NCBI GenBank assembly: GCA_965649765.1 | Contig: OZ287748.1 | Span: forward strand, 34,286,001 to 34,350,000 | Source: Bispira polyomma | Taxonomy: Eukaryota | Reading direction: 5' to 3' | DNA length: 64,000 nt | Shown here: positions 1-64,000 of the stretch, in pieces | How positions within the stretch are numbered: the stretch's first letter is position 1 | How the letters are laid out: every line of letters begins with the position of its first letter | Made by a program: the position numbers and the translations under genes | Notes under the pieces: model-generated | Seen by the model: only the letters and a program-made list of their open reading frames with translations | Databases searched by the model: none | What the model was told of the DNA's origin: nothing

Positions 1-531
1 ACCCTGTGTGGGGAAGTTATAGGGGTAAGACACATCCCCTGGAAACGTGGTGGGCTGCTGGATGCCCTGTAGAGAATTATGTGTTGTTGACGTTGTACGT
101 CTTGGAGCTGGAATGGGTTTCGGACGCTGTGTTTCTGTCGTTTGTCTGTGACCGAACTGAGGGTTTTGTAGAGTGAAGGGGGTGTTGTAATGCTCAACAC
201 TTGGTGGCTTATTATTGGCAGTCTTTATTTCGGACACGTCCTGTTCTAGTTTAAAAACTGTTTTGAGTAACGAGTCCATCATGGTTTGTTGTTGCTGAAA
301 GAAATCATGATAAATGTCGTTATTACTCACGCTAGTCGTTGAGTCGGAAGGTAGATTTTCTGCTCCTTCTATTATAGATTCACTGTCTGTATCTTGGTTT
401 TCTTCAATGTCTGTATTGATGGTCATATCCTGTAGTTGGCGTGTACACCTGTTACCCACTGGATGAGAGTGAGAAGTTAAACATCTAGAATATGATACTC
501 CTGGTTGTGTTCTTTTCTTTCCCCTTCCCAT
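1..531 (-). mobile_element. Open ORF (177 codons, runs off the window edge), likely retroelement ORF1/gag, possibly DIRS/Ngaro-like
   Basis: ATG at 531 and no stop down to base 1: MGRGKKRTQPGVSYSRCLTSHSHPVGNRCTRQLQDM...FQQQQTMMDSLLKTVFKLEQDVSEIK...PQ-rich. Basic N-terminus, a (C>Y)xxCxxxHxxPxGxxC-like motif, then a coiled-coil-like segment. Absent from the ORF track because it has no stop in the window. Confidence 0.5.
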
Positions 532-899
532 GTTAGCAATTTACCACACTATTGCTATTATATCACGGTACAAAAATAGTAACTATAACAGGATTAAAAC
601 TCTTATGTAAAAACTAAAACTTGTAAAACTTGATTGTGTAAACCATAAATGTTTTTAAAATCCAATATGTCTTCCAATAGAAGAAAATTATATATGTTTA
701 CTGCTTGGTTTCAAGCTTAAAAGTGAACACACAAAGAAAAGGCGGCAAAAGCCTCCAGTAAACAACTTACTGATATATGATTCTGATTGGTGTTTACATA
801 AATAAACAAACAGGTAACCAATCCATACAGTAAGCTACAGAAAATAAGAATACAGTAATGTCTTAATTATAAGGACTGAAGGGCCATGCTAATAAATTC

Positions 900-1295
900 G
901 CAGTGACGTCTACACTACTTGATGGTCACTGGTTCCCAGTAGAGAAAAAACCTTACATATAACTATTATGTCTCCTGAGTACATCAAAGACATGCTGACA
1001 TTATATCATCCAGTAAGAACATTAAAATCAACAGATTATATGCTATATTGACAGTGCCAAAATTAAACCCATAAAAACAACAGGCGACAGATCCTTTTCA
1101 TGCAGTGCTCCAAAGCTTTTGGAATACCTTGCCAATCAACATCAGAAAGATTAATTAACTGTCCAGTATTAAATGTGCAATTAAAGGTTTTCTCTTTGAT
1201 GATGCTGATAAAAATCTACTTTAGTTAGTTAATGTGTACTGCAAATGGTGTCGATGAATATCTTTGATAGATTTTGGCACCATAACAACTTTTTA
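900..1295 (+). mobile_element. Degenerate L2/CR1-type LINE 3' end
   Basis: Frameshifted translation HWFPV...SPEYIKDMLTLYHPVRTLKS...TVPK...TGDRSFSCSAPKL(W)NTLPINIR matches the typical L2/CR1 ORF2 C-terminus (LHWLP...APxYL...RxLRS...GxRAFSxxAPxLWNxLP). Confidence 0.8.
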
Positions 1296-1716
1296 TTGTA
1301 ATGTATTGTAAGTATCTTGTAATGCCTTCCACCACCAAGAAACTTTACCGGTCACCATATAACACACATGTTGTTCAAAGCAATGTTATACTGAAATTAA
1401 ATAAATTTAAAAAACAGACACAAAGGTCACTGTCTAGACCAGAAAGCTTTGTATGTTTAAAATTGGATTCCAGCAGCTTTTCCAAGTACACTGCACCTTA
1501 AATGCATATGGTGTTGATGTGTTGCTCTTTTTGTAATTTTTTAAATAGTGTAATGTGTACAGAATTGTAACTTAAATGTAGCTTAAATTATTTCTCTCTG
1601 GAGTTTTTCTGAACTCATTGACATATATTGTGGTGTACATCTGTCTCGCTATAAATGTAATATTAAAATATGCAGTATTAAAACACAAATTGATAAAAGT
1701 TAAAAAAATATAGTTT

Positions 1717-1950
1717 CACAGGTGGCCAACTTAGCCGACGGGACAGCAATAGTGGACAGTAACTTTAAGTGTAAAATTTTGTACATTCAAAAAGCCATCT
1801 GTAAAATATAAAGTGCTTAAAACACTAATTTCTCTGTAATACAGACTTTGTATCAAAAAAGGGTCAGACGGCTTTTTACATGGATAAAATATTTACGCCT
1901 TAAGTTACTGTCGCCTATGGCTGTCCCATCCACTAAGCTGTTCAGTAGTG
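1717..1950. mobile_element. MITE with ~85-bp imperfect terminal inverted repeats
   Basis: The left arm CTTAGCCGACGGGACAGCAATAGTGGACAGTAACTT...AAAAAGCCATCTG matches the reverse complement of the right arm (CAGACGGCTTTTT...AAGTTACTGTCGCCTATGGCTGTCCCATCCACTAAG). Confidence 0.75.
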
Positions 1951-4900
1951 TAAGTATTAAAGTTGTTGCATAACTCTAGTAATTTGGTAATTAACTGTCA
2001 GACGAAGTACATATATAATGAGACAACTTGATCGAGCACATACATTCTACAAGGTAACAGTGCTAAACAGTGTCAAAAATTGAAAATAAATCCGTATTTG
2101 TGGTACTAACCATATCTGCTCCAAAATATATTAATAAATTCTTCTATAGCCAATTTTCCATTCTGCCACCAGTAATAGTAACTATATGGATTTCATGCAT
2201 GTAGAATATTAAAATTGTATGTCTGTCAAATGTTTTTTAGATCATGAAAATGACATGTAACTGGACAAATCACATAATGCCTGGAACAGGAAGTACCTAT
2301 ATATCTTTAAAAATTTCATTTGATTATGCAGACGACACATACATTATCTCCACACGCGGATATATGGATATTTGTTACAGAAGCAAATGGAATTAGCGGA
2401 GTGTAACATATTTTAGACAAAAGAGGCAGCTCCAAAATAACAGAGAAGCCAGCCATATACATCTCCATAGAGTTTTTTTCGTTCTTTAGGTACACATTTC
2501 TAAAGCCCAGTAGCTCTAGCCCGAGTCACAAATGCCATTTACGGCTCACCCTCATCAATAATTCAAAGCTCATATTTTTGCCCAAAACTACAGCTCTTAA
2601 AATAACAGTAGGCCTCAGATTAAGGAAGGTTTCCATATTATAAACTTCCCAATTAGGTTTTTAGCCTGTCCTTAATAGCCCTACATTTAAAAATAATGAA
2701 ATGAAAGTTTAAAAAGTCAGTGCTCTATATAATTCAAGAAATTGTAATCAAATGTGGTTTTAATCTAATTATTAAACATGGCTTTTCAATTACTTTTGAG
2801 GGATTTGTCTGTGATAGCAACTTAATAACTGTTTCTGGTGAAAGGTCAGCTTCAGTGGAAACTTAAACTCAGTTGTGTTCTACAGAACATGAGCCCTGGA
2901 CTGTTTCCTGAAGTGGGGCCCAATGATGACAGTAGCTGTTGCTTTTAAGTCCTTTATGTAATTATACAAGAGATTGGAGACAATGAGAAATATCTTTGTT
3001 AATTGGTTGGTAGAGGCTGAAAGGAGGATAATATATGGTATACACGAAAGTACATATACATAAATAAACCCATAGTAATAAAGGGGTGGGACAAATGTGG
3101 GACGGGTGGGGTGAACTCAAGTAAGAGGGGGGGTTACAGTTGAGTGGGGAGGGGATGGAGCACAGTTGTCTCTTTGTCATCACCAAATTGAGTAAACAGA
3201 TCACATGTTATAAGTCCATGGGCAAATTTATGAAGTTGGCAATTGAGTTGGGTGTGTTCATATATCTATTAAAATCCAGGCAAACTTCAGGCTATCTTTC
3301 TTCATTATATGTTTGCTAGTCCCTTGACTAGGTCCATATATATACAAACAGACATTTTAGTCATTTTCAAAGGGCAAGGCAAATGCAAAACAAAAAAACT
3401 CTCTTAAATAAATATTTTTTGTTCTTATAATATTTTCCTATGTTTGCTTGTACCTTCATATGGCTAAAACTATGAGCAGGTCCAGATGGACAGATGATTG
3501 TACTTTATTACTCTAACCTATTTAACCTTTACAAGAACAAAGCCCAGAGGTCTAATTTGTAGTTCATGTATGAAGTCATACCCCAACATATGATGTCATC
3601 CTATATATCATTTTCTAAATCAGATTTGGATCTCAGTTACGTGACCTGTTGTTTTAAATTCTTATTTCAGGACTAACATCTTGTTCACCACTAAAATCCA
3701 CAACTATGTTTGTCCAAGTTTCATATTTTGGTGTGTGATTTACATATTTTGAGATGCATCTCACAAGATCGCAATACACTGTAGTTTGTGGCTGGTCCAT
3801 ATATTCAACATACTACAGTTCCTATACTCTAAAATTTCTATAATGTTTACACACTAGTTTTGAGATGGGCATCTGTGGACTGCCTACAATTTATAGTGTA
3901 TCACATGACACTGTTATGGTGTTTATTGAGATAATAGTGACATTCAATCAAAACGTGACTGTTAGTGCAAGGGACTACCAATACATATGTGTTGCTATTA
4001 CATTGCTATTAACTGCAATGTATACGTAATCCTAGTGTCATGTTCGACAGGTTTAATTAGTTTGGAAGTGGGTTTAACATCCCTTTCAACATGTTTGTGC
4101 CCTGTCACGAAGTGCAGTTCACCGGTAGAGGAAATCAGCACAGGGTACTTGTTCAAGATGTTCTGTTCTGACCCACCTTCAAGAAATCTACTGGGTGCGG
4201 ATCCAGTCAGTATACAAAATAATAGTCCAATCGGAGAAAAGGTTGTAATATGACTTCAGTCGTAACCAGTATATAAATGTTGAGGTGCAAGGCGAGTTGA
4301 TACAGATGTGTTTTGAAAGTCCTTTTTCGCAAGCCTGTGATCCTTGTATCCATATGAAGACTGGCAAGGAGACTGATCCATTAAGCAAGTGCTACAACTT
4401 TAAATGAGTTTGAACCTGCAAGTTTTTTGGTAAGAAGTAAGAAGAGGCGGAGAGACAATTTTCGTCTATCGGATGTTACTCATTATATATCAAATGTTCC
4501 TTAACGTAGCCACATCATCCTACGTTGTTGTGAAACTCTTTTAATAGCATCTGCACTGAGACGTGTTGTCAGTAACTAGAGTTCGGACTATGGACATTGA
4601 CAGATAGAAGGGTCAGTCAATTTTCATTCAAATGAGCTGCCGAGGCATGGATGTTTTTGACCATGGGTTGCAGGCTGAAAGCAATTTCCAGGCATTATGA
4701 CAGGCGAAAAGATTAGTTCCAGTACCCTCTGCTACTGTATAGTACCACCTTCCATACTGGCAATGTGTGAGCGGGGCATTACGGATATACCTCTAAGCTT
4801 AGATGGCTGCGTCAGGGTTTGCATGCCTCGACACATTATAGGTAGATTTCACCTACGTACAATCTGTTCGGAGATAATATGTGGAAATTGGCTTCAGAAA

Positions 4901-5254
4901 CATCTTTTTATACATTCAGTGATTTTATTTTAATCTAGGCATCAATGGGGATGTGCTCATTCACCTTTTACATGCTTATTTTTAGATAACTTTGTAAGAT
5001 CAAATTATTTCTGTATTCATGTTGATTTGTACATAACAGCAGCAATTACAAGGGTTCATTAATGATTGGAGTTATGGTGCCCTTAACACCTTAAGCAATA
5101 ACTTATACATGTATATGTTTACCAGTAACGTTGCTGCAGTTAAGGTGTCCTTAGCACAAAACATAGAAATGTGATCAATAAACTATTACTCCTATGCTTT
5201 ATTTCTTCTTCTGCTCGGTTTGTGGCAATATATACATCTGAATATCTCTGCAGA

Positions 5255-5385
5255 AGCGGGTTCGAATCTCCACCCGGGAATGTATAGGAGAAAGTTTGCA
5301 GTAGACTTGCTAAAGGCTTATGGTGTTTACTGCAGTAATTTGGCCCAAAGAGTCTCTGCTGGTTTCCTCGATCAGTGAACAGCCT
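5255..5385 (+). mobile_element. tRNA-derived SINE fragment
   Basis: B-box GGGTTCGAATC followed by the GAAAGTTTGCAGTAGACTTG...GGTTTCCTC body shared with other SINE copies in the window. Confidence 0.6.
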
Positions 5386-8058
5386 ATTCTACATCTCACA
5401 TACCATTCCTGTAATTTTCTTATTTTCAGGCGAAGCAGTGTCATAAATAGGTAATAAATACAAAATTTAGTACATACATTACTGTACAATTTCAGTGGAA
5501 TGATGATATTAAGTTGTATTTATTTTAATAGTGAGAACAATAACCATTATCTCATAAAATCCTAGTCTACTGCCTGTGAAAAAAATAAAAACCCTGAATC
5601 ATTTGTTAACACGGGATTTTTGCTTTGTGTGAAATTGTTGTGCTAAAATTACATTACAAATTAGCCAGATTGTGACCTCATCAATATCAATAGAATGCCC
5701 TGGCTGGGGGTATTAATTTATTAGACACCACCCCCTGCGGCTTATAATAAACTGGTGGCGTGATCTCAGCTTATGGTCTTCTGGCTATTGATACTTTGGC
5801 TTATAAAGAACAGAAAGCCACTTTTACAAAACACATTTCAAAAATAATACACTGACACAATGCTATTGTATTACCAGTGAATTAGTATAATTCTGATTGA
5901 AACCTCAGTTAATTTCATCTTCAGAATGGTTACCATCAAGTCTTCTAATTGCTCATCTTATGGGTGTATGGTATAGAAATGATATGCTGTGTCTAAGGAG
6001 TTTCCAGTGTGGTGGTGGGGGGGGGGGGGGGACTCACATATTTGGTTCACTGCTCTGGTCTAGTTTATCATATATGGTCATCCAAATGGTTTGATAGTTT
6101 AAAATGATCAGTATATGCTTGATTGTGGAAAACTAATTCAAATAGGCTGGTTTCAGCTTTTGCTTGACCCTAAAATTAGTTCAAACTGAGTATACCAACA
6201 TGGTCTCTATTTTTAAAAGAAACAGGAGTTACAACCTTTGGTCTTTGGTAAATAAATTCATTTTTGGTCTGTTGGACCATAGTATAAGTAATACATTTGT
6301 GCCTCTCATTTTTCTAGACTAGTCTACCATTCAGAGTATGAACTACCAGCATTTTGGACAATGCACAACCTGTATTTTCGACAGTTGAAAAACTAGATTT
6401 AAGTCTGCTGGAATTTGAAAAATAAATTGTGTTCATAATGTGGAAGATGTGTACAGGATGGAAGATACCCCATAATATGTCTATCAAGTTTCGTTTAAGT
6501 TTTAGATCTCATAAATAGGTCATTATCTTGCCTGTGATGGCCACTTTTGAATTTGAACTGGTCACATAATCAAAGCATATAGAGGCAAATCATTCTATTT
6601 GCACAGTAACCGCTGACAGAACTAAACCTGCAAATGCAAAGCAGTTAAAAATCAACATTACATTAACTTATACACTGTATATTACTCTATATATTGTACT
6701 AACAATAACATTGAACTAGCACAAAGAAAAAAACAATATATGTGTTTAAACACTATATAATAGTCTTAGAGAAATACTAAAAGAATGAATTACCACCACT
6801 TTTTAAGTAAAGCTAACTCTAGTTGCTGAGACTGTGATTTTTGTGAGTTGTTTATATTCTGTGGCTGGTGTGTGATCAGCTCCCTAAGGTAGGTGATACA
6901 TCACCATGCCGGCACTGTAATTAGGAGACTGATGGCACACACATGAAAGATACATCCACCAGACAACCCAGGGCTCTTTGTACCAGGCAAGTCTATTGGC
7001 TGGAGCTTTGACTTAATCTCAACAAAAGAACTTCTTTTATTAACGCCCAAACAAAAAAAAAATTGTTTTCTTTTGAATATATAACATTTTTTTATTGACG
7101 AAATCTAACTTCTGTTTGATACAAAGATTTATAAATGGTTTTTTTTGTATAGGGAATAAGATTGGTTGATCATTTTAAAAGTTGGTTGACCTTAAATCAC
7201 TTTAATGTTAACTCACACATTTGCTGTAATCAAAAGCCTGCAGCACACATACACACACTGGCTTGAAGTTTGATCACTTTATTGTGTCATAACCACAAAT
7301 TGCGTTATTACAGCACAGCTTTACAGCCCATTGTGATCACTTTGTTCTATTCATGGAAATAAAATTACCAAATTATCAAAAAGCTTTTAAACCTGTTGTT
7401 GGTTTAATGTATTTAAAAAAGAGAAATTGTTCCAAAGCAGAGAAAAAGCTGGCGTCACTTGGGCTGTATTAAAGGCGGTTTAATATAATTTTTTTTTTTT
7501 ACAATTTCTGGAGACAGAGGTAAGTTTAAGGCATAGGGTATTCAAAAAGAAAAGGAGACATTTTTTGCATTAATATTCAGGAATTTAAACAAAAACAAAA
7601 AATACTTGTACTTTATGTGTGCAAATTGCAAGAAATGTTCTCACTTTTTAGATATATTTATCGAGTTTTGGTTTAATTTATATCATTAGAACCATGATCC
7701 AGAAAACACCCCCCAAAAAATATTCAATGTTTCATTATCTTTCTTATTATGGTTTCTAGGTTTGAATAATTTACATATTTGTTTTAATTGTTACATTTAA
7801 TATGTTGCTCATCACATTTTTCATCTCTGTGTTAATTGAAATACTGAAATAAAGTAGATGTAAAACCCAGTATATTAAAAGTCTGTGAAGAAATATGTGC
7901 TTTGTTCACTCCACTTACTCATTATTGACATCGTGGTCAATCTTGGTGATATCTGTGATATCGAACTGTCGCCTATACAATAACCTATATAACACACATA
8001 TATGACCATTAACTTAAGAAACAAACACATATTTTACTTTCTTTCTCGGTCAAGGTTA

Positions 8059-8304
8059 AACAAGAGTTGTCTTTTTTTTAAAAAAAAAAAGACAAAGGCG
8101 CATAGTGTGAAATACACCTAACGTTGATATGGCCACTATATACTCAGGTCCCAGACTGCTCCTGATAACAATAAATCCGACAGCCCTTAGTTTGGGCCAG
8201 ATCGATTGCTTTAGACCAATCCACAAAGGCCTCACATATATTCTGTCTGAGATGGCTGCACCCTTTTTAGAATGAAAAAATATCTGTCTGCGCCTGATAA
8301 AAAT
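8059..8304 (-). mobile_element. Helentron/HINE (DINE-1-like) non-autonomous element, family 1
   Basis: Reverse-complement copy of 13826-14060. It shares the TATCAGGCGCA 5' motif, the GTATTTCACAC core, a TGCGCCT subterminal IR, a TGTCTTTT/AAAAGACA hairpin and a CTCTTGTT terminus. Confidence 0.7.
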
Positions 8305-8694
8305 GGCTGTATCGATAGTGGTTCCAATGACAAAACTATACTCCCTGTTCAGTGGGGGGGGTGCTTTTCTAAAATGACCTTAAACCTTGTGTTGGGTTTC
8401 CTCAGAAAGAGGAGAAGGTTAGATGTTATTTGACGAGACCCTTTTTAGTACAGTTAAAACAGCTGAGGTAGTCCCTGTTAAAGTCAACCTACACCCTGGG
8501 TCAGCTGACATTTGAAACCATAGGGGAGGAGTGTAAAACCTCTGTTAGTTACAACATCCCATCACTTGGGTACACAGGCTCTACATAACTGAGTAGGAGA
8601 GTATTTTATGACTTAGTTACTAGCTTCTTTATTCACAAGTGAATAATACAAAAACAGAAAAACAAATACTGTACACTATATTCATGGTTAGTTA

Positions 8695-8912
8695 GGGCAC
8701 TGTAGTGGTTAGAAGCACCTGTTTCACAATCACTGGCCTCTTACCAATGCGGGTTTAAATCCTGTTTGTTCCTTCATGTGAGAAAGCTTACAAGATACTT
8801 GCCATACTAGGGCAGTGGTTCACTGTGCTTCAGCATTGGTTTCTACCACCATTAAATCTTGCTGTCATGATATGACCATAACGGTTGACAATTATGTGAA
8901 ACCCAACTAAAT
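8695..8912 (+). mobile_element. tRNA-derived SINE, family A
   Basis: A-box-like TAGTGGTTAG, B-box-like GGGTTTAAATCC, body CATGTGAGAAAGCTT...GGTTTCTACCACC and tail GTTGAC...AAACCC; homologous to 16014-16240. Confidence 0.8.
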
Positions 8913-9069
8913 CCAAAGTCATGGTGAATTTACCCTAGTGTTAGAAATATAAATAAATAATGGCAGACACTTATATTTAATAGAATTGACAGATTTAAAA
9001 AAGGGACTTATTAAAAACAGAGTGGTTTAAATCAATCATGAATCTATAAATTTAGATTTATTTAGGAGG

Positions 9070-9307
9070 TTGGCATTTCAACTTCTCAACAGCACCTACA
9101 TATTTTATCCAAATTGAAGTTTTTACTAGTACAGAAGATTGAGATTGTAGATTAGTCTGTCCAGATTTCTACACAGTAATAAACCACCAGCCCCCAACAA
9201 GTTCACTGACAACTTTCCTACATACATGCAATGGCCGAGATGAGAACCCAAGACCTCAGAGTTGGGAGGCGAGAGAGTGTGTTACCTCTACACCACCGAT
9301 GTCCTCA
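9070..9307 (-). mobile_element. tRNA-derived SINE, family B
   Basis: The minus strand starts GAGGACATCGGTGGTGTAGAGGTAAC...GGGTTCTCATCTCGGCC and continues with the GGAAAGTTGTCAGT...GGTGGTTT body. Confidence 0.75.
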
Positions 9308-10075
9308 ATGGATAATAAAGTAAGTATTACTGAAACAAAATACTGCTACTATCACACCCTCCAGATATAATAATCTAGTTAAACATGGGCCGTTTCATAT
9401 ATGTGAAGCAAGACGTCATCCTCCGTTTATTGTCTTGTATCAGTAGTAGCTTACTCTTTTTTGAACAATTTCGTTTTTTAAAATCATGAACTATTTAATA
9501 ACAACAGCCCCCCCCCCCCCCCACCCCACCCTTAACCCAACCTTCCATATCAATTAAAACCATGAGAACGACCGTGGCTAATCTATTCCTTTAATGTCGC
9601 CCAGACATATTGTAAATGGCAGTAGTCCCCCGCCCCCCCCCCCGCCCCCCCGCTCGTCGTAGTCCCCCCCCCCTCTCCACTCACCCCACACCCACAGGAC
9701 TTGTACCAAAAGATGGCACCCCAGCTTTCCCCACCCCTACATTACCATATCTCTGTCATAAAAGGCTTCACAGATAATAGCAAGCCCTAATTCCCCAGGG
9801 GGCGCCTTTCGCACTTTTGCGCTGAAAAAGTAGGTCCGTCGCCAAGACGCGTCTTGACGCTAATGGCGTTGACAACGAGGCTCTAGGGGGGAGACACAAG
9901 TGTACCCCTTCGCCGTGAACTAATCCCCCAGCTAATCTCAGCTTTCACTTCTACTTTGCTGATTTCACTTCCTTTTGATGGGTAGTCTCTTTTTTTGTTC
10001 CTTTTACTTCCCTTCCTGTGTAGTGATAAACTTGAAAATATCACCGAATTGAAAGACAGCAGGTTGTTTTGGAGT

Positions 10076-10107
<32 letters not shown>

Positions 10108-12363
10108 GGGGGGGGGGGGGGGTAGGGTATTACCGTCTGTTTGTTTTTGGTTTAAAAAATATGTTAATTTTGAAAATAAAGTTCCCCCTTAAATCATAAG
10201 ATCTAGTGTTGTAAAATAGTATGATGAACACTCGTTTGGCCATTTTTATTCTCATTAAAACATATTAATATAATTAGTATGGTAAAAACATAAAGTTACT
10301 ACATTCTAAGCAAAAATGAACAAGAGCCAATGCCAAACCCAACTACAAGCTTCTTGCATTATTTACATTTGATTATTATTGTGCTCCCACTCTTTTTGCC
10401 CACCCTTAGACCCTCCCTCTTTTAATTTTTATTATTGGCAATTCTTGTGTGTGTTATTATGTAGTATTGTTCTTATTATCACTACTTGCCGAGATTTAAA
10501 GCACACTCTTCCTATCTTCCTTTAACTCAAATCCTTTAAGGAACAGAAGAAGAAGAATGAATGGACAATCACTGAAGCATATGTGGATGACGATGGTAAG
10601 ATGAAACCATTCAATGGGCACACTTCATCCATTGATCACATGATCAAGGATTACATTGTCACATTAAATACCGCCTTGAGGTGCTGGGCTGGTTTGTCAA
10701 AAGAAAGGGCTGGCAAATGAGCAAGTTTCTTTCAAGCAGAAAATGGTGGTCAATTGTGATGTTGGTAAACAGTGATGGCCTACTGAAGTGGAAAAGTAGG
10801 GGACACAACTAGCCTTCTGCAGGCTATACACAAAATAGAGTATTGTGGTTTTTTTAGATTAACAAATTATTGGGTTAGGATCAAACAGATCATGTATTAT
10901 TTAAAATCTACCTCTAAGCAAGACCCAATAATTCTCTTCATTATTAGCATGTACTTTAAATGGTAAAATACTAAAATGATAAAACATTCTGTGAAGTTCA
11001 AAGCTAAAAATAACTGCCATGTTAGGGGTTTTTAAATTTTCTTTAGGTTTAAAACCACAGAAAGGCGAGAGGAAACATAAGAAGCCAGTGGGACAAGTGA
11101 TGGGTACTTTAAGTGGTAATTGGCCAGTTAAAGCACTCTAATGTATGTACTGGTGCTATTTGTGTTTTCTTTTCGGGATTACATATTTCTAATTAATATT
11201 ATTACTACAATGTACTGCATATTATTAACAAAAACAAAGTTACCACAAAGTTACCATTTTAGAGAAATCACTGTAATTCTTATTCTTATTTTAGTTTAAT
11301 AATATAATCTGCAATATGCTAAATATATTTGTAGAATTTAATGGTATGTGTGAAACCATTTGTTCTTTTTGGCATGAAAAGACCCACTTCATAGATTTAG
11401 AGATAAAATACTTGAAAAGTGACAATTATTACCAATGCAAACTCCCCAAAGCAACTACTACTTTTGTTTAAAATTGGCTTTAGAAGAAAGACCTCTCTTT
11501 TTTAACATTTCATTTGGATTTTTCAGTTTTTGCTTATTTTATGTCACCTTATGTCCATCCTTAAGTCAAAATTAAAACTAGTATGGCACTCAGTAGTGTT
11601 CAAATACATATGCCTAAAAGTAAAGAATGAAATCCTGGATCCGCCCGGTTGCCAGGATTTGTAATTTTTTTATGTCTTCTTCCTTGGCCCATACCCCCAT
11701 GCCTCAACCAAATATAATGTAAATCTCTTATATAGTATTTTATGTAATCTTGGTTAGAACACAAACAAATCAAACAAATCTTGAGTAAATGCATACCCTC
11801 CTTGCCCAAGCTTTTTATGTTAACAAAATAAATTTTAAAAAACATATTTTAAATTTTAAAAAAATACTAAATAGGTTGACAAAACTAATAATATTAATAA
11901 ATAAATAATATTAAATTAAGATTAGCCCAAACAGCTTTAAAAAATCTACACCACTCAAAGAATTAAACTGCTTTTGTATAGTTTTGCACTGCCATCATCA
12001 GCCCAGTGAATCCAGTGAAGATTAGTAGAAGGGGGAAAACAAACCTAAACAGGGAGGAAGTGAGGAGCAGTGGAAGTAGACTATTAAGCCAACAGTATGG
12101 TGTCGGGGATAGATTGGGCTGGAGCAGGTGAAATGTGGCTGTCACCCTCTTTGTCATGACTGGAGGATGGGGTGGGGAGGTGAGTTACCCCCTCCACCCC
12201 CCTCCCATCCCTGTCCCCCCATCACGACACCCCATCCATTTCCCCCTTCTTCCCATTAAATGACATTGGGTCAAATTAGAGGTGCATATGGTCTTTTGGG
12301 GTAGCACTCTTAAAGTGTGTGTGTTTGGTAGAATTACCCCCCCCCCCCCATTTATTTTTCCCC

Positions 12364-12597
12364 CTTTTTAATCAGGCACAGCCTGATCCTGATTTCATTC
12401 TGTTAAGGGCGTCCCCATCATATAATAAATAATATGCAAGGTCTTTAATTGATTAGTTTGAAGCAATAGACTCATCCAAACTGAGGGGTGTTAGGTTAAT
12501 TGTTATCAGGCGCAGCCTGTAAGAGTATATAGTAATAATAACAACAGTGGTATGTCTCATAGTGTGCGCCTCCGTTCCTTTAAAAAAACTCTTGTCA
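12364..12597 (+). mobile_element. Helentron/HINE-like element, family 1
   Basis: Starts TTTTTAATCAGGCACAGCCTGAT, has an internal TATCAGGCGCAGCCTG, and ends TGCGCCT...CTCTTGT. Confidence 0.65.
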
Positions 12598-13825
12598 CAA
12601 ATGCAGCAGGGCAACCTGACAAGATGGTCTTTTCATTTATTTCTGTGTAATCTTCTCAAGCTTTAAACACTGCCTCCCACCCCAGCTATATATGCCTAAT
12701 TCCCCAGGGTGTATCTACATTTTACTACATCTTTGTGAGGATTTCTAGGGGTACTAATAAAATAATTAGGGCCAAGCAACATGTGTTATTAAATAAATAT
12801 TCCTATACCAGCTTCTTCACAGAATTGACCAAAATGTGTAACAAAATTGCTAATATATATAAACATTAGGCCTTTTTGGCCTTTTTGCAAGCGAAGTTTT
12901 ATATTTATACTCGTATATTATACGTTTATACACAAAATAGACTACACAATAGCAGTGAAAAGCAATATTGTTCAAGAGTATGGTATTTTCTGAATATCAA
13001 TGTCTTTATAAACATCATTCCATTGAAATGGTCACTTTTTTAACATGTACTTTTTAGTTTTGTACATCTACAGTTTGACTGCAGAAATTGGATTAGTCTG
13101 GAGTTTCTTTGAGATTAGTTATGGAACTGTTCTAGAATTTATTGGACAGGGCATGACCATGCTGGGTTTTGATGTATACATACACATTATTCAGATTAAA
13201 AAAAATCATTTAACAATATACCTTAAGGATATTATTAAACACTAAACAGTGTCATTGCAAATAATGCTAATTTGTTGATATTTAATGTGCCAGAATATTT
13301 TATCTTTTACGTTGAGAGCTATTTTTAATATGACTAAGCCCTACCCAATGAATTTCATAGTTTGTGGATTGAACTTCGGTTGCATGTTCACATGGTACTA
13401 ATTCATAGGAAAAAGGTCATTCATGAAAATAGAAATTAGGGTTTTGACTCTACTGTCAATTCTCATATATCTTACAAGGATTCCTTCAGTTTACACTTTC
13501 TTAGTTAAGATTTTTTATTGGTAATTCCCTTTGTAATAAGTAGTCGTGACTACTGCAAGTCATTTCTGTATAATTCAGTGAGGCCTAGGGAAAACAATAA
13601 GTTTGTCCAAGCTGCCTTTGTATAAGTCTTACATAAAGGAAACGATAGCTACTGCCCCTTCTCTTTGGCACAGCCGCCTAAAAATATTCGAGAAAGCATG
13701 CTGGAGAGACGACATTCACCATCATAATTAACTAAATGTTACTGTATTGAAAGCTATCACTTTCACTCAGCCTCCTGTATGTCATCCATAATTTGATTAA
13801 GCCATCCCATCCGGACCACAAAATG

Positions 13826-14060
13826 GTTTTTTTTATCAGGCGCAGCCTGATATTGTTTTCATTCTGAAATGAGCATTTTAGAAAATATGTAAGGCTTTTG
13901 TGGATTGGTTGAAAGTAATTGACTAGACAAAACCCAAGAGGTATGTCAGATTTATTGCTATCAGGCACCACTTGGGGACTGGGACTATATATAATGGTCA
14001 TCAACATTAGGGTATTTCACACTGTACGCCTGTATCTTTTTTAAAAGACAAACTCTTATT
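13826..14060 (+). mobile_element. Helentron/HINE-like element, family 1
   Basis: Poly-T, then the palindrome TATCAGGC-GCA-GCCTGATA, a core shared with the 8.1 kb and 55.6 kb copies, a TACGCCTG subTIR, a hairpin and a CTCTTATT end. Confidence 0.7.
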
Positions 14061-14119
14061 TTAAGACCTAAAAGAAAGAATGCAGGTGGAAAATATGTCG
14101 CTTGAAAAAAATATGGCTT

Positions 14120-14345
14120 GCAGTGGCATAGCGGCTAAAAGCATTTGCCTTATGGTCAGTTATGTCTCTTCTGCGAGAACAGTGTTAGGGATCCAGCATT
14201 TTCAGTCATTTGGAAGCGAATGTTGGGGACTTACCTTCGGTCTGTGATTTTACAGTATTAATATGGATCAATATATGGATCAATATATCTGCTCTTTGCC
14301 TTGTGGTATTATCTAAGACTATCGAAAATGGCATAAAACCTCAAG
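14120..14345 (+). mobile_element. Degenerate tRNA-derived SINE
   Basis: GCAGTGGCATAGCGGCTAA head and GAAAATGGCATAAAACC tail. Confidence 0.5.
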
Positions 14346-14831
14346 GTCCCCAACAAACTCCAACACAAATGGTGGAGAAGTCAAAACACGCCACACAATC
14401 AGATTAACAAATAGAGAATTTATTTAAAAACATATGCATCCTCAGTAAGTTTGTTTATCGCCCATTTATGCATTTCTGTGTCACAACTGTTCTGTGCAAG
14501 GTCTCTGAAATAATTTAAAGTTATTCAGGTTTTCATTGAGGAGACTGATTGGGAAAAATGTTTTCAAACCGTCTAGGGTAGTCGTATCACCTGGCCGCTT
14601 ATAGAAAGAGATATAAACCTGACTAAATTCAAATACATGGCATCCAGGCTATTTCAGAGACCTTGTCACCCAGTAAACATTACAGTCAAAGGTTGGCTAT
14701 ATGCACATCAAAAACTTACTTTTATAGTAAAATACTGATACTACTATATGCTACTTCTATATGTTTCACATTTCAAATATTAACCTGTACATATCATCCT
14801 AGTCATATAAGGTTACTTCAGATCAAGATTA

Positions 14832-14833
<2 letters not shown>

Positions 14834-14885
<52 letters not shown>

Positions 14886-15046
14886 GGTTTAACGTCACTT
14901 TCAACTCATTGTATTGGTCATATCACGACGGGCAGTTTTACTGGTGGGGAAAAGAAGTGAATACTAGTTCGTTGAGATTATGAGCTGTAAACCAACGGGC
15001 ATGGTCAGGTAACTTACAACCTTCCCACCGAAATATGAGGGCCACC
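14834..15046 (-). mobile_element. SINE family B copy with an (AATC)n microsatellite tail
   Basis: (GATT)n at ~14834-14884 abuts GGGGTTTAACGTCACTTTCAAC, the reverse complement of the SINE tail, followed by the body. Confidence 0.75.
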
Positions 15047-16013
15047 AAAAATATTATAAAACTTCCAAATCTGTAATTACTATGACATTAGAGAAGCCAC
15101 TTGTTTTTCATACTAAATATATATATATACACATGTAAGATGCCATTTTTATAGCCTTGCTTAAGGCACCAGTTTTGCTATATGATAAATTAGTCTTAAA
15201 ATATAAGAAATCTAATTGCTGAAATGCAAACTTGAATGACATAATGTGCTCTGAGATCTCTTGCATCACCACATTTAGAAATTTGTCTTTACATACTTTA
15301 AGGCTGTGTCCCACTTTTACGCCCTTAACAAGCGATTTTAGGCAATCTATGCATCCTACAATTCGCACTGGGTGACACTGGTCGCATTCGATTTCTAGCT
15401 TTCGCCCACATACAATAAGCATTCTCAACTACCCCTTAACTCGAATACAACTTGTTTACTATGCGAATAATGCGACAATAATGATCTCAAAAAACCAGCT
15501 TATTTTAAATTATCTCACATCATATGACTTTAAAATCACCTTACTAAGATGAAAGATAAATGTTGTATGTGTATTTGAGTATTTTTTGATAATCAAGACA
15601 ACCTTGAGAAGCTTCCATGGGGTCTAATTAGGTGTCCACAGGGCAAACATTGTTCTATGATAACTCCACTGCGGTCATCCTTATACAACCACTGTGTCTG
15701 ACCCTTGAAGTGGCAATGTATGGGCAACTCAAACTTACAATTTTAACTGAATCTCCCATTCTGTTTGCTGTTGGCTTGTCTGGTTTGTGAAATGCATGTG
15801 TACCGCAAACACGCTAAATTCTGCCTTTTGTAATCGCATGCATCTTAGGCAGTTTAAGGTTAGGCATATCATGTGCTAAGGGTTGTACACAAATACTAGG
15901 ATATCTAAAGGTATTTTCTTGCCTTCTTGCTACTCACCTCGCTAGAGTGTGCAAATGTCTTCAGATTGGACATCCTGAGAATACTTTGAGAATTTATTTC
16001 AAAACTCACAAGA

Positions 16014-16240
16014 GGGCCGTGGTGGCCTAGTGGTTAGAACTACCTGCTTCACAATTACTGGCCTCTCACCAATGTGGGTTTGAATCCCCTTCATTCCTGC
16101 ATGTGGTAAAGCTTGTCAGATACTTAATATAGGTCAATAGCTTACGGTGTTTTAGCACTGCACATGCTTTCTTCCACCATTGATTCTGAGCCCTGTACGA
16201 CTACCTAAACTGTTACGAGCGACGTAAATTCAAATTAATT
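16014..16240 (+). mobile_element. tRNA-derived SINE, family A (full length)
   Basis: GGGCCGTGGTGGCCTAGTGGTTAG head, GGGTTTGAATCCC B-box, conserved body and GCGACGTAAA tail. Confidence 0.85.
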
Positions 16241-17175
16241 TAAAAATTCACAAGATACTTGAGCCTGAAGCAAGGCTAACTGCTGCCCATTCTTTTTCTC
16301 AATGGCCCGATCACTGGGAGAGTTTAAAATAATTTGGGAGATGTAGATTACATTAGGTCTGTATTAACAGCCTCACACACGAGCCGGTGCTGTCGTCCAA
16401 ATTGAGAATTATGTGACCAAGAATCAAGTGGAGATTCCTAGAAGTGGATGGCAAAGTGATACAGGGGTATTTCCATATGGTCCTCCCTAATTCGATTTGT
16501 AGTGGAACGAGCAGATGGGTTCTAATGAGAAAAACGGCTGAGACTGGGAGAGAGATGGAAAGCAAGAGGAGGGGAAAGAGCAAATCTGTCCCGTATGCAG
16601 ATGATATAGATGTAATGGCTAGAGGGGTTTTTGTTGTCGAAAATATTATATACATGATATATGTATATGATGGGTATTGTTCATGGTCTTGTATGCAAGA
16701 TGCTCTTTATTGAAAAAAAACAATTAATTATGAACCCGTTCGTGAACTTGAAAGCATATTATTTTCTATAAAGAATTTTATATGCTAAAATAATGTTGCA
16801 GTTGCACAATAAAAAAATTGTGAAAGTTATCATTTACAATTTTAATCAATGTACTAAATAAAATAGGCACATTTCGTATTATACAGAAATAGGACATTTA
16901 GCATGCAATGGTAGCATAATTGTGAGTTGTTACTGTTTTAGAAATGTCACATAATAAAAATAAGATATGTTTGTTTATAAAGTACAATGTACATCGGTAT
17001 ACGTTCTTATGTAAGAACGTGCAATGAGATGAAATAATGCCAAAGTGTTCTGATCATGTATCTGAATGTACAAAATATGCTGCAAACAAAATGAAAAAAA
17101 AAAAACTGCCTCTCCTTTTCTGTTTTCATGTTGTTTCCCTCTGATAGAAGGTTAGAAAATTACCAAGACACCGTT

Positions 17176-17181
17176 TTTATT
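17176..17181 (-). promoter_or_regulatory. Candidate distal poly(A) signal of Pou4 (AATAAA)
   Basis: TTTATT on the + strand, with a U/GU-rich tract downstream on the minus strand (~17105-17085). It ends a repeat-poor AT-rich block that starts at the stop codon. Other AATAAA candidates exist. Confidence 0.4.
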
Positions 17182-20100
17182 CATTACATTTAATAATAAA
17201 TAATCTTGAACAGTAATTAGTATATTAATTTATGAAAACAAAATATCGTTTGAAAAATGTCTCTGACAATATAAATACAATTAATGAACATATAATGGTT
17301 AATTTAATACAAGCAAAAGATATACAAGTCATTTTTTTAAAGTGGGTAGAAGCTGTAACATTCTAATTTGTGGGTTGGACATCTGGGTATGCAACTTTAC
17401 TCAACTGCCTTCTATTTTAGAACTGGATTTTAGTCATTTGGCATGAAATAAAATATGACAACAGTAAAGTTTTTAAAACTTTATTACTTTCATATATATA
17501 TATATATATATATGTGTTACTTGAAACTATATATGGATACAAAATTGAATGAAATGTACAGTATTAACAATAACACAAGTGATATACATGATTTATATTA
17601 TAAATATTAGAAATGTGATCCTAAACAAAGTACAGTTACTATTTTAACTCTCTTTTATAGATATAAAAAGAGAGATTGGTGTAAAACCTTCAGTTCTTCA
17701 AAATACTCTAAAAGTATGGTATCCAAATTACACAATTTTAATCAGCCAGTGTTTATGAAAAAATTAAATTAATGTGTCATTTGCATAGAATATTTGGTAG
17801 ACATATTAAAACCAATATTTTTCTGAACAAATAGAATTTTCTGATGCATTTTAACCAAACTAGATTTCACTCTCATGCAAAAATAAATACATTCCAGATT
17901 TTAATGAAAAAAGTCAATTCTAATTTTCCTTAATTTATTAACAAAATATGCGCCTCTGTTTCTATTTCCAAACACTAACTCCAACCACAACTCATTATGA
18001 CACCAAAAATCCTTAAAGATAAAAAAATTATGTTGAAAACCTATTAAATACCTAATTGTACTGTACAAAACAATTGTTTTGATTACAATGCCCCCCTCTC
18101 AGTACTTTGGCCAGACATTGCTCTCTGCTAATCATTGATATCAAGAGCCCAGAGTACTTACTACTACTACATATACAACTACATAACCAGACCAAAGGAA
18201 TGTATTAATGCCAGACAGCACAGGAGGAGGGGATACATGAATTTTTAAACATCAAAACAAACTCGACCTGTATTTGAATATTTTATAAGGAGAAAAATCC
18301 ACAGTAGGATGGAGAGGGGGGGAGGGGAGGGGTGTGTTCTGTTATGGCTTTGGCTCACCCCACTAGTACTACTCACTAGTTGTAGTACTACAGTAGCCAA
18401 TTCAATAATGATCCTACTCTTACTAAGTAGAGCAGACTAATAAATGTGTCCTAGAAACAAAAATTCTTATTTGGGGTGTAAAAAATGCAAGGCAGGTGTA
18501 TAAATAATTAAAACTACACGATGTACATATTTTTGTGTAAAACCCCTTCTATATTATCGCCGCCTTACATCTCGTCATATAATATCAATTACCCCAATGG
18601 ATACATTTGTGTTGTGTGGGGGTAGGGGGATGATAATGAAAACTGTTTGAAATTATGGTTTTAAAATAACTTAATTAACTGATCACCTTGTAAGATCTTC
18701 ATTATATTTACACATTAAACAAAATGATTTTTTTGTTCATTTTGTCTGAATGGTGTGTAATTTGTAACAGAAGGCTTTCTAAAGTTACTATCTTGACGTC
18801 AATGAAGCAACTTTTTGTTACATTATATACACATATATATATTGCTAACCTCTGTCACAATTCACTAATAAATTCAAAATGGAAAAAGATCAGTGTATTT
18901 TCATACACCAGTAGTTTATAACTGTACTTTTTTTAATGAACACATGATAACATACATCGCAATGTTGATAACATAAATACATGCACTATAAGTATATTTC
19001 ATTTCTGCCTAGTGTTTTGGGCAAATATTCAGTTTCCTGCTAATTTAACCAGATGGAAGTAGTAAAAGTCAACATTTTTCTTACAACTTATTAGAGTATT
19101 GGATTTTAAAGGTCAATGATCATGTTTTATGTTTCACACACAAAGACTGATATTGGAGCAGCAAACCAGCTTATTGTTAGAGTGATCAGAGAGTCAGATT
19201 AAATGTGACTTGTAAATGGCCTCAACTGGTAGTCCTATCAGCTGTTATTTTAACAACAATGGTTTGACAGGAGGCTGGGGTGTCTGTATAGTGAGAAACA
19301 GAGAGGGATATTCTGCGCAAGTTCTTCTCTTTTTATTGTCCATATGTGCATGGATTTTTGTAATTCAGATTCAGATACGGGAAGGGGGGGGGGGGAATAA
19401 AATATACAGTTACTCTCTATAGTAATGTTTACTGCTATTCCTGCTAAATTGTAAATACAACAGTTTTAAATTGATATATATAACAAATCACTGGTAAAAT
19501 AGTGACTTCTGTCAAATTATTGGTGAGTTTTCTATTTAGATATATTACCTTTTACCTTTGTTTTTGGGCAGTGAGATGCATGTGACTTTTAGTAGCTATT
19601 TTAGCTGAATACCTACCCCCCCCCCCCCCCCCCCCCCTTGTCAACACATCTTAATATTGTCAGAACTTTCTTAAATATTTTCTGTATTAATTGAGTGTTT
19701 TATTTGGCCAAGAACAACTCTTCACTCATTAAGTCCATACATTAAAAAAGATATTAACATATCCCTTATTTAACAGGGTCTGAATGGTATATAACAATTC
19801 TTGTTGCTGTCTCTAGTATAACACTGACACCAAACCCACAGAAACTATTCACTGGTTCTACTCAGAATACTGAAGATGGCAATAGTTAGCAAACTACTCT
19901 AGCACTAGAACTGGTTGCAAAACAACACATATGCCGTGGCTATGAAAATAATATAATAACTGATAAAACTAGTGACTAGAACAGTGATTGTATAAATATA
20001 CATATTAGACGAATTAAAATCTGGTAATTATCTTAAAGATATCATTAAAAAAAACAACTGTCGCCATATGTCTAAGTCTTGCAAAAATATAAGCAAACAA

Positions 20101-21758
20101 TATTTATGAAATCCTTGATGCATACATTTTTATATATACATGTCTTTCAGACATATATAGATATATAGCATCCTGTGATTTATACCTATTACAAAGATAC
20201 AAAGATAACAAGAATATAAATTAGATATAGATAGATGTATATGAAGTATAGACTTGCTTTAGTTCATACTCTCCAGGTTAAAATTAAAAAAATACATATG
20301 AATGTAAATAATATCAAGAGTGAAGTGGTTGATTTGACTCATGTAAACCTGTTTAATATTTCAAGTGTAGTTTTTAAGCTACTTGATATTATGGGTAAAA
20401 TAAGAATATATAATAAGAGTATTTAAAAGGGAGAGCTTGATACAATTATGTCAATGTGAATGATAGACATACAGGTATTTTTAAGGTTTTATAAAACATT
20501 AGACTAATTCTGGTAGTACCAGTTCAAAAGCTGTTGTAAATCAGTTCACATGAAATATGTTAACACCTTATATTCTGGAGAGAATATATCGAGTATATGT
20601 GAGCTTATTTATGATATATCTTAAATTTTCTAATAATTTCAGACATAGAGAATGAATATTACAGCTTTGAATTCTGAAAACAAAACCAAAAGTAACCAAC
20701 TAATCTTTCATGTAGACATGTACTGTATTGATAATGTCATGAGTCCTATATGGTTGAACAAATCCTTCCTAAATCAAGTGAATATAAGAAATTGGTGACT
20801 AGGTGTAACTAACTAGATATTGGTAGGATTTGGTAAGACATATTAACATATGTAACATAATGGACATCTTTAAAATCAACATTGCAAAGTTCTACAATCC
20901 TTTTGCAAATGCTACATATTTCACATGACAAAAAGGTCAAAACATATTTGACATGAACAATTGTCAAACATGTTAAACACACTTATGAATTTTCTTATAT
21001 GTTAAAATCCTAAAAGTGTATACTATTTTATAGATGTAGTATTCCTGACTTTGGGGCAATTTACTTCATAAACAAATATAAATTAACATTTCATTCAATC
21101 TTAATGTTTTACACTAATACTGAAAAAAAAAAAATTTGACTCATTCTGTAATTCTTGTAAGAACAGAAAACATACACATGTAAAACATACTATTCTGACT
21201 AGATTCAGTATGACTAGCTTTGAAATGCAATATCCCTTGACTAGAGCTACAAAAATTATATTAATTGTATATTATACAAGGACCATTTTAGGCTATGGAT
21301 AATATGAGGAAATGTGTATGGTTAATGTAAATATTATATTATAATACACGTAATACCAATTGGAATGTTAAACTTGGAACTTATGTTAATTATGTTAAAT
21401 GAATGGATAGAAGTCTGTCAGACAGCATCAGGAATGTAAAAAAGTAAGTTTTATAACTGGGGAAATATTGTTCACTAGTACAGTCTTAATATAATAGATG
21501 ACATGTCTTGTTAAACTGCATTACAGTCGGGTTTTTTACTAAATGTCGAAGCCACTATTGCAAGATTTATTTTTGAAACAATTTTAGCACTTCTCTATGA
21601 CGTTGATAAGGTCAGTGTGCAAAAGAGGTGTAATGAACCTTCTCAAACCACAAACCCTGACACCCACAACACTGTACACCCACCCACCCACACCCCATAC
21701 CCTCCTCCCACTTAATATACTCTCAATAAAATCAATAAATGCAAACCCCCATCACCCC

Positions 21759-22886
21759 CTAGGAATGAGCTACAGGCGAGTGTTGTCCTTGTACTGTAGC
21801 TGAGAACTTCATTCGTTTCTGTTTCTGTCTCTGGTTACAAAACCACACCCTCACCACGTTCTTCTTCAAGTCTAATTTCTCTGCAATCTGTGCAATCTTT
21901 TCTCCAGATGGTCTTGGCTGAATGGCAAAGTAGGCTTCCAAGGAGCGCTTCTCTGGTGCAGCGATAGATGTGCGCTTGCGTTTCTTTTCTGCGTTAGCAT
22001 ACGCCTCTGAACTCGCCTTGGCCTGTCTGGCTGCAGTCTCTGCCTCTTCCAGCCATGTTTGTAGCACGGGTTTCAGGGCAATCATATTATTATGGCTCAG
22101 TGTCAGCGACTCAAACCGACAGATTGTGCTCTGACTTAAGGAGCCCACCCCAGGGATTTTCAGCTTACCCAGAGCACACCCCACATCGGCCTGTGTCACC
22201 CCTAATTTGATCCGCCTCTGCTTAAAGTGTTCAGCAAATGCCTCCAATTCTCTGGGGTCAGAGTCCATTTCAGGGTGCTGCTGCTGCTGTTGCTGCTGTT
22301 GGCTATGGGGATGACTGGGTGAGATGGAAGCACTAGGGGGCTGTGGTGTGACCCCAGTGTGACTAGTTAGAGAACTCAGAGTTAAAGAGGTTTGAGATAT
22401 AAGTTGTGGATGTTCCATTGGTTGTTGTGTATGTTGTTGCTGCTGTTGTTGTGTATGTTGTTGTTGTGTATGTTGTGTGTGTTGCTGTTGTTGTTGACTT
22501 TCAGGTGACACTGACATAGCAGTGCTCAGGTTATTGGACACACTCATTGGGGAGTGGGCGTAAGAGTTCATTGAGTACATTTGAGCTGTATGTCCGTGTG
22601 TAGATATCCCAAAGCCATTGTGCTCCGGAGCTATCCCTCCCATGGGCATATGTACACTGCTAAGCTGTTCTAACATAGACTCGCCCATATGTGGTCCAAA
22701 GCCGGATAATGACAACTGTCCCCTGGATGGTGGCATGTTGGGATTATGAGGAGGCATGTCGGCATGACCGAAGGGACCCTCTGTCCGAATCATGTGATTG
22801 GTGGAGGTAGATTTGCTGATATCTGAGGCAGCCAGGGCCTCTGCCCTGGCCAGAAGGTTGTCTTCCATGGTTCCATAGAGGTTACC
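21759..22886 (-). CDS. Pou4: POU class IV homeodomain transcription factor, coding exon 2 (POU-IV box C-half, POU-specific domain, homeodomain, TAG stop)
   Basis: Acceptor tgttttgtttctag|GGT AAC. Encodes GNLYGTMEDNLLARAEALAA (POU-IV box), DPRELEAFAEHFKQRRIKLGVTQADVG...SQSTICRFESLTLSHNNMIALKP (POU-specific domain) and KKRKRTSIAAPEKRSLEAYF...VVRVWFCNQRQKQKRMK (class IV homeodomain). Confidence 0.98.
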   Translation of the reverse strand, partial: GNLYGTMEDNLLARAEALAASDISKSTSTNHMIRTEGPFGHADMPPHNPNMPPSRGQLSLSGFGPHMGESMLEQLSSVHMPMGGIAPEHNGFGISTHGHTAQMYSMNSYAHSPMSVSNNLSTAMSVSPESQQQQQHTQHTQQQHTQQQQQQHTQQPMEHPQLISQTSLTLSSLTSHTGVTPQPPSASISPSHPHSQQQQQQQQHPEMDSDPRELEAFAEHFKQRRIKLGVTQADVGCALGKLKIPGVGSLSQSTICRFESLTLSHNNMIALKPVLQTWLEEAETAARQAKASSEAYANAEKKRKRTSIAAPEKRSLEAYFAIQPRPSGEKIAQIAEKLDLKKNVVRVWFCNQRQKQKRMKFSATVQGQHSPVAHS

Positions 22887-25800
22887 CTAGAAACAAAACA
22901 ACAAAATATGACAGTCACTGGTCACACAAAAAAAACATTCCTTATTCATATTTATACTCATCTATTAATGTTTATCAATGGTGTCTTGTATTCAAAGCAC
23001 AAATTTACCTTTTCTTCACTGTCCTACATTAAGAGAGATGCTTGGGGATGACTATTTATCAACGTACCCAATGTTATTCAGGGATTTAACCTCAGCTAGT
23101 GTTTTACCTACTAGGACCATAATGGCAGATGACATACATTTAGCTTTCAAAACATTTCTTTCAAAAGCTTGCCAAAATAATATAAATAAACCTTAAGGTT
23201 CCATGGGGATCATTTGGATATTCATTGGGTTCCGGTTTGTTATTCTGTAATAACTTTATGGGGAAATATATCATGTGTGATTTATCTCTGTTTCAGAGTG
23301 TCACATTACAATTGATAATAAATTTTGAGTACATTATTTGTGATACTATTCTGTTTCAAAGTGACTACACCACAGATATTATTTTTTTCGGCAAAAACGT
23401 TCCTGTTGTAAGGCTATACCTTTTTATAGCAAAAGTGACAAAATAGAAAACTGTTAGAAAGATATACTTCACATTCACATTCAGTTATAATTATTTAATT
23501 TTCAGTAACAGTAGTAGTTACTCAGAATATGTTAAAGGAAGTGTAACATCTGAAACTGCAACATAAAAGTGAACCTCATCCTATGAGCCTTGTATCAAAT
23601 GCTATTGGAAGACATCTGATTAAAAATTTATCAATGGTTACTTTGTTTATCACCCCACAGGAGTTTCTTGTTACAAGGTACGCATTCCACAAACATGCAT
23701 ACTCTCGTGTTGTAAAGGCTTTGGTCATTTACAAAATTTTGTGCAAAATTTTATTGTAAAGTTGTATATAGAGGCAAGTGTAAAAAAATCTTATCCTAAA
23801 CTTGCATCAGACTTCTTTACTCCATGAACCTTCATAATGTACTATTAAACTTGGCCTTCAGATGTATCAAGGTCAAACTAATATTATTAGTAAACCATAG
23901 AAAGCGACTGTCATAGACATGTATATTGTTTTATCATAAATTACTATCATTTTGTTACAAAAACACTAATAAGCAATTCCACACTGTCCATTTTTGATTT
24001 GAAATTTAAACTTATCTTAATTACACAAATACACTTAATCTATCCAACAAATGTTTGCATGGCTATTACAGTAAATATAATCTTTTAAGTCTAAGGCAAC
24101 ATAGTACAAAGTTAAAGACACATCATATGGATGGTAGTTATTCAACTTATCAGCATTCCATAGAAATGCGTTTCTATGGCAAACAGTTTCAGTCAACAGG
24201 ACGAGAAACATATGAAAATGTTTTAGTACCTGATAGGCGAAACTGTTAGAACCATTTTCAATTAATTGATTGCATCTATAAAGTGTGACCCATCCCTAAT
24301 TGTATCTTCAAACATAACTATGAGCCAGGGGGACCCGGTGGTTATATAGATTGGACAATGGTGTCAGCTACATAGACAATCAGTTAAATATTACCAGTCC
24401 ATGTAGTGACAGAAATAAATATCGGTCAATAAATGTATGGGTTTAGATTAAAGTGGCGCAGCTCCAAATGTAGCTTAGGTTTATGGCTCAATATTCAATA
24501 AATGCATTTTTATAAAAGGCTTTGGTATAACATGATTCCCAGGATAAGCCAGCATCTCATATAACACCAATGACATTTGTCAATTGAATAATTAAGACCA
24601 AGAATAAAGTATCATTAATGTTAAAGGGAACTTAAATGACATAAACAAACTTAATTCAATTCTCTAATTCCACCCTCTATAATAATACACTTCGGTTTAT
24701 TACCTCTACAAATATATATTCAAAAATAATTTCTGGTACATTTCAATTGTCATCTCCTTAACTACAAATGGACTACAATAAACTGTGATACAAACTTATA
24801 CTTTACATTATATTGAGACAAATTAACATGATTAAGAAGAATACAAATCACACTTAATAATTGTAGTATCTTTAGTACTACTAATTTGCTACAGTTAATA
24901 CACATTTACAGCAGTAGGTATTTGTCTATTTACCCAAGTATTCAGTATCAAACTGTGTGTGGTATGTGTGAAGTTTACCAGTTGTGTCAACACAGAGACA
25001 GTCCAGGTAAATATAACAATCGCTCTTCCTGACAGTCACTTTAATGATTTTCTGATTTGTCACACACAAATACAAAGACAGGTAAATTCAGCTTTAAATG
25101 ATTTATTGTCTGTATGGCTTTGTGGCAAAATTTTACATTTACTTATAACTGTTAAATCATTTTGACTTTATTTTTTAGGGTTACACATGTAAAAGACAGT
25201 AGAATTCTTATATATATCGAGTACTTGATGTTTATTATATGTAGTTCAGTGTTATATAATAAAGGCATTTGACACAACAGTGAAGTTACTCCTTGCATTT
25301 TAATTGTCATCTATTTAACTAAAAATGTACCAAAACAAACTTGGAAATTATTGAGAACGTTAATGGCATACAAACTTAAACCTTATATTATCTTGAGACA
25401 AATATATGCAGAATGCAAATACACTTAACAATTGCAGTATCTTTAAAAATTCTGATTTCATGGAGTTTGAACTCTCATGAAATAACATAAGTATACATGA
25501 AATAATAAACATCGGTTGATACAAAAAAGAAAACATATACATTGTACACCACCTTTGTAAACAAAACAAAATCATTTCTGAAACATCTGTATTAAAAATT
25601 TAAAAAAAAGTTTTTGTCGGCCATACCTCAACTGTAACTTCAATAGGAATTATTTAAAAAACTATTTTTTGAATAAAATAAAATATAACAATCTACCCAC
25701 CTTATTTTAGCGCGTACCATTACAGTAAATTCCTTTTTAGCCCAATGTAATACCCCACAGCTTATAATTATTTAAATCCTTAATCACTCCTGAATCTCCA

Positions 25801-26118
25801 TTCGAAAAACAAAGACAGTTACATTTTTAAAGTACCACTTAATATATTATCACAAAAATAACAAAAAATGAGCAGGAAAAAAGTTCATACTTTTTAAAAT
25901 TATCAAAGAAAAAGAGGCAAAAAAAATCAAGTTAGCTCATTCAAAATAAGCAGCCCAAACCTAATGGCACCTAAGCCCTCAATGCGCAGACGGATAAAAA
26001 CCTGGCCTTCATCAAATATGAAAGAGGTTTAAATAAGAATTTGTGCACTACATGACTGTAGTCTTATTTGAAGTCAGGCTAATAAAATCTGTATCCCGTA
26101 TCAATAATGCATACATAC
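22887..26118 (-). other. Pou4: Pou4 intron (3232 bp, phase 0, GT-AG)
   Basis: Donor GCG|gtatgt at 26118 and acceptor ttctag| at 22887; splicing joins ...MRRIANPA to GNLYG... in frame. Confidence 0.9.
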
Positions 26119-26250
26119 CGCTGGATTAGCTATCCTCCGCATCGACTCGGGAGGGGGATGGCGGTAGGGTGGGGAATATCGCCCCGGCAATGCACTGGGG
26201 TGGAGAGAAACGTGCATCCCAACCACCCCTTGTTTAGATTCCATCATCAT
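26119..26250 (-). CDS. Pou4: Pou4 coding exon 1 (44 aa)
   Basis: MMMESKQGVVGMHVSLHPSALPGRYSPPYRHPPPESMRRIANPA. The PGRYSPxYR...MRR..NP pattern is the invertebrate Pou4/acj6-type N-terminus. The ATG context is CAACAATG. Confidence 0.92.
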
Positions 26251-26859
26251 TGTTGCCCAATTAAGTTTTTAAAATTTAATTATAATTTCCTTTTTTTATT
26301 TTTTCCCTCCAGGATAGTGGGGGCACTTTTTTGTAGATTAAACCCCACCCCTTCTCCTGCTGCTTTGACTTAGTCTCTCTCTATATATTTCTGTCCAAAT
26401 GGCTTCTGCTATATCCTATAAGCATTTGATATCATCTTCCTGTCTTCCAGATCCAACAAGTTTAATATAACAGTCATCTTACTTGACTTCTACATAGAGA
26501 TTCATCACCCCTCCCCACAAATTCAATGTATTGTAACAATCAACACACGGTTGGATTTGGAGCAAGTTCATTTCACCCTAATAACAATAAAACTCCTTTA
26601 TTCGTTGCTATATATAGCTATCTCTTTCTCACTGTGTGTGTGTAAAAACTATATAAATATTTCCAGGCGTTTTCACTAGATATACACACAAGCCCCCAAA
26701 ACAGTTAATATAATGAAAGCCAGTAGCTATTTTTCCAGGGCTGGCTGCAGCCAGATAGACAGACAGACACTCTCACAGAGACTCACATACACCCTCTCCC
26801 GTACACACACACACACACAAACTTACAGGGTGGAAAAAAAGACCAGTGAAGGTTCTTCA

Positions 26860-27220
26860 ATTGTATTAGACATCGGATCTCTGCACCTGTTCCCGGTCTA
26901 CGTCATTCACACTGCTGTGCGCATGCTCACTAGGACAGGGATGATAGAGTGTGGAGAGGGGAGGGGGAGAGAGTGGGGTAGTGAAATAGGGGGGGGGGGG
27001 TGTTGGGACCATGGGGAGAGAAGCTGGATGGGGTGGGGAAAAGAGAAAAGGGGGCAGGAGCGGAAAGAGAGGGAGGTAATGTTACATTGTCAAATTGCTG
27101 CTGGGCCTATTTTTTCACTTGGAAGTCCAATTAAGGGAACAGGCGTTCGGGATGCACGAAATGGCCACTCCACTCATCATTTAATGAAAACCACTCTAAC
27201 CAATCCGGTCAATGGACTAT
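26860..27220 (-). promoter_or_regulatory. Candidate Pou4 proximal promoter
   Basis: GC/CpG-richer island upstream of exon 1, with an NRF1-like TGCGCATGCTCA (26918-26929), a half-CRE ACGTCA, an E-box CACCTG, CCAAT motifs near 27127 and 27200, and a G-rich tract. Confidence 0.5.
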
Positions 27221-27327
27221 AAACTTCCCATTTAGAAGTGTGTAGTGCATGCGATGTCTTAAAGGGGTGCCTTGAGAAAAAGAGGATGTGCTGTATAATG
27301 TATATGTGGTAGCATATATCTCTATAT

Positions 27328-27718
27328 CTTTTACCTGCTAACACACACACCCAAAGGTCATGTTATATTGCCCATGGTTAGTTGGTTGTTTTGTCACCAG
27401 ATTTATACACAAATACTGCTGAACTGACTTACCTGAAATTTGGTGAAGGGATAAGACATCGGTCCAAAGGTCTGTGGTGGCCGAGTGGTTGGAAGCTCCT
27501 GCTTTACAATCATTGTTGAGAGATCAATACTTTGCAGGTTCTTTAGCACTGCTTTTTTCCACCGTTAAAAATCTCACTATCGTGATATGACATAAGCTGT
27601 TGAAAGCGTCATCAAACCCAACTTCTTTTTTTAAGACATAGTCAGAAATTAAAGTTATCACTATTGTTAGCACCTTGGCGAAGGTGTATGCTCAAGTGAG
27701 TGTTCCATTTGACTAGTT
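27328..27718 (+). mobile_element. Helentron/HINE-like element, family 2, interrupted by a SINE
   Basis: TTTTACCT start, GTTGGTTG tract, TGAAATTTGGTGAA core and TTGGCGAAGGT...CTC/GAG hairpin ending CTAGTT; homologous to 44672-44906. Confidence 0.65.
27469..27630 (+). mobile_element. SINE family A (internally deleted) nested in the HINE
   Basis: GGTCTGTGGTGGCCGAGTGGTT head and GTTGAAAGCGTCATCAAACCC tail; TAAGACAT occurs on both sides as a degenerate TSD. Confidence 0.75.
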
Positions 27719-28979
27719 CGATATATATTCTGAACATATCTCCTTTGTCACTGACTTGGTTTGGGGTAAGACACTAAAGCCTTTCTAAAGTATTTCTAAA
27801 AATATTATACACAGGAGAACTATAAAAACCAAAAGTGCTTCTCTGTGAGATTGTTATCTCCATACTATGCTGTGGCACACCATTACATATGTGCATGTCA
27901 TTCAGCAATATATGTGAGGATTTCTGGTGATTTTAAAACTAATTTCTTCGGTAACTGTAACATGCAAGGAACTATATGTCATTGCAAAAAACATTCATAA
28001 TCTTTGATATTATGCTAGCAGTGTATGTTTATTACTTTCTTGTAAAATAATTTCTTTAAATTGACACTTTATTTTGTTATGACAAAAGAATATGCTCCAA
28101 CATAGTAAACAATGCAATAGTAATGCTTTGTTTCTAAATTGTAGTTTCTTTAGTAAAATTGTCTATTTTGGGCAACACTGCATTTCTGTACAGTTTATAT
28201 CGGGGGTACATCCTACAGTGGGGTCCATGTTGAAACTGTCACACCGACATTTACCCCAGTACTGTATAAACAACAAGGGGAGTACTGTTATAACAGAATT
28301 AACCAGACCCCCAGAACAGCACAGACAATTCAACAGCCAGTCACCCGTGTTAAAGTTGATATTTTCGAAACCCAGCAGTCTTAACAAAATACCTTGACCT
28401 TTTCTGTATTCAATTTGGTATTATCCCATACCATTCTCTTGGGCAAAAAGTGGTACACTCAGCGAGATACACTATCTGTATGTCTTATTAGAGCTTTACT
28501 ATGGGCTGTATGTTAATAGTTTTCTTTAATTTCAAACAACTTTTTTTCACAAAAAAATCCTGGAACTGTCTTTAGAATTGCTATTTTATCTGTAATAAGT
28601 TTAACTATAATTAGGAAGGTGACACTTTTTTACTATTGTTTGAATTATTAGTTTAGAAAATAAGATAGTACCAAATAACAATATTTAAAGAAAACAGTGC
28701 ATATAACCACATACAATTTGCAATTAAAAACTGGAATTATTAACAAACTCATAAAAACTGAGTAATTCCTTATGGCCATTGGACCAGTGGCTTCCTCAAC
28801 CATCAATTCAATTTTTGTTAGCAATTTGTTCACAGTTCTTCACCGTGCTTATTACATGATGTTAGCACAAATCTAAAGATTGATGAAGTCTCCCTATCTT
28901 GTGTGACTCTGATTGACCTTTTCGTAACTTAAACTCTAACATTTTGTACCACGAATGAGTTTTTCTTCTTCAATGAGCC

Positions 28980-29051
28980 ATGTGTCATCAAATCTTATAT
29001 AAAGCAACACATTATATGTGTCATCAAATCTTATATAAAGCAACACATTAT
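28980..29051. repeat. Perfect 36-bp tandem duplication
   Basis: ATGTGTCATCAAATCTTATATAAAGCAACACATTAT x2. Confidence 0.9.
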
Positions 29052-29429
29052 ATATTATAATTGGGACAGGAAACAACAGAATATATTTGCTTTAGGTGAA
29101 AACTTAAAGTCACACATCTTTTAACCAAAAACAAAATTGCAGTCACCCCTTGATATAGAATATAGAACAAACTGGAGAAGGGATCTAGTTGGTTAAATAC
29201 AATCCCTGCTTTCAGCTAATTCCAGCCATATTTGTCTAACCTCTCTCTTCTATGGACTTTCTGTTATGAGGCAAAATGTCAACAGTGGGTCTGAATGCTT
29301 GCAGCACGTGGCGAACCCATCAACTCATTAAAAACCTCCCAACTCTTACTAATGAGCCAATGATATTTTTGGAGAGGCACTATAGCCTTTACAAAAGACC
29401 CTTGTATATTCATAACTTTAGTTTATGTA

Positions 29430-29636
29430 TAATGTCGGTTTCAATAGATCTTGTCCCAGATCAGGAAATTCACTTGTGTTGGAGGAAATCAGTAGCAGGG
29501 TATTCTACCATGCAAACCACTGCCATTCATCAAGTCTACTGCCAACTTTCCCACATATACACCAAGGTTGAGATTAAAACCAAAGACTTATAGGGTAGGA
29601 GGTCAGTTTGTTACCGCTACACCGCCAGGGCCTCCT
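29430..29636 (-). mobile_element. SINE family B
   Basis: Minus-strand head GGAGGCCCTGGCGGTGTAGCGGTAAC and GGGAAAGTTGGCAGTAGACTTG body. Confidence 0.75.
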
Positions 29637-32229
29637 ATTCATGACTGTAATAAATCATTTTTAAAAGAAATTATCTTTAGAACAAGTTGCTATTATAGAC
29701 TACTTTCATGTTACTAATATAACCCCGTTTCAAAAACTATCTATCTTTCACAACTGCAACATATCATTTATAAATATTTTAATATAAAAATATAAGCATT
29801 CAAGGCCTGCTGGAAGGCTATGTGGGGGTTGAGGACCAAAAACACATGGTAAAATGAAACTGTGTGCTGTAGTTGCCTCTCCCATAACTCCCCTAGCTGT
29901 TTCTCCATCTCTCTTTCTCTCTCTCTCTCTCTTGTTTTCAAATAATTATATTGTGTCCACGGGAAGCTATTATTGCAAGGGGAGGAAAGAGGGCTTGCTT
30001 CCTGAAAGATGATGGTGATGGATGGCCGGCCATTGGAGTTTGTTGTTGTGATAATAATCATGATGCCAAACTTTTAATGATGCTGGTGGTGGTGTTAGAT
30101 AGTTGTAGTAGTGATGCTTGTCTTTAGGAAGAGGGGGTTTTGTTGTAATGTCTCCCCTTGTTTTTTACTCTTCCTCTCTTTTCAGAGAGGGATTCAATAA
30201 TACAAATTGTCCCTTCATGATTGAATTATCAAAACAGGAACTGCAACTTTGCAAGCACTACTTGCTTTGAAGTGTCAATATATTATAGGGTCTCTTCCTG
30301 CCTTTTTATAGTGATTTCCCAAAAGTCCTTGAATAGTGTTGTTTGTTCTTTTGGGTTGTTGCTGTGTATCATGCAAAATGCTGCAAATGTTACATATATA
30401 TGATAGTTTTGCAAATATAGATTCTTTTTTGCAAATTGTCAAAGGAAGTAACAATTATTGCCAAACAGGGACTACTTGCAGGATAGTATTTATAGGATTA
30501 TTTATAAGCCAAACAGTGGCCATTGACAACATACCCTAAGAGATGGCATAACACTAAAATTCATTTGACTGACGAGCAATTGTATTATGTTTGCCCAATT
30601 TGAAAGAGATTTTGCGGTTATACTAAAATTAGTAATTATGTATAAATATAACATAAACTATTAAACATATCCATCATACTATTCTAATCACAATGAAATT
30701 TATCATGCCTTTAACATCAGGTAAAATCTACAGGATTTATTTTTCCATATAGAGTACTAAACTAGGGCTGTAACCTATTGCAAATGTAGTTGATTTTGCA
30801 TTGATCTATATGTTTGTCCGGTCAGTTTATTGCAATACAGCACTAGCTCCAACAAGAATATAAGGTGTACTGGTGTGTCTGTAATTTGATACTACAAATA
30901 ACCATAACATTGTCCATTACCACTTAATGTGGACACATTATCAATAATTAATAATGGGCCTTTGTACACAGCTTTAAATGATCAAGCAATTAAGTATTAG
31001 GCAAGGAAAACATTATCTTTGACACGGTGACCACGGTTCAAGCCAAGGAGGCATAGGCAGATACATAGTGGTTTGGATGACTACTTTACAATCGCATTTA
31101 GGTGATACAGATAAGACACAGATAAGCAATGTTTCACTTTAACTTAATATTCACTGCTTAAACATATATCTGAAAAAAACCTAAAATCAAGTTCCATGGA
31201 AACTTTCCGCTTATATTTCCAAATGTATTACTAAGTTAGGATTGAGCAAAACCTCAAACATTTTTTCCAGAGTGATATATCGACTGTTTATTTTAGAGGC
31301 GACAGCCCTATGGTAATCTTTATAAGAAACCGTAAATGTTGTCTTACTATTTCCGAAAAAAAAAAAAAATCGGACTAACCGGTCTCCATTTAAACTCCCA
31401 TTTACAATTACGGGACAAACTGAAAACCCCAGAAAATCACATCAAAATGCTAATTTACCCCCTGCTGCCCCCATGGAGTGTTACCTGCCAAGTCACCAAC
31501 TACACAGGCAGCCACTTCAAAGCCTAACAACCACCTTCCATCATAGAGCTCCAAACAGCCAAATGACTCAGTACTGCCCATTATCTAATACAAACCCCTA
31601 ATGGAGGGAGTTAGGAATCCATTGTCTAATTAGATTAGACAAAAGTAACTGACGGCCCCATAGAAAAGCACCCTGGCCAAATTGTCGTCTGCATAACAAG
31701 TTATTGCTGTATCCTTGTTTAGAAAATACTATTGGTTGAAACAATTAGTATTGTTATGATTATGGCAGTGGTAGGGTTTGGGTTTTTTTAAAGGCCTCCT
31801 CTTTTTTTACTAGCAGTTCTATTCATAACCTGGATTATAGTGGTGCTGTTATAAACATTTTTTTTCCATAAGCATTTTGCTTCCAGCTTGTCTTGGGCGT
31901 AATGCTTCATTTAATTTAATGCAATGGTGTTTGAATTAGGGGGGACTTTATGCCACAAATTCTATGCTGCAATAAAGATCAGAGTGATGCTATTGCTCAA
32001 ATAGGTGAATTAAGCTATAGAACTGCATTGTACAAAGGTTTTCATGCATTGCAAATATTGGGAAACATTGCTTGCAAAAGTTGGACTTATTTTACAAGGT
32101 ACCAGAAAGCAGTTTCTTTTTCATCAAGTTTAACACAAATTTTAGAAACAAGCCAGAGTTTATTGTTATTTATGGAGCATTTTTTTTTTTTTTGAAAAAT
32201 TTATAACCTCCAAATTAATTAATGCATTC

Positions 32230-32795
32230 TCTAAGCCGCTTGTTCTCCCATAAGTGATTGTCCCACAACAAAGCTTTGGTTGTCGTCAGTAGGTAATGTC
32301 GTGTTCATGTCTTGCTCATGGATGTTATCCTTCAGTACAGGACTCATGACCACAGAGACGCTGCAAATGGTAATTAAGGTGGGAAAGTCTTACTAAATAG
32401 GTAGGATCAGGCTTTCTTTCTAAAACAAGGAAGTGGTGAGGCAGTGCAAATATCATGAGGCAGATCATTGCACAGCTTAGGAGCATCATATGAGAAACTA
32501 TTATTGAAATATTTTTTTGACTTATGGACTAAGGGTATAACAGTGCGGACACTTAAGAAAGCCTTATGAGGCCTACTACGCCTTGTATTGAGTTGACATG
32601 TACAGGGAGACAAGTAAGGACTGAATTACCGAGGGAGACCAGAATTGAGGTATTTATAGATTACGGTAGGTTTGTGTATATATTCGATAGGCAGCCACTG
32701 GAGTCATTTTAAAACAGGAGAAGTGAAGTAAACTTCGATTTTCTCATAATTCTCACTGTTTGAGCCAAACTGTTTTAGACACAGTGCAATTTGCA
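32230..32795 (-). mobile_element. L2/CR1-type LINE 3' fragment
   Basis: Contains QWLPI...TRRSRP...SFSYDAPKLCNDLPHDICTASPLPCFRKK (ORF 32407-32613), the L2/CR1 ORF2 C-terminal signature. Confidence 0.85.
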
Positions 32796-34130
32796 CAGGT
32801 TAGTTGCGGTCAAACGTTTCTTACTGCCAACCCTTTTCAAGAACAAATTTTGTGCAGATACTATTGCTCCACATATATTACTTTTATCCACAAGCTGCTG
32901 ACTTCACAAGAATATGGTATAGACTATTATATATTCTATTCTACGATATGCATTGTACAATTTAATCGGGAAATATCAACTGGTCATGTAACTTGTGATG
33001 TTTATCAGTGTCAATTAGTCACAAAGTTGTTGGCAATTAAGAATAAAAAATATCAAACTGAACAGCAACTTTAAAAGTAAATCAGTGTTTGAGTAACACA
33101 AACACTGTTACACTCAGACACTGTCAATGGCCCTGCTATTTTTGTTTCTTAGAATAATTACTTTGCTGCCCCTGCGCCCTTTGTGAGCCAAGCTATTAGA
33201 AGATTCCGAAATTGTTTCAGCTTCCGCAAGAAACCACCTGCCCCACAAGAACAGTCAACAAACCTATTTATTCCTGCCCTTCTTCTAACTAACCTTCTAA
33301 CACCCCCCCCCCCCTCCTTCCCTCCTTCCCTCTACCCCTCCACCTCCTCATTGGGAGTTAAAATACAGTTCTCCCTATTTATAATTTATGTGTATGGCAT
33401 CAGTTCATCTACAACTCCTAAAATTCACAAAATAAGACAAACAAATAGAAATGGGGTAACTGACACCTTATGTAAACTGCTGCACAAATAGCAGTTAAAT
33501 GTCAAGGACGGTAGTTATAATGTCATGTGATCAAAACTTAAGCCATTGCCTGAAAAAAAATAGTGGTTTACTCGCTAGGGTATTGAGTGTAAATGTGTAT
33601 ATGTTTAGGAGTTTTCGGACAAACCCCAGACATTTCAATAATTAATATTGTTTATAGCTACAGTTCCTCGCTCCACGTTTTGTCTGGGACAGGGAAAAAT
33701 CAATATAAGAGTACTGTTGTTGTGTCGTTCATTTTTTCTACCACAGCATGCATAAATAATGTACATCGTAAGTATAGTAGGGTGGTTGCATCTAACGAAA
33801 TAATGTCCAAATACAAAGACAAAACTTACTCATATTTTACAAACTCACAGAGAAAGAGAGATTTTCTTTGATGAAACTTGCATCTGTCTGTACTTCCGGC
33901 TTCATATCCGTTGTTTTTATTTTTGTTGTTGTATGCGGTTTCTACTGCTGGCTTATGAGCAAATGTTATGGCAAAAATGTGGACACCCCTATTTTCTATA
34001 TTTTTTTCAGTCACAAATATCACAATTCCACCAAAATATTGGTTGTTTATTAATGGTGGCCAAATCTAGTTCACTATTAGAATGATAATTACCTGTGGAA
34101 GGTAAGACATTTCATATTTAGTAATAAAGA

Positions 34131-35110
34131 CAAGCAATAGATTAACACCAACTGGACATCAGTTTTAATGTAATGGTAAGCAGTACATTCACACCAACTG
34201 GACATAAGTATACTTCTAATGGCAAGCAGTATATTTACACCAACTGGACATTAGTATACTTGTAATGGTAAGCAGTACATTCACACCAACTGGACATTAG
34301 TATACTTGTAATGACAAGCAGTATATTAACACCAACTGGACACAAGTATACTTGTAATGACAAGCAGTACATTCACACCAACTGGACATAAGTATACTGG
34401 TAATGGCAAGCAGTACATTCACACCAACTGGACATAAGTATACTGGTAATGGCAAGCAGTACATTCACACCAACTGGACATAAGTATACTGGTAATGGCA
34501 AGCAGTACATTGACAACAACTTGACACAAGTATACTTGAATTGGCAACTAGTATTTGAACACCAACTGGACACAAGTATACTTGTAATAGCAAGCAGTAT
34601 ATTAACACCAACTGGACATTAGTATACTTGTAATGGCAGGCAGTATATTTACACCAACTAGACACAAGTATACTTCTAATGGCAAGCAGTGTATTTACAC
34701 CAACTAGACATAAGTATACTTGTAATGGCAAGCAGTATATTTACACCAACTGGACATAAGTATACTTCTAATGGCAAGCAGTATTTGAACACCAACTGGA
34801 CATAAGTATACTTGTAATGGCAAGCAGTATATTGACTCCAACTGGACACAAGTATACTTGTAATGGCAAGCAGTACATTTATACAAACTGGACATATGTA
34901 TACTTCTAATGGCAAGCAGGGTATTTACACCAACTGGACACAAGTATACTTGTAATGGCAAGCAGTATATTGACACCAACTGGACATCAGTATACTTCTA
35001 ATGGCAAGCAGTATATTAACACCAACTGGATACAAGTATACTTCTAATGGCAAGCAGTGTATTTACACCAACTGAACACAAGTATACTTGAAATGGCAAG
35101 CAGTACATTT
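34131..35110. repeat. Minisatellite, 46-bp unit, ~21 copies
   Basis: Consensus ACACCAACTGGACATAAGTATACTTGTAATGGCAAGCAGTACATTC; unit starts at 34191 and 34237 are 46 bp apart. Confidence 0.95.
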
Positions 35111-48870: not shown

Positions 48871-49320
48871 GTGGGTTTCACATTGCAAACCTGTAGAACC
48901 AATAATAAGTGTGAGATAGACACTCTAAAGTTTGGTCATCTGCATTTTACCTTGAACGAGTGGTCCAAGGTCAAATCTGAGCACATCAAAAGATTCCCAG
49001 CCTATGATTTTCTATAGGTTGGTTTGGCACTCCAAACCTCTGGGACCAATATTAAGTGAGATATAGGAACTTTTAAGTTTAGCCATCCGTATTTGACCTT
49101 GAACGAGGGGCCCAACGTCAAATCGGACCACATCAAAAGATTTCTAGGCCAACATTTTCTATAGGTTGGTTTTTCATCCAAAAGCTTTTTGACCAAAAAT
49201 AAGCGATATATAGACACTTTCAGTTTGGCTATCCCTGTTTGACCTTGAAGGAGAGGCCCAAGGTCAAATCTGAACACATCAAAATATTCCTTGATCATGA
49301 TTTCCTATAGTTTGGTTTTA
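48871..49320. repeat. 147-bp tandem repeat (~3 copies, plus a partial copy at ~49597-49650)
   Basis: ACCAA anchors at 48898, 49045 and 49192. Each unit carries an imperfect TTGACCTTG...CAAGGTCAA inverted motif, typical of HINE internal arrays. Confidence 0.85.
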
Positions 49321-51329
49321 GAGGCCGTATTTACTAAAGTTCTTATACTTAGAGTAATTCTGATGCTTAATATAAGAATCATTCTCATACTTAGAATATT
49401 AATCAATTTTATACCTAGGAAATTTTGCATATAAATACATAATCTTTTTTTAAATTTAAGTAAGGTCTTGACCATTCTTAGAATCAAAGCTCATTTTTAG
49501 AAAATAAAATAAAAAATAAAAAAAAATTCTAAGTATAAGAAAATTTCTAAAAATAATTCTAAGTATAATAACTTTAGTGAATACTGCCCTAGATCCCAAA
49601 CCTCTAGGACCAATATTAAGCGAGATATAGGCATTTTAAAGTTTGGCCCAAATCGGTCACCTGGCGTACTTTGGCACTCTATTGATGACCTGGAATGAGG
49701 ATAGTCAAGGTCAAGTGTGTGCATGCTTATACAGCAGATATATATCCTTTATATATATCACCCATAAAGAGATTTAACCTTCTACAGCTGAGAAACAGAC
49801 ACAGTTAAAAGCCTGATTATTTTCAAGAAAATATTGTGGCGGCCATCTTGTTTTTCAAAAAGAATCTCCACACACACTGATGCGGTGGCATAACAAAGCG
49901 TAATCAAATGTGTTAACCGGATTTTCCTGGTGAATACAATTAGCTTTAAAATCCTATTTAGAAAGGTGTAAAAATCGAGTTTTATTTACCAGAATATGAG
50001 ATGAGAGGAACTTTGTAATTATGATCCAATGTTTAAATGATCTATTAACTAATTAATATGCATTTTACAATGTCTCAGGGCCAAACAACCCTTTTTGTCT
50101 TGGTCGATCTATTTGTTACACTTCAGTGGTTTTAGATTTACTACATTTGTAATTATTACGTTTGTGGTTTCTCGAATTGTTACATTAGTGGCTATAACTT
50201 TTTTTGAGATTACTACATTTGTTGTGGGACATTGCTACATTTGTAATTATAGCTATAAATGTGGTTGGAAATTGTTACATTTGTGGTTATAACTACATTT
50301 GTAGTTTTCGTTACATTTATGGTTGCCACAGACGTGCTTGCTAAGTGAAAGGTCAACTCACCTTTGAACCTATATTGGAGGCAGTTTTCTCGTTGGCTGG
50401 TTAAAGATATATATATGTATATATATATATCAATTAAAAGAAATGTAAAACGAAAATAGAAGATGCACCTAAATATGGGGAAATGCTCCATAATTTAAGA
50501 TATATACTTGGGAGTATCTACAATATAATTCATTTTATCTCCACGGATTTGCAAATACCTTCAAAGTTGTTTATATTCGTAATATCTTACAATATGACGC
50601 GGTTCATTGTTTTAAATATTCTGCAAATATAACAATGGTCGTACCAACAGACATTGACCCTCAACAATCAAGATGAAGTTGTAGGTAAACAAAGCAACTT
50701 TTGTGAGCTACCGAAAGATATAAAATATGTTATTTCACAGTTATTAATCTAAATAATGGCTTCATATTTTGACAGAAGATGCAAAAGTATTTATTCTTTG
50801 TAAAAATATTTAATTTATTGTTGAAGGGTGACATTTTCATAGAAATTTTGTAAAACTTGCAGCTCGACAGATCGACGAAATAATGTCACCAACATATTGT
50901 ATCACTTGACTATACACTAGCTAAAATCAAAATAAAATAAAGATTCTACTCATTCTACTGTCAACAAAACTATCCTGTAGCAATGGTGGACTGTAATGAA
51001 GTTGTCAAAATACAACATAAAATAGCGTTTGTTATTGTTTAATTAGGGTTAGCGATAATATAAGATGTTTTTGTAATATAAGATTACAAACAAGTTGGGC
51101 AATAAAACTCCATCTTTTCAATCAGTGACTAGCTCACTATTTTCGTATTCTTCAGTAACTTGCTTTACCATTGTCATTTGGTCACTTCATTCTTGTTCTT
51201 ATTTTGTACTTGTGTGTGCACTCATATTCCATATTCTCACATCGCCAATACTCGGATTGTAGTAGTTTGCAAAGTTCATAAGAATACACAAATAGAGCAC
51301 GCAGAAAAGGTTAAAGAAAATGTACACTT

Positions 51330-51560
51330 CATCTTTAGTTCAACTGAGCTTGCAACAACAATGAAGTATTGTATCTGTTACAGGCAGTGTATTGATAGAG
51401 GAAAGCGGTACAGGGTAGTTGATCAAGGTTTTCTACACTGCAAATACTGCCTTCAGCAAGTGTACTGCCAAATTTCCGACATGCATGCCATGGCTGAGAA
51501 TCGGACCCTGACTGCAGACATTAAAGGCGAGAGTGTTACCTCCACAACACTGAGGCCCCT
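51330..51560 (-). mobile_element. SINE family B
   Basis: Minus-strand head GGGGCCTCAGTGTTGTGGAGGTAACACTCTCGCC, GGTCCGATTCTCAGCC B-box and GGAAATTTGGCAGTACACTTG body. Confidence 0.75.
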
Positions 51561-52869
51561 GGAGGTTTTCGTGAACCAAAAACTACCCTGATTGACTATC
51601 ATTAAGACACGTGACTTGTACATAATTAAAACATTAACGCCAAGTAAATAACCCCAACTATAATGTGTACCATAAAACACAACACCAATCAGGTTACAGA
51701 TTAGTAATCACAGTGCAGAGTAACATATTCATTGTTTTAATGGATTTGTGATTTATTTTTTCTAAATTGCTACTCCTATACACATATCAGCAAACTAAAA
51801 AAATATTTTTTTTTTGAAAATTAGCATCAATCATTCTGATTATCATTTAACTACGAATTTGATATGATTAAAATAATGGGTAAAAAAGGGTGATAATATT
51901 ATAAAAAAAATTGAATTTTCTTTTCAAAATTAACGGTTGAAATGGCAAACTTCATGCAATGCTGATTTCAATTAAAAAAATTCAAGCTTCATAGGGCAAC
52001 GTTATAATTAGCATTAGATTTTCATGATTTTTTTTGAAGGGGGAGGGGAACTTAAATGTTTTATATTGAAAAAATGGCCTCATACCACCATCTTTAAGAC
52101 AAGAGAACAGATTCACTGTTGGCTTTAAATCCACCCCCATCCTCACCATTGCTACACAAGCCTTGGCTTGGCTCAGAAATACTCCTTGTTATTTTTATAA
52201 TTCACTGTTACCAATCTTGGCCAACTGTATGTAACAAAAGAGCAACTGTAATTTATTAAAGGCTAAAAATTGATAATTCTGACATAACCTGGCTGTGTCC
52301 ACGATTCGAATTGGCTCACCGCTACGATGAAAATAACCTTATATACATGACCGGAAGTAGACTTATTTCGTCTGCAGTGTCTGCAGTGTACTCGTCTACT
52401 TTTGAAGGGTATAGAAACACTCCGGCTTTGCCTTTATTTTATTTACTACGCCTTCATTCATGACAAAAATTATTGTATGGCATGCTTTGTCATGTGTTAT
52501 CCCTTAAATAATTTTCAACTGATCTTACATACATTACACTAGTGAACTTTTAATGTTTTATTCTGACTCAGATTAAAACACTTGTAGGGTTTTAACCCCA
52601 ACTACAGCCTTGGAAAGACTAATGTGGTAGTTCAAGTGGATGACAAATTAATTCTAACGACAAGACAATCTCAGAACAGTGTAGCCTGTCCATTTTAATT
52701 TGGCTCTAGCTAGACAGCGAAGATTAAATGTTAGAGTTTTGGGGAGAGGCAGTGACTAATTCTCTGTCACTGGCCAGAAGCTTTGTTGAAACACCAATTC
52801 ATAAGAAAGCTGTTGAAGCTGGGGCGACAATAGTTGGGAGTTCATTTTGATGGCCACTTAGTTGGGAAG

Positions 52870-52871
<2 letters not shown>

Positions 52872-52936
<65 letters not shown>

Positions 52937-52940
52937 GGGG
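52872..52940. repeat. Compound microsatellite (GT)n(GA)n(G)n
   Basis: Directly visible in the sequence. Confidence 0.95.
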
Positions 52941-55129
52941 CTTGAGGCAGCAATAAGCATTTATCTCTTTTAAATGAGAATATATGAGGATATGCTGGGG
53001 GTGGATGGGGTAAAAGTAAATTGACGTAACAAAAGACGTAGATATTTGACTTTTTAGTGTGTGCGTTTTAATATCCACGATCAGTTTAAAAGGTAGAAAT
53101 TTCTTCCTCTTTTATTTTTTTAAATGATCAGTATTTGACCTTACAACATCAAAAAGAATTTATAAACACTGACATATTTAGGCTTCTGTGCCCTGTTGGT
53201 CAGGGAGTTGATCTGGTGTTCAGAATGTCCCCGGTTTATCTTACAGAGGGGTATAGTTCATCTGGTGATTAGAAGGGTCCCCAGTTCGACTCCTGCTTAT
53301 GCCGCTAGGTCCATTGGTTTAAAGTTTTTATAAAATTCTCCTTTCACTCAAAAATTAATTAGATTAATCCATTAAAATAACAAGCTAAAACTTGCAATAC
53401 CATCAAAAATCTTCCAGACGTTTAGTAGTATGTTCATGCTTTATCAGAACTGTACAATTCTTAAATTTTTCCAAACAATATGGGACATCTCTGACTAGAA
53501 TTCGTCCCCTTTAAAAAGATGATAAAAACTACTCATTAAAAAAGGTCTCAGCTCGAGAATTCTCCCTGTGCTTTTTTTTTCAAAAAATATATATTGGGGT
53601 GCAAAACAGGGTGCTTTTGTTGTTTATTCTATCAATTAAACTAACCAGTGGAGTGTATCAAATCATTCCATGTCTCTGGATCTTGTCGCCAGAGTTTCTG
53701 GGGACGTTTACAAAAACACGGCAATCCCGATCCTGAATAATGGATAAGCCACTCTTTTCAGAAACAAGACAGTCCTTTAATTCAATGGGCCTCCCTTCAG
53801 TGTGTGGGGGATCCTGTTTGTTTTGCTCCATGAAAATGCGAAATTGAAAATGCTGAATAAAGGTGTTGGATATATAGGGGTCGGTTACGTTCAACGGGGA
53901 GTGGAGTGGCTTTTCAAGAATAAAAAAGAACCTGGCCATTTTTTTAATAGGATGATATACATGCACATGAATTCAGTCTAAACTTAGGGATTTACTGACT
54001 GAAAGTGTTACCTGAAACTAAATATTTTATTATTCCATAGGTTACTCGATGATTTTGTGTATTATGAGCCAGCTATATGCTAACTTATATATTTATATAT
54101 ATCTTATATTTAATATGGAGTGTGTTTCACAGAAAAATGTAAACAGTAAAAGGAGTCACTACAAAGGAACAGATTGACTAGAAATGGGTCCTATAAAAAT
54201 CAAAAATAAGTTACTTAATAATATAACAACCTTATTATAACAGTATATGTAGTTATTATACATTTAACCAGGCAATAAACCGTTAACAATAAACTACAAT
54301 AAAATGACATTTGGCAGAACAGTCATTTATTTATAAGTCATTAAAGTTTAAAGTAGTTAAAGTATTTAAGGTTCACTCTCAACCTATTGATGTTTCAAAG
54401 CTCTAGGTTAAGAAATAATGACCAATATTTCATGAAAACAACTCATCCTCGACTCGGAATTTGAAAACCAAAACATGTTGAAATATTTGATCAAACATAT
54501 GTTACCCTTAATAAGTTCTGACTTCACTAAATATATAACAGCTACATGGCTACAGTCTAAGGTTCCATCTCTTTAACAGGAGTTTACAGGGAAAGAAATA
54601 TTATGGTGAGTTTAAGTAAAAGTTAAAACTGAGAGAATGTATCAAAAACTCTTGGTTTGAGACCAAACAAGCAATAGAAGAGAGAATAGTCTTGTCAAGA
54701 CCCTAGTTTTTGGTTTTGTAATTATGCTTTTAACATCCTGGTGTGCCTGGATGAACACCTGGGCTGGTATTTATAAAAATTATTTAGCTTAATTTTGTTT
54801 TGTCTTAAGCAATTTGATTGGTTGAAAATATTTTTTAAAGAATATGATTAGTTAAGACTAAGAAAATTTTAAGAACTGAATTCTTAAAATGTTTGTGAAT
54901 AAAATATTATAAAGTATCTACTTTATTAATTAGTTATGGTGAGTGACATGGAATTTCAAAAGAAACAAACCTAGAATATTATAACTGCACAGCACCAGTG
55001 GGCTTATAAGTCACTTCAATTAGCAAAAATACATAAATAGTTCTTAATAAAACATAATAAACTCCAGTCCATGTTTTGGTCAGTTGTGGGATAGAAAACA
55101 CTGAATGTAGACATAGAATGGTTTCTCAT

Positions 55130-55300
55130 TGCCTAGTGGTTAGGAAGTTGGTCAGGTGACCACAAGGACCCTAGTTCCAATGTGTCGGTTGGAGAGTTGG
55201 TCTGGTAATTAAAAAGGTCCTTAGTTTGACTCCTGGTAATATCATAATGGTTATTGGGGTTTACATCCTTGTCAAGTTGGTAATACTAATGCTTATTGAT
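55130..55300 (+). mobile_element. tRNA-derived SINE fragment with a duplicated head; related pieces at 53190-53310 (+) and 45620-45700 (-)
   Basis: GCCTAGTGGTTAGGAAGTTGGTC...AGTTTGACTCCTG, similar to the other two loci. Confidence 0.55.
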
Positions 55301-55603
55301 GACGACCAATTGGCTACTTTTTTATGATCATGGTTAATGGTTTATTGATTCTGACGTTGAAAAATTAAAAAATATTTTTTTAGTAACCTACAAAGCACTG
55401 CAAGGATGCACTGCTGGTTATCTAATGATAGTCTATCATTTATGCTGAGGTACATATCTTTTTTCAGCACCTTCAACATGGTGTAGGGAAGGAGTTTTAT
55501 AACTCTCTATTATTATTATTGAGAAGATGTTTTAGAAGATCCACCATACAATCCAACAGAATGGGTTTTTTCTACAATCTTAGCATATACTTTATATGAT
55601 AAA

Positions 55604-55814
55604 AACCAGAGTTGTGTTTTGAAAAAATACATAGTGTGAAATATACTAACGTTGAAATGGCCACTATATACTCAAACCCGCTTGGCATACCTACAAATAT
55701 TAATCTGACACCCCTCAGTTTGGATGCAACGAATAATTTTAACCAATCCATGAAGGCCTTAGATATTATTTTTTAAGATGGAAACAATGAAAACAATAGC
55801 TACGCCTGATAAAA
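55604..55814 (-). mobile_element. Helentron/HINE-like element, family 1
   Basis: Aligns with 8059-8304 (ATAGTGTGAAATA..AACGTTGA.ATGGCCACTATATACTCA...ACCAATCCA...CGCCTGATAAAA). Confidence 0.75.
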
Positions 55815-57309
55815 GATTGAGCCTTGAACAAGGCGAGAGAGGCAGAGATGCAAGGTGATCACTCCGTCCCATATGACAACCAATTTTCCCCGCCAGGTTA
55901 TTAAAAAGCCGCCGACAGAATGGGGTGGCTTTGGATAAACAAACCCGTTGTGTCTTTATACCCAGTAAAAATATGCTACAGCTCATCTCGACACGCTTCA
56001 TTGGCTATCTACACGTTGACAATGAATAGAGGCTCCCACATAATGAGTCCCCACTACAAGGGAGGCGGCTGGCTTTTTTTCTTTAACTGCTACAGTAAAG
56101 TACTGAAAAATTGTGGACAACTGCAATAAGAGTTGCTATATGATAAATACCAGGAAAGACTTGGCAGTATGTTGTTGCAGATATGTACAGTTCATTCACC
56201 TATTCTCATTATCTGCATTTCTGCTAAGATACTACAAACAATAAAGGATTTCCTGGTTTATGTTTCACATGTGGTCTCAAGAAAATATTTAAATTAAATA
56301 AATCCACTAGCAAATAATAAGGTGTAAATGTATAAAAATCAGAATTATTTATTTTATTTTTTTTTTTTTTTCTATTTCAAAGCTAAAGTATATTTTAGAA
56401 AAATACAATTCTTTTAACTGTTGACAGATTGGTCTGACAAAAACTTAATCTCCAGTTGAAATGTAAGAATTATTTCATCCATTCGAGACGGCAAATAATA
56501 TAGATGACATGTTTAAAAAAACCTTGAAAATAAATGACACTGAACAAAATCAAAATGCAAAATGACTGTCAAGGAATAAAACCATAGTATTCAAAGTTTA
56601 ACACAATGCAATTACTTCACCTCAGGCTATTCCTTATATGTCAAAGAATAACTTTTCACAAGTCTTAGCAAGAAAATTATTATGATCTTTAAAACTGGCT
56701 ACACAATGATATAAATAATAAGATGTCATGAACTTGAATGCTGCTACTAATTTGTACAGGCTGACGATATTATTGTAATAGCTAAGGTAAAGGTATTTTG
56801 GTAGAAGGGCAGAATTTAGGTATTTTACTAGATACAAGTGATTTCCATATGGCTGCCAGGCTGGTTTTATTTTCTCTACCTTATCGTATTTTATAAACAG
56901 ACGTTAGATCTTCAAACAAAGACAACATATGCTTGAAAAATTAAAACTCAATGAAATTAATACCCTACTAGATTTTTAAATATGATTTTTATTACAGCTT
57001 ACAACAAGCTTGTCATCTTTAATGGTAAACTTAGTAATATGACTTCAATGGTGTCACTTCAGATTACATTTAAATAATCAGATTTATGTTACATTGTGAA
57101 TATGCTATACTGATTATCTTCATAATACAGATATACCATGATCTTACTTTAAAATCATATCATCACAGATGCTCTGTAACAAGTACCTTTTTGCCTTTTT
57201 ATGTGGCCTTTTGTGCACTGATTTTGAGCTTTATTGTTTGTCATTTGTTGCCTCTATTTGCACTGTAAACCATTCAACCTGTACAAAATACCTGGTATAC
57301 CTTCTGCCT

Positions 57310-57495
57310 TGATGGTGTAGAGATAGCATTTTTACCTCCCATCTCCACAGTCATGAGTTCGAATCTCAGCCACGTAATGTATATTTTGGAAAGTTGACAG
57401 TGGACTTTCTGGAGGCCGGTGGTTTGCAGTTCAGCAATGTTAATGTCAAACTTCTATGGTGCTACAATCAGTGTATGGCGTTAAAGACTCCAGAA
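57310..57495 (+). mobile_element. SINE family B
   Basis: GATGGTGTAGAGATAG head, GAGTTCGAATCTC B-box, GGAAAGTTGACAGT body and GGCGTTAAA tail. Confidence 0.7.
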
Positions 57496-60423
57496 CCTGC
57501 TTGTTTGTTTTTGGTAAAAATAGTCAGGGGTTGAGAGCTGGTTTCTCTAGTGAGATTGCTAATACATATCATAGATGCTAAGTAATTTGAATATGAATAT
57601 ACTTTAATATAATATGGAACTGTCAGCAAGTGGTGCTTTTGAAAAAAGATGTGTTATATGCGAATGTGAGAATACTTGATACACACAATTCTGCAGAGAA
57701 TTGCAATAGTAAAGTCAGCTTGCAACCTAGGCATTTATAACTGCAATTATATTTCAAATGTGAGGTGGCAATGAATCTTGCAAAAGTCAAAGATTATATT
57801 ATAGTAGAATCAACAGATGAAGTAAGGGCCCAAGATGAAGTAAGGGCCCAAGCACTGAGTCTGGTGGAATATACCCAAGGGGGAGACCACTTAGCTATGC
57901 CAACCCTGATAATTTGGTCATAATAGGCTAAGTATCATTTAAATTTGAATATAGTTGAGTTTTAAGTTGTTTAAGATGAAGTTGCTTACAGTTTAAGTCA
58001 TATCGTGACAGCACGATTTAAAGGTGGAAGGAATTGTATGGTAATGAATCTTTGACCGAATACGCTGTCCTGCTTTCCCGCACTAATCAACTCATTCTCG
58101 TGATTTATAACAGTACTTGTCTGAATAAGTCCGTATTGTATCATTGCCTTGCTGATATTTAATTGTAAGGTGTGATATGTTTAAAAATATTTCACACCAC
58201 TAAAGCAGGTTCTGTATTGAGGTCATAATAAGTTGGAATTTTATGTAACTGTAATTTGGCGGAGCTTGTTGCAATTTGGCATAGAAATTTAACAAGCACC
58301 TAAAAGTTAAATGATATTTTTGAGCCAAAATTGTGAAAACATTGTTGCCATAGAAATGTATAAATTATAGAATGAAATTTTATTTAAAACATTGTTAAAA
58401 GTCCAAACATAGTATGTTCTTTATAGCAAATTCTAATGCCAGACACTTTACATAATCGAAATGTTCTGCCTCTTTTTAGAGTTGGACAATCTTATAGATA
58501 GCTTTATTTTGGTTGCATGTTTGAAGACAATTTAGAAAAATACCTTCTTGGGACTAAAGCTAATAAGTTAACTAAGGCAACCAACTTTAGGTCAATGTAT
58601 TTCCAAAAAATCACAAGAATCTGCATTGTATTTATTAAACTTTTTGGTGAACCATGTCATGTATTTGTTCAATTTTTGCAATTTTCATCAAATTGTGGTT
58701 ATGTATTGGGATGATTTTTTTTTTGTGCCATGTGATACAAAGAGCATTCATTTAATTTGAACAAATTTACAGGTTATAAAAACTTACCGAAACATTAAAA
58801 AAAATTATTTACTGTAAATTATGTTTAACATGATGGAAAACTATGAACATAATATATCATTCTACAAATTGTGACCGGCTTTATTTAATTAACTAAATGT
58901 AGGTTGGTCCATACTTGTGTCAGGACTATTTTTCAGAACAGCTAAATTCCACTGGTGCATCATCATCAGGTTACATTGTCATCTATTTCGCCCTACTTCA
59001 GATAAGATCAAGATAATAAAGAGGTTTACAAGAATATCTGTTCTTAAGCATTAATTGTTGATATTAAAATTTTGTTCCTATCCATTGATGTATCTGTAGA
59101 TTACAATTCCAGTTAGGAAAAAAAGCTCTCCCTTTCAACCATAATAATTTGTTTATAGTTTCTTGGATTTAATTGTATTAGGTGTTTAGGTGGTATACAT
59201 GTCATTATTAGTATATAGTTGTATAACTCATGCCATGTTGTGATGTCATTGAGTATCCACTTTGCACCCTCGCCATGTTCACTTCGGCTCTGGTGTCAAG
59301 GGTGACCTGCCAAATAATATGAAAATTTGAGTTTACGTCAACAACCTCTCAAGAGAGTACGTACATTGATCATGTGGGTTGCTCTTTAAATGTCTCCCTT
59401 GGTACCTTTAAGTTATAGACCACCTTCGTGATTGATTTAAAAATGTCTTAACAATGTGTAATATACTAAAAGAAAAATCCAAAATTTAAAAACAATTCTT
59501 ACCCAAAGGCTGTAATTTTTACATTACATTAAATTTGATGAAGTATCTTTGGAGTAAAAATACTTGGATTTTTTTTACCTACTCACCTTTCTTACTTACT
59601 ACCTTATTTTTAATATCACTTATTTTAACAGATTATCAATATTTAATTTCTTGTTGTGTAAAGATGCTCTAGAGCAAACGAACAAAAAAATCACTGTAGT
59701 GATTTAAGTTTTTTTGATAAGTTTAAGTCTTGCATAAGAATTCCTATATATATCTGGTAGGCTGGTAAAATGACAAACAAAAATGAATGGGGCATATATT
59801 TTTTTATTACTAATGCTCAAATACAGACACGAACTCCCCAAAAAAATCTGTAGCTTTGATTCCATATCCTCCCATGTCCCGTCTGTCCATCTATAAACAC
59901 TGACAAAAGACAAGGAGTGCAACATTAGAGGGTATGAAATTTTAATTCCTTGTAATATCTCTCTGGGTTGAACAAACCCAGTCAGCTGTGAAGGTAGAAC
60001 AAAAGCCTGAGAGAGGGCACAAAAGAGGCTATTGAGAAAGCTACCTGGGAAGTACACTCACATAAAAACACAAACAGGGTGGACTAATGAAATTTTAAAC
60101 ACAAATTCAGGATTTTCTTTCTGTCTTTCATGCCTACAATTATAGAGAGGCAGGTACATGGGGTGGGGTGAGGGAGGGGAGATATAAAGATACTAGATAG
60201 CCTAGCTGGTTTTGGAATTGTTATAGCTTGTTGTTCAGAGGCAACTATAGATCAAAAAAGGAATAGAGGGGGGTGGGGGAGAGGGTTCAGGTACAGGAGA
60301 GGGGGAGGGGGTCCTATTATTTAGAGTCATCTATGCAGACATAAAGCCTCTGCTGTTTGGATTGATGTTGTCTGCAGGTTTTTATTAGCTTTTAATTAGA
60401 AAATGTGTCTGTACAAGATTTAA

Positions 60424-60565
60424 AGGGGCCACAGACCCTTTCACCAATGTGGGTTCAAATTCTGTTTGCTCCTTCATGTGCTTTAGCACTGGTTTACCCT
60501 CAACATTGAATCTGGCCCTCGTGATATGACCTATACTGTTGTAACAGATGTAAATCCAAGCTAAA
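60424..60565 (+). mobile_element. SINE family A (deleted copy)
   Basis: TCACCAATGTGGGTTCAAAT...CTTCATGTG...CGTGATATGACC...GATGTAAATCC. Confidence 0.7.
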
Positions 60566-61019
60566 TTCTAAAATTAATCCAATACTTAGCTATATATGTA
60601 GAGTTGCCCCATGATTTTGTCGGGCATGTACAAACACAGACCACGTACCTTATAGTAGTCTCCCCTTCCCTGAATAATCTTAGGGGATTTACAGATACTG
60701 CTGACCAGACCATCTCCAGTCATTTAGAGCTGCTTAGCTATAACCTCTCCAAGAACCCTTGCTATGCCTCATTTAATCTGCCCTCTATTCTGTTGTTACA
60801 TATTTTAGAAACTAAATTGAAATTTTATTTGTACAAGTTTGAATTTGGTGGATTAATGTATGTATTTCTTTTTAGTTTTTACATAAACATCCCTTTAAAA
60901 CTGTGTGGACAGGCTATGGTGACCACTGTGGTTGTAAGAGTCTTCTTCTATAAGCCACCAGCCTCTCATTTCTGAGGACAATTAGATTGAATCAGACTGC
61001 TTTTTTCACATATGAATTA

Positions 61020-61385
61020 TAATTTATCAGACTTCTACGTCCCTTTCAACAGTTTTAGCCATATTGCAACAGCCAGGTTTAGTGGTGTGAAAAACAATAC
61101 GATCTATGGCAAGTACCCGACAAACTTTTTCAAATGAGGAAAGAGCCTGTGGGATTCGATCCCTTTCACATGGGAAAGTTTGCCAATAACTTGCTGTAGG
61201 TCAGTGCGTTCCGGATCAAATAGCATTGGCTTCCTGTACCAGAACAAATCTGGTTGGCATAATATGACCAAATGTATTTTAAGTTATGTGGAGAAAAGCA
61301 GTACATGTTTTTAGTTGGTCAAGGTTTTGCACTGTAAACAAACTGGCTTTCAAAAAATGTATCAATACTATCCCACAACCCCGCC
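61020..61385. mobile_element. Cluster of SINE fragments in opposite orientations
   Basis: A minus-strand copy (ACGTCCCTTTCAACAG...GGGATTCGA) is fused to a plus-strand body (CATGGGAAAGTTTGCC...), followed by a family-B fragment. Confidence 0.65.
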
Positions 61386-61479
61386 CCAAACCTTTTTTAG
61401 CATGCCAGGCCTCTTTTAAGGAGCTAAATTATTGAGAGTAAGGTAAAAGAGATAGTCCTACTTCACATCATTTGTTCTC

Positions 61480-61718
61480 AGGTGGCCTAGCGGTTAGGAA
61501 GGTGAATTTGAATTTCTACCCGTGCTGCTACATTCTGCGTATCAAAGACTAACACCCATAAGTGGCCAGGTACACATTTATACACCCGGGTAGAGAGGGA
61601 CAACGTTGTGTAAAACACCTTGTCCAAGGGTACAATTTTCAGGCCTGCAGCAAGGATTGACCTTTAGATCTTTCAGATCCAAAGATTGACACTCTAGCTG
61701 CTTGGCCACAGAGACCAC
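61480..61718 (-). mobile_element. CORE-type SINE
   Basis: Minus strand: tRNA-like head GTGGTCTCTGTGGCCAAGC, then CCCTTGGACAAGGTGTTTTACAC...CTCTCTACCCGGGTGTATAAATGTGTACCTG, resembling the CORE domain. Confidence 0.7.
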
Positions 61719-64000
61719 TTATGTTAAAACTAGACATTAAACTCAAGGTAAATTAAAATCTAATAATACCTTGTATTTCAAGATCTGTTATTAACAGATT
61801 ATCAATTGACCTCTGGCAAGAATAGATCTTACTACTTCTACAAGCACGGTGTGATAAATTAATGATGTTATTTGAAGTTGCTCCCAGGTCATCTTTCTGA
61901 CAATCAATCGAGTCTTATGCAAGGCTAGGCAAGGGTATTAGCAATATTCTGTAAACACCAGAGATGAAGTCATTACCTGTTATAACATAAACCCCTTCCT
62001 CTAACAGAGCACCAAGTACCAGCTAGTATTTATCTCTGGTAACAGAGCAACACCGACAGTCATTTAGCAATTAACACAGTCATTTTTTTACAGCTGATGA
62101 AGAAGTTATTAAAGGTGGGCTTGTTTCATCTTTGTCAAGTGATGCTAAATAATACCAAAATTTAAGGGTGAAAAAGTAAATTTCTTCTTTTAAAAAAATC
62201 TTTATTTTTATGGTGGTTTCACAACTAGTTGAGAATGAGCTTATAAATATTAACTTGCACATATGTAATGTAACCTAAATAGCACAAATAAAACTAATAT
62301 TCACATAACTGTGAATAAAATATTGATGACAAAGTGAACTTAAACTTTTGGCCTACCCCAAACATGAATAGAGAATGGCCAAATAATGAAATAAGCTAAT
62401 GAAATTTAAGTTAGAATTTCAATGGCTAAAAACAAAGCAAAAATATCATTGGGAACAGGTTGATAAAGACAGGTGAAATTCATCTTCAGAAATTAAGCTT
62501 AGATTTAATGTATGAAATACTTATGTATAAAAAAAACTGTGTAGTACCACCCACTTTATTTAATGTATGAGTTGTTCCTCAAGTTTAAGTCTGCACTTAG
62601 CTTAAGGAGAATGGGGCTTGATGGCGACTGATAACAATGGGCTATAGCTCTAGCTATTAAAATAAGTAGTTGTTGAGTTAACTGGGCGTGAAGAGATGAC
62701 AGAACACTCAGTCTATGTCCTCCGTTCTATGTGATCTCCAATAACGTTCATAAAGACAACAAAAAAGGCCACCCTTTACGTCTGCTCCATTGTGATAATT
62801 ACATTCTGACTGTAATTATGAGCAATGTGTTGACTTCTTCATGTCAATCCTTCGAAGAACATCTTTGTATATAAACTACCAGCTATTATTGGTATTGATG
62901 AGCTTTTTGTTTGTACCAAAAATAGAAATCTTGACTTTCCAATATAGGTAAAGAATATTATAAGCATCTATGTCCTTATTTACATATTTGAAGTAAAATA
63001 ACCTATAGTCCACCCAGCAATGTTTAATAGATTAATAAATAAAATTTTGTGTAATAGACATAGTGTTGAAGAACCACCATTGGTTGGGAATATAGTAACA
63101 TTTTAGAATAAAATAAAATGAATGCTTGATAACTCGACTATGCATAGTATGAAGCTTATTGTTTTGTACAAAATATAATTACACACATATATACTAACTA
63201 GTTGAAGTTGCCATTTTTTTTCTGTTTTTAAAAATATTTATTTGTACTTTTTTTGTATGTTTGTGCTTGCTTTCGTTATTCATACAGCATGATTCATATT
63301 AATAAATAAATTAATTTTATGAAATAATTTTGTTAATTAGTTGCTAAATTTATGTTTTAATTTCCTTTTAATAATATATACACTTATTTCTTGTATTCTA
63401 ATTTATCTATAACACTGATCTTTTTGGGGTCATTAAAGTAATACCCATCCCATAATTATGAAGGGGATGGGGGTATCAAAATACCACAAATCTGCATTGT
63501 ATGGCCATGTTTTAAGAAGGCAATTTTATCAGTGGGATTTTAATGAGAGTTGAACACTCCTTGCATAATTTTAGATTGTCAAATAACACTGAACACCACA
63601 ATTATGAAAAAAAGGAAATTATTAAATTCCACATGTGATTAATAACTAGATATTACATCAGGTAAAGTATCAAATAGCAAATATAATATGATTCTGTTTT
63701 TATATTTTTTGTTATTAAAAATTGTGTGAAGGGCGTGTGGAGATGGTAAAGTAATCACACTTGTGCATCGGGGCAGAAAATGTTTCACTCCACTCAAAAT
63801 TCTCCATTTATTAATGAAATTGATAAATATCTGAGAGTTTTCTTGTGTGTGCAACAATTTCAATTGGTTTACAAAAAAAACTATAACCCATCTTGGACTT
63901 ATACTAATTAGAATAAATTTACTTGATGATATGATGGGGTCACGATAATTGAATGTTGGACCAGTGCACCAAAATTACTGTCTCTTGCAAACAATGAGGA

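What the first reader, a model, noticed from the sequence alone, without database searches (positions are those of the whole stretch)
19973..21245. Cluster of five miR-279-family seed sites in the Pou4 3'UTR
Seen: TGACTAG(A) on the + strand, i.e. (U)CUAGUCA on the mRNA, at 21238-21245 (8mer), 21211-21217 (7mer-A1), 21196-21203 (8mer, match extends to position 9), 20796-20802 (7mer-A1) and 19973-19980 (8mer). Three sites fall within 50 bp, a spacing compatible with cooperative repression. By eye I found only about six other + strand TGACTAG in the rest of the window. Established: miR-279/996 (UGACUAGAUCC...) is a protostome family controlling sensory neuron specification in Drosophila via nerfin-1 and escargot. 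I do not know of Pou4 being described as its target.
Basis: partly seen in the sequence, partly recalled or inferred. Interest (0 to 1): 0.8.

Follow-up and report, generated by a model that had tools for sequence, protein, structure and literature searches.

The report
Conserved miR-279 sites downstream of Pou4
Just after the stop codon of a sensory-neuron transcription factor gene (Pou4) in what is probably an annelid worm lie five matches to the microRNA miR-279; they are far more than chance gives and recur in a related species, so Pou4 is a well-supported but still untested new target of this microRNA.

Summary
TGACTAG(A) lies on the + strand at all five stated places. These are 515-1780 nt downstream of the stop codon of a class IV POU gene on the minus strand (exon 2 CDS 21759-22886), and they read (U)CUAGUCA in the mRNA sense.

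Five sites were seen against about 0.08-0.15 expected. None lies on the antisense strand, the stretch is single copy, and no repeat explains the sites.

The same genome holds at least 12 mir-279-family hairpins whose 3' arms carry the seed GACUAGA.

The closest relative found has dS 0.78 in the coding exon and an otherwise unalignable 3' flank. It also has five sites, 641-778 nt after its stop. Two of them align with window sites as 9-nt islands of identity. In an unbiased count, CUAGUCA is the top shared 7-mer of the two flanks.

A tandem Pou4 paralogue carries one conserved 8mer. Several other annelid-side Pou4 loci carry one or two sites. Two molluscs and four unnamed loci carry none.

No RNA data exist, so inclusion in the transcript, miRNA expression and repression remain inferred.

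Verdict: a real, selected, lineage-restricted miR-279 response cluster, and a new target of a known kind.

The parts
26119..26250 (-). Pou4-A exon 1 coding part (44 codons from the ATG, ending at a GT donor, phase 0)
   Evidence: tblastn of the N-termini of mollusc Pou4 proteins found (Patella P0045, E = 0.002), plus the reading frame and donor seen in the sequence.
21759..22886 (-). Pou4-A exon 2 coding part: POU-IV box, POU-specific domain and homeodomain. The stop codon is at 21759-21761.
   Evidence: ORF. Pfam Pou 4.7e-31 and Homeodomain 1.9e-18. Homologues are named POU class 4. AG acceptor before GGT at 22886. dN 0.033 and dS 0.78 against the relative.
19973..21758 (-). Inferred minimum extent of the 3'UTR if all five sites are in the mRNA. 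Candidate poly(A) hexamers lie 188, 1402, 2055 and 2422 nt after the stop.
   Evidence: Inference only. No RNA run exists. Poly(A) hexamer positions are. Sense-strand depletion of these hexamers is mild.
21238..21245 (-). miR-279-family 8mer site, 515 nt after the stop. It aligns with the first site of the relative's cluster.
21211..21217 (-). miR-279-family 7mer-A1 site, 542 nt after the stop. It is specific to this species.
21196..21203 (-). miR-279-family 8mer site, 557 nt after the stop. The match runs on to miRNA position 9. It aligns with the second site of the relative's cluster.
20796..20802 (-). miR-279-family 7mer-A1 site, 957 nt after the stop.
19973..19980 (-). miR-279-family 8mer site, 1780 nt after the stop. 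It is the one most at risk of lying beyond the poly(A) site.

Best explanation
The five (U)CUAGUCA motifs are canonical seed-match response elements for the miR-279 family. They lie in the long 3'UTR of one of two tandem Pou4 genes (here called Pou4-A) of a probable annelid. The proposed mechanism has three steps. First, Argonaute loaded with any of the at least 12 miR-279 paralogues (shared seed GACUAGA) binds the sites. Second, the three proximal sites, 15 and 27 nt apart, act cooperatively. Third, Pou4-A mRNA is destabilised or translationally repressed in cells that express miR-279, which sharpens or restricts expression of this sensory-neuron selector gene. Shown here: the sites, their orientation, their enrichment, their retention under selection in a diverged relative, and cognate hairpins in the same genome. 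Inferred: that the stretch is part of the Pou4-A mRNA, that the miRNAs are expressed, and that repression occurs.
For: 1. All five sites sit at the stated places in mRNA sense. The gene is class IV POU and under purifying selection (dN 0.033, dS 0.78).
2. Enrichment is 5 against 0.149 expected (P 5.5e-7). The genome-wide rate is 0.0447 per kb per strand.
3. The orthologous gene of the closest relative (L014) has 5 sites (four 8mers) 641-778 nt after its stop, against 0.145 expected (P 4.8e-7). Two of these (733 and 754) look like a 21-nt local duplication.
4. The two 3' flanks are otherwise unalignable there. At p = 0.37 per fourfold site, a neutral 7-mer would survive about 4% of the time (my arithmetic).
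5. In the site-level alignment, two window sites align with two L014 sites as 9-nt identity islands.
6. In an unbiased count of all 7-mers, CUAGUCA is the top shared word (5 and 5; the next independent word has 2). It ranks first by P in L014 and second in the window.
7. Strand specificity: 0 antisense copies in the first 2 kb of any of 14 Pou4 loci.
8. Motif edges fit a seed site. Every CUAGUC is followed by A. Nine of the twelve sites of the A and B genes of both species are preceded by U.
9. The tandem paralogue Pou4-B has one 8mer, conserved between the two species. Non-A loci pooled have 7 sense sites against 1.2 expected (P 2.5e-4).
10. The genome has at least 12 mir-279 hairpins in four clusters (Rfam RF00754, best 58 bits against a cut-off of 56). 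All carry the GACUAGA seed in the 3' arm. The five that were shuffle-tested fold with z of -3.9 to -6.0.
11. The stretch is single copy and free of repeats.
Against: 1. There is no transcript evidence. No RNA run holds the stretch, and the three runs found are genomic DNA contigs.
2. An AATAAA lies 188 nt after the stop, and an ATTAAA lies at 264 nt in the relative. A short isoform could therefore exclude every site.
3. Only one other species with a Pou4-A orthologue could be examined.
4. There are no sites within 6 kb in L015, L017, L022 and L065, nor in Ostrea or Haliotis, so the link is not ancient or general.
5. No small-RNA data show that the hairpins are processed or where they are expressed. 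Only one hairpin passes Rfam's gathering score.
6. Predicted duplexes are mostly seed-only.
Confidence: 0.7

Rival explanations
1. The sites are true miR-279 response elements, but they are not in the main Pou4-A mRNA. They would lie only in a rare long-UTR isoform, or in a separate sense-strand downstream transcript such as a non-coding RNA that soaks up miR-279.
For: Poly(A)-like hexamers lie 188 nt (window) and 264 nt (relative) after the stop, upstream of every site. No RNA data settle the transcript's end.
Against: The sites begin only about 500 nt after the stop, in both species. Poly(A) hexamers are, if anything, depleted on the sense strand over the first 2.5 kb (6 against 11.9 expected, antisense 16), as expected inside a long UTR. 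The B paralogue and other Pou4 loci also carry sense sites close to their stops, which ties the motif to Pou4 mRNAs.
Confidence: 0.15
2. The conserved word is recognised by something other than a miRNA: either a sequence-specific RNA-binding protein acting on the UTR, or a DNA-binding factor acting on a homotypic downstream cluster.
For: Selection on the motif is shown, but its reader is not. A conserved non-coding block with Sox-like and E-box-like words lies 2.4 kb after the stop, so cis-regulatory DNA does exist downstream of this gene.
Against: The conserved core is exactly the 7-8 nt complement of miRNA positions 1-8 of a family that the genome encodes at least 12 times. All 17 sites in the first 2 kb of the 14 Pou4 loci are in sense orientation and none is antisense, which is unusual for DNA-binding sites. 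From memory, the word does not fit the Musashi, Pumilio or STAR-protein consensus motifs, nor AP-1 or Meis sites. That comparison was not tested with a tool.
Confidence: 0.1
3. The sites are a chance or compositional clustering of an AT-rich word in an AT-rich flank, with no function.
For: The whole-window count is only modestly above shuffles (13 against 6.8, 2 of 100 shuffles reach it).
Against: The local expectation is 0.08-0.15 against 5 seen. After correction for all 16,384 7-mers, the P is still about 0.01 in each species. The same word independently tops the relative's flank. There are no antisense copies, no repeats and the stretch is single copy.
Confidence: 0.03

Closest known systems
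Drosophila miR-279/miR-996 repression of nerfin-1 and escargot in CO2 sensory-neuron specification
   Same: The miRNA family and seed (UGACUAGA...) are the same. The targets are neuronal fate transcription factors with several seed sites in a long 3'UTR. The logic proposed, restricting a sensory neuron fate, is also the same. The role of miR-279 in restricting CO2 neurons is described in the review PMC4744966. The named targets and their multiple sites are from my own knowledge.
   Different: The target here is a class IV POU gene, which no paper in the held library links to miR-279. The animal is a probable annelid. Nothing has been tested functionally. The miRNA family is expanded to at least 12 hairpins.
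Canonical multi-site, cooperative miRNA target clusters (for example let-7 sites in lin-41 or HMGA2, or miR-124 and miR-9 sites in neural transcription factor UTRs)
   Same: Several 7-8mer seed matches lie 13-40 nt apart in an AU-rich context, away from the stop codon. They are preferentially conserved against diverged flanks. This comparison is from established knowledge of target-site rules and was not tested here beyond the sequence features.
   Different: Conservation is shown in only two species, plus scattered single sites elsewhere. Site number and position turn over: 2 of 5 sites are alignable.
Post-transcriptional control of vertebrate Pou4f/Brn3 genes by miRNAs
   Same: The target gene family is the same, and so is the general idea that a sensory selector gene is tuned by miRNAs (from memory, not checked here).
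   Different: Vertebrates lack the miR-279 family, so any such control uses unrelated miRNAs and is convergent at best.

Membership tests
Canonical miRNA seed-match target site (miR-279/286/996 family) | Contiguous Watson-Crick complement to miRNA nucleotides 2-7 or 2-8, with A opposite position 1 | tested here: met
   Three 8mers and two 7mer-A1 sites at the stated coordinates.
Canonical miRNA seed-match target site (miR-279/286/996 family) | The site lies in the sense strand of a mature mRNA, usually in the 3'UTR | not testable with these tools
   The orientation and the position 515-1780 nt after the stop are met. No RNA run holds the stretch, and the runs laid are genomic contigs.
Canonical miRNA seed-match target site (miR-279/286/996 family) | The cognate miRNA is encoded by the same genome | tested here: met
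   At least 12 hairpins in four clusters match Rfam RF00754 (best 58 bits against a cut-off of 56, others 32.8-51.6 bits below the cut-off). Their 3' arms carry the seed GACUAGA. The five shuffle-tested hairpins fold with z of -3.9 to -6.0. Expression was not testable.
Canonical miRNA seed-match target site (miR-279/286/996 family) | Preferential conservation of the seed match relative to its flanks | tested here: met
   The relative L014 keeps 5 sites at dS 0.78 with unalignable flanks, and two sites align as 9-nt islands. This rests on only one other Pou4-A species. Sites are absent from the two molluscs and four unnamed loci.
Canonical miRNA seed-match target site (miR-279/286/996 family) | miRNA-dependent repression or Argonaute occupancy | not testable with these tools
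   This needs a reporter assay or CLIP.
mir-279 precursor family (Rfam RF00754) | Hairpin of about 85 nt scoring against the covariance model, with the mature RNA in the 3' arm beginning (U)GACUAGA | tested here: met
   Only the hairpin at C9:8971666-8971751 exceeds the gathering score. The genome search matches have E of 4.6e-4 or better, and two weaker cmscan matches on the C7 cluster have E of 0.0028 and 0.8. All share the arm and the seed.
Class IV POU transcription factor (Pou4/Brn3/acj6/unc-86) | POU-specific domain plus POU homeodomain, with class IV homologues as best matches and an N-terminal POU-IV box | tested here: met
   Pfam PF00157 and PF00046. All named best hits are POU class 4. 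The LLARAEALA box aligns with annelid and mollusc Pou4.

The most novel reading that the evidence does not exclude
After a tandem duplication of Pou4 in an annelid lineage, one copy (Pou4-A) came under unusually heavy, multi-site control by a miR-279 family that had itself expanded to a dozen or more hairpins. The single conserved sites in Pou4-B and in other annelid-side Pou4 genes would then be the remnant of an older, annelid-wide or even protostome-wide miR-279-Pou4 link. That link would tie the miRNA that restricts sensory-neuron number in flies to the ancestral sensory selector gene.
Probability: 0.2. Interest if true: 0.65.

Novelty: new member of a known kind. Interest (0 to 1): 0.42.

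Why it matters
Pou4 is a deeply conserved terminal selector of mechanosensory and other sensory neurons. miR-279 is a protostome miRNA known for limiting sensory-neuron fates in flies. A direct, selected miR-279-Pou4 link would add a post-transcriptional layer to a well-studied sensory gene network outside the model ecdysozoans. It would also give a concrete case of regulatory divergence between duplicated selector genes: five sites in copy A against one in copy B. The prediction is easy to test with reporters in any system that expresses the family. It is not a new kind of mechanism.

Tried and rejected
1. Transcript evidence. The look-up of sequencing runs found no RNA holder. The three runs laid are genomic contigs that span the whole stretch, so they say nothing about the UTR end.
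2. Could the + strand words be miR-279 genes antisense to Pou4? Rfam finds no hairpin in 17000-23000 apart from a chance-level mir-190 match (E 0.52). Rejected.
3. Repeat or transposon origin. No direct, inverted or tandem repeat covers the sites. Stretch 20700-21400 is unique in the genome. Rejected.
4. A genome-wide search for three sites within about 70 nt gave 751 hits against 580 for the reversed control. Nearly all are satellites or dispersed repeats, so the search is uninformative as a rarity test.
5. The conserved block 2.4 kb after the stop holds a shared AATAAA. Conservation runs about 250 nt beyond it in islands of Sox-like and E-box-like words, so it looks like a regulatory DNA element. 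It cannot be used to fix the UTR end.
6. Poly(A) hexamer depletion on the sense strand is only suggestive.
7. More Pou4-A orthologues. The metagenome scan found none. Only one Pou4-A relative exists in the collections reached.
8. Deep conservation. There are no sites in Ostrea, Haliotis or four unnamed loci, so a pan-lophotrochozoan reading is rejected.
9. Literature. The two papers that mention both miR-279 and acj6 do not link them as miRNA and target. No miR-279 paper surfaced with Pou4, Brn3 or POU-IV among those listed. The search for annelid miR-279 expression gave nothing useful.
10. The spliced exon 1 plus exon 2 protein was not searched as a joined sequence.
Full report
**Observation**

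The word TGACTAG occurs 13 times in the window, 12 of them on the + strand. Five copies are at 19973, 20796, 21196, 21211 and 21238.
- 8mers (TGACTAGA) at 21238-21245, 21196-21203 and 19973-19980.
- 7mer-A1 sites at 21211-21217 and 20796-20802.

The three proximal sites span 50 bp, with start-to-start spacing of 15 and 27 nt.

**Gene context**

A 369-codon open frame on the minus strand (21759-22868) carries a POU-specific domain (4.7e-31) and a homeodomain (1.9e-18). Its named homologues are all class IV POU factors.

Comparison with the N-termini of annelid and mollusc Pou4 proteins, plus inspection of the splice signals, gives a two-exon coding model:
- Exon 1 at 26119-26250, ending at a GT donor.
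- An intron of about 3.2 kb.
- An AG acceptor, then exon 2 at 21759-22886.

I did not search the joined protein. The exons were handled apart.

The stop codon is at 21759-21761. The five sites therefore lie 515, 542, 557, 957 and 1780 nt downstream of it, and they read (U)CUAGUCA in the sense of the mRNA.

**More than chance?**

- A first-order Markov model of the first 2 kb after the stop expects 0.149 copies of CTAGTCA. Five are present (Poisson 5.5e-7).
- The whole genome holds 92,578 copies on both strands of 1.035 Gb, which is 0.0447 per kb per strand. That gives about 0.08 expected in the 1.79 kb concerned.
- No copy lies on the antisense strand of that stretch.
- No direct, inverted or tandem repeat produces the sites.
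- Stretch 20700-21400 is single copy in the genome.
- Rfam finds no miRNA hairpin in 17000-23000 beyond a chance-level hit. The + strand words are therefore not miR-279 genes.

**Does the species have the miRNA?**

Yes.
- Rfam's mir-279 model (RF00754) matches nine places in the genome at E of 4.6e-4 or better. One match is above the gathering score (58 against 56 bits).
- A scan of the C7 locus shows five hairpins within 1.5 kb.
- Nine hairpins have a 3' arm beginning UGACUAGA. Three more begin A/G-GACUAGA with the same seed.
- The hairpins lie in four clusters, on contigs C7, C9, C11 and C3.
- Five that I folded form clean stem-loops, with z-scores of -3.9 to -6.0 against shuffles.
- Expression could not be tested.

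**Conservation**

The closest homologue found (P0001, 88% identity over the whole exon) lies on a 437 kb ENA contig (L014).
- Its coding exon differs from the window's by dN 0.033 and dS 0.78, with 37% of fourfold sites changed. It is a distinct species, and the gene is under purifying selection.
- The 3' flanks align only over nt 20-83 and over one block 2.4-2.7 kb (window) or 3.4-3.7 kb (L014) after the stop.
- L014 nevertheless carries five sites (four 8mers and one 7mer-A1) 641-778 nt after its stop, against 0.145 expected (4.8e-7).
- A count of all 7-mers in the first 2 kb of both flanks puts CTAGTCA first among shared words (5 and 5). The next independent word has 2. By P it ranks first in L014 and second in the window.
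- In a local alignment, window site 21238 aligns with L014 site 641, and window site 21196 with L014 site 681. They appear as 9-nt islands of identity in otherwise near-random flanks.
- The other sites are lineage-specific. Two L014 sites look like a 21-nt local duplication.
- At 37% change per neutral site, a 7-mer would persist about 4% of the time. Retention therefore implies selection on this word in this orientation.

**Wider sampling**

Both species have a second, tandem Pou4 gene, called Pou4-B here. In this genome it lies 71 kb upstream, outside the window. Each B copy has one 8mer, at 389 and 365 nt after the stop, inside a conserved block.

Other loci:
- A B-clade relative has an 8mer at 98 nt (L063).
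- Two unnamed loci have 7mer-m8 sites (two in L020, one in L064).
- Lamellibrachia has an 8mer at 1918 nt.
- L015, L017, L022, L065, Ostrea edulis and Haliotis have none.

Pooled over the twelve non-A loci, there are 7 sense sites against 1.2 expected, and no antisense site (P 2.5e-4).

In a quick maximum-likelihood tree, the window's gene and P0001 are sister to the B clade (SH-aLRT 85). The nearest named sequences are annelids. Molluscs and nemerteans fall elsewhere (this is the quick tree, because the careful search did not finish). Earlier notes of this scan also take the genome for an annelid. The species itself remains unnamed.

**What is not shown**

- No public RNA run holds the stretch.
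- The three runs that hold it are genomic contigs running straight through the coding exon and flank.
- Poly(A)-like hexamers lie 188, 1402, 2055 and 2422 nt after the stop (264, 2023, 3136 and 3450 nt in L014). A short isoform without any site is therefore possible.
- Sense-strand hexamers are mildly depleted over the first 2.5 kb of both species (6 against 11.9 expected, antisense 16). This fits a long UTR but is weak evidence.
- The conserved distal block (window 19084-19370) includes a shared AATAAA. It then continues for about 250 nt in islands that look like Sox and E-box sites. I read it as a regulatory DNA element, not as proof of the transcript's end.

**Mechanism**

The most likely reading (0.7) is that these are canonical miR-279-family response elements in a long Pou4-A 3'UTR. 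The proximal trio is spaced for cooperative action. The elements would reduce Pou4-A output wherever the family is expressed.

The motif edges fit this reading. Every CUAGUC is followed by A. Nine of the twelve sites of the A and B genes in both species are preceded by U, the complement of miRNA position 8. Nothing beyond that is conserved. Predicted duplexes are mostly seed-only.

Rivals:
- Real miR-279 sites, but in a rare long isoform or a separate sense transcript (0.15).
- Another RNA- or DNA-binding reader of the same word (0.1).
- Chance (0.03).

**Comparison with what is known**

The closest known case is Drosophila miR-279/996, which restricts CO2 sensory neurons by repressing neuronal transcription factors (review PMC4744966; the target names are from my own knowledge). 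The two papers in the held library that mention both miR-279 and acj6 do not connect them as miRNA and target. No listed paper couples miR-279 with Pou4, Brn3 or POU-IV.

This is therefore a new target of a known miRNA family acting through a known mechanism. Evolutionary support is good in one lineage and there is no experimental support. It is of moderate interest. It is better founded than most seed-match predictions, but it is neither surprising in kind nor a key to a long-standing question.

Noticed in passing
G000:C1:34378616-34379608 (minus strand; outside the window, 71 kb upstream of Pou4-A); L032, L019: There is a tandem second Pou4 gene (Pou4-B), which is also tandem in the related species (88 kb apart on one contig). 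Each B copy has a single miR-279 8mer, 389 and 365 nt after the stop, inside a well-conserved block. The contrast is five sites in copy A against one in copy B.
   Followed up: partly
G000 C7:4.907-4.910 Mb, C9:8.971-8.975 Mb, C11:12.557 Mb, C3:32.064 Mb (L003, L006-L013): The mir-279 family is expanded to at least 12 hairpins in four clusters, six or more of them on C7 within about 2.3 kb. All share the seed GACUAGA. Three have A or G instead of U at position 1.
   Followed up: partly
window 19084-19370: This is the only long block of the Pou4-A 3' flank that aligns with the relative (70% over 295 bp). It includes a perfectly conserved 28-mer ending in AATAAAA and islands resembling Sox (CCATTGTT, AACAATAAG) and E-box (CATATG) sites. 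It is probably a downstream enhancer. It was not found near Pou4-B or in other species' loci.
   Followed up: partly
window 21431-21437 and 21362-21368: The miR-1 seed matches flagged in another first-stage note (s1-616389) are present. One has extended complementarity. Neither seed match has a counterpart in the first 3 kb of the relative's flank, unlike the miR-279 sites.
   Followed up: partly
window 22360-22366: A sixth sense-oriented CTAGTCA lies inside the coding exon (codons for L-T-S-H). It is also present in the relative's coding exon. This may simply reflect amino-acid conservation.
   Followed up: partly
window 3325, 13920, 27710, 51126, 53492, 54175 (+ strand) against 14799 (- strand): Outside the UTR and the coding exon, TGACTAG is still six-to-one on the + strand, against about 2.9 expected per strand for the whole 64 kb from the genome-wide rate. 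This is unexplained and may be chance.
   Followed up: no
window 19616-19637: A run of 22 C (poly-G in Pou4 sense) lies between the fifth site and the conserved block. It accounts for the spike in contig depth and the loose ends there.
   Followed up: yes
window 21661-21691: A G-rich GTGGGTG repeat (four copies in Pou4 sense, 0.06 expected) lies 68-98 nt after the stop. It is the only 7-mer in the window's flank as improbable as the miR-279 word. The relative's flank is also G-rich there, but without the repeat.
   Followed up: no
G000:C1:558039-558305 (L033): Another dense, one-strand cluster of six CTAGTCA (five of them UCUAGUCAA 8mers) lies within 270 nt. It is partly a local duplication. 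The ORFs upstream on the same strand were listed but not run against any protein family library, so the gene it belongs to is not identified.
   Followed up: partly

What the first reader, a model, noticed from the sequence alone, without database searches (positions are those of the whole stretch)
21361..21450. Near-perfect miR-1 complementary site in the Pou4 3'UTR: possible slicing target
Seen: + strand 21431-21449 GGAATGTAAAAAAGTAAGT versus miR-1 nt 2-20 GGAAUGUAAAGAAGUAUGU. The mRNA (5'-ACUUACUUUUUUACAUUCC-3', ~310 nt after the stop) pairs perfectly with nt 2-11, has a G:U at 12, pairs at 13-17, mismatches at 18 and pairs at 19-20. Pairing across nt 10-11 is the geometry needed for Argonaute cleavage, which is rare in bilaterians (cf. 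miR-196/HOXB8). A second site, an 8mer (21361-21368), lies 70 nt away and a third (nt 2-9) is at 18197-18204. There is no hairpin partner arm, so this is not a mir-1 gene. Inference: muscle-expressed miR-1 clears Pou4 mRNA from myogenic lineages. Alternatively the site acts as a sponge or decay trigger for miR-1. With the miR-279 cluster it would form a compact miRNA module ~310-565 nt from the stop.
Basis: partly seen in the sequence, partly recalled or inferred. Interest (0 to 1): 0.85.

Follow-up and report, generated by a model that had tools for sequence, protein, structure and literature searches.

The report
miR-1 target site, worm Pou4 gene
A marine worm's nerve-cell gene Pou4 carries a real, unusually long match to the muscle microRNA miR-1; it is most likely a strong ordinary silencing site in an old miR-1/Pou4 link, and probably not the rare kind of site at which the message is cut.

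Summary
The site is there as described. It pairs with this genome's own miR-1 at nt 2-11, 13-17 and 19-20, with G:U at 12.

Slicing is weakly supported. The long pairing is private: the closest orthologue (88% aa) and 11 other Pou4 loci reach only 12-14 of 19. Genome-wide, matches this good are no commoner than a reversed control (31 vs 59). Central pairing is all A:U plus G:U with 3' mismatches, a geometry human AGO2 slices slowly (PMC11100590). Seven of nine mir-1-like copies wobble at nt 10. No RNA data exist.

In seven other annelid-like Pou4 loci, miR-1 seed matches in the first 1.2 kb after the stop are enriched on the mRNA strand only: 11 vs 2.2 expected, 1 antisense. miR-279 sites are kept in both Pou4 paralogues of two species (also noted in s1-616395).

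Best reading: ordinary seed repression, old with site turnover, plus a species-specific 3' extension. Slicing about 10%.

The parts
21431..21449 (-). Main miR-1 site: 7mer-m8 seed extended to nt 11, G:U at 12, pairs 13-17 and 19-20; a cut, if any, would fall between 21439 and 21440
   Evidence: duplex -22.5 kcal/mol, 0.69 of a perfect duplex
21400..21418 (-).
   Evidence: 28 of 20,000 flank shuffles reach 15/19
21361..21368 (-). miR-1 8mer seed site, 69 nt downstream of the main seed
   Evidence: 222 of 20,000 flank shuffles
18197..18204 (-). Third miR-1 seed match (nt 2-9), conserved in the orthologue but inside an 87% conserved block (18192-18293) beyond the conserved AATAAA; could equally be a TEAD/M-CAT DNA site
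21196..21245 (-). miR-279-family seed cluster: 8mers at 21238-21245 and 21196-21203, 7mer-A1 at 21211-21217; more at 20796-20802 and 19973-19980
   Evidence: five such sites at +640 to +784 in orthologue L005
21759..22886 (-). Pou4 exon 2 (POU-specific domain, homeodomain, stop TAG at 21761-21759)
26119..26250 (-). Pou4 exon 1 coding part (inferred; ATG, GT donor, phase 0 with exon 2)
   Evidence: sequence, splice sites; no RNA
21566..21571 (-). AATAAA 188 nt after the stop, upstream of all miRNA sites; no AATAAA there in the orthologue. If used, the mRNA lacks the sites
19104..19358 (-). Conserved downstream block (71%) holding an AATAAA (19332-19337) that aligns with the first AATAAA of the orthologue: candidate main poly(A) region or enhancer

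Best explanation
Canonical microRNA repression. miR-1-loaded Argonaute binds two closely spaced seed sites (7mer-m8 with 3'-supplementary pairing, and an 8mer) in the Pou4 3'UTR and lowers the mRNA by deadenylation and translational repression. miR-279-family sites 120-190 nt further on act the same way. The miR-1/Pou4 link is old in annelids and is kept by site turnover. The long extension of this one site is a species-specific extra, helped by a U-run pairing with miR-1's A-rich middle, and gives at most slow, minor cleavage. Shown: sequence, pairing, seed enrichment in relatives, miR-279 conservation, an Argonaute with intact catalytic residues. Inferred: that the sites are in the mRNA, that they repress, and that the purpose is to keep a sensory-neuron factor out of muscle (miR-1) and of non-neuronal cells (miR-279).
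For: Seven other annelid-like Pou4 loci (including Capitella and Paralvinella), first 1.2 kb after the stop: miR-1 6mer 11 vs 2.2 expected from the same loci's flanks (p about 2e-5), 7mer-or-better 9 vs 1.1, antisense 1 and 0. Among ten loci it ranks 3rd of 4096 hexamers on the sense strand, 3238th antisense. These UTRs are not alignable except one 33-nt piece. None extends beyond 14/19. Two seeds within 69 nt here. The miR-279 8mer is one of only two overlapping 8mers shared by both Pou4 paralogues in two species. Weak central helix and PMC11100590 argue against fast slicing.
Against: The closest orthologue (L005) and both b-paralogues have no proximal miR-1 seed, so the link is not obligatory in this clade. 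No RNA shows the UTR, and an AATAAA lies upstream of the sites. The control with many unrelated annelid 3' flanks could not be run; only four own-genome flanks were on hand (0 sites). Seed enrichment could partly reflect a general 3'UTR bias. The 15/19 neighbour with a broken seed is not explained by seed targeting.
Confidence: 0.6

Rival explanations
1. Chance or neutral: the long match is an accident of an AT-rich genome, or the sites lie outside the mature mRNA, and nothing is regulated here.
For: At most 2 mismatches over nt 2-20: 31 places (2 are mir-1 genes) vs 59 for the reversed control; 337 vs 363 for a looser pattern; 5 vs 5 for the exact 16-mer. Given a seed, the extension has p about 1e-4, so 0.1-0.7 such sites are expected among 1,000-5,000 UTR seeds for miR-1 alone, and a few across about 61 annelid families. 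Absent in L005. Upstream AATAAA. Local micro-repeats feed the 8mer.
Against: Seven other genomic sites of 17/19 or better have no seed and at most 13/19 within 100 nt, while this one has an 8mer and a 15/19 neighbour (3 of 20,000 shuffles for both). Strand-specific seed enrichment in other Pou4 loci.
Confidence: 0.2
2. Selected slicing site: miR-1 directs Argonaute to cut Pou4 mRNA between 21439 and 21440, as miR-196 cuts Hoxb8.
For: Unbroken Watson-Crick pairing nt 2-11 and no true mismatch until nt 18 with the two canonical copies. The genome's Ago-clade gene (C11, about 37.70 Mb) keeps D-E-D-H, read exon by exon. Fly Ago1 cleaves 11-nt centred sites in vitro (PMC12905440). The site region is weakly structured (z +1.8). 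Three miR-1-like elements within 90 nt.
Against: Not conserved in any of 14 other Pou4 loci, whereas the Hoxb8 site is in a conserved UTR (PMC6223193). Penalty 3-5, above the 2.5 cut-off. The nt 9-12 helix is AAAG:UUUU, +2.7 kcal/mol as a 4-bp duplex, weaker than AUAA (+1.8), which cost 600-fold on a 3'-mismatched target; that test used 16-bp targets and human AGO2, so it transfers only roughly. Seven of nine mir-1-like copies have G at nt 10 (G:U at the scissile pair). No genome-wide excess of such sites.
Confidence: 0.1
3. DNA-level element: the seed matches are TEAD/Scalloped M-CAT sites in downstream enhancers; the M-CAT motif is letter for letter the miR-1 seed match.
For: TEAD site given as CATTCCT in PMC3025863; the main and third sites both contain it, and the third sits in a 100-bp conserved non-coding block.
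Against: A DNA motif should not prefer the mRNA strand: 19 sense vs 4 antisense in the first 3.5 kb (p = 0.0013), against 14 vs 9 upstream. It does not explain pairing beyond the seed.
Confidence: 0.06
4. Decay trigger or sponge: Pou4 mRNA removes miR-1 in neurons (target-directed miRNA degradation).
For: Seed plus pairing to nt 13-20; centrally paired triggers occur in some cases (PMC10899785).
Against: Validated triggers typically have a 3-11 nt loop breaking nt 9-10 and often sit in conserved sequence. Here the centre is paired, the 3' pairing is broken at 18 and stops at 20, and the context is unconserved. A transcription-factor mRNA is unlikely to be abundant enough (inference).
Confidence: 0.04
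5. Decayed relic: the three miR-1-like elements descend from once more perfect complements (local duplication, or an inserted mir-1 fragment).
For: The main and 15/19 elements depart from miR-1 at non-overlapping positions (12, 18 vs 2, 8, 10, 17), so their consensus is closer to miR-1.
Against: No similarity between the units outside the 19-mer and none to mir-1 flanks in register (2-10 of 20); region is single-copy; no hairpin. The pattern was found after the fact.
Confidence: 0.05

Closest known systems
Canonical bilaterian miRNA seed sites with 3'-supplementary pairing (8mer, 7mer-m8)
   Same: Perfect match to nt 2-8, extra pairing at 13-16, several sites close together after the stop, kept by turnover across species.
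   Different: Pairing also runs through nt 9-11, which is uncommon; repression untested.
miR-196/Hoxb8 slicing (PMC6223193, PMC3975064)
   Same: Homeobox-gene 3' region, long complementarity spanning nt 10-11, one G:U.
   Different: Hoxb8 site is essentially fully complementary, conserved and shown to be cut. This one has a central G:U, mismatches at 18, 21, 22, an A/U-only centre, no conservation and no cleavage data.
Cnidarian and plant near-perfect miRNA targets (PMC3975064)
   Same: Extended pairing to a transcription-factor mRNA.
   Different: Fails their score (3-5 vs 2.5 or less); no genome-wide enrichment of such miR-1 sites in this genome.
Drosophila miR-279/996 'antineural' targets nerfin-1, escargot, insensible (PMC5800810)
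   Same: miR-279-family seed sites on a neural transcription factor.
   Different: Pou4 as a miR-279 target was not found in the library (0 papers); here it is a prediction, in annelids.
TDMD triggers (Cyrano, NREP, BCL2L11; PMC10899785)
   Same: Seed plus 3' pairing.
   Different: No central loop, short interrupted 3' pairing, unconserved context.

Membership tests
Canonical miR-1 seed target | Watson-Crick match to nt 2-8 of a miRNA encoded in the genome | tested here: met
   7mer-m8 and 8mer against own mir-1 copies
Canonical miR-1 seed target | Site lies in the transcribed 3'UTR | tested here: inconclusive
   Only DNA runs found; upstream AATAAA unconserved, downstream one conserved
Canonical miR-1 seed target | Seed matches kept above background in orthologous UTRs | tested here: met
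   11 vs 2.2 expected, strand-specific, in seven loci; but absent proximally in the closest orthologue
Canonical miR-1 seed target | Seed-dependent repression | not testable with these tools
   Needs reporter or knock-down
Argonaute slicing target (miR-196/Hoxb8 type) | Watson-Crick pairing across nt 10-11 | tested here: met
   Met for 2 of 9 mir-1-like copies; G:U at nt 10 for the other 7
Argonaute slicing target (miR-196/Hoxb8 type) | Near-perfect complementarity (penalty 2.5 or less) | tested here: not met
   3 (g2-21), 5 (g1-22); 2 only if scoring stops at g20
Argonaute slicing target (miR-196/Hoxb8 type) | Extended pairing conserved in orthologues | tested here: not met
   Best 12-14/19 in 14 other loci; no congener available
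Argonaute slicing target (miR-196/Hoxb8 type) | Catalytically intact miRNA Argonaute | tested here: met
   D, E, D, H motifs in separate exons at C11 about 37.70 Mb; activity untested
Argonaute slicing target (miR-196/Hoxb8 type) | Cleavage product opposite nt 10-11 | not testable with these tools
   No RNA or degradome runs
TDMD trigger | Unpaired central loop plus long 3' pairing, conserved context | tested here: not met
mir-1 gene | Hairpin with a complementary arm | tested here: not met

The most novel reading that the evidence does not exclude
A lineage-specific miR-1 slicing site has arisen in an annelid Pou4 3'UTR on top of an ancient seed-based link: a recent switch from repression to cleavage in a bilaterian, within a three-element miR-1 array.
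Probability: 0.1. Interest if true: 0.7.

Novelty: new member of a known kind. Interest (0 to 1): 0.4.

Why it matters
The likely result is a predicted, apparently undescribed regulatory link: annelid Pou4 is held under miR-1 (old, with site turnover) and, in this clade, miR-279. It is a clear case of target conservation without sequence alignment, and it bears on whether miR-279's 'antineural' role is ancient (raised as open in PMC5800810). That interests miRNA and evo-devo specialists but is a known mechanism. If cleavage were shown, it would join the very short list of bilaterian slicing targets and show how one arises from a seed site.

Tried and rejected
mir-1 gene or hairpin at the site: rejected. 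A mir-1 paralogue with A at nt 12 that would pair perfectly: the two other genomic copies of the 16-mer do not fold as precursors; five more near matches have at most weak folds. Repeat origin: region single-copy (that search skips simple repeats). Inserted mir-1 flank: no support. Expression and 3' end: only three runs found, whose contigs cross the intron without joints, so they behave as DNA; they show no variant at the site. Closer relatives: none beyond P0001. Becker 2019 (G:U at nt 12) and Christodoulou 2010 (annelid miR-1 expression) were not held, so muscle expression rests on amphioxus (PMC3145563) and my own knowledge. No paper on miR-279/Pou4; the 12 listed of 17 hits for miR-1/Pou4f1 were not about targeting, judged from titles and abstracts. 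The bacterial promoter scan is irrelevant.

Full report
Setting. The window holds a Pou4 gene on the minus strand: exon 2 at 22886-21759 with POU and homeodomain and an inferred exon 1 at 26250-26119. The protein groups with annelid Pou4 proteins (Malacoceros, Lamellibrachia, and clusters holding Capitella and Paralvinella). A second Pou4 lies about 70 kb away. A relative (ENA ERZ22147071) has both genes on one contig; its orthologue is 88% identical with about 0.52 substitutions per four-fold site. An earlier scan note calls the animal a fan worm; I tested only that it is an annelid.

Observation. The genome has a mir-1 cluster on C3. Nine mir-1-like sequences lie within about 6.3 kb on one strand; two have the canonical sequence and pass the Rfam cut-off, seven have G at nt 10, and one of those folds weakly. 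Against the canonical copies the site at 21431-21449 pairs at nt 2-11, 13-17 and 19-20, with G:U at 12 and mismatches at 1, 18, 21 and 22; -22.5 kcal/mol, 69% of a perfect duplex. The 8mer and the third site are as stated. There is no hairpin. I also found a degenerate 15/19 complement with a broken seed at 21400-21418, between the two seeds.

Is it more than chance? Locally yes: 1 of 20,000 permuted guides reaches 17/19 in the first kb. Genome-wide no: 31 places match nt 2-20 with at most two mismatches, against 59 for the reversed control; nine non-gene places keep the seed, five keep nt 2-11, and one (C3:42629474) is better than ours. The exact 16-mer occurs 5 times against 5 for the control. 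Given a seed, such an extension has p about 1e-4, i.e. 0.1-0.7 expected among 1,000-5,000 UTR seeds for miR-1, and several across about 61 annelid families. What chance explains less well is the company: an 8mer and a 15/19 element within 100 nt (3 of 20,000 shuffles), which none of seven other good genomic matches has. This last test was framed after seeing the pattern.

Conservation. The proximal UTR does not align with the orthologue beyond the first 85 nt. The orthologue has no miR-1 6mer in 5 kb and a best match of 12/19. No other Pou4 locus exceeds 14/19. So the extension is private, at the resolution available. In contrast, miR-279-family sites survive in the same unalignable stretch: four 7mer-A1-or-better sites in the first kb here, five in the orthologue, one 8mer in each paralogue, and the genome encodes at least nine miR-279-like hairpins. 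The third miR-1 site is conserved, but inside an 87% identical 100-bp block, so this adds little.

The unexpected result is at greater distance. In seven long loci from other annelid-like species, the miR-1 6mer occurs 11 times in the first 1.2 kb after the Pou4 stop against 2.2 expected from the same loci's upstream and distal DNA (p about 2e-5); 7mer-or-better sites 9 against 1.1; the antisense strand has 1 and 0. In ten loci the motif ranks third of 4096 hexamers on the sense strand. Six of the seven loci carry at least one. Two of them are related (one clade), and five are unnamed and placed only by the tree. The strand bias argues against the identical TEAD M-CAT motif. A matched control of unrelated genes could not be run, so a general 3'UTR bias is not excluded.

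Is it in the mRNA? Not shown; the three runs found behave as DNA. An AATAAA at 21571-21566 precedes the sites but has no counterpart in the orthologue, whose first AATAAA aligns with 19337-19332 in a conserved block. With the conserved miR-279 sites beyond the miR-1 sites, a UTR of roughly 2.4 kb that includes the main site and the 8mer, but not the third site, is the simplest inference.

Mechanism. Cutting is possible in principle: nt 10-11 pair, the Ago-clade gene keeps D-E-D-H, and fly Ago1 cuts 11-nt centred sites in vitro (PMC12905440). It is unlikely to be efficient. For human AGO2, pairing beyond nt 16 is dispensable only when nt 9-12 pair strongly; A/U-rich centres lost 250- to 600-fold on 16-bp targets (PMC11100590). 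Here nt 9-12 are AAAG against UUUU, weaker than those cases by the same nearest-neighbour model (+2.7 vs +1.8 and -0.3 kcal/mol), although this site does pair at 17 and 19-20. It misses the near-perfect cut-off used for cnidarian slicing targets, and seven of nine mir-1-like copies would wobble at nt 10. It also lacks the usual loop and conserved context of decay triggers. The best reading is seed-driven repression reinforced by 3' pairing and a neighbouring 8mer, next to a miR-279 cluster (0.6). Rivals: neutral or outside the mRNA 0.2, slicing 0.1, TEAD element 0.06, decayed relic 0.05, decay trigger 0.04. The biological role (keeping a sensory-neuron factor out of muscle and non-neuronal cells) is inferred from miR-1 expression in amphioxus somites, my own knowledge of miR-1 and Pou4, and the antineural role of fly miR-279.

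Verdict. Observation confirmed; interpretation partly supported. A new predicted member of a known kind. I found no paper describing miR-1 or miR-279 targeting of Pou4 in the searchable library, which lacks most subscription journals. Interest 0.4.

Noticed in passing
G000:C3:1437400-1443800 (-), L009: Tandem cluster of nine mir-1-like hairpins with one seed but diverged nt 10-12 and 3' ends; only two are canonical. Looks like a lineage-specific mir-1 expansion.
   Followed up: partly
G000:C1:34378610-34379700 (-), L018; relative L023: Second Pou4 gene about 70 kb from the window's, same strand; the pair is also present in the relative, so the duplication predates their split. Both keep one miR-279 8mer in an alignable block at about +365 to +390.
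   Followed up: partly
window 19973-21245; L005 +640 to +784 after the stop: miR-279 site cluster kept by turnover in unalignable sequence (4 vs 5 sites in the first kb; background 0.06 per kb). Stronger conservation signal than the miR-1 extension.
   Followed up: yes
L027-L034 (G000 C3, C7, C9, C11): At least nine distinct miR-279-family hairpins in several clusters.
   Followed up: partly
G000:C3:42629473-42629492 (+), L019: A better miR-1 complement than the finding (nt 1-11 and 13-20, G:U at 12), no hairpin, no long ORF within 5 kb; gene context unknown.
   Followed up: partly
window 16294-16560, 18192-18293, 19104-19358: Conserved non-coding blocks downstream of Pou4 (91%, 87%, 71% with L005), candidate enhancers or UTR elements; four more upstream of exon 2.
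   Followed up: no
window 34308-34952: A short repeated unit occurs four times (seen as 14/19 hits); probably a tandem repeat.
   Followed up: no
window about 23020-23070 and 23744-23911: Short dispersed repeats in the Pou4 intron (high contig depth and many loose ends).
   Followed up: no
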